Shown: in pieces, positions 1 through 64,000 of the stretch | Numbering within the stretch: the stretch's first letter is position 1 | Layout of the letters: the number at the start of each line of letters is the position of its first letter | IMG/VR virus record: IMGVR_UViG_3300025015_000010 | Span: 104,735 to 168,734 of that record | Length of the DNA: 64,000 bases | Reading direction: 5' to 3' (one strand) | DNA from: a virus | Program-made: the position numbers and the translations under genes | The notes under the pieces: model-generated | The model's input: only the letters and a program-made list of their open reading frames with translations | Databases searched by the model: none | Told to the model about the DNA's origin: nothing

Positions 1-140
1 CTATGTCAAATCCGGGGACGATTACTTCGTTTACCGATTCTTTTCTGCCGACAGCCCGAGGAACTTGGTTATTTTCTGTCTATGTAACCGACGGAGTGAC
101 AGAAGCAACTTCGACGGAGAAAGTTGTGATTGTTCAGTAA
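1..140 (+). CDS. 3' end of a gene entering the window; Ig/FN3-like beta-rich C-terminus (possibly virion protein)
   Basis: Open frame from 3 to TAA at 138-140: ...TSFTDSFLPTARGTWLFSVYVTDGVTEATSTEKVVIVQ*. Confidence 0.5.
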   Translation, partial: MSNPGTITSFTDSFLPTARGTWLFSVYVTDGVTEATSTEKVVIVQ

Positions 141-154
141 GTCCGTAGTACCGC

Positions 155-207
155 AAATAAACAGTCGTGTTTGCCTTTTCATTGAGACAAACACGACTGT
201 TTTATTT
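155..207. terminator. Bidirectional intrinsic terminator-like hairpin
   Basis: 15-bp inverted repeat aaacagtcgtgtttg (159-173) / caaacacgactgttt (188-202), flanked by A and T tracts. Confidence 0.75.
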
Positions 208-338
208 TCGCTCATAATTCAACCTGTATGAGCATATCAAAAGCAAGTTATATGTTTTGTCAAGGACAGTATCTAGTAAATAGTGCTAGACTTACAATAG
301 GCACGTTACTTGTAAATTTATAATTAGGAGAAAATGGC

Positions 339-725
339 ATGTCAATCTACATACCCGAGAGCGCGGATATATCAGGTTTGGACGCATCATTCTGGAAGAA
401 GAAAAAGAAGCCTGCCCCCGCTGTTAAACTGTCAGATAAATTGATGAAAGTTAAGACTTCAGCAGAACAGAGCATGTTTAGTACAAAAGCTATTAGGATG
501 ACGACTGAACAAAGGTGCATTGCAATTGGTGGACGCTGGGACTCATCTACCAATAAGTGCTTCAAACGAGTATGTAACAGCGCTGATATAACTTTGCCAC
601 AGCCAGTAGACCCTTATGCTCAGGCAAAGGCTGATTGTGCTGCTAAGGGCGGGCAGTGGTATCCATTTGCTAACCCACAGAAGTGCTTCAAACGAGTATG
701 TAACGAGGCTGATGCTGGATTTTAG
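339..725 (+). CDS. Small Cys-rich protein with two internal repeats
   Basis: AGGAG SD; CxAxGGxW...KCFKRVCN occurs twice; 24-nt exact DNA repeat aagtgcttcaaacgagtatgtaac. Confidence 0.7.
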   Translation: MSIYIPESADISGLDASFWKKKKKPAPAVKLSDKLMKVKTSAEQSMFSTKAIRMTTEQRCIAIGGRWDSSTNKCFKRVCNSADITLPQPVDPYAQAKADCAAKGGQWYPFANPQKCFKRVCNEADAGF

Positions 726-754
726 GCCAATTAACCTAGTTGATCGGATGAGTA

Positions 755-1747
755 ATGTCTAGTAAGTTACCATTTCCAAGGACAGACCGTGAATTCCTGT
801 TGATGTTTCCAAACGAGGAAGCCTGTCTTGAGTATTTGATTGCGCTGCGTTGGCCCGATGGTTTTACGTGCCCGCATGATGGATCACAAGAAGCCTATTG
901 GCGACCAGGTAGAAAAGCGTTTGAATGCAAATACTGTAAGTATCAAGCCTATGCCACGGCCGGAACGGTCATGCACAGTTCTAAGATACCTCTGACCGAA
1001 TGGTTTTGGGCCGCTTGGCTTATGGCCACGCTCAAGCCAGGAATCAGTGCCTATCAGCTTTGGGAGCGGTCAATTATCAAGAAGTACGAAACAGTATTCA
1101 GCATGCTTCATAAACTACGCTTTGGTCTAGTAGATCCGAATCAACGGTTGTTCGATGGCATGGTCGAAGTCGATGAAACCTTCGTATGGGGCGAGAAACA
1201 GCCCAAAGGAACTAGAGGCCCCAAAGGTAAGATCATTATGGCTGGTGCTGTAGAACTCAGACACCGATCAGAGAAAAAGAAGAATTTTCCAGATTACTAT
1301 GCTACAGGCGTAAGGTTTCGAGTTGTACCCGATAGATCGGAAGAATCGTTAGCAGGCTTCGTCTACGATTCTGTGGCAGAGGGAAGCATGGTCTACACGG
1401 ATGCTCATGCGAGCTACCAACATTTAGACGTTCTATATGAACACTATATTGTTAGTGAATCCCGTGGGATGGACGCCGATAGCGTACTTCCGCACTTCCA
1501 CCACATTGTTGGTAATTTCAAGGCGTGGATCATTGGTACGCATCACGGTGTCAGCCCGAAGCATCTTCAAACCTATGCCAATGAGTATGCATTTCGAGTT
1601 TCGCATACCTACGACCAGTTTCTAGCGTTTCAGCTAATGTTGGGCTTTTCGCTCGTTTCTCGCGGTCCAACTTACCCAGAGCTTTATAACGTGGGCCAAC
1701 ACGGCGGATATGCCCACCTCTCAGGCGTGGGTCTAGGCTACTTATAG
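755..1747 (+). CDS. IS1595-family (ISXO2-like) transposase, apparently complete
   Basis: N-terminal FPNEEACLEYL..RWPDGFTCP and FECKYC Zn ribbon; VEVDETF, VYTDAHASY and GTHHGVSPKHLQTYANEYAFR motifs. Confidence 0.92.
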   Translation: MSSKLPFPRTDREFLLMFPNEEACLEYLIALRWPDGFTCPHDGSQEAYWRPGRKAFECKYCKYQAYATAGTVMHSSKIPLTEWFWAAWLMATLKPGISAYQLWERSIIKKYETVFSMLHKLRFGLVDPNQRLFDGMVEVDETFVWGEKQPKGTRGPKGKIIMAGAVELRHRSEKKKNFPDYYATGVRFRVVPDRSEESLAGFVYDSVAEGSMVYTDAHASYQHLDVLYEHYIVSESRGMDADSVLPHFHHIVGNFKAWIIGTHHGVSPKHLQTYANEYAFRVSHTYDQFLAFQLMLGFSLVSRGPTYPELYNVGQHGGYAHLSGVGLGYL

Positions 1748-1819
1748 CAGAATAGTTAGGGCTAGTTAAGTCTATGATAGGGCTAATGTTAAATTTACCG
1801 GCAAATAACGGATAAGCCT

Positions 1820-2689
1820 GATTGGAATGACAAGCGCCTATATTTCGAGTGCAAATACTGTCACAAGCAGACTTACTTGACGGCTGGAACCGTGATGCAC
1901 AGTTCCAAAATACCTTTAACGGAGTGGTTTTTGGCAGCATGGTTTATGGCTACGCTCAAGCCTGGAATTAGCGCGTATCAGTATTGGGAGCGTTCGCGCA
2001 TTGTAAGTTACAAAACCGTATTCAATATGTTGCACAAGTTGCGTTTCGGTCTTGTGGACCCAAATCCGTATACTCTGGAAGGTATGGTCGAAGTTGATGA
2101 AGCCCTTCTTTGGGGCGAGAAACAGCCCAAGGGCATCAATAAAGGTCCGAAAGGTAAAATTGTATTGGCCGGTGCTATCGAACTCAGAGAACGCAAGGAA
2201 AAGAAGAAGCACTTCCCGGATTATTATGTGACTCGGGTACGTCTACGAATCGTGCCTAATCGTTCGGAAGAGCACTTAGCTGGCTTCGTTTACGATACCG
2301 TAGCACCTGGGAGTATTGTTTACACAGATGCCCACGCGAGTTATCAAAACCTGGGTGGTTACTACGATCACCACGTTATCAGTGAAGCTCACGGAATGGC
2401 CGCCGATAGTGTGCTTCCAGCATTTCACCAGGTCATTGGGAACTTTCGGGCGTGGATTATTGGCACCCATCACGGTGTAAGCTCGAAGCACATGCAGACC
2501 TATGCCAATGAGTTTGCTTTTAGGGTGTCTACTACGTTCGATCCGTTCTTGGCATTCCAGCAAATGCTAGGTTATTCAGTCGTAGCGCGAGGCCCGACCT
2601 ATCATGAACTCTATAACGTAGGCGAAAAGGGCGGTTATGCCCATCTTGGGGACTGTAACTTAGGTTCCTTACCGCTCGTGATGTTCTAA
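1820..2689 (+). pseudogene. Second IS1595-family transposase, N-terminally truncated
   Basis: Paralogous to 755..1747 throughout; homology (W..FECKYC) starts at ~1820 directly after the right end of copy 1; first ~45 aa missing. Confidence 0.8.
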
Positions 2690-2904
2690 AAAGTTAGGAT
2701 AGTTAAGTCTAAGTTCTAGTGATATTTATAATCACATGTAAATAAGGCATAAGCCTGTGAATGGGTATCGTGATTTTGATCGTAAGCAAATTCACGAAGG
2801 CAAGGATAGTACAGGCTTAAAAGCTGCGGCCAAGGCTGGTAACGTTGGCAGCATATTGTGGGTGCCAGTTCCTAGGTCTAAGCATCGTGGTGTGGACACG
2901 GTGC

Positions 2905-5743
2905 CTAGGTAGATTTGATTTTCGCTATGGCACCGAGACCCTGGATTACAGCCCATGGCGCGAATCGTCGGAGTGTCGTGGTTTCAAATATAAGATCATA
3001 AGTTAATCCAGCCTGGCTAGTTTTATGATTATATAGTCCCACTCTTTCGCCATTGACATATACTTCAAGGCGAGTCGTTTTATTAGATTCAAAACTGTCA
3101 ATTAGATTTTTGACTTGCTCATTAAATGTGGCTTCATCCATCAAAATTTCTCCAGTATGGCACTAATTCTGCTTTTGAACATTACAGTCGTAGACCGGGT
3201 AACAACCTTTTCAGCTTCGGCCGACCAAGCAATCTCACCCGTAGATTCTTTCTTTACGTCAGCCAACACAGCTTTGATTACCAGCCCAGTGTCCTCTATT
3301 CTCATTTTTCGACTATGAGTTCCAGCCAAAGCATCTAGCACATGAGTCAGCCTCATGGGTGTTACCCACTCGGTAGCAATGGCGTTAGCTTCTTGGAGTA
3401 CAGCCAGTGTCGCGCCTTCAACTACTTTGCGTGGCTTGGCCGTCTCTTCAAATTCAGTATTTTTGTACTTCGCTACGATTCGCTCGCCATTATTTTTTCT
3501 GATTTCAATTGGCGGTCGGAGTACATCGCCTTCGCGTATTTTGTCTTCGATAATGCTACAAAGTTAGTGTGTTTTTCTCCGCCAGAAAAGAAAGTCAACT
3601 GGCCGTCTTTCCACAAAATGTGTGCCGAAGTCCCATGGAGTTTTTCTAGAGCGTATACCTCTTTGAATAGCAATACATCCTGGTTTTTGTATAGGTTCTC
3701 GATATCAGCGTAGCCCATTTTTAGTCCTTGGTCGGGTATATAATGCCAAGAAGTTTCTGGCCAAGTTCGTGACGTACCTGGTTCTTGACGATCACGTCGT
3801 CAAAATTTGTTCTAATAAGTTCGACAGCAACTACTCCTTGGAGCAGTTTAATCGCAGCCATGATGGCGTTAGAATGATCCTCATGTAAGTTATCTTCAAA
3901 TGTTACCAGAATGCCTTTGTATCTATCAGACACTAGTTCACCTCATAGAGTAAGTTGTATACCTCAGCGTATTTCCCGCCCGTACCAACATGAATAGCAT
4001 TTTCTGTCTGCATGCGTTCGGTCATGCACCAAGCCAAAGAATTAACTATAATGTCTGATTCGACAATAGCCTTCCAGTTTTTACCATACCGTCTAGCCCA
4101 ACGAGAATCAGCCTCGATGATTAATGCATTAGCCGACTTCCAGCGTGTAAATAGCCAGTAAGAGTCTAAAATACCGTCTGACTGCTCTTTAAGATCATCA
4201 AACATGTAGCATTTGTGCAGTAACCACAGCCTAGACCATGAGGTAAATTTATTCGTATATTTAGCATATTGATATAGCATAAGTCCAGCTATGAGTAGTA
4301 AAGCCAGAGATGTATATATGCCTATAATCATGGCTCAATATCCCACAGTGGATTGTCAATATCCTGATTGTGAAATACATCGGCGTAGTGGTCTACGGAT
4401 GTTCCGATGAGTCTATACAGTTCCTGTAGCTCAGCCTTGGTCAGGGTGCCATTTTGCTGTTCTAAACTTAATTGATTAATTCCAAAACCGTGTTGCGTGG
4501 CTAAATTCAATAGTTTTTCTACGGCCCTGTTCTTTCGAAACCGCTGTACGCCGATTCCATCGATTTCGGTAATATACACCCGCCCATTCATGTTGATCGG
4601 TATAGGCATATTTTCAGATTTACAAGCCACTGTCATCTAGCTTCTCCCTGATCTGTAGACTTGCTTCAAGGTCAACCCCGAAAGTAAACTTAGCTTCTTC
4701 TATGGCCGATTGAAGCAGTTGATCGATGCTGCTTTTGAGCATTTTGGCAATGCTTTCTTTGGGCACAGTGAACATGCCTGCGGCTATGCCGGACGATGCC
4801 AATAATGATGTTGCAGCCATAAAAAGACTAGTCGCAGCTATATCTCCTAAGTTTCTCTTTTCACTTTCGGCAATGCATCTCTCCAACAGTTTATTCTGAA
4901 TTATGTTACTTTCTTTTATCAAAATAGTTGCCGCTAGATTGTAGTCTTCTTTGCTTGTTTGGTTCAAAGTTTCTCTCCAGGATCAATTATTGCAAAAATA
5001 CCAGTTAATGGGTTACCCACAGTAATGAGCAGGTCGTCTTCAGTTAGTTCCTCAAAATCCTGAATAAAAATGTGCCATGCTTGAATTTTAGTCGCGTCAG
5101 TTTCTTCTAGCACGTCGCCTAGGGTTCGTATAGTGATTGTTCCAGATCCAGATTCGATTGTGAAGCCTGGACGTCGGTTATCGATTACTGAGGCCAGGGC
5201 AAGCAGAGTATCCAGCTTAGTATAGGAGCTTTCAACCTGCTCATCGAGTATGCTGAGGGCAAATTCAGCTTCCGGCCGATCCTGTGTATCTAAGTCGCCT
5301 ATGGTAAATGCGAGTGCATCTAGCCCTTCGGTATTACCTTCCGGGTTCAATGCTCCGAATTGGTCAATGAGCGTTTCGATAAGCCATGGCATGTCCTGTG
5401 GGTAGGTGCCAGAGCCATAAAGCGGAGTTTTCCCATAGACCCCGAGATACAATGACTGTTCGGACTCCTTGTTAGATAAATCCAGTCTAGCGTTTAGGTC
5501 AGCGTCGGCCTTTTCCTTGTCAAATTTGTCTATAGGGACTTGGCAGGATACAAGTGCATACCTATAGACTGAGTTCTCGACAGTCACCTTGATAGCCAGG
5601 TCGCGGGTAGGGATGACAGTAGTTCTGTGATCAGTCGTAACCATGCTACCCAGCGCAGACGGATGCACAAAGAAATCGGGCGAGGCATAGCGCTTCCAGC
5701 GTCGGCCGAATAGGTACCAAGTTTTAGAACTTTGTTCAGACAT
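2905..5743 (-). other. Block of tightly coupled hypothetical ORFs (2905-3144, 3721-3933, 3933-4331, 4328-4636, 4620-4967, 4964-5743)
   Basis: Co-oriented with overlapping stop/start codons; no recognisable motifs. Confidence 0.65.
3141..3718 (-). pseudogene. Rnl2-like RNA ligase with internal deletion and frameshift
   Basis: Motif I EKLHGTSA in 3473..3718; after ~3555 another frame gives REGDVLRP (motif IV) and RIVAKYKN (motif V), continuous with ORF 3141..3356; motifs III/IIIa absent. Confidence 0.75.
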
Positions 5744-5780
5744 TGTTAGGCTCCTTGTTTGAGGGTTGTTCGATGTCGTT

Positions 5781-6015
5781 TCATAATTCAATAGCTTTTT
5801 GCAAAGTAGTTTTTACACCTCTGTGATTTCGTTCGTCGTTTTCCTTGAGCCAACCTACAATGCCAGCAGATACCTGGGCTAAATGCGATCCGGTTTCAGT
5901 CAGTCAGATGGTCTAAGCGATGTTCTAGCCAAGTGACATAAGACAAATTGTCGATGTCAGTCAAACGAAAATCCTGGTATTGTGCATAGAGCACACTGTT
6001 TAGTGGATGAGCCAC
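5781..6015 (-). pseudogene. Small hypothetical gene disrupted by a 4-nt duplication
   Basis: AAAGGA SD + GTG; removing one unit of (CTGA)x3 at 5896-5907 gives a continuous ~76-aa ORF that fills the gap. Confidence 0.45.
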
Positions 6016-6024
6016 GCTATTCCT

Positions 6025-6507
6025 TTACAGGGTGTTTTCCTTAGGCTGGTTCTGCCAGTGATTATACTCTGTGAGTATGTCTAAGTCAAGATAATCTTTG
6101 TACTTTTTTGGGTTCGATCTGATTTCTGTGCCGCTCACAGGTATTTCTGTGCGCGGTATGACAATCAAATCAGCCCCGAGAGACTTAGCTATGGCCTCGC
6201 GGTGATCAGTTTCGCCAGAGAATAGATGTGTGATATTGGCCTTTCCAAACACTTTTTCGATGTATTTCACATGCAGTTTGGAATGTTCAGGGCCGAACTG
6301 GTGAGGATTCTGGCAGATCACTATCTGTACATTTGGAAATTTGTGCTTGATCCAGTTTGCTCGTACAAATGCCGGAATGTTGGTTACGTCAGGACGATTA
6401 TAAATCGCTACGAATAGTAAGTCAACTTGGTTTATAGCCTCCTGTAGCAGGTGTTCGTGCCCTTTGTGCAGAGGCACGAACTTGCCTAGTATAAGTCCTG
6501 TGCTCAT
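6025..6507 (-). CDS. NadR-like (HxGH) nucleotidyltransferase / NMN adenylyltransferase-like
   Basis: GKFVPLHKGH, RANWIK and terminal SGTEIR motifs. Confidence 0.8.
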   Translation of the reverse strand: MSTGLILGKFVPLHKGHEHLLQEAINQVDLLFVAIYNRPDVTNIPAFVRANWIKHKFPNVQIVICQNPHQFGPEHSKLHVKYIEKVFGKANITHLFSGETDHREAIAKSLGADLIVIPRTEIPVSGTEIRSNPKKYKDYLDLDILTEYNHWQNQPKENTL

Positions 6508-6773
6508 CCTGGTGCCTTCTTTTTGTAGTGCTGGTTCACGAATGGCAATACTGCCTTTAGGGCAGCAGTTATTTCGTAGCTACATCCAGTGCATCCACAG
6601 TTTGGCGCTTCTGGTCCTAGGTTGTCATAGACTTCTTGAAGCGCAGCACGCATAGCGTCGTACTGGTAGCCCAAGTAAATTATAGTAGGAATACTTGCAA
6701 CGCACAGGCCACAGCCTAGGGATATAAGTATTAGCATTAATGCAGACATGTCTCACCAAAATCTAGAGATAAA

Positions 6774-6809
6774 GTAAACAGCCTCTGGCTTTAGCCAGGG
6801 GCTGTTTAC
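6774..6809 (-). terminator. Intrinsic terminator hairpin
   Basis: gtaaacagcctctggct-tt-agccaggggctgtttac, followed by TTTAT on the minus strand. Confidence 0.7.
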
Positions 6810-7059
6810 GCATGGATTGTTTGGCGAGATTAGGAAGGTTTGTCATAGCACATTCTCTTTCGCCCACTGTTCAAAGGACTCCGTGCCCTGACTCAGTAGT
6901 CTCCTTGCTGCGTTGTAACCACCTAAAAAGGCAATCCGCCTGCGATCATCGCTTGGGACCACCTGGTTCATTTGACTCTCGGTCCAACTACACATGGCGG
7001 CTTCCCAGCCACGCTCATAATCACTGCGGAGTAACACCAGTGAGTCAAGCGCTTCAACT

Positions 7060-7575
7060 TCAGGCATACTGTAGATCTCCTGGGTGGTCAGTTACTAAAA
7101 CAAATTGCAAGGGAATTATAGAGGTTGTTTCAGCGTTTGTCAAGAAATTAATCAGCCACGGCAGTACGATTTCTGATTTCAACTTACCGTTACGGCATCC
7201 AAAGGGTACAACAAGTACCTGGTCGGTAGCGAATCCAGCACAGAAATCTGGAAGTTGCTGGACAGATTGCTTGACTAATTGGAGTGTCGAGTCCTGTTGC
7301 CATGATAGATGCGGCGCATTCGGATTTAGTGCCTTGGTGGGTACACAGACATACTGTCTGGTGCCTGTGTGTTTAAATAGTGGAAATGGCTGGATATTTC
7401 TATTTTCTTGACAAAAGTTACCGTAGATTTCAGGAAGTTTTGGGTCGCGTCGCGCAGCTTCCTTGGCTAACCCCGCGCCCATGATGTTATGCCCGTGTTT
7501 ATTCCAGCCCAGGTTGGTAGTTACACAGATAATACCAGGAAAATTAAAAACATTCCCAAGGACTATTCTCATCAA
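7060..7575 (-). CDS. Macro-domain-like (ADP-ribose binding/processing) protein
   Basis: CVTTN...MGAGLAK, PTK, VPFGCRNGKL motifs typical of phage macro domains. Confidence 0.7.
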   Translation of the reverse strand: MMRIVLGNVFNFPGIICVTTNLGWNKHGHNIMGAGLAKEAARRDPKLPEIYGNFCQENRNIQPFPLFKHTGTRQYVCVPTKALNPNAPHLSWQQDSTLQLVKQSVQQLPDFCAGFATDQVLVVPFGCRNGKLKSEIVLPWLINFLTNAETTSIIPLQFVLVTDHPGDLQYA

Positions 7576-7768
7576 TGTTTTCCAGCGTCAGGTCGATGTT
7601 TGTCTTGAGGTCATCCAGGTCATTGGCTGTAGTGGAGCCAAGCGTTTTGGATATTAACGTAAGGTTAGCCTGAATGTTAGCTATGAGGATTTGTAGCTGT
7701 AATGTTTTGTACATGTTGATTCTTTCTGGCCTAAAAGCACAGCGAAGGAATTCCAAGCATAAAAGGAG

Positions 7769-8520
7769 AACTGGCCATGCTTGTTCTAGATCAGAGTTGA
7801 TCTTCGGGTAACCATCCCGTCCCTTCGCCGTGCAGACTAAAGATATGGCATTTACATCGACCTCGCGTGTGGCACTTTTGCACTCGTCTTTCGCGTGTCG
7901 ATTTTAGACGACTAGATCAGAACTTAGTCTTGATCAGATCCACTTATTGACTGATGTTTCTGCCATAGTTTATTTCCGGCGATATCTGTCGTGAGCTACA
8001 GAGGAGAAAATTCCCAGCAAGCTTAGCTTTAACTAGTGTATGGCTAGGCTTGTTTTCCCGTGTCACAGATCTCGGCTTTGAGGCTTTTGTCGCATCGCCG
8101 TTTCTTGGAGCAGCCCGGTGGTCCATTTCTAGGTGGAGCGAACAATTTTGTGTTGCTTATCTCCGTTTTTGACACAGCACAAGAGTCTAGACTGTTGATC
8201 GCTCATGGATACGGCCAGTTGCCAGCCGCTGGACTGCACGATTTATTTGGTCAGTCAGCCTTCAAATTGTTGATAAAAATAGCTGACTGACCAAATATTT
8301 TTAACTAACCAGATAGTCTGTTCTATTTATGAGATGTATTCGTAGCAGTACCTGGTTAGTTATATTTATAGGCCAGTAGTGGTATCGGTATGCACTCTAC
8401 TTTGCGCTGGTGCTCGCCTTCAGCCTGTCTAACCGTTTTCGAGGAGAGCCGACTACTGGGATCACTACTGGCCTAGTTTTTTATAGTTTTGACTCGTTTC
8501 CGAGTCGTTTGTCTCTTATG
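7769..8520 (-). ncRNA. Candidate large structured non-coding RNA region (~750-800 nt)
   Basis: No credible ORF; starts just after a promoter; stems 8491-8506 (GAAA tetraloop on minus strand), 8369-8381/8463-8475, 8302-8312/8352-8362, 8244-8259/8282-8297, long-range 7769-7776/8213-8220. Confidence 0.6.
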
Positions 8521-8525
8521 CTGAT

Positions 8526-8554
8526 ACTATACACGGTTGATGTTTGAATGTCAA
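8526..8554 (-). promoter_or_regulatory. sigma70-like promoter
   Basis: TTGACA-N17-TATAGT. Confidence 0.75.
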
Positions 8555-9342
8555 GAAGAAATTTTGTTTTGAGATGGTTCGCACGTCCCTTTATGGTGTT
8601 CGTCCGTATACTCTGGTTTGAATTCCGCTGGTCTTGCCGCTCAACTACGGCTATGAGGTTGTCCAGCGGCTGCACCCCTGCTTGACAATGGATGACACCA
8701 GAAAAACACCCTAGTCGCTCCCTTCAGTTTTTAATTTCTCTAAACACATGTAAAGATTTCTGTGCATTTTATCTGTGCGAGGAAAAGATCCATGAAACGA
8801 GTTTTCACCAAGCAGCGCAGCCCATGAAATTAGGGTTGGCCCTATGCTCAGTGTTACGAGTTTACGGCTGTGGATACAGTATTCTACGAGGATTTCGCCG
8901 TCCGTTTCGTCTACTGTTATGTCAGGATCTGGAAGTCCTGTAGGTACTGCATCAAGGATTTGTTTTATGTCTTCCATGTTATTTCCGTTTTTCAAGCTTT
9001 TAACCGTGCGTTCGCTATCTTAACGTATGTGATATCATTCTCCCTGGATTTAATCCCTAAACAGTTTACGCCATCTAAGTTTAAATGTCAACTACTTTCC
9101 TTGATTCCTTGGACTAGTCCAGAGGCGCCTTTGAGTTTGAACCAATCTGGTTCTGATTAATAGGATGTCTTCACCAGATAGATTGCCGCGTTCACGGTCA
9201 ACAATATCTAAAAGTCTTGAAATCTCAGGATAGATTGATTCTCGCAGTACAGTGTTCATGATTATCCTCTCATAATTGGGTCGGCTGGTTGAGGTTATTT
9301 TCAACGGGCCTCCACCAAGTTTCCAGCCGACCCAAGTTAAAA

Positions 9343-9508
9343 TATCTGTCCCTACACGCCAAATTCGGAGCCGGAAGATTAGATTTCCTAGCTCAGCCTC
9401 GGGGACATATCCCCTTACAGGTTGGCCCGCCCGCTGAAAGGCCCTGACGAGCCCAGCGTCTCCCTAGGTTTCGGTGTCCGGCAACCTAACCTCCCCTCGG
9501 GACAGATA
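9343..9508 (-). ncRNA. Candidate ~165-nt structured RNA closed by a terminal stem
   Basis: GC-rich intergenic island; tatctgtccc/gggacagata closing stem; internal aggttg/caacct, cgctg/cagcg and gggga/tcccc stems; strand inferred from context. Confidence 0.5.
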
Positions 9509-9779
9509 ATTTGTTTTAACCCAGTTTCCTTTCTAATTCACGAATTTTGCACTCGAAGTCCATGCGAATTCTCTCGGATTCTACGTGTGTTAACCTAGTC
9601 CCAGCAATAATTAACAAAGTTTGAATTTGATGAATATCTAGCTTTGTCTCGTATGTACTTATGCTAAGCCGACCTAGGAGTAATACAGATTGTACAAAAT
9701 TTTCATAGGAAATTTGGTTTGATAGCGTCTGTGCTTCGTGCAGCAAATCCTCATATGATGCTATTCGATTCATGTGAGC

Positions 9780-9859
9780 AGTCTACCATGTCTCAAGACT
9801 GAAGTCAAGAGTTATTTACTAAAAATTTATGTTGACTGTAATCTATATTATGGTATAAT
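9780..9859. promoter_or_regulatory. Back-to-back divergent sigma70-like promoters
   Basis: Minus: TTGACT(9808-9803)-N17-TAGACT; plus: TTGACT(9832-9837)-N16-TATAAT(9854-9859); both with extended TG. Confidence 0.8.
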
Positions 9860-9883
9860 CCTAGTAACTCAAGGAGAAAAGTC

Positions 9884-11029
9884 ATGTCTAAAGAACTGAT
9901 TACGCAGCTAGAAAGTCGGGTAGCTAGGGGGCTGATTAGTCGTAGAGATCGTGGACCGTTATCGATCTACAATTACACAGACACTTGTACATTTGATCGC
10001 GCCTGGGACGAGTACACGATGGCTGCTCGTGGCCTGATTGTTAACCAGGTAACTAAAAAGGTAGTGGCCAGGGGATTTAGTAAGTTTTTCAATTATGGTG
10101 AGAATCCCGATATCGATTATACAAATTTTGGTCAATTTGAAGTCACTGAGAAGCTTGACGGCAGTCTTGGCATTATGTATTGGGACGAGTTAACCCAAAT
10201 GTACCGGATTGCCACACGAGGCAGCTTCGAGAGTGATCAAGCCACCTGGGCAACGAATTGGTTGCACAAGGAATTTTCTAACAGAGTAGGCATTATTAAT
10301 GGCTTTGGTCAAGATCGAGGAATCACCCTAGTATTTGAGATCATTTATCCCGATAACCGTATTATCGTGGACTATCACGGTATTGAGGGGCTATTTTTGA
10401 TCGGTGTGATTGAAAATTCGACGGGACATTCCTTTGGCTATAATCGAGTAGTCAATTGGGGCGAAGATCACGGTTTTCAGGTAGTTAAATCGGTTCAAGT
10501 GACCAGTGTTCAAGAGCTTTTGGACTTAGCTTCTAAGCCTACAGGCAGGCCGACTGACGAGGAGGGTTGGGTGGTATTTTGGCCAAAAGCCCAATTGCGT
10601 GTTAAGATAAAGCGCGACGACTACATGCAACTGGCCAGGATTCTATCTAGGATGTCAGCCAGAGCAGTATTTGAGGCGGTTAGGGACGGTACTTTTGAGA
10701 ATATGATCAAGGATCTGCCCCCAGAGTTGGCTAATGTACCGAGATTGTTAGAAGACGAAGTCAGCGCGGCATTTGCAACTGTGCATGACAACGCTGTAGA
10801 CGCCCAGGATATTTTGTATGATCAGACAAAGAATAAACCTGAAATGTCCAGAAAGGACAAAGCACTGTTGATCCAAAGTGATTTACGGATTAAATGGTGC
10901 GCTTCGTACTTGTTTTCTATGCTGGATGGACAGGTTAATAATAAATGGCTGTGGAGTCAAGTTGAAGACAGGCTCAAAAAGATGGGCTATTTTATCCGCA
11001 GATTGCCTACCGAAGAGATTACGCCGTGA
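9884..11029 (+). CDS. T4 Rnl1-like RNA ligase
   Basis: ARGLI, KFFNYGE, TEKLDGSLG (motif I), ATRGSF, FEII, EGWVV, RVKIK. Confidence 0.9.
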   Translation: MSKELITQLESRVARGLISRRDRGPLSIYNYTDTCTFDRAWDEYTMAARGLIVNQVTKKVVARGFSKFFNYGENPDIDYTNFGQFEVTEKLDGSLGIMYWDELTQMYRIATRGSFESDQATWATNWLHKEFSNRVGIINGFGQDRGITLVFEIIYPDNRIIVDYHGIEGLFLIGVIENSTGHSFGYNRVVNWGEDHGFQVVKSVQVTSVQELLDLASKPTGRPTDEEGWVVFWPKAQLRVKIKRDDYMQLARILSRMSARAVFEAVRDGTFENMIKDLPPELANVPRLLEDEVSAAFATVHDNAVDAQDILYDQTKNKPEMSRKDKALLIQSDLRIKWCASYLFSMLDGQVNNKWLWSQVEDRLKKMGYFIRRLPTEEITP

Positions 11030-11187
11030 TTCGTCCAGGTAGCAAAGTAAAATACTTGCTAATTTCAGGTGAGCGCGGAGAAGGTACGGTTATCAAGCAC
11101 CAATACGGTAGTACGTGGTTTGTCACTAAGGAAAATGGCCAGACTGTTAGTATGCCAACTACGGCTTTTGAGGAGATTACGCCGTGA
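11026..11187 (+). CDS. 53-aa small beta-rich (SH3/KOW-like) protein not in the ORF track
   Basis: GTGA overlaps at both ends; MIRPGSKVKYLLISGERGEGTVIKHQYGSTWFVTKENGQTVSMPTTAFEEITP. Confidence 0.6.
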   Translation: MIRPGSKVKYLLISGERGEGTVIKHQYGSTWFVTKENGQTVSMPTTAFEEITP

Positions 11188-11911
11188 AATACCAGATATG
11201 GAAACGTTGGGAGTATGATCATGCAGATGATCCAACAGCTTGGAAGTTAGCTGATGACTATCAGTATTATACTTTAGAGCAAGCCAATGCAGAGGCACGT
11301 AATCTTAGACGTAGGTTGACTGGTCGTATAGTTGAAGTCAAGGAGCAGACTATGTCTAACGACCGTTTCATCGAAGCCTATGCACAACTACGCAGAAATC
11401 TTCGAGATTTGATGTTTAAAAATGGAGTTCAATCTAATCCAGGATTCGGAGACGATGAGATTGTTGCCTGTATGGCCGAAATTATTCGAAAAGCGGGTAA
11501 TCACAAGAAAGGAAAGTCATGAGATTTCTGTGCAGATATGCTATGCCAGGCTCGCCCAAGACCGAATGGGCAACTGTAAATTCAGACACAAAAGAATCAG
11601 CCGTGATGGATTTTCACCATGTATGTGATCGGGGCATGGTATATACTCACTACCTAAACGCTGAGAAGACTCGAAAAGAAAATATCACATTCGCCTGCGT
11701 AGCAGTGAAAGCAGAATTAGACCTAGGCGACGGTGAAGAGTTTATAGCCAGAAATTATTTTTCTAAGATATGGCGTAGCGGAGGCGTGAAGCGCCCAGAG
11801 CACGATGTTACTTTAGCAGAGATCACCGAGAAACTAGGCTACACGTTTGAGCCAGAAACACTCTTAGAGAAGGGCTGGGACGAAGAATCCGAATCTTGGG
11901 ACTAAAAGTTC

Positions 11912-11939
11912 TTGACTCCATAATAATTTATGGTATATT
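11912..11939 (+). promoter_or_regulatory. sigma70-like promoter giving a probably leaderless cca mRNA
   Basis: TTGACT-N16-TATATT with extended TG; ATG 6 nt downstream; no SD. Confidence 0.7.
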
Positions 11940-11945
11940 ACTCAT

Positions 11946-13196
11946 ATGACGACTAAGCTATATAAAGTTGGTGGAGCCGTACGGGATACGCTTCTCGGTA
12001 GAACGCCCAAGGACATCGACTATGTTCTTGTGGGCGCTACCTATGAGCAAGCCCAAGCTATGTATGGTGATCCCGTAGGAGCCACTTTCCCGGTATTTTT
12101 CGATGCCAATGGCAATGAAGTCGCTCTTGCTCGCAAGGAAACTAAGACCGGTGCAGGCCATACAGGATTTGTCTGCGACTTCGGGCCAGACGTAACGATT
12201 GAGCAAGATTTAGCTCGCCGTGACTTTACAATTAATGCTATTGCTATGGATTCGGACGGAAAGTACACCGACCCATTTGGCGGTATCAATGATCTGAAGG
12301 CTAAGGTGCTTCGTGCTGTGGGTCCAGCGTTCGCCGAAGATCCACTCCGTGTTTACAGGCTCGCTAGGTTTGCAGCTACGCTGGAATTTAGTATGGTTTA
12401 CGAGACGGCAGAAATGGCTAAATCCCTGGTTCAAGAAATCAGTTCACTGTCTGGCGAACGAGTTGCAGCCGAGATGCTCAAGACGTTTTTCAAGTCTGGT
12501 ATCAAGCCGTCCGTATTTTTCAGAACGCTGCTTGATCTTGGAGTTCTGCACGTGCATTTTCCCGAGGTTCAGGCCCTTGTAGATGTTCCGGCCGGGCCAA
12601 AGGTTCATCACCAAGAAGGTAGCGCGTTTGAGCACACAATGCTGGTTCTGGATGAGATTCAGTGCAGCGATCCAGTATCCAGGTTCGGCGCTTTGGTGCA
12701 TGATCTGGGTAAGGGAGTGACACCTAAGAGCGAACTTCCTAAGCACTACGGCCATGATTCCAGGGTTGAACTGGTTGACGCCCTGTGTGACCGGCTGAAG
12801 CTGCCTGCTGAGTATCTGCACTTTGGTCGTTTGGCCATGAGTCAGCACATGCGGGCACATGAAGTCAAGAAAATGTCCACGAAGAAGCTTGTGCAGTTTG
12901 TTCATCAGGTTTCTAAGCCTACCACGGACATGTACAGGCTGATTGAAATCGTGGAAGCTGATGGCCGTGGACGTCGGCCTAGTAGTGAGGATAAGACAAC
13001 TGGCGAGCATATCCTGAAGGTGTACGCAGCCATCAAGAGCGTGAAGCCAGTGGAAGTTATTCAGGCTGCTGAGAAGTCCAGAGCAGAACGCGCTGTCAGG
13101 ACCGGAATCAAGCCTGAAAAGCTTCTTGGTAAGCATATTGGTGAACTTATTTACATAGCGGAAATTCAGGCTGTCAATAAAGTACTGGAGGTTTGA
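11946..13196 (+). CDS. cca: CCA-adding tRNA nucleotidyltransferase with HD domain
   Basis: VGGAVRD, DIDYV, DLARRDFTINAIA, EDPLRVYR, HH.EG...EHT, HDLGKG. Confidence 0.92.
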   Translation: MTTKLYKVGGAVRDTLLGRTPKDIDYVLVGATYEQAQAMYGDPVGATFPVFFDANGNEVALARKETKTGAGHTGFVCDFGPDVTIEQDLARRDFTINAIAMDSDGKYTDPFGGINDLKAKVLRAVGPAFAEDPLRVYRLARFAATLEFSMVYETAEMAKSLVQEISSLSGERVAAEMLKTFFKSGIKPSVFFRTLLDLGVLHVHFPEVQALVDVPAGPKVHHQEGSAFEHTMLVLDEIQCSDPVSRFGALVHDLGKGVTPKSELPKHYGHDSRVELVDALCDRLKLPAEYLHFGRLAMSQHMRAHEVKKMSTKKLVQFVHQVSKPTTDMYRLIEIVEADGRGRRPSSEDKTTGEHILKVYAAIKSVKPVEVIQAAEKSRAERAVRTGIKPEKLLGKHIGELIYIAEIQAVNKVLEV

Positions 13197-13773
13197 CATG
13201 GTCGAGTTCGCGCTCCTTGGAGACGAAGATAAGATTCGAGTTGCAGGTTTAGCCACAAGTTGGTATAGAGAGCATATACACCATGTTGTCAAATTAGTCA
13301 GAAAACAATCTGTAGCTTATTCACCTTCAGGGTCAGACCTGTTTCGTCCCGAATTGTGGAAAGCCGCACATTGGAAGTGGTTTACGGATGTTTATATTCT
13401 TAAGGCTGTTAAAGAGATAAAATGACTACTAGCGAGATTGTTCGGAGGCTGGAACTAATTACGCGGATCACGTTAGAACTAAGGAATCGTGGTTCTTGGT
13501 TATGCAAAGCTGTTGATATCAAGTCAACACACAAAGGAAATATCTATTCACCCCACAGCGTAGAGGCTTTTGGTTCTACACCAGAGTATGCAGTTAGCGC
13601 ATTGTGGGATCTTATCATGGACCGGCAGGCGGATGCCTATGTTGTACAGAAGCAGACCGATTCTGGCGTGAGCACTAACTACACATGGGAAGTGAAGGTG
13701 GGGCTGTGGCGTAATTGGGGAGATGGCTTTCCAGTATACAGTCCGGCAGAAATTCTTACTCAGGAGTAAAATT

Positions 13774-14355
13774 ATGACGACCGTACACGAAATTAGCGTT
13801 TCAAATGTTTGTACCGCGTTCGACAAGATGCCTATCGGCACCGGAGTAATGCATCGCAATAATTTTTTGACCGCGCTGCTAGCCAGGATCGAGCAAACCG
13901 ACTTTGGTACTTTGGGGCAGGTTTACATTGATCTTCCAGAGGCTCTGCTTTGTGTTTCCGGAGGTCTGGCTAGGCGAGAAGGTGTACGACACGTTAATGT
14001 CCGAGCACATCGTGGCCAGTTCGGCGTTTATGCTCCTAGGGTTCTGGCTGAGCCACCCGAAAAGCTGGGTGTTGTTGTGTACACCATCAAAGCTTATCTG
14101 GCTGATCCCGAAGTTGACGAGGAAGAGGCTAGGAGTCTGATTTGGAGCCAAGCCAAATATGTCATCGTAGCGGTACTCTCGGCCCCAAAAGGTGTTGGTG
14201 GAGATGGAGTGATGGGTACTTATCGGTTTACGTCTAACCTGGCAGGTGGGAATAATAAGTACAAGCCAGAAAATGGTTATACTCTTGACAAAGCAATTTC
14301 AGATGCTAAACTGTGTCTTGAATATGAGAATACTTGGATTACGGTTGCTGATTAG
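13774..14355 (+). CDS. Conserved-looking hypothetical phage protein
   Basis: AGGAG SD before ATG 13774; VVVYT..AYLADP, YVIVAVL, NLAGGN. Confidence 0.6.
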   Translation: MTTVHEISVSNVCTAFDKMPIGTGVMHRNNFLTALLARIEQTDFGTLGQVYIDLPEALLCVSGGLARREGVRHVNVRAHRGQFGVYAPRVLAEPPEKLGVVVYTIKAYLADPEVDEEEARSLIWSQAKYVIVAVLSAPKGVGGDGVMGTYRFTSNLAGGNNKYKPENGYTLDKAISDAKLCLEYENTWITVAD

Positions 14356-15332
14356 GGGCATAATGTGAAAATCATCGTTACAAAGCGTTTAAATGACTAT
14401 CACGCATGCCTAGAGTCTAATACAGGCGTCTGGGGATGTGGTAAGAATCCTACGGAGGCTGTTGGTAGTTTCATTATTACACTGGCCAGTTTTAAGCCAC
14501 ACGAAGTCGAAGTCGTCAGAAAGGACGGTGCATAGTGAGTTTCAACCTAGATGATTTTCGTGAGAAGGTAGCTAGGCTAAATACTATCTTGCAAGACAGG
14601 GACGGTGAAGGGACTTTTGTTTATGCCGAGGCCATCCATAGACTAATGGACGAAGTACATGATGCGTGGTACGGTCCAGATGGTAAAATGAAGCCGGGAG
14701 CGAAGCTATGATTACATTGACTACAGAAAATTGGCGGCAAGAAATCGATCAAGCTAAACTGCCAAATATTTTGAAAAGCATCGTTGGTGACTATTTAAAC
14801 GATAGTATTCCGCCAGAAGCTTATGATTGGGACATTATGGTTGTCCAGCAGAAGACACAAGGTGAATTAGAGATTGATCGAGTTCCATATAATATTGTAG
14901 TGTTCGTTCCTGATAATTCTGAGACTCACCGCAGATTCTTTACTCTGGTGAAGAAGTATCCAGGCGGAAAATTGACGAGCCTTGGTGATGCCATGAGTCA
15001 GTTAAATCTTGAGTACTTGGAAGGAGTGTTTTCGGGGATTAAGTTGGATGTTAATTAGTCTAATTCTGGCAGCGGAGCACTAGGGTCGATTCTGAATACA
15101 TGTTCTATGCAGATCCAGTCAAAGTAGTAGAATGTTTCGCCGCCCACGGTCGATTTGTGGAAACTGACACCGTAGTACTTGGATGGAATTAATTCTAGCA
15201 GTTCTTGCTCAATGTAGACATGCCTCATAAAGGTAGCTCTGCTGATCACTCTTGAGTTTGCGACAATAGCAATGAGTGCATCTACTTCATCTTCAGGCCA
15301 CTGGACACAGGCACTGTAAAAATAGTAGTTTT

Positions 15333-15626
15333 TCATTTAGACCTTTCAATGTGTTTCATCCAGGCACGCCCCTCTTGGGTAGCATAGTTACCGAGCATAG
15401 CCCAGGTCTCGAAGCCTTGGCTGTCTAGTAAATGTTCCAGCAAGGCAGTGGCAATGCCTTGTCTTTGATGATCAGGTTCTACTTCAACATGCCGAATGTA
15501 GGCTGTGCTGTCGTGAGGCATTGAGGTCCATGATATCTTGCCAACGATTTTTTGTTTGATAATTGCATAATCTGTCCCTTGATATTCTTGCCCTAGAGCG
15601 TCGCCAGTATGTTCGAATCTAAGCAT
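15333..15626 (-). CDS. GNAT acetyltransferase
   Basis: IRHVEVEPDHQRQGIATALL acetyl-CoA-binding motif. Confidence 0.8.
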   Translation of the reverse strand: MLRFEHTGDALGQEYQGTDYAIIKQKIVGKISWTSMPHDSTAYIRHVEVEPDHQRQGIATALLEHLLDSQGFETWAMLGNYATQEGRAWMKHIERSK

Positions 15627-16221
15627 TTTTGCACTCCATGTAAAATCTATTATTCCGCGTTTCTACCTTTACGCCGTAGGTATTCTTCAAGGAATTCCAT
15701 ACCCGCCGTGCTCCTGTGGTAACGTGGCTATCAGAATAAAGCGGAAACATTTCGCAAGCAATAGTTTTATACAGACTAGTCATTAGACCACGACCGCGCC
15801 ATCCATGCTGGATAGCCGATGCACTAACGTACCAACCGACTTGAGTATGTTTCCATTGAGTACCTGAAAATGCCCCTTCAGTAAGTGGGAATAAGTCAAC
15901 ACCACCAATGGCCTGTAGGTCCGGCTGGTGATCTTCCATCCACTGTTCCCGCTCGTGGTGGTGAAGTAACTCTGGCGGTACAGTAGACATCCAAATAAAG
16001 AAATCCTCCTCGGTAGTTCCAGGAAGTAGTATTCTAAAGGTATAACTTTGGTAGTGATTGTCAGTCTTGGTTACGGCCACAAGATATTGTCGAGATTCGT
16101 GATCCACAACGGTTAAAAATTGGTTATGCGTCTCTGTTTCGGCTATGTTAAGTCTAAATGACTCAAGGACATGCTTAGTCCATGACGGATCAAATCTATG
16201 ATTTTTTGGGCCTGGTGGCAT
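15619..16221 (-). CDS. GNAT-like protein
   Basis: WRGRGLMTSLYK...SDSHVTTGARRVW. Confidence 0.6.
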   Translation of the reverse strand: MPPGPKNHRFDPSWTKHVLESFRLNIAETETHNQFLTVVDHESRQYLVAVTKTDNHYQSYTFRILLPGTTEEDFFIWMSTVPPELLHHHEREQWMEDHQPDLQAIGGVDLFPLTEGAFSGTQWKHTQVGWYVSASAIQHGWRGRGLMTSLYKTIACEMFPLYSDSHVTTGARRVWNSLKNTYGVKVETRNNRFYMECKNA

Positions 16222-16266
16222 AAGATTACCTTTAAGTAGAACACTACCTAAAGTCTACCACTTTTC

Positions 16267-19200
16267 CTAGGTGCTTGTCCTTCTACGGTGTTCTTTTGCC
16301 CGGCAGTTCCAGACAGGGAGCGGATGTTCAGTGTGTATAGGGCATGAGTCATCATGTACGCCGTACTCGCCGTCAGGGTCGCCTAAGCAGGCACAAGTAA
16401 TCGGGCAGATGCAGTGAATCGTGCTTTCGGCTATGATTGTGATATTAAATTCAGGTAAGTGTTTGTCGGCTATCTGCCTAGCAGTCCTTTTGGCCCCGCG
16501 CATGTAGTCAGGCTTGACATTTTTGAGTAGAATTGCAGTGCTTAGAAAAGTATAGTCGTCTAGGGTGCTGACTAAGATGTTCTTGTCACTTAGAGCCGTT
16601 TCTATGGCAGCTACGGCGTTGCCTACCCTTAAGGATAGTTCCCTGTAATCTGGGTTTTCAGGACGTCCTAGGGCTACTCTGGCCTGTTTACCGTGGTCTT
16701 GAATGATCTTGGCCATTCCGTCATGATAGGTGACCGGATTAGCATAGAACTCAAGCGCCGAAATTAACTTATTGATATCCATAAGATTTCCTCACCACAA
16801 ATTAGGGCCTATTCTGCTGGGTAATTTCAGTAAATCATCCTGCCAGTACAAATTATACACAGGTATATTCAGGTCTTCAGCAAGCCTTAATGCCCGCCCT
16901 GTGCCACCCGAGGCATGTCCGTCTTTAGTCCAACAGACTACGAAATCTACAGGGGATTTCAAATCGCGGCCAAGTATTTGGTAGCAATTTCTGGCCATTA
17001 GCTTTTTACCGGCTTGGGATAATTTATCCCAAGCCGGATGATATTTTTCAGCCAGCGCAAAAGCTTCTGCTGTTAGAGTATATAAATTTGAGTTATTTCT
17101 ATTGAAGCTACGCCAAGGCAGGTAGATTTCTTTTTTGATAGCATGGCGTTCAAAGAAGGTGTCTGCACCATCAGCCCCGCCAGACCGTAAGGTATATCCT
17201 TGAGAGTTAAGTTCAGTGACTATTTGGCTGATACTGGGCTCTAAGGTTATAGGAGTTTCTCTGGAGCCTATACCCGCGTAGAATTTAGCTATTCCCACTC
17301 AGTCCATTTTTCACTATAAACACGTTTTTCACATCTGGAGCATTTAAAGTGTAACGTGACCTTGTAGCACTTGTATCTTACCTTTTTTGAGAAGAAAAAG
17401 CGTTCACAGTTACAGGCTTCTGACGAACAGTAGCAGTCGCTTCTGCTACCTTCATCTCTTTCTTCGTAGTGTGTTTCCTGATCACGGCTGTCTTCGATGT
17501 AATCGTGTCCTCTACGGTTACATTCCCACAAGCCAGGATTCTCTTTTAACAGCCTTGCTTGCTGCCTTTCTTCTTCTAGGTCTTCCTGAGTCCTGTAGCT
17601 ATCAGTCATAGCGGCACCTTTATGTTTTAGTTAGTTCGTCCAACGCCTGGCGCAGAATGGCTGCACGTTCATCTCTGTGTTCAGCATAAGCTTCACCTGT
17701 GAGTAGTTTTAGTTGCTTGATCACTGAGTTTTCGACTGACCGTTTTGTGCTTTCTTGTTCAAATAATTGACCGGCTTTATGTGCAGCAGTCATCCAATCT
17801 TTCTTTGGCCCAGCCTGTGTTTTTTGAAGTATTGCACTTAGGTTATATTTGTACAGATTCCCAAGGCTGTCTAAAGGTATTACGACTATTTCGCGCCCCA
17901 GATTGTCTAGTTTGTGTCGCCACAGTTCTACGCATAGAATAGCGGCTTCCTCAGGCGATTCTGTGTTGAGTTCAAGATTAGTGATTTTGCCAGAGGTTAC
18001 TTTATATGCCCGCATAGAGTTGTTTCCTTCTTTCAGAGTCGAGTTTAAGTGTGGATTGTAATTCGTAGTCACCGACTTTGGTGCCAGACCCTTTACAGAT
18101 TGTGGTCCTCCACAACGGGCGTCGAGTTCCTGGGCCGACTTTCTCAACATGGCCAAACGATTCAGAATGTCTAACTATTTTGCCGTTGGCCATAAAACCG
18201 ACTGACCAGGAAGCGCAGCATGGACATGATGTGTAGCCTATTACATGCCATGGCTTGAGAATTCTATGTCTTCGGATCAAGTAGGCGTACCTCGAAGGTA
18301 GAGTCAGGTCGTGCTGCGGCTTCAAGAGCACTAATTGAGCCACAATCCTTTATGGCATTTCTTAGGGTCATGTCAAGTCCAGCGAGATTAGCCAGGATGT
18401 CCATTCCGTCGTCGTAGTTATCTTCCTGATGAATAAGCCGTATGGCCTGGCGGATTAATTGACGCTCTTTCTTGGTCACCGCCCTAGGGCCTTAGCAATT
18501 GCGATCTTTGCTTTAGATCCACAGTCACTGCTGCTTACAGAGTCCATGTGCTCAGGCGTAAATTCACGGAGAATTTCCTGAAGCGCAGCCAGTAGTTCTG
18601 GCGCAGCGGATACGAGATGGCCATTAGCTGTGCAGCGTTCACTAGTAGGCGATCCAGGATGAAAGCTAAAAATTGCACAGTCCGCGACCATAAAGCCGTC
18701 TGGGCCTAACACAGCCTGGTACTCAACCTCTGGATTGGCGGTCCAAGGGCCTGGTGTATGAGTATCGTGCATGATTGTTACCTTTCTACGTAAGTGAGTA
18801 CTTTAGTCTTTAGTAGTCATCACGGTCCTTCAATGGCCGATTCAGACTATCCTTGAGTAAGTTTTCGCCTTCCTCGCTCAGACCGCGCATCTTTAGAGTC
18901 ATAGAACCAGTCTCTAATATTCGGCAATAATGATCTTGAACAGCCAGCGTACCGGCGTCGCTAGCCTGTTCAGTAGGCCCTACAAGTTCATAGTGTGATC
19001 CGCACATGACGTCTACGAATCTTATCTGGCCGTTCACGATTACAAATTTGAAACAGCCGCGAGGCACTTTGTTAATATCTTCGATGTTCATGTAATCGAT
19101 CATTCCTCATCTACCTCCACGTCGTGATCCACATCGTACTCTACACTCAGGCGTTCCCCCTGCTCAAGCAGAAAAGCCTCTGCTCTTTCCTCCCTCCCAG

Positions 19201-19285
19201 GGCCGATGAAGACCCTGCTAACCCCTGACAGGCCTCTTTCACCTTCATGCCAGTTCGTATGGATAACCACCGAAACGTGTCTCAT
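16267..19285 (-). other. Block of small hypothetical ORFs flanking the SLOG gene (16267-16782, 17289-17609, 17620-~18014, 18264-18479, 18476-18772, 18810-19103, 19100-19285)
   Basis: Co-oriented with overlapping start/stop codons; 18476-18772 has the common phage HTPGPW...ANxxLxAAAPELL motif. Confidence 0.6.
16792..17298 (-). CDS. SLOG/DprA-superfamily nucleotide-binding protein
   Basis: YAGIGSRETP, LRSGGADGAD, ARNCYQILG, SGGTGRA. Confidence 0.8.
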   Translation of the reverse strand: MGIAKFYAGIGSRETPITLEPSISQIVTELNSQGYTLRSGGADGADTFFERHAIKKEIYLPWRSFNRNNSNLYTLTAEAFALAEKYHPAWDKLSQAGKKLMARNCYQILGRDLKSPVDFVVCWTKDGHASGGTGRALRLAEDLNIPVYNLYWQDDLLKLPSRIGPNLW

Positions 19286-19342
19286 AGGTCACCAAGATTC
19301 TTTCGATTGCTAGGGTTAATTACAGGAGAATTATAGCATGAC

Positions 19343-19843
19343 TCAGACGTGAGTCAAGAGCTTTTCTTTAAGTTTAGTTACAATAGCCGCTGGCACTGAG
19401 CGTCTCACTTCATTCTCCCAGTTTGGATCAATACCTACGTGGCCTTTGACCATGCTGGAACTTACATGCATTAGGCTTGGTAAACAAGGTATCCAGACAG
19501 TTTCGATGTTAGGACATATTTTTCTATTTTCTTCCGCCAAGGTCTGCTCAGCTTCGAGGTCTTTGAAATTTCGTATGCCACGGATAATAACTTGAGCGTC
19601 CAGTGATTTCGCATGCTTAACTACGTAGTGGCCTATGCAGATATCGATTGTGACATTTGGCATGTGCAGGGTCACTTCTCTGGCCATACTGGCACGTTCT
19701 TCGGGCGAGAATGTGTAGGTCTTTCGAGCATCTACGGCGATTAGAACTATGAGTTCATCATAGAGTTTAGCAGCGCGCTCGATGACGTTGATGTGTCCGT
19801 TTGTGATAGGATCAAGACTCGCAGCATAGACAGCTTTACGCAC
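19343..19843 (-). CDS. coaD: Phosphopantetheine adenylyltransferase
   Basis: AVYAASLDPITNGH, IIRGIRN, HVSSSMVK; likely GTG start at 19843 after AAAGGA. Confidence 0.85.
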   Translation of the reverse strand: MRKAVYAASLDPITNGHINVIERAAKLYDELIVLIAVDARKTYTFSPEERASMAREVTLHMPNVTIDICIGHYVVKHAKSLDAQVIIRGIRNFKDLEAEQTLAEENRKICPNIETVWIPCLPSLMHVSSSMVKGHVGIDPNWENEVRRSVPAAIVTKLKEKLLTHV

Positions 19844-20800
19844 GTTTAGTCCTTTGTCGAAAATGACGCGCAGCCGAGGCAGAGTAGTCCGTCTCCGCGT
19901 TTTTCTAAACCCTGAAAAGGCAGAGGTTGCTGACCGCAACGAGTGCAAGCTTTTATACCAGGTCTGAAATCGTAAAAGAAAGGTCGCTTTGCATGTGCCC
20001 AAGCGGCAGCCCAGGCTATTGCGGCCAGTCCAGCCATGAAACTAATGAGAGCACAAGCATTTGACCAGGCCATCGGAGTTACAGGCTCAGTTTCCATTTT
20101 GGTCCTTTCGTTTTCGCAAAAATCAATGCTATTTCGTTGATTCCAGTTATAGCCTGTCAACTCTCGCGTCTGCCCCTCCAAAGCTGAAGTTATTGTTAGT
20201 CTATCCGATTTCCGTTGTTATCTACGAAAGTAATTTCGTTGCTCATCGTAACATAAATAGGTTCGTCGTTGTCTGTGGTAGTCAAAAAATAACAGAGGTT
20301 AGATGGGTCGTCAGTAAAGAATTCACCCCACAAAGCCGTCATCGCTTCTCGGACGGAGTTAAATGGCCCGAAGGCATGTCCATGATCCAAGGCCACGACT
20401 TCTCGGGTGTCCTCAAAACGAAATACATACTGGGTCATGTTATTCTCCAAGTCAGAAGTCTTGTTTAACTCGACTTTAGAATATAGTACGTTACAAAGCT
20501 AAGTCAAATTAAAATTCGTAATCATCTGGATCTTCAGGATTGATAATAAGGTCGCCTGTTTCGGTAATAGTCCACCGTTTAAAATTTCGACCACCAGACA
20601 AGTCCGCGCCTAGAAAGCCTTCGATCATCCCCTTGTGCTTTAACGTTTTGAGCCTTCCGGCAGCAGATGCATAACTGAAGTCTTCAGTTGTTACACCGTG
20701 GTTATGATCGATGAATTTTAGCATGCTAAGCTGTTCAGCAGTAATCTCTTTCACGTTCTTCCTTTCTGTTTGGATACCAAAATTATAGCATAAACTAGTT

Positions 20801-21973
20801 TTAAGTCAAGCCTATTTTACTAATTATTTGAGACACGGTCAGATCGCCTATTTTGACATCGTATATTTTCTTTGCTGCGGCCTGTGCTACATCTGGTCCT
20901 CTTTTGTATTTTTGACTGTAGTAGACTTCTACCCTGGTGTCTGCTATATTCGAGGCACATTTTTTACAGGGATCATTACGTAGTATTCGTAATATACTAT
21001 TGATTGCATTACAATTTTTGCATCGCCGATACTTTTTAAAGCTTTCGCCAACGTCATGCCTATAGGAGTAACTGAATTTTTTGTTAGTGGCATCACTTTT
21101 TTCATAGACTTTTTGTTTCTTACTTAGAAGTAATTTTACCCACCGATATGGCGGGTTGGCATTCTGAGGTTTGTTACGATTCCTTTTGCCCTTTGAGTTT
21201 TTAGGTTTTTCTAGCACAAGGCGCACGTTGACACTAGTGATTAAACATATGAGATTGTATGCGGCCATAAGTAGAGGCAGGGCAAAAGGCCGTGTATAGG
21301 AAGAATCAGTAGAATTTATTATGTTTTCCCCGACAAATTTTTTACTGGAGTCTTCTTCACGTGCTAGTACGTCTAAGATGTAGTAAAATGGATAGCTTTT
21401 TTCTGAGCCACGCTTATTCTCAAAAAAGGCGTCAACTCGTATCAGCAGTTTGGCTGGTTCTTGGAGTTCTCCGTCTAATATGGCCTGATCTTTCACTTGT
21501 TTAAAGGATTCTCGTAATACGTTATCAGGCGGTAGTGGTTTGTTTGCATAAAGTGTTTTATATCTTTGAAATGCTAGTTCTGTGATTTCCAAAGCCCTAT
21601 TTTCCGTAAAAATCTCTACCATGATTGCGCAAATAGGCTCTCTAATTCCAGGGATTCGTATAGGCGCGCCTTCAAACCAGCACTTCGATGTTGGCATTTG
21701 TAGGTCGCACCATCGAGGGAACCTATTTTTAGCTAGGCAGACTTCTTGGAAAATATTGCCTATAAAGTATACGGAGGCTTCGGACATGGTTTGATAGGCA
21801 GCCTCAAGGCCAAGCTCGTTCTTGAATTCATCCGACTCCAATTTTTTTAGAGCAGAGTCCTGTTCCTCAGCAAAGGCTAGTCGTTCTAATTCGGCTTTTA
21901 CAGCACGTATTCGTTTGGCACGCTCATCATAGAAAGCGAGTATTTTAGGATAAACTAGATCAGGCTTATTCAT
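20801..21973 (-). CDS. Hypothetical 390-aa protein with C-terminal CxxC/CxxC Zn ribbon
   Basis: Long ORF; YRHDV..., CKNC...CKKC. Confidence 0.65.
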   Translation of the reverse strand: MNKPDLVYPKILAFYDERAKRIRAVKAELERLAFAEEQDSALKKLESDEFKNELGLEAAYQTMSEASVYFIGNIFQEVCLAKNRFPRWCDLQMPTSKCWFEGAPIRIPGIREPICAIMVEIFTENRALEITELAFQRYKTLYANKPLPPDNVLRESFKQVKDQAILDGELQEPAKLLIRVDAFFENKRGSEKSYPFYYILDVLAREEDSSKKFVGENIINSTDSSYTRPFALPLLMAAYNLICLITSVNVRLVLEKPKNSKGKRNRNKPQNANPPYRWVKLLLSKKQKVYEKSDATNKKFSYSYRHDVGESFKKYRRCKNCNAINSILRILRNDPCKKCASNIADTRVEVYYSQKYKRGPDVAQAAAKKIYDVKIGDLTVSQIISKIGLT

Positions 21974-22394
21974 AATCTGTAATTAACCTTCCGTTCAAGT
22001 GGTCAATTTCGTGGCAAACGACCCTGGCTTCGTAATTAGACAGGCACAGTTCTACCTTATGTTTGGATAGATCATTTCCAGTAACCCTGATTTCCTTGGG
22101 CCTCGGTACCGCCACTCTGGCATCTGGTATAGACAGGCAACCTTCAAATTCGGTAATTACCTTTTTAGACCGCCAGATGATTTGAGGGTTGATAAGCCCA
22201 GGAATTCCGGGCAAATCAGTAATCAGCATTCTTAGCTGTTTACCTATTTGTGGAGCAGCCAGGCCAATACCGCCAAGTTTTCGCATCAATGTTTGCATGG
22301 CCACGATAAGTGGCTCGATGTTATAATCCGATGGCACATCCAGGCATGGCTGGGTTAGTTTTGGATCAGGCCAGAGGACTAGTTTAAGCTTCAT
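21966..22394 (-). CDS. def: Peptide deformylase
   Basis: GIGLAAPQIG, EGCLS, HEIDHLNG; likely start MKLKLVLWPD. Confidence 0.92.
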   Translation of the reverse strand: MKLKLVLWPDPKLTQPCLDVPSDYNIEPLIVAMQTLMRKLGGIGLAAPQIGKQLRMLITDLPGIPGLINPQIIWRSKKVITEFEGCLSIPDARVAVPRPKEIRVTGNDLSKHKVELCLSNYEARVVCHEIDHLNGRLITDYE

Positions 22395-23454
22395 ACTGAC
22401 GAAGTTGCGTGGAAGATACGTGAGCATACTTTCTATGCTCAGTAGCAGAATAGGCGAATCCACCATTTTTACCCCAGGGGCTTGCAAGCGATTTGATGGC
22501 GCCGTTGATTTCACGAGAAAACACCATAAATGCTATGTCTAGGTTTTCCAACTCGGCTATCATTTTATTACGGTCAGAAACGCTACCTGAGTAGTATTTA
22601 GGATCGATGATCCGCTCCCAAGTATCAATGCCTACCAGAAAGGTTACGCCTGGATTAAGCCTAGCTTTGTCAATGAATAGTGGCGCATTGGTCAGTACAA
22701 GATTGCCATCAAACTGAGCAGATCGCTGTTCGATTTCAACATAGTCAAGTGGCGGTTTGTCAACATTAGTTATGGATAATTCAAATGCTGCATGAGCGTC
22801 ATAAATTTCGAGTACTGTTTGGACCATCTCTTTATGTCCATCATGCAGTGGATTAAATGATCCGGAAAGTATAAAACGCTTTGTTGCTGGATATCTATGC
22901 AGTGGTTTAGGAATATAGCAACCGGGGCTGTGAAGGATGTTTACTAGGCCTGCATCAGCAACTATTTTTGCAGTAGGTTCAATATTTGTCGTATCCGTTA
23001 CAGCATCGCCCAGGAAGTCAATAATAAGTTGCGAAACTTCTGCTTCTTCGAGTTCGCGAGTATTATCCAACTCTGTATGGAAAGTACACGTTGTGTCTCG
23101 TGTTTGGTAGGCAAGGTATACTACATGCTTCCTGTTTTCACGCTCGTCGGTTTTAGCTAACGAGCATGTCGCACCAAAGCCAACAACTTTCTCTTTTGTC
23201 AGCTTACCTGCCTTGATGTATGCTGCCATGGCAAGTTGCCTGGCTGTCAGGTCGGAGACATACTTTTCAGGCACGTGACCAATGAAGCCCGCCAAGCTTT
23301 CCTGGCCATAAGGCACGATAGCTTCCAATAGAAATGCCGAGCCACCCCCATGCTCCAAGAGGCTGTTGATAGCACCCGTACCGCCTCCCGTGATAGCCAG
23401 AACAGCCTTGTAGCCAGACTGGTGGATCTTAGTGATTTGGTTAAGAGGATTCAT
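22384..23454 (-). CDS. CinA-like domain fused to an HxGH nucleotidyltransferase (NMNAT-like)
   Basis: ITGGG...GGGS..LLEAIVPY N-terminus; SGSFNPLHDGH, NVDKPPL, VGIDT, SSTQLR. Confidence 0.75.
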   Translation of the reverse strand: MNPLNQITKIHQSGYKAVLAITGGGTGAINSLLEHGGGSAFLLEAIVPYGQESLAGFIGHVPEKYVSDLTARQLAMAAYIKAGKLTKEKVVGFGATCSLAKTDERENRKHVVYLAYQTRDTTCTFHTELDNTRELEEAEVSQLIIDFLGDAVTDTTNIEPTAKIVADAGLVNILHSPGCYIPKPLHRYPATKRFILSGSFNPLHDGHKEMVQTVLEIYDAHAAFELSITNVDKPPLDYVEIEQRSAQFDGNLVLTNAPLFIDKARLNPGVTFLVGIDTWERIIDPKYYSGSVSDRNKMIAELENLDIAFMVFSREINGAIKSLASPWGKNGGFAYSATEHRKYAHVSSTQLRQYEA

Positions 23455-24028
23455 GAGTGTCCTTAATTCGATCCCATTTTTCAGCATCGTTCATCCGGGC
23501 ACTAATTCCATCACAAAGATGAAGCATCCAGGCCAGTCGAGTGTTTGGAGCAACCGGACTACCAAATTCCCGTCGGCCGTGATGAGCAAGAATGGCATGC
23601 AATATGTCATTGATATACTCTTCACTCAGTTTAAGATGCGAGTTCAGTATACATGATTCATACCAGACAAGAGCGGACCTGGATATGTGGTGGATGTGTC
23701 GCTTGTGAGCAGTGGACGTCCAATCTTGGCATTCAGCATTGGGTTGTTGATAGTCCCACATCTTTCCTGCATCGTGAAACACTGCTGCTATAAAAAGCTG
23801 ACACGGGTTTACTTGTTCATTTGTTGGAAGATATTTATTATTAAGTAAGCACAATTCCGCCACTTCGAGTGTATGTTTAGCTAAACCACCTTTGCCATAG
23901 TGGTGCTGCAATGGCTTAGACGATCCCGACCATACTGAAAAGCGATAGTCTTTTAAAACTATGCTACAAAGATCCCGGACACCAAAATCGTAAGCAAGAG
24001 ACTCTAATCTTTCAACTGGCGAAGTCAC
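23441..24028 (-). CDS. HD-domain phosphohydrolase, YhaM/Cbf1-like
   Basis: HHYGKGGLAKHTLEV, FHDAGK, HAILAHHG, LHLCD. Confidence 0.82.
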   Translation of the reverse strand: MTSPVERLESLAYDFGVRDLCSIVLKDYRFSVWSGSSKPLQHHYGKGGLAKHTLEVAELCLLNNKYLPTNEQVNPCQLFIAAVFHDAGKMWDYQQPNAECQDWTSTAHKRHIHHISRSALVWYESCILNSHLKLSEEYINDILHAILAHHGRREFGSPVAPNTRLAWMLHLCDGISARMNDAEKWDRIKDTHESS

Positions 24029-24330
24029 GGCTCACCTCCCACGCTAATGTTCCCAACGTCTTACTAGATGTGTCACTTATCTTTTGTAGCTGCCTGAGCA
24101 TGTTTGGAGTCAGCATGGTTTAAATCAATGTTCTTCGCAACAGTCGTCATAGCCAAGTCGGTAAGCCAGATCAAAAGCAGCATTAAATTGAGCACGCAAT
24201 TTGTCAGCTTTGGTTTTGCGGTCTGGATGCTGAAGAATGTTTCCATCAGGGTCCAGAACAGGCCAGCCATCGAGCAGGTCAGAGTACTCGCCAACAGTGT
24301 ACGTATTCATGGCAGGTGTCCTTTCTACCA

Positions 24331-24370
24331 GGGTTAATTACAGCATACCAGATTTTATTGTGAAGTCAAG
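24331..24370 (-). promoter_or_regulatory. Repeated phage promoter element (empty site of the MITE)
   Basis: TTGACT-N16-TATGCT-GTAATTAACCC; same sequence at 50424-50439 + 50580-50603 once the MITE and one TSD are removed. Confidence 0.85.
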
Positions 24371-26201
24371 TCTTCTTTAAAAATTCTACCAGATCGTTCA
24401 AGTCGCTTGTAATCTTGGCAGGTTGTAAGGCAGCTAGGATGGTGCCTGAGTATCTACTGTTTTTGACCCGTCCATCTAGTATTGCCACCACGCCTTTGTC
24501 TGTTTCTCGTCGAATTAGTCTACCTATGCCCTGCTTTAGCGACATGATCATGTCGGCTAAATAAGTTCTATTCCAGCCATTTTTGTACTTTTTTTCTACG
24601 TAATCGTTCAAAAACGACATTACAGGGTCGGTAGGTGTCTCGAAGGGTAGTTTGTCGATGATAACGACTGTTAGTAAGTCACCCGGAAGATCGATCCCAG
24701 TCCACAGTGATCTTGTAGCAACGACGCATTTAACTTGCTTTTCGCGCAGCGATTGTGCAGCGGCAGCAGCACGCCCTGATTCTTGGAATCTTACGGAAAT
24801 ATTTCCAGGCCACTTAGCTTCAAGTTCGCGCACCATGGTCCACGAGGTACAAAGTACTAGCATACCTCCCGTAGTGGCTTTATCTAGTATTTTTACGACC
24901 CTAAGAAGCTCGTCCGCCGTAGTACCTCGATCAGATGTCTCTGGAGCATATATTCGCCTCTGATTTGCTTCGTCAAAAACTGAGGCTATCTGTACACCCT
25001 TCTCAGCCGGGAATCCCATGAGCGTTTTAACGCTGGTCTTATCTTTGTGGATCGTCGCGCTTACCCCCACGAGTCTACCTCCGAGTTCTTCGAATAACTC
25101 CTGGATTTTATTATCCAAGATCGGAGGCACGGCAAACATGTAGGCGTCAACATAATTAGGTGTTTCTATTTTATCGACGATGCGTATCCAGCCTTCAGGT
25201 ATAGGCTTGTTCATGAACTGCATGTCATCTTCGAGTTTGTAGATTCTGGCAACTAGTTTGGTAAGGTCTTCACCATAAGCAGATTCATCTGCAAAATTGT
25301 TCAGTGGTTGGCCTAATAGGCTTAAATCTTCGAATGCCGACAGCGTTTGAGTCCACCGGCCTAGACCTGGATCAAAGGGCTGAAAATTCTTCGCAAATAT
25401 TCTATCTTTGTACTTGTTTAATTCAATATCTACGAGCCCCTGAATGATTTCAAAGCCATAGATGCCCGCCTTAGATGCAGCATTAGCCAGTTGTTTAACT
25501 CGCCCACGAGATATTTTTCTCTGGAAGAAGCCTCTAGCATTTTCTCCAAAAGCGTGTACCTCATCAATGATAAAAGCAGGTTGTCGGTCTTGAAACACCT
25601 CGGTATACATTAAGTGAGCCATTAAGCTGTGATGATTGCAGATTATAACGTCTGACTTGACTGCCTGTGCTTTGGCTTTTTCATAGAAACAGTTTTTGCA
25701 TTTTTTGCATTCATCATAGTCGCCACAGATCGAAAGCCAGTCTGATCTTTTATGGTCTTCAGGTGCTGATTCCCGTCCTCCCGTTTTCTTGTCACGGATC
25801 TCGGACTCACCCCAGGTTAGCAGTCTATCCGTGATTTCGTCTCGTCCACCAGCGACGTCACAAAATGATTTAAACCTACCCTGACAAATGTAGTTCCCTT
25901 TGCCTTTTAGAATCCCCCAAGTTACGGGCATAACCTCGGCAATTTTAGGCAGATCTTCCTTGTCTAGCTGTCTTTGTAGGGCAATGCTGCTTGTGGCTAC
26001 TACAACAGGTCGGAACTTAGTAGCTAGGGCTCCACAGAGGTAGCCTAGTGTTTTGCCGGTGCCTGTGGGCGCTTCTGCGATTAACGTATAGGGTGTGTTA
26101 ATCGCAGACTCGATTTCTCCAGCCAAGGTAATCTGTGGTAGTCGAGGCGTGAACCCGCTTTTGGAGATTACTTTACGGAGCAGTTCTTCAGAGAGAGTCA
26201 T
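24366..26201 (-). CDS. dinG: DinG/YoaA-family SF2 helicase
   Basis: PRLPQ, EAPTGTGKT, LKGKGNYIC, Cys cluster, IIDEVH, WTGIDLPG, QGIGRLIR. Confidence 0.9.
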   Translation of the reverse strand: MTLSEELLRKVISKSGFTPRLPQITLAGEIESAINTPYTLIAEAPTGTGKTLGYLCGALATKFRPVVVATSSIALQRQLDKEDLPKIAEVMPVTWGILKGKGNYICQGRFKSFCDVAGGRDEITDRLLTWGESEIRDKKTGGRESAPEDHKRSDWLSICGDYDECKKCKNCFYEKAKAQAVKSDVIICNHHSLMAHLMYTEVFQDRQPAFIIDEVHAFGENARGFFQRKISRGRVKQLANAASKAGIYGFEIIQGLVDIELNKYKDRIFAKNFQPFDPGLGRWTQTLSAFEDLSLLGQPLNNFADESAYGEDLTKLVARIYKLEDDMQFMNKPIPEGWIRIVDKIETPNYVDAYMFAVPPILDNKIQELFEELGGRLVGVSATIHKDKTSVKTLMGFPAEKGVQIASVFDEANQRRIYAPETSDRGTTADELLRVVKILDKATTGGMLVLCTSWTMVRELEAKWPGNISVRFQESGRAAAAAQSLREKQVKCVVATRSLWTGIDLPGDLLTVVIIDKLPFETPTDPVMSFLNDYVEKKYKNGWNRTYLADMIMSLKQGIGRLIRRETDKGVVAILDGRVKNSRYSGTILAALQPAKITSDLNDLVEFLKKT

Positions 26202-26507
26202 TGTTTGATTGCAATTTGTGTTCTCGCAGGGCACGAATTTCGTAAATTAGACGTTTCAGTTCTAAATATGGATACGGGTAAAACCCGTGTTTGCTGCCAT
26301 ATTTTTCAGACATAATTCTTTGGTTCTCACAACTAGAATCTAGGAAGTTTAACATTTCATCTGTTACAGGATCGTCGCGTGTGCTAGTCCAATCGTCCGG
26401 ACCTTCGTTATCAACGATTCTTGTAGCATTGACATAGTAGCAATTCGGGCATGGCCTATCTAAGTCAGCATAGATGATTTTCTTGTTACATGCAATACAG
26501 TTGATCT

Positions 26508-27083
26508 TCATCGCTTTATTTTCCAAAATCTATTCATAATGCTCACGATACCAAATTTCCAGTTATTGTCTGTAGCATATTTTTTACTCATTCCAGCTAG
26601 CGTAGGCGATCCGCCCCAATATCGACCGTCGGGCGCTAAATAGTCTTGTTTTACATAGTACATGACAACATCGATGCTGTCCGCAAAAGAATTAAATGTC
26701 CAAGCCGAATTCATAGGCGAGGCGCCGAAAGCGCCATAGCCGAACAGATTTTTCTTCTTCCTGGCTATTTTTGATTTTCCCCAGCCAGATTCCCAAGCCG
26801 CGTGGGCCATAATATATACTGCATTGATACTATACTTGTCTTGAGCCGAGACGAGCGCTCTACCAAGACCGTACATTTCTTTCATCTGCCGCCGCTCAAA
26901 ATACAAATCAAAGTCTTCTGCAATTACAGGCACCTGCTGTGTCAAGTCAGTATCGATAGTGAATTCTATTGGTGTACGCGGAGCGGCAACGGGTCTACTG
27001 GTAGGTACAACGGCAAATGGCGCTACCGAGTCCAGGGCAGCCACTAGCAGCACGAGCGTAGTGAATTTAGATAGATTGTACAT
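26508..27083 (-). CDS. GH73 glucosaminidase (peptidoglycan hydrolase) with hydrophobic N-terminus
   Basis: AHAAWESGWGKS, NLFGYGA, KYATD. Confidence 0.85.
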   Translation of the reverse strand: MYNLSKFTTLVLLVAALDSVAPFAVVPTSRPVAAPRTPIEFTIDTDLTQQVPVIAEDFDLYFERRQMKEMYGLGRALVSAQDKYSINAVYIMAHAAWESGWGKSKIARKKKNLFGYGAFGASPMNSAWTFNSFADSIDVVMYYVKQDYLAPDGRYWGGSPTLAGMSKKYATDNNWKFGIVSIMNRFWKIKR

Positions 27084-29413
27084 GATTATCCTTTTCTGGC
27101 ACAGGAACAGTTCGAGCAAACCACTCCATGGCTATTAGTCGTTCGCCGATTTTTTCAAATCCATAGATAAATATGCCGTGTGCATGGATGTCTACTCTGT
27201 GTACGGTCATTTCACCTACGCACGACATGCCATCAAAAGCGTTTGCTGTGGGCCAAGAAATATCTATGTTGTCCGCGAAGCGTAGTGGCTTCTTGACTTG
27301 ATTTCCGCGTTTATCTAGGCAGCGATGCACGGAGCAGATCATGAATTACTCACTATAGCTAAAGGGTCAATAACATCAATAATCTCCCAGTTTTCATAGA
27401 ATGATCCCGACACCCACAAAGCATCTGGGTGGTAGCCTGAACCGCCGCAGCTTGGGCACTCTTTGCTGTCGCGCTCTACCGAGAAGTAAAAATTTGCTAG
27501 CTCGTTGAGATCATCGAGTTCCCACGGCCCAAATTCGGACCAAGTATTAGGCAGTTGCCTGGAATTCCAGCCATCTCCACTGTCGCTCATGTAATCTTCG
27601 TGCGGTCCCCAACAGGTGTAATCTGGGTTTAGTTTAAGTAGCCTGACCATCCATGGCTGGGCATTTAATTCAGCCAGGTCTTCTTGATCATACTTGTTGT
27701 CAGCATCCGGGTAATGGCGCATCGCTTTCTCCTTTAGATCAATTCCAATATGGCCTTAACTGTGTCAAATTTCGCTATGTCTAGCATTTTAGTTGCTTTG
27801 GTCAAGTACCTTTCCCGTTCGCCTCTGGGATAGTACCACTCAGAGTATTCCCAGTCGCACATGTCAATGTGGTTAGAGGTACAGATAGCCTTGTGCATCA
27901 TTTCGGCAAGTTCTTCAGCTTCGGTCATGGCCTGTTTCTTTCCACTAGGTCAAGTAATATCAACACTTCTTCCTTAGTTAACCTAGCCTCGACCCAGATT
28001 TCCTTGTTGTTGCTGCGCGGCTGGCCAGTAAGACTTAAAGCTAGCTCCCTAGTTATCTTGTCGGCCGTCAGAGTATCTAGCGGACTACTCATCGGCAAGA
28101 CAATAACACCGGTTACCAAGGGTCTGTCTCCAGCAGTGCGTGCAGTACACATCTGATAGAGCAGCTATAATATCTTTGCGTTCGTCTACAGTTGTGCCGT
28201 CAAGTAGTTCCAGGATTAGTTCAATCTTTGTTGCTGTATTCATTGTCTATCGCTTTCTATTCCTCTTTTTAACAGGAACTACTAGTAGCTTTTGAGCTAC
28301 AATTACCTTGCACCCATGCTGCATTCCAGTCGCAGTAACCTCTTTGAATTTTACTTTTCTTATGACGTTATATCCAGATTCTCTTGCAGATTCTCTTGCA
28401 GAGTCTCGGCTAGTATAAATATGAAAACCAGCTTTGTATTTCTTATCCTCATGATTAGTACACAGAATAATGCATCTTTTCCCGTTATTGGCATCGAGCT
28501 ATCTATTCACAGGAAATATGTAGTCTGTAAATGGTCCTTCCAGTTTGCCTTCACGTCCAACAAAAGACTTTCCAACCACAGTCTTTTGTTGGAAAGTCTT
28601 TAAGCCTGTCTAAGCACATGCTGTTTTGCCTTTCTATTAGCCTTTAACGGCTAAAATGACTACGTAGCCTAGAAAAACAACTCCCAGAAGAAGTAGCACC
28701 AAGACCGGCAGCCCCCACAGTGGTGCGGTTACCCACCACCAAGACCAGTCGATGTTATGTGTGATCTTTAGACCAAGAAACAAGATGAACATCATTCCGC
28801 ACAACCCGATCCCGCTACTATGTGTGTTATTGCTTGCCACGGCTTTCCTCCCTCTTTAGAGTTGATTACAGTATATCAGGTTTTACTGCGAAGTCAAGAG
28901 TTACTTTTCAAAATTCATTTTCCTGGCGTAGATATTTGGCTCGAATATCCTGCCTTGGTAGTCGGGCAGTATGATATTAACTTTAGATGTCACAGCCTTT
29001 GTAGTAATGTCCTGAGAATGCAGCCTATATCCCCACGGTCCTAGGAAGTGAGACAGTAAGTAATCTAGCCACTTTGTGTAGTTGTAAAGTTTGTTGGGAT
29101 CGCCGACCCAGTCTATGCACTGCCCAGACTCAGTCGGTGCCCACTGGCACCACAGTCCTGGCATACCGATAGGCGGCGAAGACCTAGAAATCACTGAATT
29201 GTCCGACTCTTGTCCCAAGTTACCTAATCCACCAGTAAAGTAACAGCCTTGTTCACCAATGGGCAGTCCCACAGCTTCACGCAATGGATCTGCTAGTTTC
29301 AATGCCAACTGAATATCTCGTTTCATATGCTTAACGTCAGCAAATCGTTGTAGGTAAGCCAAGTGCTTAGGCTTAAGACACCTGTCCAGTCTGTGAGATA
29401 GTGCAAGAGTCAT
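27067..29413 (-). other. Block of hypothetical ORFs (27067-27342, 27339-27722, 27734-27928, 28637-28840 membrane protein, 28901-29413)
   Basis: Co-oriented; 28637-28840 has LKITHNIDWSWWWVTAPLW; 28901-29413 has PGLWCQW...YNYTKWLDYL. Confidence 0.6.
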
Positions 29414-29692
29414 TAGGAATTTCCTAGGTACTTGTTCATCCGATCATGCCACTTTTGTGAACGAGCATAGTGTCGTTCAGCTAGTTCTTTCTGGCTGATC
29501 TCGGTAGCTAGATTACCTAAAGCCAGCCAATAAGCAGCTTGGCGTTTGGCACTTAGCATTTGCTGGTATCGTCTTTGTGACATACTATTTGCGCCTCCGT
29601 GTAACCAATAATTGAAATCCAGCGAGGATCAATCCTACAACGCATCCGACCCAGAATCCTTTGTCCATATTAGGCTCCGTTTAGTCATTGAG

Positions 29693-29774
29693 ATTATACT
29701 ATTTTCAAATCGGAAGTCAAGAGATAAATTATTTGAAATATAAGCTTGACTTGCTGATCAGGTAGTGATACAAT
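29693..29774. promoter_or_regulatory. Divergent sigma70-like promoters at the strand switch
   Basis: Minus TTGACT(29720-29715)-N16-TATAAT; plus TTGACT(29746-29751)-N17-TACAAT. Confidence 0.8.
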
Positions 29775-29780
29775 CTTTGA

Positions 29781-30250
29781 CGTTGAGCAGGTGACATCTG
29801 GCAGTGCTGAGTTAGCGAGAGTGATACTCTCATGGAAGCTAGGTGGTTTGCCGATGGCGGGAAAGGGCGAAGTCAGCGCTCCATCGCGTCGGACACCTGC
29901 TGTAACTGGACTCTGAAAAGGGTCCAAAATTAGACAGTTAAGACGAGCAACCGGGGGGATACCTTCCACCAGGTATTCGTTTAGGGCGTAAGTCCTAAGG
30001 ATGTGAAAGACTATGGGAAAGTAGATGCCCAGGGATATTTCCCGACGGGTAGTGCCAACGGCATGGTTAAATGGCAAGTTGATAGTTACGGACGTTTATG
30101 CTATACTGGTAAACGACGGGTAATAACCTTGGCCATCTACCGGAATTAAACCACCGGCTATCTTATGCAAGTACTAGGGAGAACAGGTTGATAGCCTAGT
30201 TCTAGGCTTTTTAGAGAAGTGTCCACAATCCCAGCCTTCTCACTGTTTTT
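29781..30250 (+). ncRNA. Candidate structured non-coding RNA(s), ~470 nt
   Basis: Starts at predicted TSS; stems agcaggtg/cacctgct (29786-29901), agtgctga/tcagcgct, gagagt/actctc, ggactc/gggtcc, ttaggg/tcctaa, gtagatg/catctac, gagaag/cttctc; ends in a T-tract; no plus-strand ORF. Confidence 0.6.
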
Positions 30251-30292
30251 TGTCATATAAGATACAAAATATTTCCTTAGACGGAGGATATC

Positions 30293-30559
30293 GTGAAGAA
30301 GTTTTTTGGAGTATGTTGTCTGGCTTTTGTGCTTGTAGTCTCGGCCTGTACTCAAAATAGCCGCGCCAAGAGTTTTGGAGGCACTGCGACTATTACACTG
30401 CCAGCAGGTAAGACTTTAGTAACAGCTACTTGGAAGGATGATCATCTATGGTATTTGACTCGTGATCGGTCTGTAGGTGAAACGCCAACTACATATCAAT
30501 TTCACGAGAAAAGTTCTTATGGCGTGCTACAAGGCGCCATCATTTTTGAGGAGAAGTAA
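30293..30559 (+). CDS. Putative lipoprotein
   Basis: GGAGG SD; signal peptide with VSAC lipobox. Confidence 0.65.
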   Translation: MKKFFGVCCLAFVLVVSACTQNSRAKSFGGTATITLPAGKTLVTATWKDDHLWYLTRDRSVGETPTTYQFHEKSSYGVLQGAIIFEEK

Positions 30560-30561
30560 AG

Positions 30562-31122
30562 ATGAGAATAGCTTTGTTTTTGGTAGTCTGTTTGGCGGCT
30601 TCGCCAGTATTTGCTCAGCAGATTAGAACTGTGCAGGTTCCAGAGAATATGCTGACAGCCGAACAGAAAGCTCAGATTGAAGCCGAGAATCTAAAGTCTA
30701 GGGTGGAGCAGTATGGTAACTGGGTTGGTTTCGGAGCCGAACTCGGCCACGCTGTAGATAGTTCTCTGGGAGCACTGACCGAGCGTGCTGATCAGTTTTC
30801 AAAGACTGGCGTGGGTAAGTTTACTCTGGTGTTGGTAGCCTGGAGGGTAATCGGTGAGGATTTCGCCAGGATTGTTATCGGGCTGGGGCTATTTTTAGTC
30901 CTTATTCCTATCTGGGTTTGGTCATTTCATCGGAATGTGGTTGAACGGTCGGTTCTACTGAAAGTGCTTCCGGATAAGACTCGTGAATATAAAGTCGTAA
31001 ACAAGCGCGACGAATTCAAGCACAGTAGTGTGGCAGACCAGAAAACGTGTTATATGCTGTGGCATTGGCTTATTCTAGGCTTAATCGTTGTGCTCAACAG
31101 TCTGCTGATGTTCGCAGGCTAA
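30562..31122 (+). CDS. Membrane protein with signal peptide
   Basis: N-terminal signal (AxA-like) and several hydrophobic segments. Confidence 0.65.
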   Translation: MRIALFLVVCLAASPVFAQQIRTVQVPENMLTAEQKAQIEAENLKSRVEQYGNWVGFGAELGHAVDSSLGALTERADQFSKTGVGKFTLVLVAWRVIGEDFARIVIGLGLFLVLIPIWVWSFHRNVVERSVLLKVLPDKTREYKVVNKRDEFKHSSVADQKTCYMLWHWLILGLIVVLNSLLMFAG

Positions 31123-31608
31123 TATGGACCAACTAGAAATAGCCAAGCGATTAACAGTAGCTTTGCGAGCACTATCCAAGATTCCAGAGCCCGATCCACT
31201 TGCACTTGACTGGGATGTTGAGTTTTCTACCAGCAATGCTAAGCAGTACATCCGTCAAGCGCGCAGACACATGGATCAAGCCACTTTAGATGAGGCCAGC
31301 AAACTAGCTGATAGTGTGCTAATTTCGACGGATTTAGCTGATGAGGTTATTCAGGCAGGTGCAGCATTAATTGAAGAGTTAGGCAATTTGGTAGATAGAT
31401 TGCGTGGCAACCAAGATCCTGAAAGGCCGTGATGTTAAAAGTTATCGGCTTCGATGATTAGAACTTCTTACTTAGTTCAGGGGATGGTTTTCAGTGCCGC
31501 AACAGCCTTTGTTATGTTGGCTCATAACTGGCCTGGATCAGCCGTAGGCGCAGCAATAGTATTTTATAGCCTAGCAAAGTACCTAAGCCCAACTAAGTAC
31601 GGTGACGA

Positions 31609-32157
31609 GTGAACATTTGGTTCAGTGCCGACTGGCATCTCGGGCATGCCAACATCATTAAGTACTGTAATCGGCCGTTTAAGTCGATACAGGAACATGA
31701 TAATGCTCTAATTGCCAATATTAATGCGGTTGTAGACCAAGAAGATACTCTGTATTTTCTTGGCGATTTCTGCATGAGCCGAGATTACAAGATTGTGGCT
31801 GAATATAGGCGAAGAATAAACTGTGCCGTTATAGTTATGCTCCTCGGTAATCACGATAGGATGTATGCACCTGAGTACAGAAGCGTTGGATTTCTGTCAG
31901 AAGGTAGCCCATATTGCGAGCGCACAATAAACAACCAACGAATCACAATGTGCCACTATGCGATGCGCGTATGGAATCATTTGCATCACGGTTCGTGGCA
32001 CTTGTATGGTCACTCACATGGTGGTTTGCCTGAAGATCCGGTAGCTAAGAGCATGGATGTGGGGATCGATTGTCACCCTGAGTATCGGCCATTTAGTTAC
32101 AGTGAGATCAAAATGAAGCTGGATAAGAAGCCGGGTTACTTGGTAGGTAGCAGGTGA
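31609..32157 (+). CDS. Calcineurin-like metallophosphoesterase
   Basis: ADWHLGH, LGDF, GNHD, CHY, LYGHSH. Confidence 0.9.
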   Translation: MNIWFSADWHLGHANIIKYCNRPFKSIQEHDNALIANINAVVDQEDTLYFLGDFCMSRDYKIVAEYRRRINCAVIVMLLGNHDRMYAPEYRSVGFLSEGSPYCERTINNQRITMCHYAMRVWNHLHHGSWHLYGHSHGGLPEDPVAKSMDVGIDCHPEYRPFSYSEIKMKLDKKPGYLVGSR

Positions 32158-32851
32158 CCGAGATAGTAGGATATAAATTTCTTACTAAAGACGGTATCAA
32201 GGCGAGATCATTCTACGGAAATGTAGAGTGGTCTATGCCTCAAGGCGGTATTCCTGGTGAGTGGCATAGGCATAATGGCAGTGTAGTTGTTTGTAAATCT
32301 GGATTTCATGCTTATAGTACGCTGTTTGGCTGTTTGAGACAATGTATTGTCAAGGATATTTTGTGTGTAGTCGAAGCCGGTGGAAATATTGATAGGCATG
32401 ATGGTCTGTTTGCGGCATCAGAGATGCGCGTAATTAGAGCTTTCGATTTAACGAGCCTTGCTGCTATTACGTCCATGATTCATGGAGTATGGGTTAATAG
32501 GTATATTGAATCCTAGTGATATGGAATTTAGCCCAGAGTATGCGGCATGTGTACTGGCTATCGTCAGTCAAGGATACAATGCGGCATCAAGTATGATGCA
32601 TAAAGTTAAGACGTCCAATTCTCGTGATAGTATTCTGTTAGATAAAGCTTGGCAGCAGGTCAGTGAAGAGGCACAGAAACTTGGTGACGTTGCAGTACAT
32701 ATGACTAATGAGCAGTTACGAGCACACACGCCTGTATTTCGAGGCGGCGAAATTAAGTGATCTTTACATTAGGTAAGATATGGTGTCCAAGATGCGGACT
32801 GAGACTACTTACTATAAACTATCCGACATTGCATGGTAAGTTGCGCTTTGA

Positions 32852-33442
32852 TTGTCAGAATATGTGTCCAGTATTTTTTGTGAGGATTCGGTAATCGATA
32901 CAAACTGGGTTGATAAAGAATGTAAGCGCGTCGAATATTTCACGCCTGAGAGTATTTTAGCCTGTACTAGATATTACTTTGAAGGCCAGATTCCCTTAGA
33001 TCCGGCAACAACTAGTACTAATCCTACAAAGGCAGAAAGGTTCTATACAATAGTAGATAATGGCCTAGTACAGCCGTGGTATCACGGTGTGTTTGTGAAT
33101 CCGCCTTATGGCCGAGTAATCAGAGATTGGACAAAAAAAATCCGCGAAGCATCCGAACTAGGTACGCAGATTATAGCATTGTTACCGCGCGGCACCAGGT
33201 TTTCTACTCTATACTGGCAAGATAATATTTTAAGCAGTAGGCTTAATGCAGTCTGTTTTGTTCGTGGGCGAGTCAACTTTTTAGACGAACACGGTAACAA
33301 GATCACCCACATAGATAAGCACGGCAAGAAAAAATCGAGCGGGAATCCATATGACAGTGCGATCTATGGTTATAATGTGTTTCAGGACAGGTTTGTTGAG
33401 GCTTTTGGCAAATTGGGAAAAGTTCTGAGGATCAGCATTTGA
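32852..33442 (+). CDS. Phage DNA N6-adenine methyltransferase
   Basis: FTP, LDPA, DNGL..PW, VFVNPPYG, FVRGRVNF. Confidence 0.82.
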   Translation: MSEYVSSIFCEDSVIDTNWVDKECKRVEYFTPESILACTRYYFEGQIPLDPATTSTNPTKAERFYTIVDNGLVQPWYHGVFVNPPYGRVIRDWTKKIREASELGTQIIALLPRGTRFSTLYWQDNILSSRLNAVCFVRGRVNFLDEHGNKITHIDKHGKKKSSGNPYDSAIYGYNVFQDRFVEAFGKLGKVLRISI

Positions 33443-33888
33443 AAAAAATTCTTTACATCGACATGGATGGTGTACTGGCTGACTGGAATACTGCTATAAA
33501 GGCACTTCCACAGGAAACTCGTGATCGATATGCTGGTAAAATAGACGAACTTCACGGCCTGTTTGGTACACTGAAGCCTTTACCTGGAGCTATCGAGGCT
33601 TTTGAGTTGCTAGCCAGTGCCTTTGATGTCTACATCTTATCTACGCCGTCCTGGAATAATCCGAGTTCGTGGTCGGATAAACTACTGTGGGTTCAACAGT
33701 ATCTAGGTAAAAATGCCGAAAAGCGGCTAATTTTATCGCATCGCAAAGACTTAAATCTTGGTGCCTTTTTGATCGATGATCGCTTAAAAAATGGCGCGGA
33801 CAAATTTACAGGTGAGCATATTCATTTCGGCACAGCTAAGTTCCCAGGCTGGCCGAGTGTGATTAACTATTTGCTGGAACGAGCATAG
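33439..33888 (+). CDS. 5'(3')-deoxyribonucleotidase (HAD)
   Basis: YIDMDGVLAD, PLPGAIE, K..W, LIDD. Confidence 0.9.
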   Translation: MKKILYIDMDGVLADWNTAIKALPQETRDRYAGKIDELHGLFGTLKPLPGAIEAFELLASAFDVYILSTPSWNNPSSWSDKLLWVQQYLGKNAEKRLILSHRKDLNLGAFLIDDRLKNGADKFTGEHIHFGTAKFPGWPSVINYLLERA

Positions 33889-34340
33889 TGGAACCAATTG
33901 GACATCAGATACTGGCAGTTTTGTACAATCATAGGATGAAAGATCCCAATGACATTAGTAACCCGGCTATGCCAGTGGAGGATCTATCCGAGCGAGTATC
34001 TAGATTTTTTACATCAGATTTAAATGCCTTAGTTGAACAAAATTTAGTTGAGTTTTGCGGCGGCGTTAGAATTACAGGTCTTGGCTGTGTATACTACTTG
34101 AATGGATTCAAATCATGAACAACGACGAAATAGTGGCCTGTGTCAATGCCTGGCAGAACAATCCACACGTGCATCCACTGACTTGCGGCACCGATTCAAA
34201 TCATGTAGCATTGGTTCCAGAAATTCGAGATAACAACGTGATTCTGAAGTGCATAGATTGTTCGTTTGAGCAGTTGTGGATACCAGACTGTATCAAGCAA
34301 GAATTTGATTTTGATCTTTTTTGGCAGCAGTTTGAATTCG

Positions 34341-34955
34341 ATGAGTGACGGGACACCGACTCAGTACTATGATCGTTTTGTACTGAGGCCAGATTTTGGC
34401 ATGTTGGAGATCGATTTTTTCTATAATGCCGTAGGAATGGCAGGTTCAACATATGCCGTCACAAATTTGTTACGAAGCAGGCAATTGGAGTCAAATTTTA
34501 TAGTCGATGGCATAGTATTACACTGTAATGACGAGTCCGTATGGTATGATTCTTGGTTTGATCTTTGTGTTAGAGATCGTCCTGTAGTTCGAGTTAACAC
34601 ACGAGTTAGCAGAATGACAGGGCGGGCGGACATTATGTATGATGATCGAGTCGTGATTAACGCAAACGACACTTTTAGAGCCACGCTACGCTGGGCTAGT
34701 CCGAAAAGATCGATGAAGGAAGTTACTATTACAGCAGTAATCATAGGCAGGTCTTATTCAACAGACAAGTACCAGCCAAATGTCCTTAAGCCCGGAGTAT
34801 TTGCTAGAGTTTTGATTGGCAGTGAGGTCGCTGACGCTGATTATTTGACTATGCAAAGTGGTGCTGGCCGGGTTCAGCAGGTAGACGTCGGAGTACGTAA
34901 GTCGTCTCAGACAGTAGTTTCAGGTCCATCACGCAAATTTAACTTCGAGGAGTAG
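34341..34955 (+). CDS. Hypothetical beta-rich protein
   Basis: ATG overlapping the upstream stop; YYD...FF...TNL pattern; ends RKFNFEE. Confidence 0.6.
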   Translation: MSDGTPTQYYDRFVLRPDFGMLEIDFFYNAVGMAGSTYAVTNLLRSRQLESNFIVDGIVLHCNDESVWYDSWFDLCVRDRPVVRVNTRVSRMTGRADIMYDDRVVINANDTFRATLRWASPKRSMKEVTITAVIIGRSYSTDKYQPNVLKPGVFARVLIGSEVADADYLTMQSGAGRVQQVDVGVRKSSQTVVSGPSRKFNFEE

Positions 34956-35765
34956 ATGAAACCAGTTATCTTATTTCGTAAGGATCAAGACAGCGAGGAA
35001 GAATGTAAAATAGCCAGGAAGTATTTCGATGTTTATACCCAGCGCTGTGCCATTCCAGTAAATAGACTGGTTATACCTAGGTACTCTGCGCTGCCATTTC
35101 ATCAAGAGCTAGAAAATGACCTACTTATTGGATCTTCTAGGCTAATTAACACAACCGAGCAGCACAACTGGATTGCTGATTTTGATTATTACGAGGACTT
35201 GAAGCAATTCACACCCGAGTCTTGGAATGATAATAATTTCTATCTATGTCGGTACCCAGGCCCGTTTGTAGTCAAAGGCAAGACCAACTCTAGGAAGTTT
35301 CAGTGGAATACAAAAATGTTTGCTCCGACCAAGGCAGATGCCATGCGCATAGCTGGCGATTTGTTAAGTGACGGTCAAATCTGTGATCAAGGTATCATAT
35401 ATCGTAAGTTTGAGCCACTAAATGTACTAGAAGTTGGTATCAATGATTTGCCATTTTCTAATGAGTGGCGGTTCTTTTTCTATAAGAATGTGTTACTGTC
35501 TAGTGGCTACTACTGGTCTTTAGCTGAGCATATCCCAAAAAGCCCGGACAAAGCCTGTGTTGCATTTGCTCAGCAAGTAGCTAGCGTGGCCAAGGATCAT
35601 GTAAACTTCTTTGTGCTAGATATTGCCGAGACTTTAGACGGTCGATGGATTTTGATCGAAGTTAATGACGGAACGATGTCAGGGCTGTCTGAGAACGATC
35701 CTGATGAGTTATATGGCAGCCTGAGAACGGCGTTGGAGTACGAGGTAATCAGTGACCGCCCCTAA
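34956..35765 (+). CDS. ATP-grasp (R2K/DUF4343-like) protein
   Basis: FVVKGKTNSRK, NEWRFF, FFVLDIA, LIEVNDG.MSG. Confidence 0.8.
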   Translation: MKPVILFRKDQDSEEECKIARKYFDVYTQRCAIPVNRLVIPRYSALPFHQELENDLLIGSSRLINTTEQHNWIADFDYYEDLKQFTPESWNDNNFYLCRYPGPFVVKGKTNSRKFQWNTKMFAPTKADAMRIAGDLLSDGQICDQGIIYRKFEPLNVLEVGINDLPFSNEWRFFFYKNVLLSSGYYWSLAEHIPKSPDKACVAFAQQVASVAKDHVNFFVLDIAETLDGRWILIEVNDGTMSGLSENDPDELYGSLRTALEYEVISDRP

Positions 35766-36766
35766 ACCCATCACATTTTCAACTGACTGGTTGGTACGTA
35801 CGCAGAGATTAGTTCCTCTAGATACATACCTAGAACAGCAGTCAACTTATATTGGTGCATCAGGTACTGAAGCCTATTATGATACCCTGAACAGTGGCGG
35901 TTCGGAGAAGGAAGCACAGAAAAATGCCAAGGCCGTTAGAGAGGTAAGAACAAAGAGTGCAGTCGCAGATTGGCTAGATTCTGTAAAGATAGACATAGAG
36001 TCTGTTTACTCTAGATATGGGATTAGAGTCGATTATATTGATAGGTATGCTACACGAGTGCTCCCAGTAACTACTTGGGTTGACGCCGCTGATTTAGTTA
36101 GATTGGCTGAAGCAGAGACAGGCAGCACGTTGATGGCATTGGACGAGTATATTGAGTATCACGGTACCGCACGTAAAGCTGTGCAGAATTGGCTACGATC
36201 ACTGTGAGTCATCCAAAATTTTGCGTCTCAAACAGTTTCTTTGATAAATACATGTGTGGGCAGTGCTCAGCGTTTGCATTAGCTCTGCACGAGGTTTACG
36301 GGTTACAAATCGAAACGATTTTTGATCCTTACAGTGAAACAGGCCACTTTTACGTGCTTGTCGATGCCGAGCACGTTTTAGACTGTCGCGGTTTGATGCC
36401 CAAGAGTGACATTATCAAGGATTTTGGTTCATCTGAGGCGGTGTTTACGAGATTCAAGACCTACGCCGAGGCCGAAAATGAGGCCATGAGTTGGCTAGCT
36501 TCGAGGCTGGATTTTACGTCGGCTCAGCAGGCTGTAACACAGGCTAAACAGATAGTGCAGAATAATCTCTGGCTTTACTCGCCAAAACCAGAAATCACAG
36601 GATGTGACTTCAAGGCACTATTTGATATTTCTGACTCAGGGTATGCACACGATTTTAGCCAAGAAGAAGTTGATAGTTTAGTACAGAGAAAGTACGTTAA
36701 GTATCGGCGATCAGGTAAATTAGTACTTCAGGTCAGGGGAAAAGAAGTACTACAGAAATTTAAGGC

Positions 36767-36795
36767 TTGACTTCAGATGCCGAGAAATGTATAAT
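36767..36795 (+). promoter_or_regulatory. sigma70-like promoter
   Basis: TTGACT-N17-TATAAT. Confidence 0.8.
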
Positions 36796-36801
36796 GTTCA
36801 C

Positions 36802-36949
36802 ATGTACGGTCTAGTGTAGTGAGGAAACTCATACCTGAGCGTCTGGTGTCAGAACGGGATTCGGCTCCACCCCGAAGACAAGTGATCCTGAGGCCGCGAA
36901 AGTCGCCCAAGAGCAAGTATCAGGTACTTCTGGCTGCTAGACTGTGCAT
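36802..36949 (+). ncRNA. Candidate 148-nt structured RNA
   Basis: Begins 7 nt after the -10 box; 13-bp closing stem atgtacggtctag/ctagactgtgcat with G-U pairs; GAG-GAAA-CTC hairpin; tacctga/tcaggta stem. Confidence 0.6.
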
Positions 36950-39900
36950 TTAGCTCTAGGCAGAAAAGAGGATAAAAAATGGAATTCTTCGCTAGCTTGT
37001 CTTGGCCAGGTGCAGTGGCATTTTCGTGTATGTGTTTTGCAATCGCGTGGGTGCTGATTAAGTTTTTTGATTAGAAAGGATTAGATGATGAGCGAAGCTA
37101 TGGATGCAATTCCTCAGTGGGTCGAAGCCTTAGAAAAGTTAGGGCTGCCAGTAGAAGCTAATATGGCTGATCTATTGAACAGAGCCATTATAGCCAACGG
37201 AGATGACTTAGCTTTCCTTAGGTTATTATCTACTTGGTCAGTGGCTCGGCGAGCCATGCGGGCGGCTGAATGGTATAGAAAGGCTGTAATCGTACCTGTG
37301 GCCGATCCGGGCGAAGTTAGTACGGTCAACCAGGAGCAAATTTATGCAGAAGCCTAGAGAGTTAACCACAGACGAGGTTCGCGATAATTTGCTTCGTCAG
37401 GTCTGGAGATTGATAGATTACTGGGATAGGAACGCACCCAAGCGAGACACTTATGGTAAATTGTCCGGACTGGCATTTTCTATTTTGGCCATGCTGGACG
37501 GCGCGGAGATTGATATACCACTTTTTATCGTCGCACCACGTCCTCACGAAGCAGACCAGTCTTATCATGAGCAGCGCGAAGAGAATTGGTATCCATATAA
37601 CGACCCTAGCAGCGTGAAAGGCGATGTGGCGGGTAGTTTGCATGAGTTGTTCCATAAGTTTAATCCTAGAAAGGATGGTTAATTATGAGCACTCGCATGT
37701 TGGCAGATTTTATTGCCGATACTGGTAATTCGCACAGTAGTGATTTAAGTTTGATCGCAAATCAGTTGGACACATGGGCGACTGATTCAAAGGTTGGTGG
37801 GTGGTCTACGCATCAAGTTGAGCCTATGCGAAAGTTGGCGGACAGTTTGCGTAGAAAAGCCAGCCAACTGTGAATAACGCCCTCAAAATCAGAGCATTGA
37901 CTAGAAACCTAGATACTCTAGGTGCAGCTTATTTGCCACACGATAAGTCTGCGGACTATCTTGACATCGTGGCCCACATGACAAAATATTGTAGTAAATA
38001 TAGCCTAGGCCTAGCTCATTATGATAATTGGCGCGGATCTGGGTATGTTTTCTTTGATATCAATAAAGTCGGTATTGTATGATTAAAATTCCAGCATCTG
38101 ATAAACAGTATGTAGAAGACATTATCGAGAGCGTAACATCTGAAGCTAGGAGTTGGACACTACATTTTGGCTGGTGTCTGTGGGTACAAAAGAATGACGA
38201 TTTGCCAGATTTCGAGCCTAAGGCTGGGGATACGTTACGCTGCTACGGCAAGGGCCTAGGATTCTCTGTTCGCGGCATAGAAATCTTGCAAGGTGGTAAG
38301 TCTTATGTGCTGAGATATCAGACTGAAGCTGAAGCAGAGGCCACACCGGGACGATGGTTGGCTGAAGCCAATATTAGTAATGATCCAAAAACATTGTTCT
38401 CAGTGGATTCAACATCCGAACATGTATGTGAGCAATGCGGATGCGGATCTAACGGTTCTGTAATTTCAGACTCTTTCAGGACAAAAGCAGACGCAGATCT
38501 GGTCGTTTTTCTTCACAATAATGCTCTTGAGTTGTTTGATGGCGAGGAGTCGCCTGTGGAACATGGTACTATACTGGCAGATCGTTCAGCGGTAGAGGTC
38601 ATGAACGGACACTGTCCAGACTGCGGCGAAAATGTGTACCATTATGGAAATGGACGCAGATGTAGGGCGTGTTTAACCGTATACACCCCGTCTATACACT
38701 TGGGCGAACTCGTGATGTTAACTTCCGGAAGACAGATCAGTCCTTAGAAATGATATTGTTTAAATTGTGTTTAGTTACGATGCTTGGCTGCTCGCTCCAG
38801 GCTCAGGTCTACACGCCCCAAAACAACAGACATATTCTTTGGAAAATTCTTGAGAACCGTATTCGTGTAGACGGTTTAAGGCTGCTCCAACGGCAAACAC
38901 AGTTTGACTATGGACATAGCTTGTACGAGCCGATGTTACCAGAGGTCAGAATTTTGCCAACTAGCAGGTTTGGTGGCAGGCTAAGTACCTTGAATAGGCC
39001 GTCAGACATGCTAATTGACAATAGGTTTTTGACTATTGACGACGCCCTGAAAATTAGAGTGAGCCTTCATGATATTTTAAGGATTACTTCGGATAGTCCC
39101 GATCAGGAACGAAATTCCGGCCAAAAACACGAGCCTTGGTGGAAGAAAATCAAAGTAGACACGAGCACAGATATGAAGTTAAGTACAGACATGGTTAGAA
39201 GTTACAAGCTAAGATTTCGGTATTTATTTGGGCCTAGCGAGCTATATCTAGGTTTTAATTATTTTCCCGTTCGGGACAACGAGGTAGTAGCTGGATTTTC
39301 ATTGACTTTCTAGTTTGGTATGTTATGATGTGGGTGTCTTAAAAACCGTTAAGCCCTTAGAAAGGACATGGCACATGGAACCGCACATGAGACGTAGAAT
39401 GGTCCAGGAACTTAGTCGAAGCCTTGATCGTCCTGTTAGCTCAGACGGAGATCAGGAGTGGGTCGAACCGAGATTGGCTAAGGACGAGGTAGAGTATCTT
39501 ATTGGAATGTTGCAAAGTACAGACGTAAAATTCATGCATGAAGATATTTTGGGTCGATTGTTCTTTGTGTAGGCCCTAGGATTATGCACGGATGGTTTGG
39601 AGGATAGTCATGTCTCGGATGAAGAAGTTTGCCGCTTTGATCAAGTTTAGTCACGAGTCTTCTCGTGGGTACGATCATTACGAGATTTTCGACTATGATA
39701 TTGTTGCCCAAAATTTGGAGTCGGCCACAAATAAGGCTAGTCTCATCAAGTGTATAGGTCGCCAGTTTGACAGCATTGTTGAAATAAAGGAAGTTTGATT
39801 ATGGAACATACAATTAGTAGCATCGATTTTCGTAAGTGGACCCGACAAGAGGTTATTGCGATTCTCAGGACAGCCAAGGATCGTAGGTATGATCCGCTTG

Positions 39901-41816
39901 TTCAATGGATAGCCGAGTCCGTCGAGTATGATAACATGTCTTATGCCATTCGGTGTGATATTGCCAAGTCAGAAACTAGAGTAAAGGTGTTAAGCAATGG
40001 CTAAGTCCAAGGTATCGAATTGTTGTTTTGAACTGCGACTGGGCTCTGATGAGTCTATGTCAAATGCCTGCTTGTTGATTAACAATCCAGCCTATGTAGA
40101 TAGCATCGAGGATGCCCTGGCTCATTTCGGTAATTGTCTCAAGACCGTGATTGAGCATGACGGTTTCTCTGGTAAAGATTGCTGTGGCGAAATAAAAAAG
40201 CGGGTTAAGGATAATTTCTGTTCGGTATGTGGGCGCAGATTTGAGTCCATGGACGTTTTTGATCAAGTTTGCAAACTAGTTCAATCTTTGTTTACATCTT
40301 CCAGCGTAGATTTAGGCCCCAACTGGGAGATTGTTATGCATAACGGCTGGGATGTTGGGGCACGGAATGTTTCTGGGAAAGACTGGGAAAATCGTAGAAT
40401 TGTTAGCAATGCCGATTTAGTGATAGCTTCGATTCTTGCAGATAGGCTGGATATCAAGGTAGACGATGTTGATTACCTGGATTCGGACATGAGAAAAGGA
40501 TGTATCGAGAGGGCTGGAGCGTGATGGAAACTCAAACGACTTATGCAGAGGTAACTAGGGATTATCCGAAGGCCGTGGACGCTATCATGGCCAAACTGCG
40601 TAGTGGCACATCAAAGGAGAAGTCTGCTAGTCCGGAAGACCTAGAATGGTCTTATAGTTACGGGATCGCAGTACAGTCGCAGTCATTTCAAGATATGTTG
40701 TCAAATATAGGTAAGCCTAGAGCACCGAAGAAGGTCACGCCCGAAGAGGCCGTAGACGCTATGGGCTTTGTTGTGTCGTTGCGAGGTAAGATTCGTCGTT
40801 GGTGGGCCTGGGAGGTGGTTACAGGTGTTCCTAAGGTCATTAGAGATTATCAGATTGGATTAGAGCGTAAGGCTAGAACAAAGCAAGCAACTTTTGATGC
40901 ATTGCCAGACAGCGAAAAGCAGAAACAAACCGACGACGTTATCAGTAAGCTTTTTGGCATGGGCGGATTTGCCGCTTTTAATATTGCTCCTGTGCCGTCT
41001 GTTAAGCAAAAATTAACTATCACGGTTCAGCCTAAGTTCAAGAAGAAATTTGATTTCGATGAGTAGTTAAATACAAAAGGAAGTGGTTATGCTAGTCCAG
41101 TCTCTGCGAGCCACCCAATTCGGAATTAGACTGGCAGCTTACATCGTCAGAGGCTAGGATAGCTGAAATGCTATTAGATACTACACGAAAATCGGAGGCT
41201 CGGTGTGCTGGAATGCGCATCTCGTGAAAAAGTCTTGCATATCGCAGCGGCGCTATGGAACTTCGAGCCCCCCCCTGTTAAAATGAGAACTTACTGGTGC
41301 GGAGAGGGTGTGTTTGATGAGCGATTTTGTACCAACCGAAGAATATAAGTCTCTTGTTAAGCAGATACTTGATGTCAAAAAAACACTGATTTGGACGTCA
41401 ATATTGGTGTATAGTTCTATCGCCAGCATGTTCGTATTTATGGCCTGGAGTAGGATTCAATGTCAGTGACCCACTGGAATTATCGTGTTATTAAGCGTAT
41501 CTACGATACAGGCGAAGCTTACGATATAGGTGAAGCTTACTACACAATTTGCGAAGTGTTCTACGACGAGGGCGGTAGTGTAAACCTGTATTCAGGACCG
41601 AAAAGCCCTCGTGGCGAGACACTCGATGATCTCAAAGAAAATCTATCATTTATGCAGATAGCTCTGAATAAACCTGTGTTAGATGAAAAGGACTTGACGG
41701 CATCCGATGAAAAGACAGCCTAAAGATATCTGGTCAGAAATCAAGTGGTATTACGGTAAGCGCATAGCGCTAGCCGTCTTGGTTATTTTTGCACTTGGAT
41801 TTATGGCAGGTAAAGC

Positions 41817-42236
41817 ATGCCAGTAATCTCATCAGGTGCGGTTGTAGTGTCTATATTTGAAGATAGCACGAAGGTGCTACTAGTGCATCCGTCTGGACAA
41901 AAACTGGCTAATGGTTCTTGGAGTATTCCTAAAGGTGAAGTTGAGTTAGCTGAAGACTATACGGTCACAGCGTTACGAGAAGTTAAAGAAGAGACTGGCC
42001 TAGACGTAAGTATAGTCTGCCCATTAGGTTCGATTACATACAAGAGTGGCAGAAAGATTGTGTTCGGTTTTTTGGCAACACCGATAGGCATAGTGAGTCA
42101 GGTAATGGAACCCCATTCTTGGGAAGTAGATCGTGTAGAATTTTTTTCAGTAGCCGAGGTCAAAAATCTAGTTCATAGGGATCAAGTCGGGTTGATAGAG
42201 CGAGCCTTGAAAAGCATAGGTAAAGCATGCCAGTAA
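41817..42236 (+). CDS. NUDIX hydrolase
   Basis: LLVHP, WSIPKGEVE..E....TALREVKEETG Nudix box. Confidence 0.9.
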   Translation: MPVISSGAVVVSIFEDSTKVLLVHPSGQKLANGSWSIPKGEVELAEDYTVTALREVKEETGLDVSIVCPLGSITYKSGRKIVFGFLATPIGIVSQVMEPHSWEVDRVEFFSVAEVKNLVHRDQVGLIERALKSIGKACQ

Positions 42237-43696
42237 ATTATACTATTCACACCGGCCATGTCCTGGATCAGATAAAGAAGTTAGCTTCTAGCAGTGTTCA
42301 TTGCGTTGTGACGAGTCCGCCCTATTGGGGTCTTAGAGATTACAAGACTGCACCCACAGTTTGGGACGGAAACATTCAATGCTCTCATCAATGGACTGAG
42401 TCACGTCCAGGCAGACGAGCCAATACAGATGCTGGTCTGGCCTTAACAGGCACAGGTAGTCAGGAATCTAGGCTACAGGGTTTGTGCGAAGCCGGAAGCG
42501 GTACTTCGAGTGCAGGCCAGTTTTGTTCTCTGTGCAGCGCCTGGCTAGGCAGTTTGGGCCAGGAACCGACACCGCAGTTGTATGTGCAGCATCTTGTTCA
42601 AGCATTCAAAGAAGTAAAGCGAGTACTCAGGGATGATGGCACTTTGTGGCTTAATTTGGGAGATACATTTTCTGTAGGACCATCAGGTAGGCGCGATCAT
42701 GGCGTTGAAGGCAGTGGGTCAAAATTAGGCCCTAGCCATGACGGTATTAAAGGCGGATCTGTTATTCAAGCTACAGGGAATAGGCGCTGTCCTGAAGGAC
42801 TGAAACCAAAAGACCTGTGTGGCATTCCATGGCACGTAGCTTTTGCACTCCAAGAAGACGGCTGGTATCTTCGCTCGGATATTATCTGGGCCAAAGGTGT
42901 ATCTGGTCAAAAGATTGTCGAGGCACAAGTATTAAAGGCGTTGCAAAATAATAGCATACCCGATGTCGTAATTGAGAATGTACTAAGAGATTTAGGATTG
43001 TATTCGGGTAATCCTATGCCTGAGTCTGTAACAGATCGGCCGACCAGGTCACACGAGTATGTGTTTTTGTTGGCCAAATCAAAAAAATATTTTTATGACC
43101 ACGAGGCAATCAAAGAGCCCACGGTTAGCGATCATAATAGTGGTAACGGCTTTAATCGCGAGGCAGGAGAATCTTATAAAAATACTGACGGTACTTTTAG
43201 AGGCAATAATAAACAGTGGGACGCTATTGGTACAACTCGAAATATACGGGATGTATGGGCATTAGTCACAAAGCCGCTAAAGCTGGCTCATTATGCCGCC
43301 TATCCCGTGGACCTGGTTGAGCCCTGTGTCCTGGCCGGAACCAGCGAGCACGGATGTTGTTCTGTCTGCGGTTCGCCCTATAAGCGCATACTAGAAAAGA
43401 CTGAAGCAGCAAATCCAGGCTATAATGGCTCAAAGTTTGATTCAGGTAAAACAGGCAGTCGGGATCGGGGTGAGCGTACTCAGCACGGTGACAGATTTGT
43501 TAAGACGACCGCTGGATGGCAAGTTACCTGTGGCTGCACAGGGGCGGACATAAGTCCCTGTACAGTTTTAGACCCATTTTGTGGAAGTGGTACGACTGGT
43601 ATAGTCACTTTGAAACATGGCAGAAAATTTATTGGTATAGAATTGAATCCAGAATATACTGAGATGGCCAAAATGAGAATCGAGTCAGGCAAATGA
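42227..43696 (+). CDS. DNA methyltransferase (N4-C/N6-A, beta class) with Cys-containing insertions
   Basis: VTSPPYW, LRDDGTLWLNLGD, LRSDIIW, PESVTDRPT.SHEY, VLDPFCGSGTTG, GIELN. Confidence 0.9.
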   Translation: MPVNYTIHTGHVLDQIKKLASSSVHCVVTSPPYWGLRDYKTAPTVWDGNIQCSHQWTESRPGRRANTDAGLALTGTGSQESRLQGLCEAGSGTSSAGQFCSLCSAWLGSLGQEPTPQLYVQHLVQAFKEVKRVLRDDGTLWLNLGDTFSVGPSGRRDHGVEGSGSKLGPSHDGIKGGSVIQATGNRRCPEGLKPKDLCGIPWHVAFALQEDGWYLRSDIIWAKGVSGQKIVEAQVLKALQNNSIPDVVIENVLRDLGLYSGNPMPESVTDRPTRSHEYVFLLAKSKKYFYDHEAIKEPTVSDHNSGNGFNREAGESYKNTDGTFRGNNKQWDAIGTTRNIRDVWALVTKPLKLAHYAAYPVDLVEPCVLAGTSEHGCCSVCGSPYKRILEKTEAANPGYNGSKFDSGKTGSRDRGERTQHGDRFVKTTAGWQVTCGCTGADISPCTVLDPFCGSGTTGIVTLKHGRKFIGIELNPEYTEMAKMRIESGK

Positions 43697-44558
43697 TAGC
43701 CGCGTTTCATCTTGAAAAGGACTCGTACTTGTCCGTTTCTGTACTGGCTAAAAATCGTCGTGTTAAAGTAGTTGTATCCTCAGACGCAAGCGTGAATGTG
43801 GCTTTGTTTAGCACTAGTGCCTTTAATGACTACACTACTAAAGGCGAAGCCAACGCCGTGTGGTCTAGGAAGAACAGACATTTGATCGAAGATATAGTGA
43901 ATCTGCCAGCGCCTGGAGAATATGTTTTCGTTATTGAAAATTGTGGTTCTGATGCCCTTGGGGGCACCTGGGAAATATATGAGTAATAAATCTCCAGAAA
44001 AAATCGCTGTTCCAAGTTGGATCGCCGGGGCAGGTTTGTTTACAGGTTTTGTATTAGCCTATTTATCAAAATCGCCCAGAATGTTTGAAGAAGTCCACGC
44101 GGCGCTTAAAGAATTCCACTCTCCCAAGCCACCAGTAATAACAACTATTAGCTCGTCAGGCGAGCAAGTCACCCACGAAATTGTCATATTGGGATTGAAC
44201 GGCAAGCCATTCGGCGGACAGCCTAGCTAAAAAAGTGGTAGACTAGAAATAGTAGATTTTCTATTCTATCTGAGGCTGTTTATGGATCTGTCACCTAGAA
44301 TTCAAGAAGCTATAGGCAAACTATTTTCTAAGCTTGAAGGTAATACTTTCAAGTGTGGCGATAGTGTTGTCGTAGACGGCTGCTGGATCGAATCACATAC
44401 ATTAGGCTGTCGAAATGCAGCCGATGAGCCCAGAGATATTTGGGAAGAATCCCACGATAAAATATTGCAAGAATATCTAAATGATGGCAAATCTTATGTA
44501 GATTTAGACGAGTCTACTAGAATATTTGTTACAGTAACTCCAACAAGAAAAATCTTCT

Positions 44559-45008
44559 GTGAGTAAATGCCTGGCTATAGATTATTCTTTGTACCAAGGT
44601 ATTCCTAAGGAAATACGTAAAGAACTGTATGAGCTAGCCTTTCATGGGCAAGGAATGCTGCGCAGCTTTTTTCGAAAGCCTTATCTGGTTGACTGTGTGG
44701 TAGCCTGGCATAATGATAAGCCGATAGGTTGGTCTGCTGCCTCCTTAGAGCCGGTTGAACACACGTTCGGTGTTGTTAGACAGAGTGCTCATCTGTATAT
44801 CTATGTTGGTACTTACGTATTAAAAAAATACAGATCTGTTGGCATAGGTACAGAGTTGTTAAAAAGACTCAGTATACACTTGTGTGATTCGTATAAGTCC
44901 GGAGATATCTTTGCAACGCAAAAAGCACTGGATATAATATATCGAGCTAAGGGCAAGCGTAAAAGCTGTTTAGGCTATAATGTGCTGTGGGAAGATAATC
45001 ATGGGTAG
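44559..45008 (+). CDS. GNAT acetyltransferase-like
   Basis: YVLKKYRSVGIGTELL. Confidence 0.65.
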   Translation: MSKCLAIDYSLYQGIPKEIRKELYELAFHGQGMLRSFFRKPYLVDCVVAWHNDKPIGWSAASLEPVEHTFGVVRQSAHLYIYVGTYVLKKYRSVGIGTELLKRLSIHLCDSYKSGDIFATQKALDIIYRAKGKRKSCLGYNVLWEDNHG

Positions 45009-45383
45009 TTATTATTGTGACATTATATAATCATATTTTATCTCTTAGACCAAAGATAGTTGAAGCTGCTCAACGAGTCTACGATGAGTGGGATCAGGAT
45101 TCCGATGGCTTTGATCCAAACTTCGGTCAAGGCGGTATTTGTACCGACATAGCCCAGGAAATCGGCGGCATTCTGTCTGAAGCAGGCATAGATGTCACGG
45201 ATGGTGGCCAAGAAGGCATGGATCATGCCTGGGTGGTGGCTTATGATGCTAAAAGCGCCTATGATGTGGATATTCCGTGCCACATCTATGAGGACGGTTC
45301 GGGGTATACCTGGATGAAGATTTGGGGCGTTAAGTTCACAGTAGACGACGTAGTTATGTCTAAAATTAACAGGGCCGATTTAG

Positions 45384-45893
45384 ATGACTAAAATCTACAA
45401 CAATTACTGGCAAGATGCTCTGCATGAGTTAGCTTGTCTACTGCCGTTAGTTCCATTCCGTTCTTGGGAATACACGCTGCCACCAGAGCGACCACGTAAG
45501 TTCTTTGGCCAGTCCGTTGAATATTTGGCCTTAGAGTTTAGCGAGGATAAGTACGATACTAGGAATTGGGCTGGTCTCAGTGACTTTGTAGACGGTCCAT
45601 TAGTAGGTAACGGCTTGGCTTTGTACATCACACTTAATGCCGATGGCATTGACAGGCGAGAATTCAATGCCAGATATCCCGATGTGCCCGTGCAGAATAG
45701 ATACCTGTTTATTTTAGCCCATGAAGTTGGCCATGCCTTGCGTGGCAGTACCGAAACAGCCGCCGACGATTTCGCTTTTGAATTGCTGGGACTAGAACAA
45801 GATATCGAGGCTAAATCTTACCGAGATGGCCAGTATGTCATAATTCACGAAAAGCGTAAAAAGTTACGTGACAAATTATTCGGGCCTAAATAA
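45384..45893 (+). CDS. Zincin-like metallopeptidase (HExxH)
   Basis: FILAHEVGH...ETAADDFA. Confidence 0.65.
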   Translation: MTKIYNNYWQDALHELACLLPLVPFRSWEYTLPPERPRKFFGQSVEYLALEFSEDKYDTRNWAGLSDFVDGPLVGNGLALYITLNADGIDRREFNARYPDVPVQNRYLFILAHEVGHALRGSTETAADDFAFELLGLEQDIEAKSYRDGQYVIIHEKRKKLRDKLFGPK

Positions 45894-46441
45894 TGCCTTG
45901 CTTCTGGAAAAATTTTGAGGCTAGCACTGATCTTGAGCAAGACAGTGAAGCAGCCCTCGTTTACTCAGTTCAGGATGAGGTAGATATATCGTTATCTTCT
46001 TTGTACCACTGGCATTATGAGCCGTGTTGGGCTATTCAAGATCTGTTAAGTAAAATGCCTGCAAAGAGGCATAAAGATCCGAGAGGCTGGACACGTTGGT
46101 TGGATGCAGAGATTGAAGAGCGCATAGAAGACATGGACGATGGCTATTATGATGAACTTTGGCGTTGGTGGTCGGAAGATCCGGCTGTTGCCCCGATTAT
46201 GGTACCGCTGAACAGTAGGGGCAGAGTAGATAAGAATAATCTAGAGGCCAATCCTATCTGGGCAGGACATCACAGGTTGGCTTTAGCAATCGAGCATGGC
46301 TGGACCCATGTTCCAGTGATCTACAGTATACTTAAGGACGACACGGGGATTCAGCAGGCCCTGATTGATGCTAATAAACGTTTTGGAATGTACGTAGCAG
46401 CTAGTTTAGACAGACACTATCTAAAAGTATCGAGGAAATAA
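45893..46441 (+). CDS. ParB/Srx-like domain protein
   Basis: PIMV...IWAGHHRLALA...VPV. Confidence 0.55.
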   Translation: MPCFWKNFEASTDLEQDSEAALVYSVQDEVDISLSSLYHWHYEPCWAIQDLLSKMPAKRHKDPRGWTRWLDAEIEERIEDMDDGYYDELWRWWSEDPAVAPIMVPLNSRGRVDKNNLEANPIWAGHHRLALAIEHGWTHVPVIYSILKDDTGIQQALIDANKRFGMYVAASLDRHYLKVSRK

Positions 46442-47212
46442 TGGCTAACTATGAAAACTGGGTTTTGGCGATGCACCAGGCTATTGATGACGAGACTCTA
46501 ATCCCAGAATTTGAACAGAACCCACGAGAGGCACTGGAATTTTTCAGACAAGCTATTTTGGATCGACGAGATAGAGTGAAATATGATGTTATTGATCATG
46601 TTCGTATGTATCCGTTTGTAGAGCCAGTCACAATGTCTATTATGGTTGATGCTTTTGCTCGGCTAAAAGACAGAGAACTGTTGTCGCATGCAGGTCAAAT
46701 TGTTATTATCGAGTGGACTTGTGAGCCAGACCGTGACTATCGTGGTTATCCATTACTGGTTCTGGACATGCTTCGGCTAGTTAGACACAGTCTCTATAAG
46801 ACTGTAGAAGACGGTGGCATAACACTAGGAGATTTCTTAGTCAGGCAAGGCGTATTTCGACAGATTTTTGAGGTACTAGTTTCTGGGGAAGATTTCGGCA
46901 AGAAAGTACTATACGCAGCGGCCGAGCAATTAACTGAAAGCTCTGATACGGACTCGATGGAGCATCTGGGTATTATAAGACAACTGCTTGAAAATCACAA
47001 AGATTCTAAGGTACGAGATATTTTTGAGAAATATTATGGCTGGTTAGCTACCAGAGATCCGATGGGCGATTTTCTAGCCGAAATCGAAAGAAAAGCTAGG
47101 GCGCGTGGGATCTCTGAGAAGGAAGTAAAAAATACACTAAGACAGGCAATCAAAAATTACAAGGCACTGTTTGGTGCTTACAATCTTGTGAAGCAGGATC
47201 TCGATTCCCAGA

Positions 47213-47884
47213 ATGACTTGGTCGAAGATGACGACCAGAATTAAAATCGATCAAGAGATAGTACGCCTGATAAATGAAATAACATCAAGTTTGGACGGAA
47301 TGACACGGTATGTTCTAACTGAGTGGACTCAAGGTACAATCTGCGGAGTAACACCACGTTTAGATGATTATACCGACGTATTATACGCTTCGTTTAAACC
47401 TTTACGCAGATTTCTAGCTTATAAATATGGCCAGAAAGTTACCATGTTTCGTGGTGAACCGATAGAAATCCCTTGCATAGATCGCAAGTGGCTGTCGTGG
47501 ACAACTAATCACGGGCTAGCAGCAGTTTTTGCAGATAGGAAAGAGCATCATATAGTAAAAGCCGAAGTAGATGTCAATGACGTAGTGGCTGGTATCGTAC
47601 TACATGAAGGCGAGTACTACATTGAATATCTAATTTTAGACCGACCGGAATACCACGATTATGGCCGTCTTGTGCCAGTGCGGGGACAGATGCATGTTGA
47701 TACGTCTGTAAGCAGATATGCCAAAAGTGTGATTAGAGACGCTGGAGGAGAGATATTGCGAACTTGGGTTCATGAGAGCGATGACGATTTTGAGTTTATC
47801 ACTTTTGTGCTGCCAGCCGACGCTGTTTTACCGGGCTTTAGTTTTGAAATTATCGGACATTACCCTGATGGATTCGAACCGTGA
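47213..47884 (+). CDS. ADP-ribosyltransferase-like protein (R-S-E type)
   Basis: VTMFRGE, LSWTT, acidic E..IEY strand. Confidence 0.5.
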   Translation: MTWSKMTTRIKIDQEIVRLINEITSSLDGMTRYVLTEWTQGTICGVTPRLDDYTDVLYASFKPLRRFLAYKYGQKVTMFRGEPIEIPCIDRKWLSWTTNHGLAAVFADRKEHHIVKAEVDVNDVVAGIVLHEGEYYIEYLILDRPEYHDYGRLVPVRGQMHVDTSVSRYAKSVIRDAGGEILRTWVHESDDDFEFITFVLPADAVLPGFSFEIIGHYPDGFEP

Positions 47885-48459
47885 ATAATTTACCTTTTGA
47901 TTCTGCATACCACGCGACATACAGGTATAGAGCTATAAAGCAAGGTGGTTTGTGTGTTCCGCCGCTTGGTGTGTCACTGGACGGTCGTGATTTTTGGCCG
48001 AGACAAGTATTTGATCAATATCAAGATATGGTTTTCGAAAATGAGCACGTCGATAACTATCTAGGTTTCACGCCCAAAAAATTTACAGACATGGTTGGCA
48101 AGGTGTCGCTGCTTTTTGTAATTACGGATTTGCGCGAGGCTAGAGCTATCAAGCAAGTTCTTAGAGATGGCACCACACTGTTCGAAGGACATTCAATCGC
48201 CGACTTAGTTTCAGGATGGAATCCCGACAAAGATGTAAAAATATTGAAAGTAAATATGCTAGATTTACCTGTGTTATACTGGTTTCCTGATCGTGCTTAT
48301 GAGCAGTATGACGATAAGTACAGGTGGCGCTTCGACGAGTATGGAATATCGTTGGACGGTGATTATGACGATAGCGATTGGGATTTTAGCAGCTATGTTT
48401 TAGTGCTACCCACCGAGTGTCCACAAGTACCAAGCAGAGCATTTAAGGCAATAAAATAA
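47881..48459 (+). CDS. Hypothetical, possibly ART-like
   Basis: AYHAT....IKQGGL N-terminus. Confidence 0.4.
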   Translation: MNNLPFDSAYHATYRYRAIKQGGLCVPPLGVSLDGRDFWPRQVFDQYQDMVFENEHVDNYLGFTPKKFTDMVGKVSLLFVITDLREARAIKQVLRDGTTLFEGHSIADLVSGWNPDKDVKILKVNMLDLPVLYWFPDRAYEQYDDKYRWRFDEYGISLDGDYDDSDWDFSSYVLVLPTECPQVPSRAFKAIK

Positions 48460-48493
48460 GGGGCCGTCAAATGGATACCCCCCCCCTAAAATA

Positions 48494-49042
48494 ATGGCTA
48501 GGCGAGTGTATAAAAATGTCTACCATGGCACGTACTGGCCGATGCCCGAAAAGCTTAATGATCAGTGGGAACCGTTCATCGATCTGGACCCTGATCGTTC
48601 GGACTACGGAGCCGTGTGGTTTACTCAGAGCGAAAAAGACGCAGAGTTTTTCGCCGCATGGCATAGTTCAAATGGATACCCCCCTAGGTCAAAATCTGGT
48701 AATGATACACTTGTTATGTTCAGGGCCAGACTAGAATTGCCTAACGCCCGTGTGGCCACGCCTAGATGGCTAGAGCTAAAGGGTCAAGAAATCCGAGAAT
48801 ATGGTGATGGCGTAACTGATATTGGCATTATGTGGGAAGAAGCCAGAGACGAAGGCAAAGATGCTTTTATAGTGTCAGCTAATTATCAGTGCGGCGGCGA
48901 TGACATTGCAGTTTTCGACTTACGAGGATTCAGCTTACAGGGCATCAAAACCAAGCTTCCTGGCCAGGACTGGACTGAATACATGGAAGCGGAAGAAGCT
49001 GTGAGATTGTTTAAGCAGTTTTGGGGATGGTCTGAAGAATGA
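48494..49042 (+). CDS. ADP-ribosyltransferase-like protein (H-type)
   Basis: VYHGT, AVWFT....AEFFA, IAVFD. Confidence 0.55.
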   Translation: MARRVYKNVYHGTYWPMPEKLNDQWEPFIDLDPDRSDYGAVWFTQSEKDAEFFAAWHSSNGYPPRSKSGNDTLVMFRARLELPNARVATPRWLELKGQEIREYGDGVTDIGIMWEEARDEGKDAFIVSANYQCGGDDIAVFDLRGFSLQGIKTKLPGQDWTEYMEAEEAVRLFKQFWGWSEE

Positions 49043-49329
49043 TCCAAATAGTTAACAGTCATACCCACAGTCCCACAAACGACGACGTCTATATTGGTAG
49101 ACCGTCGCTGTTTGGCAATCCGGTTTCTCATCGGCAAGAAAGCACGGCTGTTATACAGGTAGAAACTCGTGAGAATGCCGTACAAGCTTACGAAGATTGG
49201 TTATTGGGCCGCGACTACACTGACGATGGGACCAGCGACCGCAAGCCCCGGAATTTATTTCGGGGCTTGCGGTCGCTGGTCCCATCGTCAGGACAGGTAA
49301 ATGATTTGACAGTTGAGAAAATTACTTAG
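49039..49329 (+). pseudogene. DUF4326-family gene truncated by a palindromic insert
   Basis: DVYIGRPSLFGNP...RENAVQAYEDWL; the usual C-terminal CxC.P..CHG is missing and replaced by the 49221-49290 hairpin. Confidence 0.65.
49221..49290. repeat. Perfect 30-bp inverted repeat with 10-nt spacer
   Basis: tgacgatgggaccagcgaccgcaagccccg-gaatttattt-cggggcttgcggtcgctggtcccatcgtca. Confidence 0.95.
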
Positions 49330-50439
49330 CTATTTCTTCGCGTAGCCAGGTCTCCAGTTCGCTAAGTATATCTTCTTCGAGATCTAGTTCATCCTCCAGA
49401 AACAGCATTTGATCGAGTACTTCCTGTAGTGTTTTACGGTCCATGATCAGTTTCCCTTCTTATCTAAGCTTTTGATTGCGTCAATCTCAGGACGGTCGGC
49501 CATGATTACACCGTCCACTAGTTGAAATATAACCGTATGCCCACAGGGCAGTGTAACACTTACTGCTGCATTCTCTGGTTCGATACTCAAGGTCTTCCCG
49601 TAATATTCTTCGTGATTAACGGTGCATTCCGTGTTTCGCGCACTAGTGCAGCCTAAAAGGCACAGACTAAGGCAGATTAGTAGTCTTAGCATCGAATACC
49701 CTGTATGTAGAATTCGATGCGCTTACCGCATCCAGCACAGACATGCTCATAGCGCCCAGGCTGAAAAACCTGGCGGCTAGGTATATTGTGGTCTGGGTGC
49801 ATGCATTGCGTGATATGATCCTCACGTGGTGTACTGATTTTTCGTGTAGGCATTCCATCTCCTTTAATAGTACCGCCGACGGTATATCGGCTCGTCATCA
49901 AACTCGTTCGTTAATCAATGCAGTAATCACGAAAATAAGCACTGTAGCTAGCGGACTAGGATCAATAGTTAAGTACGAAAAGTCTCTGAAGCGCTTCCTA
50001 TGCCACTTTTCCTCGATTACTGGCCGAGTACTAGGCTTTTCGCCTCGATTTCAATGTCTTTGTAATCTGACCACGAAAACGCCCGAGCCTCCTGGTTAGA
50101 TAGGAGTAGTGTATACTATTTTTTACAACAGTCAAGAGCCAATTTCTGGCCAAGCGAGTTAGATGTTCGCCTTCGATTTTGAAACAGACAGCTTTAGTAC
50201 TCATGGTTAGTCCCCAGTTATGGCAGAAAGGGCCGTCTTGACGTCTTCACCGAGAAACACGCCGTCAAGCCACCAACCAGCGTGTGTATCACCGTGAGAG
50301 TCTTCACGCTTTTCATGCACAGCGCCAGCACTACGAAGCTTGAGCATGCGTTCGTTATCGCGGCAGTAACGTGGCGTCAAGTCCAAGCCATGCCATTCAG
50401 TAATCATGGGTGTTTCTCCATTAGGGTTAATTACAGCAT

Positions 50440-50571
50440 CAGGCTTATCGGGTTAACGCCTCTAAGGTAAATGTTAGCCACTACGTGTAGTACCTTTTTT
50501 GGAGAACACGCCTATAGACACCACGGATAGACCCTAACAAAGAACTAATAGTCGTTAACCCGATAAGCCTG
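50440..50571. mobile_element. 132-bp MITE, IS1595-type
   Basis: 19-bp perfect TIR caggcttatcgggttaacg; 8-bp TSD TACAGCAT (50432-50439, 50572-50579); empty site at 24331-24370. Confidence 0.92.
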
Positions 50572-51461
50572 TACAGCATACCAGATTTTATTGTGAAGTC
50601 AAGAGCTAATTTCTAATAGGTGTGCCTCGCCTGAATTACCCGCGACAGTCTGCGCTAGGCCATGACTGAGAGCAAAGCATCTTACCTGGGGACGGCATAC
50701 CCGACCCACTAGAAATTTACTCGACGATCTTGTATTTTACTCGACTGTTTACTTTGTGCCAGCTAGTAGCATCGCTAAACTCTTGAGTGTGTTCAAGTTG
50801 AAGATACAATGCTCCATTTTTGTCTTTTTCAGGCCACCCGAATACCCACCCATGCTCATCGTTATTTATGGCCTGAAGCGTATTTAAATCAAGAAATTTT
50901 GCGTCAAGAATCCTGAGTGGAATATCTTCTCCGAAGTCCGATATGATTTTCTTACCGACCAGTTTCTTGGCACGAGTGAGTTTACTCACAGTCAATCCAT
51001 TCTGTAAGGCTCATAGGAGCCACTATCTACTTGGACAGTCCACGCATCAAATGTGGCAATCGCTTTTGACCCAACCATCGACTTCAGCTTTTCCAACAAC
51101 AGTGCCGGTTCGCGTACAACACTATGGCTATCGGCAGTTAGCGTAACTGTGAATGTTACTTGGCCGGTTTTGCGCTTATCACACACCATGATTATTCTCC
51201 TTAGTGTCTAAGTTTTGGACAAGATTCATGGCGGCATTAAGATCGTCAGCAGCGTTTTGAGCTGCCTTTAGGCTATAAAATGTAAGTAGTGCTCGGTCGT
51301 TCCAAGTCATATTTGAAGCTTTAACGCTGGCCACCTTTAGATGGTCCCAATACTTGGCCTCAAAAGGTCCAATCAGGTCGATGCCGTATACGGCTATTCC
51401 ATCGTTGTTTCTTAGTACAAGTAGTGTTTTTAGGGCCTGTATTAGAATAGTGCTGTCAACG

Positions 51462-51839
51462 TCAATCATGACTATTCCCCTTTGCTACGTTACAATCAGC
51501 ACACATAGTTTGATAGTTATCTAGGCTGTCATGCCCGCCTTTAGATTTAGGCACAATGTGATCTTTAGTCATCAGCATTTCAGTTCCGTCAGACTTGATC
51601 GCGTACAGATTTAAGTGCGGCGCGCTGTTACCTTGCAAATCAAGTTTGAATATTGAGCCAGTGATTCCGCACTGAGTACAGATTAGACTTTTAGCGAAAA
51701 CAGCCAAGCGATCAGATGACAATGATACTCTAAAGCCATCAAGCTCTTTACGCACCTTATTCTTTGAATGCCTTTTTGGTGTTACATAAGGCAAGATTTC
51801 GCCTAAAGTGTGATCCTGGCCAACATGTTCAGCAGCCAT
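51462..51839 (-). CDS. HNH endonuclease
   Basis: CTQCG, TKDHIVPKSKGG..SLDNYQTMCADCN..KG. Confidence 0.88.
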   Translation of the reverse strand: MAAEHVGQDHTLGEILPYVTPKRHSKNKVRKELDGFRVSLSSDRLAVFAKSLICTQCGITGSIFKLDLQGNSAPHLNLYAIKSDGTEMLMTKDHIVPKSKGGHDSLDNYQTMCADCNVAKGNSHD

Positions 51840-52693
51840 GTTACTTATTTTCGGAATTGAGGATTTTGGACATATTGCAGGCCAACTTTTCGGCATCATA
51901 AGTATCTTGTGGGTTAAACAATGCGATCTCAGTGCCAGATTTCTTATCGAATACTCCCCACGATCTTGACGTCTTCTCGGCAGCATAGTATCGCGCTGAT
52001 GGGTCGCAAAAAGAGCCTGTGCGAAAATCAGGATTCTCTCGTTTAGTTGTATCCTTATAGCCTAGTTTATTCAGAAGAAGCACAATATCTGCCTTTTGTG
52101 GATTTGTTTCGTGAAGAACAGCCAGTTCGGCGAAAAGCTGGTGCATTTCTTTGAAGGCTATTAGTGCGTCTTCAAAGACGGCTAGCTGTAAAGTAGGCTT
52201 ACCTTGTAGCAGTTTCCACTTAAGTGTAAACTCGTAATCGACGCCGACACCGTAATCTGGTGATTTGTATACAAGTATCACATCAACGTCTCGCTCTGTA
52301 GCAAACCACGACTCGTTCATGATGCTGTAACCAAAAGTATTCATCGGCTGTCTCCTTTTAAGCGGTTGACTGAGAATATTATATCATGTAATCTCCGGAT
52401 GTCAAGAGTCTTTTACCTGTGTGGGTAAGCTTGAGTTGGTTTCATTTTAGGCGCCTGTGAAAATCGATCCTGTATTATCGGTTCATCAGACGGTAGTAAC
52501 ATGTAAGCGTCTTTGTCTTTATATAATCGTTCCAGATTCTTTGTTAACCGAGCAAAATAATCAAAACGTTCAGGAGAATCCCAGGTGCCATTTTTGAAAT
52601 AGTACTCTTTTGTTGTCTGAATGTCTCTTTCTAGGTCTTCGATCAGTAGTTTTCGAAGTTCTTGTTGCATATAGTGTACAGCCTTCTTGTAGC

Positions 52694-53695
52694 TCATGCC
52701 CTCTCCAAATAAGCATTGCTCACGATTTTTAGCTTCAGTCTGCTATTCAACTCCGATTCGAATCGATTCTCAATAGGCTGAATTACGACGCCCTCGCGTA
52801 TGTGATCCGCGCCAACAATAAGAGATTTTCCGTTTGACAGCTTTTCAATATCTACTTCTGAGTATGGACCCTTGTAAACTACCTGAACCCACGGCATGCC
52901 GTGAATTATTCCAGCGGCATTCATAGCTAGTTCTGGAGAAACCCATGTCCCGTCTGGTGTTCGTACATCAAACCCTGCAAAACGTACCTCGCCCGGTTTA
53001 CATCCGTATTTCAAATCTTGAACCTGCCCGTAAACTTCGCCGTACAGTACATGGCCTGGATTAGCTTCGCAAAAAGACTTAATAGCTGGTGTAACTTCCA
53101 AGGCGCGATGCCAGATTGTGTTGCCAGTTTCCATTTTCCACTCACCATGTGATCCCACGAACATACGCAGTGTGCCAGTCTTATCAGAGGCATAAACATA
53201 TCTTGCTGACGCACCATGGATCTTTTCGGTAGCCACGACAAGTTCGTCTGGCCTGAATAGGTGCTTATAGCGATACCAGTTTTCAACATCGTACTTGGGC
53301 GCGATTACGCCCGATGGTCCAGGCCCAGTTTCGCCCCGGTGGAAGTTCACGGGTGGTTCGTAACGTTCGACGCCGAGAGCTTCTAGAGCATTTTGACCCT
53401 CAGCCATGCCTTCAGGTGACTTAACTAGCAGTCCTTGTGAGAATATGCCACGTAACTTTTTTACTTTAATTCGTTCCCGTGCTCTAGGCTTATCCTGGAT
53501 TATGAGAAACTCAAATTCTGGCCTGTCTGTAGGCACTGTATAGTCAGGTGGAATGTATGCGGCCAAGTCTCCATCCTGCCAGTCGGCAGAACGGACACAA
53601 ACTGTATAGCCAAATACTCGAACGATACTTAGAGTATCTGCGTTCGGGTGAGGCTCTTTACGTATTCGAATGACGGGTATTTCGTGAGTGCTCAC
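52694..53695 (-). CDS. RNA ligase, DRB0094 family
   Basis: HPNADTL, LRGIFSQGL, TEKIHG, GEVYG, FDV, REGVV, LKIVSNAYL. Confidence 0.9.
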   Translation of the reverse strand: MSTHEIPVIRIRKEPHPNADTLSIVRVFGYTVCVRSADWQDGDLAAYIPPDYTVPTDRPEFEFLIIQDKPRARERIKVKKLRGIFSQGLLVKSPEGMAEGQNALEALGVERYEPPVNFHRGETGPGPSGVIAPKYDVENWYRYKHLFRPDELVVATEKIHGASARYVYASDKTGTLRMFVGSHGEWKMETGNTIWHRALEVTPAIKSFCEANPGHVLYGEVYGQVQDLKYGCKPGEVRFAGFDVRTPDGTWVSPELAMNAAGIIHGMPWVQVVYKGPYSEVDIEKLSNGKSLIVGADHIREGVVIQPIENRFESELNSRLKLKIVSNAYLERA

Positions 53696-53955
53696 GATTT
53701 GTTTCTCCTATTCATAGTGCCTGGAGCTAATAGTCAACTCTTTGTCCGAACCAGAAACCAGATAGAGGAAACGATCTCCATCCAATCACTAGTTCCCAAC
53801 GGTATAGACCCGTATCTGGATTATGTAGTTTTCTGACACGCATAGCTGTTTCTCCCTTTAGATATGGGGGCCGTCCATTTGATGGCCCCCCTCCAACTGC
53901 CATAAGTCGTGATATTCGGTTCCGTAAATCCAGTGTATTCGAGTCAGGGGCCGTC

Positions 53956-54955
53956 ACTGAGAACATTATAGCATGTTCAATTGGTAAGTCAACGGCTAAT
54001 ATCAACCATGCACGCTCTTACAGCGGATTCCCATCGTGTCTTGCCAATTGCCCAGTACCCTACCCAGAGAAGGCATCCAAGTAAAACATAAGCTTTAATC
54101 TTTTTCCAAGTAGTTTTCATGTCCGTCTCCTTATGGTTGCCTGAGTGTCAATACAATTTCCAGTCTCCAATACTGAATTCAATAAATTCTCCACTAGGAC
54201 TACAGCTATACTTACCTACTGGAGTGTGCCCCAATAGAATCGTCACCGTTCTGATGTCATCGTCAGAGCAGCTATCGGATAGTCTCAACTTAGCTAGGCC
54301 AGAATGCTGGGTTTTTCCATCTGAATATGCATAGAGCCTGTCAATGATGTCTTCGAGTAGCGGCGATTTATTTACTCCTAGGTCAGTTCTCAGTGCTTGA
54401 AGCAGCATTTCTACACCCACGATTTCACTAACTTCGAACGCTTCCTCGGCATCGAGAGTTTCGTGGTGGAAAATGGACCAAAAAATATAGTTTTCTTCGG
54501 TTGGCTCACAGACTGGCATATTCCTTTCCCGAAGCAGCTTCAACAAGCAGTTTTTTCCGTGCTTAGCATTTTCATTACAGCAACACGGGCAAGTTTCGTG
54601 TCTGCCTTCCATCTCTATGACGCTGAGAAGTTTTCTATTCCACTTACGGTAGTCAGCATCGGAAAGACGTTGACTGAACAGTTCCGATTTTACAGTATTA
54701 ACTCTGGCTACCCAATCTGCCCAAGGCATTCTGACGTCATTAATAGATATGTCCTTGAGATCTTGGGCGTAATTGTGATTACAGGCATCGATGGGCCAGC
54801 CTCGTACTGTGCCGTCGATGTTGATGCGTTCGACCTTGAAGTGGCCACGCACGTTTTCAGATAAAACAAAGTAATCTTTACCGAGGTCAACTTCCATGTG
54901 GATCTCCTTTAGTTGGTTGACTGAGAACATTATAGCATGTTCAATAGCCAAGTCA
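53956..54955 (-). promoter_or_regulatory. Duplicated promoter/leader element at 53956-53992 and 54920-54955 (related copy at ~52365-52405)
   Basis: TTGACT-N16-TATAAT-GTTCTCAGT; shared actgagaacattatagcatgttcaat. Confidence 0.8.
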
Positions 54956-56160
54956 AGAGGTTAGTTAGAAAAACCAGGCATCTGTATCTGATAGGGCAGC
55001 GACACCAAAGATCGTCCCCAGCACGAAAAATATCACTAGAGTGATAGGTGCGAGTAGCCCTGCAACAATAGGTATGACTACTTGATGCCAGCGCTCTATG
55101 CCTATGTACACATGAGCACTTATTAGGCTTGCACTCGTTATTAGTAGGGCAATTACAATATAAGCCGTTAACATGTTATCCTCAAAAGTAGGATCGAAGA
55201 GAGACTTATGAAATTATATCTAGTAATTCTATGGCAAGTATAACTGATTGTGCGCGTTGATCTCCCTCAGATCGCTCATCTAGTACAGTCCTAGCCAGTA
55301 TTTCAGCCCTTTCTTTAATTTCACAGAGCTTCGTCATAAATTCTACGGATACTCCCATTTCTCCTTTACGAAGACTCACGACGAGCCCCCCCCCTGTCAG
55401 CCATATTCATACCCCCGGATCAATGATGTCAACTAAGGCTTTAAACTGTTCGATGTTACCAAGTTTAGGAAGTCCGTCATAGGTTCTAGGTACACTCCAC
55501 CCCAAGGCTGAGTCAAGGCGATCACAGAGAGAGTGTCTTGCAGCAATTAATGCACCATGCTTCTTAGTCATTTCAGCGTATTCGCGGTCTTTTTCCTGTA
55601 GATATTTTTCACATTCGGCCCACGGCATACGAATCAATGCAGTTGCAATTCGGTGTTCTCGGCAATCGTCATCGAGAACCGTCGTGTGCTTGTATATTTG
55701 AACAAAGACATCTCCACGAATGGGCGCTTGGGTAACAACAGCACGAGATACGTTCCATGTACCTGCTGAATTCCTTTCAGGAGTTGATTTCTTACCGTGC
55801 CATACCGCATAATCCTGGCCCACCTGAATATCACATGCACGCATTATTCACCTCCGTTGATGCTTATGATGTACTCTTTAGCCGCAGTAAAGGTCGAAAC
55901 TTGGTATTGATATTCTTGCCGTTGTGTCACAGGCAAATTAGTTGCATGGTCGGGTGTAATTAGCCACTTGCCGCGAAGGTAGTGTTCTACAGCATACCGT
56001 CTATCCGTATAAGAAACCCGGACCTCATACCAACCTTCGCGTCGTTTAATCGTTATGCTATTCATGTAGACATTATAGCATGTACCTTCTGGATGTCAAT
56101 AGGTAATTATGAGATTCTTTGGCCTGAGTTCACTGTTCTATACAAGAGTGAACTAGAATA

Positions 56161-56184
56161 GTTTAGGCACCTAGGTGCCTAAAC
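56161..56184. repeat. 24-bp perfect palindrome in a ~200-bp non-coding region
   Basis: gtttaggcacctaggtgcctaaac. Confidence 0.9.
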
Positions 56185-56309
56185 CTGGATAGGGCTATAA
56201 AGACCAAATAAGTACCTAAAGTACAGGCCAAATCAGGTAGGTAGGACACTAAGGTAATCAGGGTTTTAAGGGCTAGGCGGCTTTACTAGGCATTTAGATA
56301 TTGGGCTAG

Positions 56310-56699
56310 TTATAGGTCTTCTGGCGGATACTTACGTTTGCCTGCTAGGTAGTCTAGAACATCTGTTCGGCCACTGAAATTGGCTTTAATAGTCTTAGAT
56401 CCAGCTATTTTTGCAGCAGCTAACCGATGATGGCCATCTGCTAAGACAGGACCGTATACTGTGCCATTACACACCTCGCAAGCAACTTCTATTGGATCTA
56501 ATGCGCGACCTCGCCTCGACTCTCTAACAAAAAACTTGATGCGCCCTATATGCCAATCAAGGTCTTCCTCGTACTCGGTGTATTTGGATCGAGTAGTTGC
56601 ATAAGACAAACCATCTCTGACATCTTCCTCAGGCAAATCTAGTGAAGTAAATGGGTTGTAAAATTCTAGCAATCTGTCTACTAAGATAGTTCTACTCAT
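56310..56699 (-). CDS. ParB/Srx-like domain protein
   Basis: DPIEV...LADGHHRLAAA. Confidence 0.7.
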   Translation of the reverse strand: MSRTILVDRLLEFYNPFTSLDLPEEDVRDGLSYATTRSKYTEYEEDLDWHIGRIKFFVRESRRGRALDPIEVACEVCNGTVYGPVLADGHHRLAAAKIAGSKTIKANFSGRTDVLDYLAGKRKYPPEDL

Positions 56700-56740
56700 T
56701 TATGTGCCTACTTTAGGCCAAGCGATTTCGGATAAACCAG

Positions 56741-57338
56741 CGGGTCTTGATCTATTACTGTTATCTACTCCCCTAGCTACGCCATCCACCTCGTTCCATT
56801 CTCTGCCCAATTATTTGATCTATTACTATGTCTCGCTGGAGAAGGACTACTCGGCCAACGCCTTGGGTTCTATTCCCTACCTAGCTATTGATCTACTGCT
56901 ACCCCAGCATTCGTCCACTATGGGGGCTACCATGACACTATTCCATTCTCTGCCTAGCTCTTAATCTATTGCTACCATCGAACGCACCGTACTCTTCAAG
57001 CACGGTGGGATATTCCATTCTCTGCCTAGCTCTTAATCTATTGCTACGCCTGCTGTACGCGGCAGATGTGGTTGTCCGCCTCATTCCATTCTCTGCCTGA
57101 GTCTTGATCTATTACTGCGCAAGAAGACACCGGGGCGGATAATATTGCTGTAATCGTTCCATTCTCTGCCCGAGTCTTGATCTATTACTGCGTCAACGTG
57201 GGAGGGAAGAAATAATGGCACTCCATGCGTTCCATTCTCTGCCCGAGTCTTGATCTATTACTGCGGCCCCGGAACAAGCGATCAGTATCTGGCCGGTCGA
57301 GAGTTCCATTCTCTGCCCGAGTCTTGATCTATTACTGC
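56741..57338 (-). CRISPR. CRISPR array: 8 full repeats + 1 partial, 8 spacers
   Basis: 36-nt repeat, minus-strand consensus GCAGTAATAGATCAAGACTCGGGCAGAGAATGGAAC; plus-strand starts at 57303, 57229, 57156, 57083, 57012, 56940, 56867, 56793 (37 nt) and partial 56741; spacers 38, 37, 37, 35, 36, 37, 37, 31 nt; degeneration increases away from the cas gene. Confidence 0.97.
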
Positions 57339-59026
57339 CCCGCCTCAACTAAATCCTTTATTCCTAACTTGTTACATGGCTTCTTGCGAGGGCTTGGCTT
57401 TTCTATCTTAAGACTGCCGTTTAGTTCCTTGTCCCTTAGCTCTGGCAATCGCTCTGTAACGAACCTCTCGCATAGAATTCTTACAGAAGCTTCTGTCCAG
57501 TTGCATTGGTGGGCACACTTGGGGCAAATAAACAAGCCCTGTCGTCGAGATTCTTTATAATCTCGATGGTCCAGTTCAGTCAGATTTTTCTTGTAGCATA
57601 GAAATTTACATTCGGGACACGTGTCTGTAATAGCCATTCCAGATTGAATTAGTTCCCCACAACCTATAGCCTTTCCTTTGTAGTCCAAATCAAAAGCCAG
57701 TCGTCCATAGTCCCACGTAGATAATACCCGATTAGCTTGTCTTATTGCCCTTTGTGCCGGGGCACTCAGACCTTTGCAAAGATTTTTTCTGGCTTTCAAA
57801 AGCCAGGCTTTTCCCTCGCCAGGGTCGTGAAAAACCATTCTTGCTCCAGCGTCACCCGCCCAATCAACTAGCTGTTTAGACGTGGCATGAGCTACTGATC
57901 GCTCATCTGGAGCGGATGGACAACGCCGTCCAGCAGACTGAGCGTGCTTTGCTCTTTCTACCCACCGTTCGTGTGGGATCATATGTTCCATAGTTGGATA
58001 TCTGCGTACTTCAACAACCCCTTTACCCTTGTCCCACAATGCCGCTGTCGCATAAGGGTAAATATCCGGTACTACAAACAACAATCGATTCCACCCTAAA
58101 GTTGTTGGAGCATTAAATTTAAATGATATCCTTGCTTGCCAACGTCGTGGGGAGATTTCTTGAAGGCGTACATCGCCATAAAAAGCCCCAGAATCTAAGT
58201 ATTCTTTCGCATAATCCTGCTTCACAACAAGGGGTAAACGTAACCAACCCTTTGCATATTTTGTGATAGGGCCAGCTGCTTTATTGGTCTGTTGATAAGT
58301 TGACCAAGGTGTAACCACGCTATTGCCTTCATGGCCAGTCTGCACTGCAAGACACCAATGTCTCGCATTTTCAGGATCGCGTAGAATTCTGGCATGAATG
58401 GAGCCAGTAAATAACAGTTCTCTGTTGTGTTTTCGTGGGTTCGCTGCGGACGCCGCTTTTGCTAGTCTACTTCTTGCCCCGTTTAGTCGATGTCCTTGTA
58501 GACTAGTAGACTGGCTTATAGATTCTAGGGTATCCAACCATACTTTTTCAGCTTCAAGTAAACAAATACACGGCGAAGGGAAAGCAGGCGCACCTGTCAT
58601 TCGGCTACCAGATGGAATACGTTGCCCTTCAGCTTCAATTTTTTGTTGCCACTCCCACCGTTTCGTAGCTTGCTTATGGCCTGTTATGATTGAAGCGACT
58701 CGAAAAAACATGGACTCGGCCAGAGACGACGGTAAGTTTTCAGGCACAGGCGCAACAAGGCGTATAGCTGAGTAGATCGTTTGAGTTCCTCCAGGCATGT
58801 CAAGTAATTTTGCAGATTTTACCGTCCGTGCATTCTCAGGTCCAGTTCTGTAGTTAATTGGATCATCGATATGTTCTGATAGGTAATTCAAGGCATTCGT
58901 AATGCCTCGCTGCCATAAATCTGCCAAGTCTTCTAGCCCTCGACGAGCACGACGATCTACCCGAATACCAAAGGCTGGAGCGCGAACAAGGATATCACCG
59001 GCCTCAAAGTCTTTACGCTTTCCCAT
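57332..59026 (-). CDS. cas12: TnpB/Cas12-like type V effector (564 aa) with apparently inactivated RuvC
   Basis: Abuts the array; GGAGG SD before ATG 59026; C-terminal RuvC-like layout LLFVVPDI / AHATSKQLVDWA / MVFHDP / WDYGRLAFDLDYKG / TCPEC...FICPKC / NWTEASVRIL. Confidence 0.75.
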   Translation of the reverse strand: MGKRKDFEAGDILVRAPAFGIRVDRRARRGLEDLADLWQRGITNALNYLSEHIDDPINYRTGPENARTVKSAKLLDMPGGTQTIYSAIRLVAPVPENLPSSLAESMFFRVASIITGHKQATKRWEWQQKIEAEGQRIPSGSRMTGAPAFPSPCICLLEAEKVWLDTLESISQSTSLQGHRLNGARSRLAKAASAANPRKHNRELLFTGSIHARILRDPENARHWCLAVQTGHEGNSVVTPWSTYQQTNKAAGPITKYAKGWLRLPLVVKQDYAKEYLDSGAFYGDVRLQEISPRRWQARISFKFNAPTTLGWNRLLFVVPDIYPYATAALWDKGKGVVEVRRYPTMEHMIPHERWVERAKHAQSAGRRCPSAPDERSVAHATSKQLVDWAGDAGARMVFHDPGEGKAWLLKARKNLCKGLSAPAQRAIRQANRVLSTWDYGRLAFDLDYKGKAIGCGELIQSGMAITDTCPECKFLCYKKNLTELDHRDYKESRRQGLFICPKCAHQCNWTEASVRILCERFVTERLPELRDKELNGSLKIEKPSPRKKPCNKLGIKDLVEAGQ

Positions 59027-59028
59027 TC

Positions 59029-59547
59029 CTACCTCCGGTTCACCACTTGAAATGTCTCTCCACAATTAGGACAGTGAACCTTAAAACTATTAGTAACAAT
59101 CCGTTTTTCTAGTGGTTGCTCAGTTGGGGCAAGCGCTGGCAGAAATACATCATCCAGTTCTCTGGGCTTCATATCAATAGGCTTCACTTTTACATTTGCA
59201 TATTCCCCATTACTAGTGGGGCGTCGCACTTGGTACTCCTGGTCTAATACTGCGTCGCTTACGCCCCCGCGTAACATTCGGCCTACGGCTCTTAACGCAC
59301 GGTCAGGCGAGCCCCAGGCGAGAGATGCAAACCGAGGATTAGCCGCGAGAGAGATAAGACGATCTGCACGAGATCTAGTTAAGCCAATTTCCTTGAGAAA
59401 ACGGTCATAAATTGGCAGAACTTGCTGTTGCACTCGACCCAGTAACTTCCCATATGCAATAAGATCCGTTGTGAGATTTACATTCAATGTTTGCCATGCG
59501 GCTAATGCCTCTTCTAAACTGAGATTACTTTCTTTGACTGTGCTCAT
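59029..59547 (-). CDS. DUF3102-like helical/HTH protein with C-terminal CxxC knuckle, coupled to the cas12-like gene
   Basis: LIAYGKLL..V......YDRFLKEIGLTRSRADRLISLA; VHCPNCGETF; stop 2 nt before the next ATG. Confidence 0.6.
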   Translation of the reverse strand: MSTVKESNLSLEEALAAWQTLNVNLTTDLIAYGKLLGRVQQQVLPIYDRFLKEIGLTRSRADRLISLAANPRFASLAWGSPDRALRAVGRMLRGGVSDAVLDQEYQVRRPTSNGEYANVKVKPIDMKPRELDDVFLPALAPTEQPLEKRIVTNSFKVHCPNCGETFQVVNRR

Positions 59548-59582
59548 GTCCGCTCGCTTTCTGCCATTGAGGCATAAAATAT

Positions 59583-59745
59583 ATAACTGGCCCGGAAAAC
59601 TGCTTGCTCGTGACACTGTCTCGGCAGCGAGCATAGATACGGGTCGTGAGTGCCGTTATCCGCTGAGCGTAACCAGATCGGTCCAGCGGCACCCCGGCTC
59701 ACGCGGTGGAACGCCGCGCATTTTTGTTCTTTCCGGGCCAGTTAT
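59583..59745 (-). ncRNA. 163-nt structured RNA (candidate tracr/scaffold RNA)
   Basis: 16-bp perfect closing stem 59583-59598/59730-59745; internal stems tgctcg/cgagca, gtgag/ctcac, ccgctg/cagcgg, cgcgg/ccgcg; starts at the predicted TSS. Confidence 0.65.
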
Positions 59746-59754
59746 CTGCTAACT

Positions 59755-59783
59755 AGCATACACCTACCAAACAACAAAGTCAA
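59755..59783 (-). promoter_or_regulatory. sigma70-like promoter of the ncRNA-DUF3102-cas12-array unit
   Basis: TTGACT-N17-TATGCT. Confidence 0.8.
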
Positions 59784-60796
59784 CAACTTTCTTTTGACAA
59801 AATCCAACCAGCTTTTATCATATCAGCCAACACGGCATAACAGACGTAAGCCCGGCCTGTACGAGACAGAGCATGAAACCTGTAATCAGTCACTAAAGCA
59901 TCATACATATCTCGCTGACTTTCAGGCAGGCTGTCTCTGGCCGCTTGAAACTTTGATGCCTTCTGTACAACTGGCTCGACTTCAAATGTCTTCACAGTCT
60001 TGGGCTCTTTTTGATGACTTATCCTTACTTCTGGAAAATACTTATACTTTTTTCTGAGTTTTAGTGGCGGAATAACTATGCCTGTCTTGATACAGTAGCT
60101 CCGTAAACGTGCGACCGACTCTCCAACCTCTCTGGCCACGTGGGCGACGGGCTTATTCCAGAGTAAATCTGTTAGTACCTCTCTATCTGGCCAGGCGCCC
60201 TCCTCCAAAGTTGTCAGCCATCGTGTTTGGCGCGATGCTATAGGAATATCCGAGGTGTGACAGTAACTTTTCAAGGTATTTATTGATATGCCGAGAGACT
60301 TTGCTACGTGCTTGGGCGACCGCTCTTGAAGCATCTTTGTCAGAGTAGACGCCTCGGGCCATTCTATTTTTACCCTGTTCCAGTGCTCAATACCAGCTAG
60401 CGTTATTCGCTTTTCGCTCTTAGAATTAGGCGAGGCGACCTTGGGCTTCTTGTCTCGTTTCTTCGCGCTTGGCTTACGCTCTTGTTCAACCTTTCTTGCA
60501 TAGGGCGTGGCTAGAACCAAGTTACCAATATCGATATTTGTCTTATTACGGTCTATATAGCTGACGTTCTCGTCTCTACTCAAATACCTGCCTATGTCAT
60601 TTTCCATCACAAGTACGGCCCAGTAAACCATACCAGAGTTATCAAGGGCTCGCGGATGTTCTGGATAATATGCCGCTATCGAGCCCTTAAATTTTTCAGG
60701 CTTTAACTTCGACAAGTCATGTACAGTTAGGTCGGTTTCGCTGACATACTCCCCGGAATAAATTCCGGGGCTTGCGGTCGCTGGTCCCATCGTCAT
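59780..60796 (-). CDS. Degenerate HNH-like N-terminus plus repeated HTH motifs
   Basis: HPRA..GMVY..VLVME..IGRYL...ENV.YIDRNK.N...NL; VAKSLGISINTL; VAREVGES; true start uncertain. Confidence 0.55.
   Translation of the reverse strand: MTMGPATASPGIYSGEYVSETDLTVHDLSKLKPEKFKGSIAAYYPEHPRALDNSGMVYWAVLVMENDIGRYLSRDENVSYIDRNKTNIDIGNLVLATPYARKVEQERKPSAKKRDKKPKVASPNSKSEKRITLAGIEHWNRVKIEWPEASTLTKMLQERSPKHVAKSLGISINTLKSYCHTSDIPIASRQTRWLTTLEEGAWPDREVLTDLLWNKPVAHVAREVGESVARLRSYCIKTGIVIPPLKLRKKYKYFPEVRISHQKEPKTVKTFEVEPVVQKASKFQAARDSLPESQRDMYDALVTDYRFHALSRTGRAYVCYAVLADMIKAGWILSKESC
60742..60795 (-). mobile_element. IS200/IS605-type right-end remnant
   Basis: CAAGCCCCGGAATTTATTCCGGGGAGTATGTCA: hairpin followed by GTCA; 30-nt arm identical to the 49221 palindrome. 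Confidence 0.6.
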
Positions 60797-60803
60797 CTAC
60801 ACC

Positions 60804-63725
60804 TCAAACATAAGGGTCATTGGCCGTGTTATTTCTACGTTGCCAGTCGTTTCGTTCGTTCACTATCCGCTCATCTCGCTTTAAAGCTGCCTTGGCTAGG
60901 GCCGTACTTGCAGACGGGTCGGAAATAATGTCTGCTAAGAACGAATTCAAAAGATTGATTCTTAAGGTGTAATAGTCGGAATCATCCATAAACTCTTACC
61001 TTGTACGGGTGCAGCAGCCCTAATAATATTGGCCCAAATGTGCCTCCAGTCGGGTCCATCTCGCCTTTCAGTGTTCCAGACGTACTAACACCGTAAAAAC
61101 TGGCCATAATGCTGTCTTCAGGAAAATTAATTAGTAGCTCAACGTCTGCAAAATTCCAATGCAAGTCGATACTTCCATCTGAGCAGGGACCAATTTTGGG
61201 TATACGCGGCACTACCTTCAGATCATTCAAAGCTACACTGTTAAGACTTCTTAAAAACGCGATTGCTCTGTTCCAAGTTACTTGTTCAACTGACTTAAAA
61301 TCTTCTACAGCGATAGTCAATATCCTCTTGGACCTTTCGATGACATCTTCTAAGTCATTTGTTATATGACCGCAGCCCAAGCAGCCTATTCCTGACAAAG
61401 AAAAGTATGTGTCTGTTGATTGGCACTTCAAGCACGGCCCGCTAGTATAGGATGGATTGACCCTAGGCGGTCTCGAATAATGTTCGTGGAAAAATCCCAT
61501 ACCCATATTAAGTTTTACCTTTCTTTCGTCGAGGCTTTATACCCGAAAGTAAGAGTTTCGCCCGCCTTATCAGCCGCTTCTGCCAACTTACCGAGGTCTA
61601 TGTCAGTAAACAGTCCGACTGGAGCGCTGACTAGTGTTTGGCCATTAGACATTCTAGATATTGAAGCCGATATAGGAACGCCATGCAAGATGTCTGAAAT
61701 ATAGCCGCATGAGGGCGGACCCGGCTGCCATGGATCACGATTTAACTCTTGTCGCAAAGGCCAAAACCAAAGTAGCATTAGCTTGTCTCCTTACTAAAGA
61801 TCGAATCAAACTTTACTTTCCAACGTTCTTTAAACTCAAGTCCATAGCACTCAAATATGGCCTCTTCCAATCTGGACCGAACTGTTTTAGGCTTCCAGCC
61901 AGCAGTTAAGGCATCTGAAACAAAGTGCATCCAAGACGGCATTAGGCCATGTTTCTCGCACTGAATGAATAAATCTGGCAAAGGCAATCCACAGGTATCA
62001 TACATTCTGAACACACCCGCTATGACCGTTTTGCCGTCTTCGGTCTTGCCAATTATTTTGAATTTGGGTTCGGCCATTTTAATCGCTAACAGTAGGAGCT
62101 AGATGCTTCTTGATAACCCTGACAGCGCTGTCTACTGTATCGGCCTTGCCTATAAGAGCGTGGGTATCGTCGTGTCCCGGTATGTCCGCTCCTGTGAACA
62201 GACTAATATCGTAAAGATACAAGTCTTCGGCACTTTTTACACTCCATACGATGTAATTGTCCAAGTTTTCTGGCTCGATAGTTACGATGATCTCACCGAA
62301 ACGCTTGTTGTAGGTTATCTGGTACCCTTTGCCCAATGAATCGTGCAGCGCGACAAGAGTCTGTTGGATATTCTTACTACTAGGCTTGTCTATCATACTG
62401 GCTCTGTGCCCTCCAACCAACGAACCTTCTTTCCATTACGTCTTGCATAAGCGACTTCGTTTTTCGTACTGTCCCCAAGGTAGCCTCCGACGTTCAACAC
62501 TAAGATTTCGTCCGCCAAGTCAATCTTACGCAGATGAAGCTGGTCTAACTCACCTCCAGTCGGTTTGTCATCAGAACGAGCGCCGCTGTGAGAAAGGACA
62601 ATACGGCCAGCCAGTGTTTCGCTTAAGTATGTCGCCCGCTCTGTGTATCTATAGTCTTGCGATAGGTCTCCAATGCTTGTTTTAATCTTTTGCCTTCTGT
62701 ACTGTTACCAACGGCTGAGCACACAAAAATATCCGCTGCCTCTGAGAGCCTGTTTGCAGCTACTCCACGTGCCTCGTAGAAGTCCCTAATCGAGATATAG
62801 GCCGAAACGGCTTCATGAATCTCATCAATTGTTCCGTGCATGATAGCCTTGCACAGAACTACTTCGCGGTCTCGTAATTTAGGCCGCGGATGAGAATGAT
62901 CAATCATAGCTCTCGGTTATTTTCATAATAAGGGTCACGGACGATGTAATCTCTGTGTTCTCTATTTTTGCGGACACCTGTCTCATCTCTACTCCAGACA
63001 ACTTAAATGAGCCTGGTCTACTCTGCAAACAAGCCGACACAGGTAGACTTAGTACAAACTTACCTTCAGCTAAATTAGCCAATATGTCTATGGGAGTATC
63101 CGGTAAAGCCACAACTTGAAATCCCTCTAGCTTGTATTGACCAGACATTAAGAAACGTTGACCCGTTAAGCCATCACAAAGATTATCCCAGAAACTGGTG
63201 GCAAAGAAATCTGTACCAGGCACCTGAGTGTCGTAAAAATACTGCTGAGTTTCTAGCAAGCTGTCTCCGGTTTTTTCAATCCTCGAACTATTCGGCATAG
63301 GCCGAAGCTATTCTAGCCTCAGTTTTCTTAATACGGAGAATGATATCATTTGTATAATCGGCTGGCCTTTCCCCGTATTGCCCGAAACCGAGTTCCTTCA
63401 TGCGATTGTGTTGCCAGCTAGAAACCAACCGATCCATCTGCTCCCTGCCATCTCCACGAATCCGAGTTACTGGCACTGAATCGCCCATCTTCAGTGCTGG
63501 CTTGCCAAAGCATGTGGTTTCTTCAACATCTGGCAAAGGGTAAGCAGATACTTCAGCCCACGTATTTAAGGATTTGCGGACCTTGGCCAGTTCGTTTTCC
63601 AGCCGTCGCAGTGTCCTTGTAGAGTTGAGCACAGAAAGCGCCCGCTTTGCTAAAGGTAACTCAGCGTCCGATTCTTTGATGCTCCCGCCGTTAACGGCGG
63701 GATTCTGGTTATCTAACTCGCGCAT
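60804..63725 (-). other. Block of hypothetical ORFs (60804-60989, 60982-61506, 61515-61778, 61778-62077, 62079-~62396, 62623-62907, 62900-63298, 63288-63725)
   Basis: Co-oriented and coupled; 61778-62077 has VFRMYDTCGLP, resembling an AlaRS-like helical fragment. Confidence 0.6.
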
Positions 63726-64000
63726 AGCGCTCGTTCCTTCCCAGCATAGGGTCCACCAATATGCCCCAACGATACCACACTGAGGATATCGCTACGGGTG
63801 CCACTCACTACCTTGGCACCGCGTCTTCCAATGTTAAATGCCGCGTTTGCGTCGCGATGCTCCTTGTGATTGCATCTCGAACACAGGTACTTTTTACCCT
63901 TTGGTTTGTGGATCTTCCCGCACTTACAACATTCTTGACTCGTATACGCTGGGTCAACGAATATGACGGGTACGCCGCGCAAGGCAGCTTTGTACATAAT
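63713..64000 (-). CDS. tnpB: TnpB (IS200/IS605 RNA-guided nuclease), C-terminal part; gene runs off the window
   Basis: YKA...GVPVIFVDPAYTSQECCKCG...YLCSRCNHKEHRDANAAFNI with intact RuvC-III Asp. Confidence 0.9.
   Translation of the reverse strand: MMYKAALRGVPVIFVDPAYTSQECCKCGKIHKPKGKKYLCSRCNHKEHRDANAAFNIGRRGAKVVSGTRSDILSVVSLGHIGGPYAGKERALCAS

Follow-up and report, generated by a model that had tools for sequence, protein, structure and literature searches.

A 169-kb groundwater phage (168,734 bp, GC 44.4%) from the project PRJNA268031 probably encodes a new minimal RNA-guided targeting system. We give even chances to a more precise reading, namely a minimal type V-like phage locus devoid of adaptation genes, whose very rare and diverged TnpB/Cas12 effector most likely binds its target without cleaving it. 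All the elements listed in the initial annotation were found in place within the window (i.e., the whole stretch of 64,000 nt that was analysed), where the minus strand reads, in this order, a promoter-like motif, a 163-nt closed-stem RNA, a 172-aa partner, a 564-aa effector and a CRISPR array. These features, along with an upstream neighbour and a candidate anti-repeat, are as follows:

59780..60796, minus strand: neighbouring gene (338 aa) with an HNH endonuclease domain and an HTH (PHROG HNH families, E 1e-7)
59835..59879, minus strand: candidate anti-repeat of 45 nt, able to pair with 32 nt of the 36-nt repeat over its full length (positions 1-36), leaving a 10-nt bulge
59755..59783, minus strand: sigma-70-like promoter motif TTGACT-17-TATGCT, 9 of 12 positions matched
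59583..59745, minus strand: multi-branched RNA of 163 nt with a closing stem of ~16 bp, next to a U-rich tract (59582-59570)
59029..59547, minus strand: partner protein (172 aa), with a helical N-terminal part that includes an HTH-like segment and a C-terminal SF..CPxCGE motif
57332..59026, minus strand: effector P0003 (564 aa), with a predicted TnpB/Cas12 fold, non-canonical RuvC motifs and an intact zinc ribbon
56741..57338, minus strand: CRISPR array of nine 36-nt repeats and eight spacers of 31-38 nt

The TAG stop of the partner is separated by 2 nt from the ATG of the effector, which is itself preceded by a GGAGG located 8 nt upstream, while the TAA stop of the effector falls inside the first repeat (R1) of the array. 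The Pfam models of Cas1, Cas2 and Cas4 matched nowhere in the 168,734-bp genome, which extends to the whole phage the absence of cas1, cas2 and cas4 previously noted for 64 kb. The models for tnsB, tnsC and tniQ (PF00665, PF05621 and PF06527) were also without any match in the 169-kb genome, which rules out a CAST identity. The 338-aa HNH neighbour, probably a homing-type endonuclease, is mentioned as context only.

According to our profile and model comparisons, the effector is a TnpB/Cas12-fold protein, i.e., a single large type V-like effector with an inserted zinc ribbon/TNB. It was matched by none of the Pfam, NCBIfam and PHROG models, and PF07282 and PF01385 (TNB, OrfB) did not recognize it even at E 10. 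Elsewhere in the genome, PF07282 detects four other genes, and the phage has at least four genuine TnpB genes of its own. When the two-member effector family was compared to a TnpB alignment with hhalign, the two were matched over residues 270-525 with a probability of 96.2% (E 2.3e-9). The ESM Atlas model of the effector is similar to TnpB and Cas12f1-TNB clusters, with TM scores of 0.59-0.64 by query length (~400 residues) and 0.69-0.80 by hit. Moreover, an AF2 model of the RuvC/Zn-ribbon domain (residues 262-545, pLDDT 74.8) matches AsCas12f in Foldseek (E 1e-8) and Cas12k, Cas12f, TnpB and Cas12m in VIA (Z 12-14), Cas12g being also among the Foldseek/VIA matches; the full-length AF2 model, computed from a two-sequence alignment, had a pLDDT of 36 and was set aside. 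Hence, hhalign, AF2 combined with Foldseek, and VIA all point to a TnpB/Cas12f/Cas12k-type fold and, along with the ESM Atlas, they support the original description of a CRISPR locus that is carried by a phage, lacks adaptation genes and has a TnpB/Cas12-like effector. No described subtype matches by sequence, in line with the view that the arrangement is not a recognised one. Finally, the zinc ribbon (CxxC...CxxC) is complete in the effector (C470, C473, C501, C504), and its four cysteines are invariant in the relative described below.

The effector is very rare. In 1.84 billion proteins, searched exhaustively, there was one relative (38% identity, with long invariant blocks retained), encoded on a 7.4-kb contig from a distantly related phage (hereafter L008), whereas a word-indexed homologue search returned only the effector itself, and a search of viral, metagenome and genome contigs with the family alignment yielded no related locus. 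On 17 contigs, which come from several samples, the effector sequence is exactly the same. In L008, the layout is retained, with a promoter at the equivalent place (TTGACA-17-TACAAT), a closed structured RNA of ~175 nt at the analogous position, the partner and the effector, to which is added, inside the operon, an ORF for a ribosomal-S15-like protein; no CRISPR array or repeat-like motif was found within this short contig. The gene order is thus shared with another phage from promoter to effector, but not as far as the array. The initial annotation had also considered that homologues never lying next to arrays would speak against the proposal: one member of the family is adjacent to an array and the other is not, on a contig of 7.4 kb, and the link of the effector family to arrays is observed at one locus.

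The canonical RuvC D-E-D triad is not kept in the effector. In the alignments from which catalytic residues were assigned (~20% identity, two family members only), the gapless MAFFT domain alignment places V319, H400 and T511 on the columns of the RuvC-I Asp, the RuvC-II Glu and the RuvC-III Asp, respectively, the RuvC-III position being Thr511 in the effector and Ala in the relative. Beside the canonical positions, however, stand acidic residues common to both members: Asp321 (two residues after V319), Asp401 and Glu512 (Asp in the relative). The term "nuclease-dead" used at first is therefore appropriate with regard to the replacement of the RuvC-II Glu by His400 and of the RuvC-III Asp by Thr511/Ala, but too strong with regard to these conserved neighbours, which allow for a rearranged site. 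Because both members carry replacements at two of the three canonical RuvC positions, we consider binding without cleavage as most likely, and non-cleaving Cas12/TnpB relatives borne by MGEs have precedents (PMC11656645, PMC10691335).

Alternatively, the same locus might encode an active nuclease whose RuvC site is rearranged (D321, D401 and/or H400, E512) and with which the phage would cleave the DNA of its host or rival mobile elements, like CasPhi, Cas-lambda and Cas12p. This is possible, though clearly short of an even chance. Most of the phage-borne type V systems described are nucleases, and the conservation of D321, D401 and E512, one beside each substituted position in both members, is compatible with a DNA-cutting activity. 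In addition, hhalign sets Asp401 on the catalytic Glu and, if a one-residue insertion is allowed, the Y-A-D of the relative faces the H-A-D of TnpB, while TnpB/Cas12 proteins with rearranged RuvC-II and RuvC-III motifs have been described that are probably still active, some of these rearrangements being specific to viruses (PMC10691335). What argues against an active nuclease is that the gapless alignment leaves Val, His and Thr/Ala on the three catalytic columns, and that the two members disagree at RuvC-III.

The partner gene lies directly upstream of the effector gene both in the window and in L008, where its product is 33% identical; a third homologue (73% identical), on an 873-bp contig, is immediately followed by a cut-off ORF of 39 aa. 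This conservation of a small partner gene with the effector is in line with the idea of a dedicated accessory protein. Its affiliation, in contrast, has to be revised: neither Pfam, PHROGs, NCBIfam nor the PDB provided a family match, and the former "DUF3102-like" label finds no echo in Pfam, since PF11300 matched none of the three partner homologues at E <= 10 and the single trace of DUF3102 is an ESM Atlas feature match of score 0.89, ranked 29th, with a cluster where 30% of the members have this domain. Likewise, the "HTH/Zn-knuckle" description is to be taken as a reading: besides the HTH-like segment, the partner has a single conserved CxxC (within the conserved SF..CPxCGE motif) and no HMM match. 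The predicted complex of effector and partner scored 0.00, which counts neither for nor against binding.

Among known systems, Cas12m (type V-M) resembles the phage locus in its size (~600 aa), its association with MGEs, its lack of adaptation genes and its short array, and it matches the effector domain model with a VIA Z of 12.4, any sequence relation being undetectable. Cas12m is mostly plasmid-borne and, to our knowledge, has neither a conserved 170-aa partner nor a long upstream structured RNA. The RuvC site of Cas12m has lost its activity progressively, and the protein silences its targets by binding rather than cleaving them (PMC11656645, PMC10691335). Cas12k (type V-K), the RuvC of which is naturally inactive, is, tied with Cas12f, the best structural match to the effector RuvC/TNB domain (Z 14.2, rmsd 3.1, 179 residues). 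The TniQ of type V-K systems is small, about as large as the 172-aa partner. Cas12k has a long tracrRNA and the ribosomal protein S15 as a subunit, while its partner TniQ is a Zn-finger protein (PMC9798831). This S15 subunit parallels the S15-like protein encoded in L008, but Cas12k differs by its TnsB, TnsC and TniQ, all absent from the phage genome, by the lack of sequence similarity and by the very short arrays of type V-K, the phage array being longer with its eight spacers. Cas12f and TnpB share the fold and the size class of the effector, yet they combine an omega-RNA and transposon ends with the D-E-D triad, instead of a CRISPR array and a lost triad. The TldR and dCas12f-sigmaE systems, which are RNA-guided transcription factors, are reportedly chromosomal, with a single or few guides, and are said to be coupled to flagellin genes, ABC-transporter genes or a sigma factor. 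They derive from TnpB/Cas12f, have a dead RuvC and act together with a dedicated partner or on target promoters (10.1101/2023.11.30.569447, PMC13472631), while the present locus is phage-borne, its array is of the classical type (36/37 nt) and its partner belongs to no known family. Finally, CasPhi (Cas12j), Cas-lambda (Cas12n) and Cas12p are compact type V effectors also encoded by phages without adaptation modules, but they are active nucleases with a canonical RuvC (700-800 aa, or ~530 aa with a host thioredoxin) and show no sequence relation to the effector.

A bolder proposal can be formulated, which we find rather doubtful: the locus would represent an undescribed, so far phage-only type V subtype, with a Cas12k-like pseudonuclease without a transposon, acting as a programmable multi-guide repressor within an RNP that would include the dedicated HTH/Zn partner of ~170 aa, a tracr-like RNA that is long and structured, and an S15-type subunit. 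The latter RNA-binding subunit would be locus-encoded in one lineage and borrowed from the host in the phage studied here.

The array is far above chance (TRF score 218). Its 36-nt repeat consensus begins with GCAGTAATAGATC and finishes with GAGAATGGAAC; R1-R3 are identical, R4-R8 differ by 2-13 changes and R9 amounts to only the first ~20 nt. Three further metagenome contigs carry the array unchanged, while a fourth shows a 21-bp deletion at the junction of R7 and spacer 7, and the copies compared display no spacer turnover; this, along with the decay of the distal repeats, counts against the reading preferred here. The GC content of the spacers (49-66%, mean 57%) is above that of the phage genome (44.4%) and spacers 4 and 7 have a strong 3-nt GC periodicity; hence, we infer that the spacers originate from the protein-coding DNA of a GC-richer foreign genome. 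A uniform antisense orientation of the spacers was ruled out by an analysis of frame and GC3, which indicates mixed strands. No self-match was found in the phage's own genome and no target in the L008 contig, nor in viral contigs (24-mers of spacers 1-3 and wobble-masked spacers 4 and 7), nor in phage and plasmid records when the entire array was used in blastn (E <= 1). A search for the repeat pattern in genome, viral and metagenome collections returned no other array, and thus no host array of the same repeat.

Upstream of the genes, the promoter motif is unexceptional and weak on its own, with 10 equally good sites in the region versus 7.2 expected. The 176-nt stretch 59760-59585 folds with an MFE of -70.9 kcal/mol (z -3.3 vs. 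shuffles), and the 163-nt RNA could exist as a small RNA in its own right or form the structured 5' leader of the operon. This RNA belongs to no Rfam family; its membership of a family of stem-closed or Y-RNA-like RNAs within this genome was ruled out by sequence, no paralogue being present. It was also thought to carry an anti-repeat, but its complementarity to the repeat does not rise above background: the patches of the proposed site (59640-59620) are not colinear with the repeat, and their summed complementarity is equalled by 28% of the genomic windows. Another site, 59879-59835, lies ~90 nt upstream of the closed-stem RNA, within the last codons of the 338-aa ORF, and its predicted duplex with the repeat (-31.9 kcal/mol) ranks second among all the sites of the 169-kb genome, a result equalled by 4 of 1000 shuffled repeats. 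However, as energies of -29.6 or better occur at 14 other sites in the genome, the pairing is only suggestive of a full-length anti-repeat.

Could the promoter-proximal structured RNA be the true guide (omega-RNA- or sgRNA-like, as for TldR and TnpB), with the array being secondary or decaying? The array-less L008, which has a promoter, an RNA and a partner at the same places, as well as an S15-like RNA-binding protein in its operon, would fit such a scheme, and so would the distal decay of the array without turnover. We nevertheless deem it improbable: the three effector-proximal repeats are perfect, the array is fused to the stop codon of the effector and the L008 contig is short. Furthermore, the RNAs of the window and of L008 share no alignable sequence, RNAalifold being uninformative and covariation not demonstrable with two sequences, and we know of no TnpB or TldR guide located 5' of an upstream partner, the known ones being 3' of the gene. 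Even less probable is a degenerating type V relic without present function, for although R5-R9 are degenerate, one population has lost 21 bp of array, the adaptation module is absent and catalytic residues are altered, both ORFs are intact, R1-R3 are perfect, the effector is unchanged across its 17 contigs, and the effector-partner pair is kept in another phage (38%/33% identity) with its invariant blocks and four Zn ligands.

Under the preferred reading, that of a minimal locus binding without cleavage, one minus-strand transcript starting at ~59750 would comprise the structured RNA, the partner and the effector and continue into the array, because no leader or terminator lies between the effector gene and repeat 1. 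Processing of the pre-crRNA would then release repeat-spacer guides, with which the 564-aa protein would be loaded, and a tracr-like RNA (the candidate anti-repeat and/or the closed-stem RNA) may also be part of the RNP. Directed to a GC-richer foreign genome, be it that of the host, a plasmid or a rival phage, the complex would block transcription or replication of its target through stable RNA-guided binding, as do Cas12m, Cas12k, TldR and dCas12f, with the 172-aa partner serving as a co-subunit or an output module.

If true, this would amount to another independent exaptation of TnpB to a CRISPR effector, both phage-borne and compact (564 aa), accompanied by a conserved accessory protein that belongs to no known family. 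S15 was regarded as peculiar to Cas12k transposons (PMC9798831), and a second, transposon-free Cas12 lineage with S15 would suggest that this protein more broadly helps to stabilise the guide-RNA scaffolds of type V systems. An effector of 564 aa that takes many guides and is naturally non-cleaving would be of practical interest for CRISPRi-type tools and would show a means by which phages silence the genes of hosts or rivals. Some 50 independent origins of type V and dozens of type V families in phages are already on record, so that one more rare variant is expected rather than shocking, and the effector family may already be present, unnamed, in published type V surveys.

All the elements that the initial annotation had listed on the minus strand of 56741–59783 are present, while its interpretation of the locus as a non-cleaving, RNA-guided silencer or regulator with a dedicated accessory protein stands in part only. 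The operon reads as follows:

minus strand, upstream of the 163-nt RNA: promoter-like motif TTGACT-17-TATGCT (9 of 12 positions matched; weak on its own)
minus strand, between this motif and the partner gene: 163-nt RNA with a closing stem of ~16 bp (z −3.3), then a U-rich tract
59547–59029, minus strand: partner ORF, 172 aa, its stop 2 nt before the effector ATG
59026–57332, minus strand: effector ORF, 564 aa, its TAA stop inside repeat 1 of the array

The tight spacing of the two ORFs is as first described, with GGAGG 8 nt upstream of the effector ATG. The absence of cas1, cas2 and cas4, initially claimed for 64 kb, extends to the whole phage record (168,734 bp; IMG/VR completeness estimate 77%), in which models of the three proteins have no match. 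Phage-type genes in the window encode a helicase, a methyltransferase, a CCA-adding enzyme and an RNA ligase, and the locus, with an identical effector sequence, is found again on 17 contigs, which come from several groundwater metagenome samples.

The effector matches nothing in Pfam, NCBIfam or PHROGs, and phmmer against the PDB yields only a marginal hit to the C-terminus of Cas12g (E 0.008). An exhaustive phmmer search of 1.84 billion representatives recovered, besides the query, a single relative, P0004 (532 aa, 38% identity), encoded on a 7.4-kb contig, L008. Judging from three lines of model and profile evidence, it is a member of the TnpB/Cas12 superfamily, as had been proposed. First, the ESM Atlas's own model (pLDDT 0.67), an independent line, aligns with TnpB/Cas12f1-TNB clusters over ~400 residues (TM 0.59–0.64 by query length, 0.69–0.80 by hit). 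Second, when the two-member alignment is compared with 24 TnpBs by hhalign, the probability is 96.2% (E 2.3e-9, residues 270–525). Third, an AF2 model of residues 262–545 (pLDDT 74.8, pTM 0.70), which, having TnpB rows in its alignment, does not count as independent of the hhalign comparison, matches AsCas12f (Foldseek E 1e-8) and reaches VIA Z values of 12–14 with Cas12k, Cas12f, TnpB, Cas12m and Cas12g; these being tied within about 2, they do not allow a subtype assignment.

Whether the protein is nuclease-dead, as initially stated, is less clear-cut. In the MAFFT domain alignment, the catalytic columns of TnpB are occupied by V319 (RuvC-I Asp), H400 (RuvC-II Glu) and T511 (RuvC-III Asp; Ala in P0004), and the effector fails the canonical D-E-D test, while all four Zn-ribbon cysteines are kept. 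On this comparison of two sequences, we see a roughly even chance that the effector binds without canonical cleavage. However, a conserved acidic residue adjoins each substituted column, so that an active nuclease with a rearranged RuvC site is a real possibility, if short of a probable one. D321 directly follows strand beta-1 (AF2 domain-model residues 53–59), and were it catalytic, the loop leading to beta-2 would have two residues fewer than its TnpB counterpart; D401 comes next after H400 and is itself aligned with the catalytic Glu by hhalign; E512 corresponds to Asp in P0004, whose local RuvC-III motif, given a one-residue insertion, is Y-A-D versus H-A-D in TnpB. Moreover, a TnpB/Cas12 census documents whole branches with relocated RuvC-II or RuvC-III residues and probably retained activity, some of them virus-specific, as well as fully inactivated branches (PMC10691335).

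The eight-spacer array is unambiguous, nine direct repeats of 36 nt alternating with spacers of 31–38 nt, and it has no leader, since the effector TAA sits inside repeat 1. Repeats 1–3 (gene-proximal) are identical to each other, repeats 4–8 carry 2, 8, 8, 11 and 13 changes, respectively, and only the first ~20 nt of repeat 9 are left. Three other contigs bear the same array; in a fourth, L004, a metagenome variant of the same phage, 21 bp spanning the end of repeat 7 and the beginning of spacer 7 are deleted (L004:5050–5060, window ~56850–56880), the array being otherwise identical. There is no sign of ongoing spacer acquisition across these copies. The spacers are richer in GC than the phage (mean 57%, range 49–66%, vs. 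44.4%), spacers 4 and 7 show a near-perfect 3-nt GC periodicity, and none matches the phage's own genome, all of which argues for coding DNA of a GC-richer genome as their likely source. That they are antisense to mRNA is unsupported, the strand differing from spacer to spacer. Searches of viral contigs, phage records, plasmid records and L008 turned up no protospacer, and no other array with this repeat came up in genome, viral or metagenome collections. Inside the partner gene, 20 nt at 59237–59256 resemble the 5′ part of the repeat in repeat orientation (17/20), probably by chance.

The repeat has essentially no structure of its own, as would suit a tracr-type partner RNA. Complementarity between the 163-nt RNA and the repeat does not exceed background, and the anti-repeat patches first pointed out are ruled out, as they are not colinear with the repeat. 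A whole-genome scan for pairing with the repeat returned a candidate:

59879–59835, minus strand: candidate anti-repeat, 45 nt

It pairs end to end with repeat nt 1–36 (32 pairs, 10-nt bulge, −31.9 kcal/mol), with five G-U pairs that require both RNAs to be transcribed from the minus strand. Among all sites of the 169-kb genome, it comes second in rank and first in number of pairs, and only 4 of 1000 shuffled repeats equal it. We regard it as a candidate only, because 14 other genomic sites reach −29.6 or better and because it falls inside the final codons of the HNH/HTH gene, on the upstream side of the promoter-like motif. A near-consensus plus-strand promoter (59794–59821, TTGACA-16-TATCAT, 11 of 12 positions), back to back with the operon's own motif, is aimed antisense into this HNH gene and across the candidate.

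The partner had been described as DUF3102-like with a Zn-knuckle, and neither label is clearly supported: it has no family match in Pfam, PHROG, NCBIfam or the PDB, the single trace of DUF3102 being a feature-space lead (rank 29, score 0.89), and with only one CxxC conserved, it shows no clear knuckle with all four ligands. Among ~15 billion proteins, it has three homologues, counting itself: one (73% identity) on an 873-bp contig, with a cut-off ORF directly after, and one (192 aa, 33% identity) on L008. The latter contig (56% GC) shares four proteins with the window's phage and is thus a distant phage relative. Its gene order partly reproduces that of our locus: a promoter (consensus TTGACA-17-TACAAT), a closed, multi-branched RNA of ~175 nt (z −2.3), the partner gene, two small ORFs and the effector gene, but no array or repeat-like motif in its 7.4 kb. 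The second small ORF matches ribosomal protein S15 (PF00312; E 6.8e-10, 39.4 bits, Pfam cut-off 31):

L008:1119–1292, plus strand: S15-like ORF, 57 aa, between the partner and effector genes

In the Cas12k recruitment complex, S15 is a genuine subunit and sits wedged between Cas12k and the tracrRNA (PMC9798831); by analogy, this hints that the RNP of this family might include a large structured RNA with an S15-type protein bound to it. No S15 homologue was found in the window's phage.

Functionally, Cas12m (MGE-borne, adaptation-less, silencing without cutting) and Cas12k (a pseudonuclease with a long tracrRNA and S15) are the closest systems, followed by TldR and dCas12f-sigmaE. Structurally, the effector is indistinguishable from Cas12f, Cas12k and TnpB, but by sequence it belongs to none of these groups, in line with the initial view that no described subtype fits. 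A CAST is ruled out, as no Tn7 genes were found in the phage genome. What stands out is the extreme rarity of the effector family, the partner conserved with it wherever the neighbourhood is readable, the conserved operon head of promoter and structured RNA, and, in the sister locus, the presence of an S15-like gene. Dozens of type V-related families are reportedly listed in a survey of virus-encoded systems (Cell, 2022). Given these and the ~50 independent type V origins documented (PMC10691335), a new rare variant is to be expected. Coming from a heavily mined groundwater project, the effector family may already figure, unnamed, in such survey lists.

Elsewhere in the phage, two RNA ligases and a CCA-adding tRNA nucleotidyltransferase form an RNA-repair-type gene cluster (window 9884–13196 and 52694–53695), which suggests a heavy investment in RNA metabolism. 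Two genes upstream of the locus, a 174-aa ORF (60982–61506, minus strand) has a weak match (E 0.044 at protein level, 15.7 bits when the genome was scanned) to the Cas12f1-like TNB zinc-ribbon model; it could be a piece of a TnpB or else a zinc ribbon of unrelated origin. Also in the phage genome (G000:C1) are at least four bona fide TnpB genes:

G000:C1 67858–69015, TnpB gene, before the window start
G000:C1 83428–84663, TnpB gene, before the window start
G000:C1 88501–89673, TnpB gene, before the window start
G000:C1 168564–168731 (window 63830–63997), TnpB gene

One of these TnpBs (385 aa) has, among the matches listed, at least 120 relatives at 57–71% identity, the closest being mostly unnamed metagenome proteins; those listed under an organism name are all cyanobacterial (Nostoc, Tolypothrix, Phormidesmis and others, ~58–63% identity), which hints at a possible cyanobacterial host for this groundwater-metagenome phage.

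Follow-up and report, generated by a model that had tools for sequence, protein, structure and literature searches.

In a large, soil-type phage, one spacer of a small CRISPR array matches the junction between the mod and res genes of a type III restriction-modification (R-M) operon. The explanation that we favor, and to which we give about an even chance of being correct, is that the array supplies foreign-derived guides to a type V-like unit that is phage-borne and has no leader, and that at least one of these guides is aimed at a type III R-M cassette. If so, minus-strand transcription would run on from the adjacent Cas12/TnpB-like gene through the eight spacers, and the guide from spacer 7 would direct the effector to the point at which mod ends and res begins. 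The most likely action would be RNA-guided recognition of the cassette DNA, which would be bound or cut beside a TTG in the non-target strand; in the infected cell the restriction system, or a rival element bearing it, would be disabled or removed. Phage-borne CRISPR systems attack rival phages and, in the case of ICP1, a host defence island; to our knowledge, no guide has previously been described that is directed against the mod/res junction in an R-M cassette. If functional, the unit would amount to a programmable anti-restriction device from an effector family with two known members.

The phage genome and its CRISPR array

The stretch of DNA that we analysed (the window, 64 kb, 45.0% GC) is the final part of an IMG/VR virus record of 168,734 bp that has a GC content of 44.4% and an estimated completeness of 77%. 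The record codes for PolA, a class II ribonucleotide reductase, helicases, a Ro60/TROVE protein, DNA methylases and copies of TnpB. No PolA from a cultured phage was more than 30% identical to that of the record, which is without a close cultured relative, and a pattern search of 185,579 species genomes returned no relatives of the phage TnpB. No tRNAs were found in the 64-kb window, and neither cas1 nor cas2 was found in the 168.7-kb record (77% complete). A Ro60/TROVE-vWA protein and a full-length IS605-type TnpB lie at positions 41664–43313 (L012) and 83428–84663 (L014) of the phage genome.

The array occupies positions 56727–57338 of the window, is read here on the minus strand, and consists of nine repeats of 36–37 nt and eight unique spacers of 30–38 nt with a period of 71–74. 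The features by which a CRISPR array is recognized are all present, namely at least three near-identical direct repeats of a length within 23–47 nt, unique spacers of similar length, an adjacent cas-like gene, and a spacer with a foreign match; the coordinates given for the array and its spacers in the initial annotation of this DNA held on re-checking. Closest to the effector gene, at the high-coordinate end, three repeats share one sequence, and the next carries two changes; more distal repeats carry 8–11 changes or an insertion, and the terminal repeat (56727–56762) retains, in the minus orientation, its first 20 nt alone. An independent ENA contig (L003) contains an array that is base-for-base identical. 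Logan contigs from three runs end at the first repeat, as would be expected because there a 36-nt repeat meets a short-k assembler. No hairpin was found in the repeat, and the work on the effector and the repeat gave no match to Rfam at the gathering level.

The array is probably transcribed from the minus strand, as the initial annotation had presupposed, and several features agree in pointing this way. In particular, minus-strand transcription is favored because the effector gene runs into the array (its stop codon falls within the first repeat), because the gradient of repeat degeneracy points away from that gene, because the terminal repeat loses its 3′ part when read in the minus orientation, and because we found no plus-strand promoter at the low-coordinate end of the array. 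The same features speak against an array transcribed from the plus strand, the guides of which would be sense in sequence and would base-pair with the template strand of the DNA. We consider such an arrangement, the opposite of what the initial annotation had assumed, to be quite improbable.

A TnpB/Cas12-like gene runs into the array

The gene adjoining the array (P0005; 57332–59026, minus strand) encodes an orphan TnpB/Cas12-like protein of 564 amino acids with a C-terminal CxxC...CxxC motif (CPEC...CPKC). No match to the protein was found in Pfam, NCBIfam or PHROGs. However, comparison with the phage's own TnpB by hhalign gave an E value of 1.7e-5 over 210 columns, and in the ESM Atlas the protein had a feature score of 0.97 and a structure TM of 0.59–0.64 to PF07282 clusters. 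PADLOC returned a marginal match to Cas12f (E 7e-4), and the only match in the PDB was to Cas12g, again marginal (E 0.0075–0.012) and over the C-terminal zinc-finger/RuvC end only. (Note that the AlphaFold models of the protein are of low confidence, with a pLDDT of 35.0 from a single sequence and 35.7 from a two-sequence alignment.) Taken together, the sequence and ESM Atlas comparisons indicate that the effector is akin to TnpB and Cas12, with the split RuvC and C-terminal zinc finger by which a type V protein is recognized.

The effector appears to lack an intact D-E-D RuvC triad. The RuvC-I aspartate is kept, as D321 (PDIYPY, within residues 318–330) aligns with the aspartate of the GIDLG motif in the phage TnpB and is conserved in the sole homologue that we found. 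The position of the RuvC-II glutamate is occupied by a histidine (His400; FHDPG, within residues 396–405) in both members of the family. At the position of the RuvC-III aspartate the effector has threonine and the homologue alanine, and the neighbouring residue is acidic. As judged from these alignments, the RuvC site is non-canonical and remodelled, without being plainly inactivated at each of its three positions, and cutting by the effector is doubtful because the catalytic glutamate of RuvC-II is replaced by histidine.

Among 1.84 billion representative proteins there was a single homologue of the effector, so that the family has two members; no further member was found in IMG/VR. The homologue (532 amino acids, 38% identical over 515) is encoded at positions 1328–2926 of contig JBFOMP010006439.1 of GCA_040960175.1 (L002), a 7.4-kb contig of 55.8% GC that contains small unannotated open reading frames (ORFs) and almost no non-coding DNA. 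No repeat array was found around the homologue on this 7.4-kb contig, and the effector family is therefore not always linked to an array.

The array is identical across samples, cas1 and cas2 were not found in the record, and the homologue's contig is arrayless; each of these observations fits a frozen array and counts against the explanation that we favor. These three findings also speak for a relic, as do the degeneracy of five of the nine repeats and the failure to find the repeat anywhere else in IMG/VR. Under this alternative the effector and the array would have been captured together from a bacterial or plasmid donor, and the spacers would record past invaders of that donor and be of little present use to the phage. 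We think this unlikely, although not negligibly so. The ORF of the effector is intact and conserved (at 38% identity over 515 amino acids with the homologue), the four gene-proximal repeats are perfect or nearly so, and the 3′ 14 nt of the repeat are unaltered in five of the eight full repeats and differ by one base in two more. Moreover, the phage with its CRISPR locus is present on at least 17 contigs.

The spacers are richer in GC than the phage

On the minus strand, the oldest spacer is spacer 1 (56763–56792; 30 nt, 57% GC), the flanking repeats of which are degenerate. Spacers 2 (56830–56866; 37 nt, 62% GC), 3 (56903–56939; 37 nt, 57% GC), 4 (56976–57011; 36 nt, 56% GC), 5 (57048–57082; 35 nt, 66% GC) and 6 (57119–57155; 37 nt, 49% GC) lie between it and spacer 7 (57192–57228; 37 nt), and spacer 8 (57265–57302; 38 nt, 63% GC) adjoins the stop codon of the effector gene.

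The initial annotation had placed the seven full-length spacers at ~49–66% GC, above the surrounding genome, and had seen no match to them within the window. Both observations are borne out. The pooled GC content of the spacers is 57.5%, compared with 44.4 ± 2.9% in equal-sized random draws from the phage (z = 4.5), and none of 50,000 random draws of equal-sized phage fragments reached a GC content as high as that of the spacers. Apart from one 15-nt match at chance level, no spacer matches the phage, either in the window or across the whole of the record. The base composition argues firmly that the spacers were captured from foreign DNA of ~57% GC, whether bacterial or belonging to a mobile element, rather than from the phage with its 44% GC. 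Consistent with this, the contigs that resemble the one target found have a GC content of 55–58%, similar to that of the spacers; with the GC excess and the lack of self-matches, this supports the suggestion in the initial annotation that the spacers stem from a GC-richer host or competing element.

The single self-match involves positions 22–36 of spacer 6 (57140–57154), which are identical to positions 100007–100021 of the phage genome (L007), in an unusually GC-rich (54%) segment of the phage AAA-ATPase gene; about 0.06 such matches would be expected by chance.

Spacer 7 matches the mod/res junction of a type III R-M operon

To search for protospacers we used exact IUPAC patterns, with pairs of spacers merged into two-fold degenerate patterns. 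In the JGI metagenomes, where the scans covered spacers 5 to 8, the merged pattern of spacers 6 and 7 matched one contig, Ga0134088_10058907 (L015, 1772 bp), and did so through spacer 7; that scan gave no target for spacer 6, and the merged pattern of spacers 5 and 8 gave no match. Spacer 7 and positions 1544–1580 of the contig (plus strand) are identical at 36 of 37 bases, and the 35-nt exact run that they share has a chance expectation of ~1e-9 in a collection of this size. Two further loci match spacer 7, one at 34 of 37 bases (L025/L026) and the other at 29 of 37 bases (L024/L027).

The protospacer covers the end of mod, the Shine-Dalgarno sequence and the start of res in a type III R-M operon. 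On the matched contig, the upstream frame encodes an N6_N4 DNA methylase with the C-terminus ...VEVNVGGKK-stop, and the TAA of this frame overlaps the ATG of the next gene, the product of which begins MALHPNFPESPY. This N-terminus recurs, with 85–93% identity, at the beginning of 3594 proteins, which when full-length have ~900 residues; most of the homologues listed contain PF04851 (ResIII), and in their sources many go by the name of type III restriction enzyme. Furthermore, PADLOC run on the full-length homologous neighbours identified MTase_III (1.5e-98) and REase_III (1.3e-21). The match and its gene context confirm what had been read from spacer 7 in the initial annotation, namely a TAATG gene junction with a ribosome-binding site of the GGAGG type. 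We also asked whether the N6_N4 methylase of the phage itself is related to the target Mod and discarded the idea, the SAM-binding motif being all that the two have in common.

The protospacer also gives the strand of spacer 7, the plus text of which is the sense strand of both mod and res. A crRNA transcribed from the minus strand would therefore be antisense and would cover the Shine-Dalgarno sequence, the mod stop codon and the res start codon. Beyond the protospacer, all three direct mod-res junctions continue with CAACTT, so that the flank on the crRNA-like strand reads ...AAGTTG and places a TTG immediately 5′ of the protospacer at three junction loci, which we count as one homologous site (n = 1). 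This TTG may be the protospacer-adjacent motif (PAM), located on the non-target strand.

The sole mismatch of spacer 7 falls, in the minus orientation, at position 2 of the guide. This position is proximal to the seed, where Cas12 enzymes are usually intolerant of mismatches, and the mismatch thus stands against the explanation that we favor. Where spacer 7 reads CATGC, all of the res homologues have CAT CCC, and the strain from which spacer 7 actually came may simply differ in sequence from the matched contigs. A plus-strand array would accommodate the mismatch better, at guide position 36 of 37, a distal position at which it would be tolerated. However, the 5′ flank of the protospacer would then be GAG and not T-rich.

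On the matched contig, the methylase frame at positions 1–1567 is split across three frames (1–258, 225–1028 and 908–1567), which reflects either an assembly error in a short, low-coverage contig or decay of the mod gene.

No target was found for the other seven spacers in the collections, and at the stringency, that we could use. Exact IUPAC scans of IMG/VR with the merged pairs 2+3, 4+7, 5+8 and 1+5, and hence with spacers 1–5, 7 and 8, gave no matches, and the GenBank phage and PLSDB plasmid collections likewise gave none when searched by blastn with the entire array as query. A pattern for spacer 2 that tolerated synonymous changes had no match in the 185,579 species genomes, and a protein search with a chance ORF in which the spacer 2 peptide is in frame (56704–56961) was without a match. 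When the seven spacers were compared with all of the R-M loci that we had fetched, at both the nucleotide and the peptide level, only chance-level matches were obtained. The one spacer of the eight for which a target was found is also the one for which a match was most to be expected, because its target is highly conserved and widespread (as its 3594 homologues attest), and the link of spacer 7 to a defence system may be an effect of ascertainment.

The matching cassette occurs on plasmid-like DNA

The closest full-length res genes are on chromosomal-looking contigs of 54–58% GC. One of the neighbours there, RimO, shares a cluster at 90% or more with a protein that bears the label Terriglobia bacterium, and other neighbours cluster with Anaerolineales. 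At these chromosomal-type loci, cargo genes lie between mod and res, and only the first 22 nt of spacer 7 match. The cargo, seen at L016 9277–10000, L019 8328–9988, L021 2210–4000 and L023 upstream of 3577, includes a PDDEXK_3 gene, an HTH/M78 peptidase with DUF4411, and an MNT/HepT toxin–antitoxin pair. At these loci the interval between mod and res looks like an insertion hot-spot within the operon, with the end of mod and the start of res conserved on either side.

The loci at which mod and res adjoin directly have a different setting. A direct-junction contig with the 34/37 match encodes ParA, a Gp49-type toxin, a resolvase and a D5-type primase, and one with the 29/37 match encodes a relaxase, the TrwB coupling protein, a Toprim primase, ParE and a transposase. 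By gene content, then, the version of the cassette that fits spacer 7 is seen on DNA that appears plasmid-like or conjugative-element-like. On the plasmid-like contig L026 (34/37), res is called at 10001–12718 as four pieces of 198, 452, 63 and 173 amino acids, which may represent either a broken gene or frameshift errors in long reads.

These settings bear on what the phage might gain. Against a simple anti-restriction role, silencing or cutting res after entry leaves in place the restriction enzyme that is already in the cell. The contexts in which we see the matching junction would fit the targeting of a rival, whether a plasmid or an integrative element, that bears the cassette.

The strand of the other spacers

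The initial annotation had proposed that every spacer reads as coding sequence on the plus strand, so that all of the crRNAs would be antisense to their target mRNAs. The eight plus-strand peptides quoted there are correct, including VNVGGKK-stop followed by ATG in spacer 7, and so is the observation that all 12 codons of VSLEKDYSANAL (spacer 2, plus frame 0) have G or C in the third position. What does not stand is the information on strand that was drawn from the peptides. Across the eight spacers, 19 of 24 frames are open on the plus strand versus 17 of 24 on the minus strand, no spacer lacks an open frame on either strand, and the quoted frame of spacer 7 includes a stop. In composition-matched shuffles, all eight spacers were open on a given strand in 80% of sets, and 19 or more frames were open in 10% of sets. 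Open frames are uninformative about strand here because in most shuffled sets all eight spacers are open as well, and a general caution follows, that ORFs in 35-nt spacers do not show strand.

A stricter test that uses the spacer sequences alone asks which codon phase has the highest GC content. Strong third-position GC periodicity was found only in spacer 1 (9 of 10 codons) and spacer 2 (12 of 12), in both cases in plus frame 0, and in both spacers the plus frame is open and the corresponding minus frame closed. We also used a strand classifier in which codon-usage tables were derived from the called genes of target-like contigs, and the likelihoods of plus and minus were each summed over frames. 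On held-out 37-nt windows it was correct in 79% of cases when trained on L016/L017 and in 82% when trained on L020/L021/L023; it assumes that all of the spacers derive from coding DNA of similar codon usage. The calibrated probability that the plus text is the sense strand came to 0.96–0.98 for spacer 2, 0.80–0.86 for spacer 5, 0.80–0.81 for spacer 1 and 0.72–0.81 for spacer 8. Spacers 3 (0.44–0.51) and 6 (0.43–0.56) were uninformative, and spacer 4 (0.20–0.24) leans towards the minus strand as sense. Thus, four of the seven unmatched spacers lean plus, two are uninformative and one leans minus. The Bayes factor for all-plus versus random strands was 2.9–3.5, or ~6–7 with spacer 7 added, and the summed strand score was equalled by 11–12% of random-strand sets (p ~0.11). 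For spacer 7 the plus text is established as sense; for the other seven spacers codon usage gives a weak lean in the same direction, which we do not treat as a feature of design. The antisense reading put forward in the initial annotation would accordingly hold for spacer 7, given minus-strand transcription, whereas a uniform bias across the array is no more than possible: the open-frame evidence is void and the codon test leaves spacer 4 on the opposite side.

These results bear on an alternative, along the lines of the initial annotation, in which all of the guides are deliberately antisense and the effector acts without cutting DNA, either on RNA (by recognition of the kind seen with Cas12g or by occlusion of ribosome-binding sites) or as a strand-specific block to transcription, with res and further genes of hosts or rivals turned off. 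We give this perhaps half the credence of the explanation set out at the beginning. In its favor, spacer 7 is antisense and lies over the Shine-Dalgarno sequence and start codon of res as well as the stop codon of mod, four of the other seven spacers lean likewise (with a Bayes factor of ~3 to 7), the sole sequence match in the PDB is to the RNA-targeting Cas12g, and the RuvC-II glutamate is replaced in both members of the family. In addition, a block at the mod/res junction would be expected to remove restriction yet spare methylation. On the other hand, the open-frame argument falls away, spacer 4 points the other way and two spacers say nothing, and the Cas12g match is marginal and confined to the zinc-finger/RuvC end. 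The conserved TTG flank, too, suits recognition of DNA, though it comes from a single family of loci.

Relation to known CRISPR systems of phages and plasmids

The Vibrio phage ICP1 is reported to encode a type I-F CRISPR–Cas system that targets PLE, an anti-phage island of its host. The present unit resembles that of ICP1 in that a phage-encoded CRISPR array has a spacer matching a host-resident defence element, here in the case of one spacer (spacer 7) only. Unlike ICP1, whose type I-F system is complete and multi-subunit, includes adaptation genes and gains new spacers, the phage studied here has an orphan Cas12/TnpB-like protein and a fixed array, with no Cas1 or Cas2 in the 168.7-kb record that would complete an adaptation module; and whereas the ICP1 target is a satellite, the target here is a type III R-M cassette.

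Huge phages are also said to carry compact type V systems (Cas12j/CasΦ and Cas-λ) that have no adaptation modules. As in the present case, a large phage has a single small Cas12-type effector beside a short array, no cas1 or cas2, and spacers aimed at other genetic elements or host genes. However, the present effector gave no sequence match in Pfam, NCBIfam, PHROGs or PADLOC beyond the marginal one to Cas12f, and it belongs to a family of two members in which the RuvC-II glutamate has become histidine.

Cas12g (type V-G) is an RNA-guided RNase that uses a tracrRNA. It is the only protein of solved structure to which the effector has a sequence match (E 0.0075, in the C-terminal RuvC/zinc-finger region), and an antisense guide would suit RNA targeting. 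Yet the match is marginal, and the RuvC-III aspartate of Cas12g aligns with the threonine of the effector, next to a glutamate. Moreover, no anti-repeat or tracrRNA candidate above chance was found between positions 55000 and 61500, where the best duplex with the repeat had an energy of −29.7 kcal/mol compared with a mean of −29.5 for shuffled repeats. This result, like the lack of a hairpin in the repeat, also counts against the explanation that we favor.

As described in a 2024 review of CRISPR in mobile elements, Cas12m (type V-M; Wu et al. 2022) is nuclease-deficient, binds DNA and blocks transcription (PMC11656645). Like Cas12m, the effector described here is small, of Cas12 type and encoded by a mobile element, its RuvC site is doubtful, and silencing rather than cutting is a plausible action; it has, however, no detectable sequence kinship with Cas12m, which occurs mainly on plasmids and is aimed at plasmid genes. 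The same review covers the ICP1 CRISPR system and PLE in general terms, along with mini-arrays directed against related viruses and the nuclease-deficient Cas12m of plasmids; the word "restriction" is absent from it, and restriction systems are not mentioned as targets (PMC11656645). A bolder version of the silencing idea, which we hold to be a long shot of about the same standing as the relic, is that a catalytically remodelled Cas12/TnpB-like protein with antisense guides forms a natural CRISPR-interference device against the defence genes of hosts or plasmids, turning restriction off while the methylase stays on. If this were true, the unit would exert RNA-guided anti-restriction, with the guide from spacer 7 lying over the ribosome-binding site and start codon of res. 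The match of spacer 7 gives an orphan Cas12-like protein a concrete target, with one 37-nt site, a candidate TTG PAM, and loss of restriction as the read-out.

Genes flanking the unit

Immediately upstream of the effector gene, and abutting it, is an ORF of 201 amino acids (59029–59634, minus strand) that has a CxxC motif at its end and for which no family match was found. Directly downstream of the array, an ORF of 129 amino acids (56310–56699, minus strand) gave no family match above threshold and contains a DGHHR motif typical of ParB/sulfiredoxin-type N-terminal domains. Upstream of the unit, an ORF of 338 amino acids (59780–60796, minus strand) has weak matches to helix-turn-helix families (RWP-RK and HTH_17) and matches HNH endonuclease PHROGs (E 1e-7).

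Follow-up and report, generated by a model that had tools for sequence, protein, structure and literature searches.

A phage-borne effector gene and its CRISPR array

The window analysed here is the final 64 kb of a linear 168.7-kb IMG/VR virus record, estimated by CheckV to be ~77% complete, from a huge phage that has been assembled repeatedly from the groundwater metagenomes that are its source. An open reading frame (ORF) spans 57332–59065 on the minus strand and contains all of the peptide segments quoted in the original prediction, which had described a protein with an altered RuvC nuclease site. This ORF is a genuine gene. Gene callers place its start at the ATG at 59026, the likely start, which has GGAGG ahead of it, and the resulting product is 564 residues long. 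The features of the locus are as follows.

56744–57338, minus strand: CRISPR array of eight 36–37-nt repeats and a 17-nt partial ninth repeat.
57332–59026, minus strand, stop codon included: gene for the Cas12/TnpB-like effector (P0002), 564 aa.
59029–59547, minus strand: gene for a helical protein of 172 aa that carries a CxxC zinc ribbon at the C terminus; the stop codon is 2 nt before the effector ATG.
59583–59745, no strand assigned: GC-rich structured element with a perfect 16-bp closing stem.
59834–59880, minus strand: candidate anti-repeat, forming the best repeat duplex outside the array in the 168.7-kb record.

The array contains eight spacers of 32–38 nt, its repeats recur with a period of 71–74 nt, and the core of the repeat was matched in none of 100 shuffles. 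The effector's stop codon falls within repeat 1. The three repeats closest to the gene are identical to one another, and farther away the repeats become degenerate; no hairpin is present in the repeat. Spacer GC content is 49–66% versus 44% for the phage. The spacers have no match in the phage itself at up to nine mismatches, no exact protospacer match was found for spacers S1–S5 as 22–25-mers in viral contigs, and spacer S1 likewise has no exact match in metagenome contigs. Across samples the array does not vary, except that one sample has a 21-nt deletion. Both cas1 and cas2 are absent from the 168.7-kb record, in which no adaptation genes were found. As the 3′ end of the effector gene enters a repeat–spacer array without cas1 and cas2, the ORF encodes the lone effector of a minimal type V-like CRISPR locus carried by the phage. 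The run of the 3′ end into a regular repeat–spacer array also rules out its being a transposon TnpB, and there are no transposase genes in the neighbouring gene tables. The phage encodes at least four ordinary TnpBs elsewhere, and the TnpB of the window itself carries the HRDANAAFNI motif that had been reported for it.

A phmmer search of 1.8 billion cluster representatives yielded exactly one relative of the effector, P0003 (532 aa, 38% identity), encoded on an unrelated 7.4-kb contig (L009). The family is very rare, with two members among ~15 billion predicted proteins. No relative beyond P0003 was recovered by a k-mer search with the effector protein and then with a profile of the pair, by tblastn with both proteins against GenBank phages, or by pattern scans of viral, metagenome and genome contigs; cluster look-ups of the family at 90% returned singletons, and megablast of 14 kb against phages gave no match. 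Public DNA runs with a low share of the phage contain the identical phage at low depth and with zero variants, and none of the public sequencing runs listed is an RNA run carrying it. There is no CRISPR array on the 7.4-kb contig encoding P0003, and the end of this contig gave no signal above controls as a remnant of a repeat. Rfam returned nothing meaningful at the effector locus.

The zinc-ribbon gene is the sole conserved neighbour of the two effector genes, a homologue (33% identity, E 6e-32) being present upstream of P0003, and the conservation of this upstream gene at both loci fits a multi-part system. Prediction of a complex between the effector and the 172-aa protein returned no verdict either way (score 0.00). 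At the head of both loci is a sigma-70-like site, and after it comes a long GC-rich element with a long closing stem. The MFE z-scores of these elements are –4.5 (that at 59583–59745, where none of 200 shuffles folds as well) and –5.6, and no convincing alignment of the two structured regions was obtained with MAFFT. At 59583–59745 the minus strand has the sigma-70-like site upstream, and the plus strand has a terminator-like hairpin; the element, which may be a scaffold or tracr RNA or a 5′ leader, pairs weakly with the repeat (–25.3 kcal/mol). The candidate anti-repeat forms a duplex of –31.9 kcal/mol, versus a genome mean of –14.2 (sd 3.9). It is on the same strand as the array, 2.5 kb away, and its pairing is with the conserved 3′ portion of the repeat. 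The 3′ end of a 338-aa ORF contains it, and the sequence there has an unusually strong fold of its own (z –3.4).

These observations make it very improbable that the effector gene is a decaying, functionless relic. The constancy of the array among samples carrying the phage, the degenerate distal repeats and the lack of identifiable adaptation genes would all suit a relic, but the reading frame is intact in two lineages at 38% identity with long invariant blocks, the upstream partner gene is conserved, and the array retains three identical gene-proximal repeats and spacers that are foreign in composition.

Relationship to TnpB and Cas12 proteins

The effector has a TnpB/Cas12f fold, and its homology to TnpB and Cas12 proteins is better than chance. 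Its domains are arranged as follows.

N-terminal half: helical.
Residues ~215–305: WED-like β region.
Residues ~310–465 and 507–525: RuvC domain.
Residues 468–506: zinc-finger (TNB) insert.
Residues 526–564: Lys-rich tail.

Comparison of the two-member family with 50 TnpBs, all relatives of the phage's own TnpB, by hhalign gave a probability of 93.5% (E 2.4e-7) over 250 columns. Matches to individual family models are far weaker. The effector alone matches Pfam Cas12f1-like_TNB at E 0.17 in a single-sequence search and has no match in PHROGs. P0003 alone matches the NCBIfam models guided_TnpB and Cas12f2 at E 0.007–0.008, at 15.6 bits (cut-off 100) and 15 bits (cut-off 450) respectively, and P0002 matches neither. 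The two proteins score 12.5 and 17.7 bits against Pfam TNB, for which the cut-off is 26.3, and the phage's four true TnpBs score 55–81 bits against TnpB family models.

Structural comparisons point in the same direction. The ESM Atlas's own model of the effector has a TM-score of 0.59–0.64 to TnpB/Cas12f-TNB clusters. A single-sequence AF2 model was discarded (pLDDT 35); one built from P0002, P0003 and TnpBs has a pLDDT of 80–94 over residues 310–530, and is taken as evidence of the fold and not of independent geometry because its alignment contained TnpB rows. The best structural match to this model is Cas12f/Cas14 (type V-F; AsCas12f, PDB 8j3r and 7wju), with a Foldseek E-value of 8e-9 and a VIA Z of 13.3, although VIA scores for Cas12f, Cas12k, Cas12e (CasX) and Cas12g over residues ~300–530 are tied at Z ~12–13. 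Among solved structures the best sequence match in a PDB profile search is Cas12g (E 0.012), a weak match that spans only the zinc-finger/RuvC-III part; there are no Cas12m chains at E ≤ 10.

The protein has the C-terminal split RuvC domain (RNase H fold) with a TNB/zinc-finger insert that is expected of a type V effector, and its gene adjoins a CRISPR array, but the canonical Asp-Glu-Asp RuvC triad is absent. It does not classify as a TnpB, since it falls below the family-model cut-offs and is not in a transposon context with an omega RNA over the 3′ end, nor by sequence as a Cas12f, given its scores against the NCBIfam Cas12f2 model. Cas12f resembles the effector in its size class, in having no REC insertion between RuvC-I and RuvC-II and in its C4 zinc finger, and a tracrRNA requirement, as in Cas12f, would be consistent with the effector's unstructured repeat. 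It differs in having an intact DED triad, and the effector's similarity to it in sequence is far under the family cut-offs. CasΦ (Cas12j) and Casλ are likewise compact type V proteins associated with mini-arrays in large phages that have no cas1 or cas2, but they are 700–800 aa in length with intact DED triads; the structural match to Cas12j is weaker (VIA Z 11.2–11.7) and there is no sequence match.

The RuvC positions and the zinc finger

The original prediction had proposed that all three RuvC catalytic positions are substituted and the zinc finger is kept. The positions concerned, all on the minus strand, are listed here.

58064–58066: Asp321, the RuvC-I aspartate, retained in the motif V-x-x-D-(I/V)-Y-P-Y-x-T-A-A-L.
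57824–57829: His400-Asp401 (HDPG), with His in place of the RuvC-II Glu, where β4 ends.
57623–57625: Asp468, a family-specific conserved acidic residue that replaces the invariant Ser of the TnpB 'TSQ' motif.
57515–57619: C4 zinc finger/TNB insert, from CPEC (C470, C473) to CPKC (C501, C504).
57491–57496: Thr511-Glu512, with Thr (Ala in P0003) at the RuvC-III Asp position.

The first substitution is refuted, in that the RuvC-I aspartate is retained, and the claim of loss at three sites is therefore wrong. Asp321 is aligned with the catalytic Asp and is invariant in all 52 sequences of a MAFFT alignment. It directly follows predicted strand β1 (residues 314–320), which is the canonical place (h-h-x-h-D), and in the AF2 model it is followed by β2 (326–332) and β3 (336–343), such that the TnpB order is reproduced strand for strand. 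An alternative hhalign placement of RuvC-I, with Asn313 opposite the Asp, was rejected because it leaves no β1 and needs a nine-residue insertion. The D/E/D residues of the TnpB comparators themselves align with the AsCas12f motifs GIDLG, MEDL and NADYNAA.

The changes at the other two positions are borne out. His400 (codon 57827–57829) is opposite the invariant catalytic Glu in hhalign, in the 52-sequence MAFFT alignment and in an L-INS-i alignment that took in four different phage TnpBs, and P0003 has the same HDPG, with His at RuvC-II. The adjacent Asp401 is opposite the D/N of the canonical EDL/ENL motif, and on these alignments it is an ordinary EDL residue, ancestral to the motif rather than compensatory. 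The original prediction had cautioned that the Asp residues of its PDI and HDP segments could be shifted catalytic residues; the former is indeed the RuvC-I aspartate (Asp321), and the latter, Asp401, is the normal D of EDL. Thr511 (codon 57494–57496) is opposite the catalytic Asp in hhalign, MAFFT and L-INS-i, as well as opposite Cas12g D745 in the PDB profile match (E 0.012). Thr511 and Glu512 belong to the opening turn of the final RuvC helix (510–535), and residue 512 is acidic in both proteins, being Glu in P0002 and Asp in P0003. The remaining residues of the RuvC-III motif (R, N, AA and N) are replaced in both members; among the TnpB comparators R327 and N330 are conserved and A331 is nearly invariant. 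Read from these alignments, the triad is D-H-T in the effector and D-H-A in P0003, as opposed to the canonical D-E-D, since Asp321 is kept, His400 is opposite the Glu and Thr511 is opposite the Asp. Conservation of the substitutions across homologues, a check that had been proposed, can be followed only into P0003, the sole homologue, where His is present at RuvC-II and Ala at RuvC-III.

The zinc finger is kept, as had been claimed, and all four cysteines (C470, C473, C501 and C504) are invariant in both family members. Asp468 lies just before the first of these, close to β5. Sequence conservation is unevenly distributed along the protein. The RuvC core, which includes many conserved Arg residues, is its best conserved part at 53–73% identity between the two members, compared to 38% overall and 20–33% for residues 466–525. 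Four residues where helix α1 begins (Glu347, His348, His352 and Glu353) are invariant in both.

Binding, cleavage and related systems

In the canonical RuvC site the Glu and the second Asp help to hold two metal ions (PMC10442227), and the two substitutions would remove canonical ligands of both. The pocket is formed by Asp321-His400-Thr511 in place of Asp-Glu-Asp, and with these two ligands lost and an eroded RuvC-III motif, DNA cleavage by the classic two-metal mechanism is most probably disabled or much reduced. We favour the reading that the effector is a crRNA-guided binder with its canonical DNase disabled, to which we give a little less than an even chance. It is the single most likely reading given the two shared substitutions, the eroded RuvC-III and the precedent of Cas12m2, and to this extent the earlier suggestion of binding without cutting is partly supported, although it had been drawn from three losses of which only two are real. 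In this scheme the effector gene and the array, which starts within the gene's stop codon, probably share a transcript. The effector would keep a competitor element or a host target from being transcribed or replicated, and the conserved pocket (Asp321, His400 and Asp401) would hold the displaced strand as in Cas12m2. We infer the loss of cleavage and interference by binding, as well as any role of the zinc-ribbon protein or the structured RNA.

The precedent is close in several respects. In Cas12m2, which has an HDD triad, one Mg is bound, dsDNA is not cut and the pocket grips the non-target strand, and interference by binding is established (PMC10442227). Like the effector, Cas12m2 (type V-M) is a compact single effector (596 aa versus 564 aa; PMC10442227) with a 36-nt repeat, a zinc-finger insert in RuvC, a His in the triad and loss of DED. 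The arrangement differs, in that Cas12m2 has its His at position I and Asp at II and III, and the patterns of Cas12m proteins (HDD, HEK and HQK) contrast with D-H-T/A. The structural match to Cas12m is no better than to other Cas12s (VIA Z 11.5 versus ~13 for Cas12f and Cas12k), its zinc finger is HCCC rather than C4, and the effector has an unstructured repeat and a phage as its host. Cas12c is also reported to silence without DNA cleavage (bioRxiv 10.1101/2021.12.06.471469).

A rewired but active nuclease ranks second, a realistic possibility that we nonetheless regard with some doubt. An RNase H-type site could be rebuilt around Asp321 by Asp401 and/or Asp468 and by Glu512 (Asp in P0003), with His400 perhaps acting as a metal ligand or general base, and targets would be cleaved. 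It is attractive that an acidic residue is present one position after each of the lost catalytic residues (401 and 512) in both members, that Asp468, in place of the invariant TSQ Ser, is conserved in both and that Asp321 is invariant, as are Glu347, His348, His352 and Glu353. TnpB and Fanzor clades with rearranged RuvC-II or RuvC-III motifs have been described and predicted to be active, and in TnpB and Cas12 clades judged active a lost RuvC-II Glu is compensated from a loop near β5, or a His is present at RuvC-III (PMC10691335). Two motifs are altered at once in the effector, however, and Asp401 is the normal residue of EDL. The presence of Glu or Asp at 512 is unusual for a precisely placed catalytic residue and speaks for lost cleavage, and the low identity of residues 466–525 argues against a precisely held third catalytic motif. 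In Cas12m2, with a His and a shorter Asp as triad residues, metal B is no longer bound and cleavage is abolished (PMC10442227). The high identity of the RuvC core relative to the whole protein could be counted in favour of an active nuclease, but it fits either view because the region is also Arg-rich and binds nucleic acid.

It is improbable that the altered pocket acts on RNA only, in pre-crRNA maturation or in Cas12g-like RNA cutting, and leaves DNA uncut. The RNA-targeting Cas12g is the best sequence match among solved structures, Cas12c and Cas12j process pre-crRNA in the RuvC site (PMC10442227), and the repeat has no hairpin of its own. The Cas12g match is nevertheless weak and confined to the zinc-finger/RuvC-III part, the structural Z-scores for Cas12f, Cas12k, Cas12e and Cas12g are tied at ~12–13, and Cas12g, Cas12c and Cas12j all act with intact DED triads. 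Protospacer searches with the spacers revealed no target from which a PAM, target type or strand bias could be read.

The crRNA-guided binder has parallels of several kinds. Cas12k, TldR and sigma-associated dCas12f bind under RNA guidance, no longer have RuvC catalysis and depend on partners. They resemble the proposed binder in having a conserved neighbouring protein, and Cas12k ties for the top structural score (Z ~13). Unlike in these systems, the gene tables of the locus list neither Tn7-like genes nor a sigma factor or a flagellin/ABC operon (no Pfam families for tnsB, tnsC or tniQ occur in the tables within ~10 kb), the RuvC-III helix and zinc finger of the effector are present and untruncated, and a normal CRISPR array is attached. 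The TnpB clades RIIr, RIIIr and Ri (Altae-Tran et al. 2023, PMC10691335) share with the effector a TnpB-derived scaffold with altered RuvC-II and/or RuvC-III. In the cases compared from that survey, the clades are altered either in a single motif (Gly for Glu plus a compensating Glu, or His for Asp) or in all three, whereas the effector has changes in II and III with I kept and a His at II. The same survey describes some rearranged or inactivated TnpB clades as virus-specific, and CRISPR association as having arisen ~50 times independently (PMC10691335).

Non-canonical or inactivated RuvC domains are thus already well known from Cas12m, Cas12k, Cas12c, TldR-type proteins and the RIIr and RIIIr clades. 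New here are the D-H-T/A pattern, a family of such extreme rarity, the phage setting with an array fused to the stop codon, and the conserved partner; the family has probably not been studied so far. It is possible, though we consider it unlikely, that the locus represents an undescribed, phage-restricted type V subtype, either an RNA-guided DNA-binding (silencing) machine or a new catalytic RuvC arrangement containing His. Such a subtype would be defined by four linked features: the D-H-(T/A) pocket, the conserved zinc-ribbon partner, a long structured RNA heading the operon and the leaderless array fused to the stop codon.

Compact repressors, base editors and RNA-guided transposition take the naturally DNase-free Cas12 proteins, such as Cas12m, Cas12c and Cas12k, as their starting points. 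If the favoured reading as a binder is true, this 564-aa phage protein would mark one more independent path leading from TnpB to a binder. With a His at RuvC-II and no carboxylate at the RuvC-III position, it could be used to test which RuvC ligands are dispensable, and the partner gene and the leaderless, gene-fused array bear on how phage CRISPR systems operate without adaptation genes.

The zinc-ribbon gene and the operon heads

Both loci coding for the effector family, in the window and on L009 (the 7.4-kb contig that encodes the sole homologue of the effector), carry a conserved upstream gene whose helical product has a CxxC zinc ribbon at its C-terminus, and at both a sigma-70-like site precedes a GC-rich, strongly structured element at the operon head (z, folding z-score against shuffled sequence):

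window 59029-59547 (-), zinc-ribbon gene upstream of the effector gene
L009:369-947, its counterpart
window 59583-59745, structured element, terminal stem of 16 bp, z -4.5
L009:122-352, structured element, terminal stem of roughly 26 bp, z -5.6

The zinc-ribbon gene of the window adjoins the effector gene directly; on L009 two small ORFs lie between them. No Pfam family was assigned to the zinc-ribbon protein; a language-model comparison gives a weak hint of phage DUF3102-like clusters. No sequence similarity is detectable between the two structured elements. The window element includes a terminator-like hairpin on the plus strand (59702-59718), and because of this either strand of the element may be the transcribed one.

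The array and the sequence beyond it

The CRISPR array lacks a leader of its own, and repeat 1 begins within the last codons and stop of the effector gene (GGG CAG TAA). The three repeats nearest this gene are identical; the distal ones have 2-11 changes and a 1-nt insertion. In one metagenome variant of the array, from an assembly of the same phage (L005), 21 nt are deleted, so that repeat 7 lacks its end and spacer 7 its start.

window 56744-57338 (-), CRISPR array
window 56310-56699 (-), 129-aa ORF directly beyond the array
window 56072-56099 (-), perfect (12/12) sigma-70 consensus (TTGACA, 16 nt, TG-TATAAT)

The sole Pfam match of the 129-aa ORF is a weak one to DUF1015 (E 0.007); it also contains a DGHHR-type motif that recalls ParB/sulfiredoxin-like domains. 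Two perfect or near-perfect palindromes lie back-to-back (56127-56184) ahead of the sigma-70 consensus, and a 73-aa ORF (55844-56065) is downstream of it.

Canonical TnpB genes of the phage

The phage encodes at least four canonical TnpBs, which belong to different subfamilies (G000:C1, phage-record coordinates):

G000:C1 68680-68877, canonical TnpB gene
G000:C1 83518-83706, canonical TnpB gene
G000:C1 89365-89568, canonical TnpB gene
window 63713-64000, canonical TnpB gene

The RuvC-III motif is intact in each of the four (HADFNAAINI, HSDVNAALNH, DRDDQAAYNL and HRDANAAFNI). A 491-aa ORF near G000:48.5 kb has a TNB match below threshold.

A candidate anti-repeat and the 338-aa ORF

Across the entire phage record, the top-scoring candidate for an anti-repeat sits inside the 3' end of an ORF upstream of the effector operon:

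window 59834-59880 (-), candidate anti-repeat
window 59780-60796 (-), 338-aa ORF

The candidate is predicted to pair, partly through several G:U pairs, with the conserved 3' portion of the repeat, and the surrounding 205 nt have a folding z of -3.4. The 338-aa ORF has weak HTH-type matches (RWP-RK, E 2.5e-4; HTH_17) together with a weak HNH_3 match, and its product may be a regulator of the effector locus.

What the first reader, a model, noticed from the sequence alone, without database searches (positions are those of the whole stretch)
59583..59745. Promoter-proximal 163-nt RNA with a perfect 16-bp closing stem and a possible anti-repeat
The stem begins about 10 nt after the -10 box and is followed by a U-rich tract. 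The minus-strand segment GUAUCUAUGCUCGCUGCCGAG (59640-59620) can pair imperfectly with the conserved 3' half of the repeat (CUCGGGCAGAGAAUGGAAC). The repeat itself has only a 3-bp hairpin, consistent with needing a tracr/scout RNA as in Cas12f/Cas12k. Alternative: it is one of several similar phage ncRNAs and unrelated to the array.
Basis: partly seen in the sequence, partly recalled or inferred. Interest (0 to 1): 0.75.

Follow-up and report, generated by a model that had tools for sequence, protein, structure and literature searches.

The report
Conserved RNA heading phage Cas12f-like operon

Summary
The object is real. A sigma-70-like promoter is followed 9 nt later by a 163-nt RNA (59745-59583, minus strand). 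Its ends form a perfect 16-bp stem (17 bp with one G-U) around three inner helices.

The same promoter must also drive a 172-aa zinc-ribbon ORF, a 564-aa remote Cas12f/TnpB-like ORF, and an array of 8 repeats plus a partial ninth.

The protein family is an orphan: one homologue among 1.8 billion representatives. That homologue's operon (L008) starts with the same architecture. A covariance model built only from the window's RNA finds it there as the top hit, on the gene-sense strand; an antisense control model does not.

No second copy exists in the 168-kb phage record, so "one of several phage ncRNAs" fails.

The proposed anti-repeat (59640-59620) lies partly in inner helix P4, and 32% of shuffled RNAs have an equally good site.

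A better candidate is the 7-nt loop of the first hairpin. Its GUUCCA is an exact complement of the last six repeat bases (p about 0.01-0.03). This matches the short guide-proximal pseudoknot of known Cas12 tracrRNAs.

L008 shows a possibly covarying partner at its contig end, but this is unverified.

Most likely reading (about 50%): a tracr/scout-like scaffold RNA excised from the operon leader. Main rival: a cis-acting leader.

The parts
59755..59783 (-). Sigma-70-like promoter of the operon: -35 TTGACT at 59783-59778, 17-nt spacer, -10 TATGCT at 59760-59755.
   Evidence: 9 of 12 matches. The equivalent site in L008 is TTGACA-17-TACAAT, 11 of 12 matches and the only hit in 3.4 kb. No other convincing minus-strand promoter and no minus-strand terminator lies between here and the array.
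59583..59745 (-). 163-nt structured RNA with four helices: P1 (closing stem), P2, P3 and P4.
   Evidence: z = -4.2. Model R1, built from this RNA alone, finds L008:147-328(+) at 15.5 bits, E about 0.01, covering model positions 3-161. The antisense control model R2 finds nothing there. No Rfam family matches.
59729..59745 (-). P1 5' arm (RNA nt 1-17).
   Evidence: It pairs with 59583-59599: 16 Watson-Crick pairs plus one G-U.
59583..59599 (-). P1 3' arm (RNA nt 147-163), followed by a U-rich run and, 35 nt later, the accessory ORF start.
   Evidence: In L008 the equivalent stem is 25 bp with an unrelated sequence.
59701..59719 (-). P2 hairpin: 6-bp stem and 7-nt loop (loop 59713-59707). GUUCCA at 59712-59707 is the candidate short anti-repeat ('dock') for the last six repeat bases, UGGAAC.
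   Evidence: mean unpaired probability 0.83. Chance of such a 6-mer: 0.028 anywhere in the RNA, 0.011 in its first 60 nt. L008 has a 6-bp stem with three compensatory pairs and a 7-nt loop, CCUCCCA.
59629..59700 (-). P3, a long irregular central domain. Its apex (59679-59666) is the best candidate for a bulged long anti-repeat against repeat positions 1-13.
   Evidence: The whole two-part duplex scores -25.3 kcal/mol, which is only p = 0.04-0.07 against shuffles. The L008 apex carries a 44-nt insertion.
59602..59628 (-). P4 hairpin with a bulged A, a 3-bp tip and a triloop.
   Evidence: L008 has the same shape, with an A-U to G-C change in the tip.
59029..59547 (-). 172-aa accessory ORF of unknown family with a C-terminal CxxC motif. 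The true start is most likely 59547, not the 201-aa call that starts at 59634 inside the RNA.
   Evidence: Homology to P0005 (33% identity) and P0006 (73%) begins near this start. No Pfam, PHROG or PDB family was found.
57332..59026 (-). 564-aa remote Cas12f/TnpB-like effector (P0003).
   Evidence: PADLOC Cas12f/Cas14b models: E = 7e-4 for P0003 and 1.8e-6 for its homologue P0004. Weak Pfam Cas12f1-like TNB domain match. Cas12g RuvC C-terminal match in PDB, E = 0.008. hhalign to the phage's own TnpB, E = 1.5e-4. ESM Atlas TnpB-like fold, TM 0.59-0.64. Only one homologue among 1.84 billion representatives.
56744..57338 (-). CRISPR array: 8 repeats of 36-37 nt plus a partial ninth, with spacers of 32-38 nt. 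Repeat 1 overlaps the effector's stop codon.
   Evidence: Repeat positions 3-15 and 22-36 are conserved and 16-21 are variable. Distal repeats are degenerate, which fits minus-strand transcription.

Best explanation
The 163-nt element is the first part of the operon transcript. It most likely acts as the effector's scaffold RNA: a tracrRNA/scoutRNA-like partner of the crRNAs.

Proposed mechanism:
1. One promoter (59783-59755) transcribes the RNA, the accessory ORF, the Cas12f-like ORF and the array as one unit. The co-linear layout is shown; co-transcription is inferred from the absence of internal promoters or terminators.
2. The long closing stem P1 brings the 5' and 3' ends of the RNA together. 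It probably serves as a double-strand processing or stability module, for example an RNase III site like those that excise rRNAs, releasing a compact P2-P3-P4 core from the mRNA (inferred).
3. The core binds the Cas12f-like protein (inferred from family habits).
4. The 7-nt loop of P2 pairs through GUUCCA with the last six bases of each repeat (UGGAAC). This would form the short guide-proximal pseudoknot helix common to TnpB and Cas12 guide RNAs. The complementarity is shown; the pairing is inferred.
5. A second, bulged contact with the conserved 5' part of the repeat is possible but not supported statistically.
For: 1. The structure is conserved where the genes are conserved. In L008, the only homologous operon, a near-consensus promoter is followed by an RNA with a 25-bp closing stem, a 6-bp/7-nt-loop first hairpin, a long middle domain and a bulged-A triloop hairpin, then the accessory-gene homologue.
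2. A model built from the window RNA alone picks that element as the top hit: 15.5 bits, E about 0.01, full length, gene-sense strand. The antisense model finds nothing there.
3. In the model-fitted alignment, 47 of 49 comparable pairs are kept and 21 have changes on both sides. That alignment leans towards the structure.
4. Primary sequence is not significantly similar, so it is the fold that is retained.
5. A helper RNA is needed: the repeat is non-palindromic and folds at only -2.3 kcal/mol. PMC10097598 links non-palindromic repeats to tracrRNA-dependent Cas12 systems.
6. The effector's best matches are Cas12f/Cas14b models, and Cas12f relies on tracrRNA (PMC11246509).
7. No other anti-repeat candidate exists: the longest non-array match to the repeat in 168 kb is 12 nt.
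8. The P2 loop is exactly complementary to the six guide-proximal repeat bases and is accessible, with unpaired probability 0.83. The chance is 0.028 anywhere in the RNA and 0.011 in its first 60 nt.
9. [quoted passage not shown] TnpB, Cas12c2 and Cas12p pair the last 3-5 repeat or scaffold bases with a 5'-proximal tracr segment (PMC10097598, PMC9522604, 10.1101/2025.01.20.633832).
10. Possible covariation: the L008 loop is CCUCCCA, and the first 24 nt of that contig end in AGAGAUGGGAG. This resembles the conserved repeat end in the window and differs at exactly the two positions that restore pairing with L008's loop. The post-hoc chance is 3e-4.
11. Its 163 nt lie within the size range of Cas12p tracrRNAs: 118 nt resolved, 185 nt used (10.1101/2025.01.20.633832).
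Against:
- No extended anti-repeat exists. The best two-part duplex reaches only p = 0.04-0.07, two accessible 6-mers give p = 0.04, and RNAcofold keeps the RNA closed.
- Both ends of the RNA are locked in a long stem, unlike described tracrRNAs, whose 3' anti-repeat is free.
- L008 has no array in the 4.5 kb downstream of its effector.
- L008's repeat-like 5' end is only 24 nt. It could equally be the tail of an upstream ORF, and scans of viral contigs found no array with that repeat end.
- Only two sequences carry the structure, so covariation statistics are thin and partly fitted.
- The RNA is necessarily also the 5' leader of the mRNA, so a purely cis role cannot be excluded.
Confidence: 0.5

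Rival explanations
1. It is a cis-acting 5' leader of the operon mRNA. A 5'-terminal long stem would protect the transcript from 5'-end-dependent decay, or provide an RNase III or protein-binding site for autoregulation by the accessory protein or the effector. In this reading it plays no part in guide RNA formation.
For: - The RNA starts within a few bases of the predicted transcription start in both loci.
- No promoter lies between it and the ORFs, so it is physically the mRNA leader.
- L008 keeps the RNA without an adjacent array.
- Repeat complementarity is statistically marginal.
Against: - A plain stabiliser needs only a terminal hairpin, not three conserved inner helices with a size-conserved 7-nt loop.
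- No loop-to-RBS pairing is shared by the two loci (direct reading of the leaders).
- It leaves the non-palindromic repeat of a Cas12f-like system without any helper RNA in 168 kb.
Confidence: 0.25
2. One reading: a classical tracrRNA whose anti-repeat is 59640-59620, pairing with repeat positions 18-36.
For: An 8-bp GC-rich match with one bulge exists, and the local duplex is -15.6 kcal/mol.
Against: - 32% of shuffled RNAs of the same composition have an equal or better site.
- The strongest, GC-rich part of the segment is the 5' arm of conserved helix P4, with low accessibility of 0.15-0.34.
- It uses repeat positions 18-21, which vary, including an indel, among repeats of the same array.
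Confidence: 0.07
3. It is an array-independent RNA partner of the effector: an omega-RNA-like complete guide or a regulatory or decoy RNA. It would work in L008 without any CRISPR array, and the array in the window would be a later addition.
For: - The RNA, accessory gene and effector are conserved together while the array is not seen in L008.
- The effector is close to the TnpB/Cas12f boundary.
Against: - The RNA sits at the 5' end of the operon, not overlapping the 3' end of the nuclease gene.
- Both its ends are buried in P1, so there is no obvious free guide segment.
- The sequences flanking P1 are unrelated in the two loci.
- L008 is a 7.4-kb fragment that ends 90 nt upstream of the promoter.
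Confidence: 0.1
4. The functional transcript is on the plus strand: an antisense RNA ending at the terminator-like hairpin 59702-59718 plus its T run.
For: - The plus strand folds even better in the window: -80.1 kcal/mol, z = -5.6.
- The scan calls a plus-strand terminator-like site at 59702-59718, and a weak plus-strand promoter lies at 59491-59520.
Against: - The antisense model does not recover the L008 element on either strand, while the sense model does.
- In L008 the sense strand folds better and its P1 holds four G-U pairs that would be A-C mismatches in antisense.
- The T run is absent in L008.
- Termination at that site would exclude the 3' arm of P1.
Confidence: 0.04

Closest known systems
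tracrRNA of type V-F (Cas12f1/Cas14) and related Cas12b/g/l systems
   Same: - A structured multi-stem RNA of roughly 120-190 nt encoded in the cas12 locus.
- A non-palindromic repeat.
[quoted passage not shown] Here this would be the 6-bp complementarity of the P2 loop.
- The effector's best profile hits are Cas12f/Cas14b.
   Different: - No statistically supported long anti-repeat.
- The RNA is the operon's 5' leader, and its two ends are closed by a 17-25 bp stem.
- The dock lies in a hairpin loop.
- The effector falls far below the curated Cas12f thresholds.
Cas12p ('Cas12 hacker') tracrRNA of phage origin (bioRxiv 10.1101/2025.01.20.633832)
   Same: - A phage-borne effector of 500-700 aa close to TnpB.
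- A 37-nt repeat and a large tracrRNA.
- A pseudoknot between the last four repeat bases (AAAC) and a 5'-proximal tracr segment. The window's repeat also ends in AAC and pairs with a 5'-proximal segment.
   Different: No Cas12p chain appeared among the PDB sequence matches, where only Cas12g did. No thioredoxin link is evident. This locus has an accessory ORF and a closing stem.
scoutRNA/tracrRNA of Cas12c and Cas12d (Harrington et al. 2020, as described in PMC9522604)
   Same: Short, discontinuous complementarity of 3-5 nt 'docks' to the repeat instead of one long duplex. The last four repeat bases form a pseudoknot with the helper RNA.
   Different: Those effectors are much larger and unrelated in sequence. 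Those scoutRNAs are shorter; the tracr-derived part of the Cas12c2 guide is 71 nt (PMC9522604).
TnpB omega-RNA (PMC10097598)
   Same: A guide-pseudoknot-stem layout, a multi-stem scaffold of about 116 nt, and a small TnpB-like protein.
   Different: The omega-RNA overlaps the 3' end of tnpB and carries its guide at its own 3' end. Here the RNA is at the 5' end of the operon, has no free 3' end, and a separate array supplies the guides.
Processing stems that flank rRNAs and phage early RNAs (RNase III substrates); from general knowledge, not tested here
   Same: A long, near-perfect duplex formed by sequences flanking a structured RNA, whose sequence drifts freely while the pairing is kept (17 bp here, 25 bp in L008).
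   Different: Cleavage has not been shown, and 17 bp is at the short end for RNase III.

Membership tests
Type V tracrRNA (Cas12b/f/g/l kind) | Encoded within or beside a cas12 locus that has a CRISPR array. | tested here: met
   The layout is promoter, RNA, accessory ORF, Cas12f-like ORF, array, all on one strand.
Type V tracrRNA (Cas12b/f/g/l kind) | Long, often bulged anti-repeat complementary to the repeat. | tested here: not met
   The best candidate is 12 bp with two bulges (repeat positions 1-13 with RNA nt 67-80), inside the P3 apex. The whole duplex gives p = 0.04-0.07. RNAcofold predicts no intermolecular pairs. No match longer than 12 nt exists in the 168-kb genome.
Type V tracrRNA (Cas12b/f/g/l kind) | Short 5-7 bp anti-repeat pairing with the guide-proximal end of the repeat (pseudoknot). 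| tested here: met
   GUUCCA (59712-59707, P2 loop, unpaired probability 0.83) is the exact complement of repeat positions 31-36. The chance is 0.011-0.028. Only complementarity is shown, not pairing.
Type V tracrRNA (Cas12b/f/g/l kind) | Anti-repeat covaries with the repeat in homologous loci. | tested here: inconclusive
   The L008 loop CCUCCCA matches UGGGAG at L008:19-24, which is preceded by a repeat-like AGAGA (post-hoc p = 3e-4). The contig ends there and no array could be confirmed.
Type V tracrRNA (Cas12b/f/g/l kind) | Expressed as a discrete small RNA that binds the effector and is needed for crRNA maturation or interference. | not testable with these tools
scoutRNA (Cas12c/d) | Only 3-5 nt docks complementary to repeat anchors; associated with Cas12c/d effectors. 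| tested here: inconclusive
   Short docks are present. The effector, however, resembles Cas12f/TnpB rather than Cas12c/d.
TnpB omega-RNA | Overlaps or follows the 3' end of the nuclease gene and carries the guide at its own 3' end. | tested here: not met
   The RNA lies 5' of the operon, about 0.5 kb upstream of the nuclease start. Its 3' end is paired in P1.
Cas12f (type V-F) effector, for the neighbouring protein | Passes curated Cas12f/TnpB family models and has the canonical RuvC D-E-D triad plus a zinc ribbon. | tested here: inconclusive
   - PADLOC Cas12f: E = 7e-4 for P0003 and 1.8e-6 for P0004.
- NCBIfam TnpB and Cas12f2: about 15 bits against cut-offs of 100 and 450.
- Pfam TNB domain: below its cut-off.
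- Acidic residues are kept at all three RuvC positions but in a non-canonical form: D321, D401, and E512 (D in P0004).
- The AF2 model was unusable, pLDDT 36.
Any Rfam family | Reaches a family's gathering score. | tested here: not met
   No match in the 64-kb window. The best sub-threshold hit over the element was 21.7 bits against a gathering score of 71, on the wrong strand.
Rho-independent terminator or attenuator | Compact GC-rich hairpin immediately followed by a conserved U tract. | tested here: not met
   The scan calls no minus-strand terminator here. The 'loop' would be 131 nt, and L008 has no U tract after its stem.

The most novel reading that the evidence does not exclude
The RNA, the 172-aa zinc-ribbon protein and the orphan Cas12f-like protein form a new phage-borne type V subtype. 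In it the helper RNA is cut out of the operon's own 5' leader by a long end-to-end stem. It then contacts crRNAs mainly through a 6-bp loop-to-repeat kissing helix rather than a long anti-repeat. In relatives such as L008 the same RNA-protein core may work without an adjacent array.
Probability: 0.2. Interest if true: 0.75.

Novelty: new variant of a known kind. Interest (0 to 1): 0.55.

Why it matters
- The effector family has only two full-length members among about 15 billion predicted proteins, and both are preceded by the same folded RNA. If that RNA is the helper, the whole working unit (promoter, RNA, two ORFs, array) fits in about 3 kb. It could then be rebuilt as a compact RNA-guided tool.
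- It would add a layout not yet described for type V systems: a leader-encoded, stem-closed helper RNA with a loop dock.
- It would also give one more datapoint on how a single omega-RNA split into tracrRNA and crRNA.
- If it is only an mRNA leader, the system would be a Cas12f-like effector using a non-palindromic repeat without a tracrRNA, which would itself be unusual.

Tried and rejected
- **More homologous loci.** The exhaustive HMMER search gave one homologue and the word-index search gave only self. Pattern scans for the effector and the accessory protein in viral, metagenome and genome contigs all came back empty.
- **A third accessory homologue.** P0006 (73% identical) sits on an 873-bp ENA contig that should include the RNA, but its DNA could not be delivered.
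- **Repeat-based scans of viral contigs.** One hit was a chance match inside a structural gene (L016). One was an unrelated 34-nt tandem repeat (L018). One scan found nothing.
- **Spacer targets.** None were found in phage or plasmid records. Spacer 1 had no match in viral or genome contigs, and there was no match of more than 15 nt in the phage itself.
- **AlphaFold2 of the effector.** With a 2-row alignment the model was unusable (pLDDT 36), so no fold search was run.
- **MAFFT alignment of the two RNAs.** It was meaningless, and local alignment was not above shuffles. A covariance model was used instead.
- **Searching the assembly that holds L008.** That record is not held.
- **Intramolecular partners for the P2 loop.** Short matches lie on opposite sides of P3 in the two RNAs, so no shared internal pseudoknot was found (sequences).
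- **Loop-to-RBS pairing.** It is not shared by the two loci.
- **Retron-like ncRNA.** Considered because of the flanking inverted repeats. Rejected because no Pfam reverse-transcriptase domain was found in the ORFs searched: accessory, effector, and the ORFs on either side of the operon.
- **The accessory protein.** No family was found in Pfam, PHROGs, PDB or NCBIfam. The Atlas gives only viral hypothetical clusters, with DUF3102 at 0.89, which is a lead only.

Full report
**What is in the sequence**

On the minus strand, a promoter-like site (TTGACT, 17-nt spacer, TATGCT; 59783-59755) is followed 9 nt later by a 163-nt element, 59745-59583.
- Its first and last 16 nt are perfectly complementary (pair I10). 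One G-U extends this to 17 bp.
- The element folds at -70.5 kcal/mol, z = -4.2, and none of 200 shuffles folds as well.
- The minimum-energy fold has four helices:
  - P1, the closing stem.
  - P2, a 6-bp hairpin with a 7-nt loop.
  - P3, a long irregular central domain.
  - P4, a hairpin with a bulged A, a 3-bp tip and a triloop.
- After P1 comes a modest U-rich run. The start codon of a 172-aa ORF (59547-59029) lies 35 nt after the stem.
- That ORF's stop lies just before the ATG of a 564-aa ORF (59026-57332).
- The stop codon of the 564-aa ORF lies inside the first repeat of a CRISPR array.
- Tandem Repeats Finder reported 3.5 copies. Reading on shows 8 repeats of 36-37 nt and a partial ninth (57338-56744), with spacers of 32-38 nt.
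- Repeat positions 3-15 and 22-36 are kept across the array. Positions 16-21 vary and include an indel.
- No convincing internal promoter and no minus-strand terminator was found between the RNA and the array, so one transcript is the simplest reading.
- Gene callers start the first ORF at 59634, inside the RNA. Homology with two relatives begins near 59547, so the RNA region is non-coding.

**Where it comes from and what the proteins are**

- The window is the last 64 kb of a 168.7-kb virus record. Identical copies occur on Rifle groundwater metagenome contigs.
- The 564-aa protein has no Pfam or PHROG family at normal thresholds.
- It does resemble TnpB/Cas12f in several independent ways:
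  - PADLOC Cas12f/Cas14b models, E = 7e-4 for it and 1.8e-6 for its homologue.
  - A weak Cas12f1-like TNB domain match.
  - A match to the C-terminal RuvC/zinc-ribbon part of Cas12g in PDB, E = 0.008.
  - hhalign to the phage's own TnpB, E = 1.5e-4.
  - ESM Atlas feature and structure matches to TnpB-like clusters, score 0.97 and TM 0.59-0.64.
The alignments instead keep an acidic residue at each RuvC position: D321, D401, and E512 (D in the homologue). "Dead" is therefore not established.
- The family is an orphan. An exhaustive HMMER pass over 1.84 billion representatives found one other member, P0004, 38% identical.

**The homologous locus**

P0004 lies on a 7.4-kb NCBI contig, L008.
- A near-consensus promoter (TTGACA-17-TACAAT), the only such hit in 3.4 kb, is followed 14 nt later by a 206-nt element.
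- That element has a 25-bp closing stem and folds at -112.6 kcal/mol for the 226-nt stretch L008:125-350, z = -5.6.
- Next come a homologue of the 172-aa ORF (33% identity), two small ORFs, and P0004.
- The inner fold has the same order of parts: a 6-bp hairpin with a 7-nt loop directly after P1, a long middle domain, and a bulged-A hairpin with a 3-bp tip and triloop just before the 3' arm of P1.
- Primary sequence is not significantly similar.

Objective test of shared structure:
- A covariance model was built from the window RNA alone with its MFE structure (R1) and searched against all of L008 with filters off.
- The top hit was L008:147-328 on the gene-sense strand, 15.5 bits, E about 0.01, spanning model positions 3-161. 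The next hits scored 8 bits or less.
- A control model of the antisense strand (R2) found nothing at that place on either strand.
- In the model-fitted alignment, 47 of 49 comparable pairs are standard pairs in L008 and 21 have changes on both sides. This count leans towards the model, and there are only two sequences.
- R1 finds no second copy in the 168-kb phage record. No Rfam family fits.

The element is therefore a conserved, strand-specific, structured RNA specific to this operon type. It is not a generic phage RNA.

**The anti-repeat question**

- Its GC-rich core is the 5' arm of P4, with unpaired probability 0.15-0.34.
- It needs repeat positions 18-21, which are the variable ones.
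- RNAcofold leaves the RNA closed and forms no intermolecular pair.
- No match to the repeat longer than 12 nt exists outside the array anywhere in the 168-kb record. A classical long anti-repeat is absent from this phage.
- The RNAduplex optimum (-25.3 kcal/mol) is two-part:
  - Repeat positions 31-36 (UGGAAC, next to the spacer) with GUUCCA in the P2 loop.
  - Repeat positions 1-13 with RNA nt 67-80 (12 bp, two bulges).
  - As a whole it is only marginal, p = 0.04-0.07.
- The two exact 6-mers that fall in accessible regions give p = 0.04.
- The loop dock taken alone is a narrower, literature-motivated hypothesis:
  - In TnpB, Cas12c2 and Cas12p, the last 3-5 bases before the guide pair with a 5'-proximal segment of the scaffold (PMC10097598, PMC9522604, 10.1101/2025.01.20.633832).
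  - The chance of an exact complement of the last six repeat bases is 0.028 anywhere in such an RNA and 0.011 in its first 60 nt.
- PMC10097598 also ties non-palindromic repeats to tracrRNA-dependent systems, and this repeat folds at only -2.3 kcal/mol.

**Possible covariation**

- L008's P2 loop reads CCUCCCA, against CGUUCCA in the window. Five of seven bases are shared.
- L008 has no array in the 4.5 kb after its effector.
- The contig starts only about 90 nt upstream of the promoter, and its first 24 nt end in AGAGAUGGGAG.
- This resembles the conserved end of the window's repeat. It differs at exactly the two positions that would restore six Watson-Crick pairs with L008's loop; RNAduplex finds 7 bp there.
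- Under a Markov model, a dock preceded by this repeat-like string occurs in 3e-4 of random upstream regions.
- The pattern was defined after seeing it. The 24 nt could also be the tail of an ORF.
- Assemblies do break inside arrays: the Logan contigs of the window's own locus stop 30 nt into repeat 1.
- A search of viral contigs for arrays with this repeat end gave only an unrelated tandem repeat.
- This is treated as a lead, not as evidence of record.

**Mechanism proposed**

The RNA is made as the 5' end of the operon transcript, a step that follows from the layout.
- *P1.* Its sequence differs completely between the two loci while its length and pairing are kept (17 and 25 bp). It most likely acts as a double-stranded processing or stability module that defines the RNA's ends. 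RNase III cleavage, as at rRNA flanking stems, is the obvious candidate (inferred).
- *The core.* The P2-P3-P4 core would bind the Cas12f-like protein.
- *The dock.* The P2 loop would dock onto the spacer-proximal end of each repeat, giving the guide-pseudoknot-stem layout common to TnpB and Cas12 RNAs (inferred).
- *The accessory protein.* Its role is unknown.

Probabilities:
- Scaffold RNA as proposed: about 0.5.
- Purely cis-acting leader (stabiliser or autoregulatory site): 0.25.
- Array-independent partner RNA: 0.1.
- A plus-strand antisense RNA: 0.04.

On the plus-strand option: the plus strand folds better in the window and has a terminator-like hairpin plus T run. These features are not conserved, and the antisense model fails in L008.

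**Comparison and novelty**

- The closest known things are Cas12f1-type tracrRNAs and the phage Cas12p tracrRNA, with a scoutRNA-like reliance on short docks.
- It fails the long anti-repeat criterion.
- It differs in being leader-encoded and closed end to end.
- It is classed as a new variant of a known kind, attached to an orphan effector family.
- The scan's other notes on this window (e1-5729713 and neighbours) describe the same locus. Nothing like it was found in other genomes of the scan.

Noticed in passing
window 56744-57338: The array is longer than the 3.5 copies Tandem Repeats Finder reports. It has 8 repeats plus a partial ninth, with increasingly degenerate distal repeats, and repeat 1 overlaps the effector's stop codon. 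One population variant (L004) lacks 21 nt spanning the end of repeat 7 and the start of its spacer (about 56857-56875).
   Followed up: partly
window 59634 vs 59547: Public gene calls give a 201-aa ORF that starts inside the structured RNA. Homologues P0005 and P0006 align only from the ATG at 59547, so the 172-aa form is the likely product.
   Followed up: yes
window 59702-59718 (+) and 59794-59821 (+): On the plus strand, the complement of P2 plus the A-rich linker reads as a terminator-like hairpin with a T run. A strong promoter-like site (TTGACA-16-TATCAT, 11 of 12 matches) sits back to back with the operon promoter and points into the HNH-like gene in antisense.
   Followed up: partly
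window 57332-59026 (P0003 residues 321, 401, 512): The effector keeps acidic residues at all three RuvC positions but in unusual contexts (PDIYP, FHDPG, WTEAS). The homologue has D at the third position.
   Followed up: partly
window 63713-64000 (-), continuing beyond the window (L001:193-1314): The phage also carries an ordinary 373-aa TnpB with a Cas12f1-like TNB domain and a canonical RuvC-III motif, about 4 kb upstream of the operon.
   Followed up: partly
window 59780-60796 (-): A 338-aa ORF directly upstream of the promoter matches HNH endonuclease PHROGs (E = 1e-7). Its stop overlaps the -35 box.
   Followed up: no
L008:944-1292 and 2919-3344: In the homologous locus, two small ORFs (60 and 57 aa) lie between the accessory gene and the effector. 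A basic 141-aa ORF overlaps the effector's end where the window has its array.
   Followed up: no
window 8244-8475: A cluster of three adjacent inverted repeats (16-22-nt arms, 22-63 nt apart) in an AT-rich stretch. It is unrelated to the RNA studied here by the covariance-model search.
   Followed up: no
window 52694-53695 (-): A 333-aa ORF carries an RNA ligase domain (PF09414, PF21189) according to the precomputed calls for the identical contigs.
   Followed up: no
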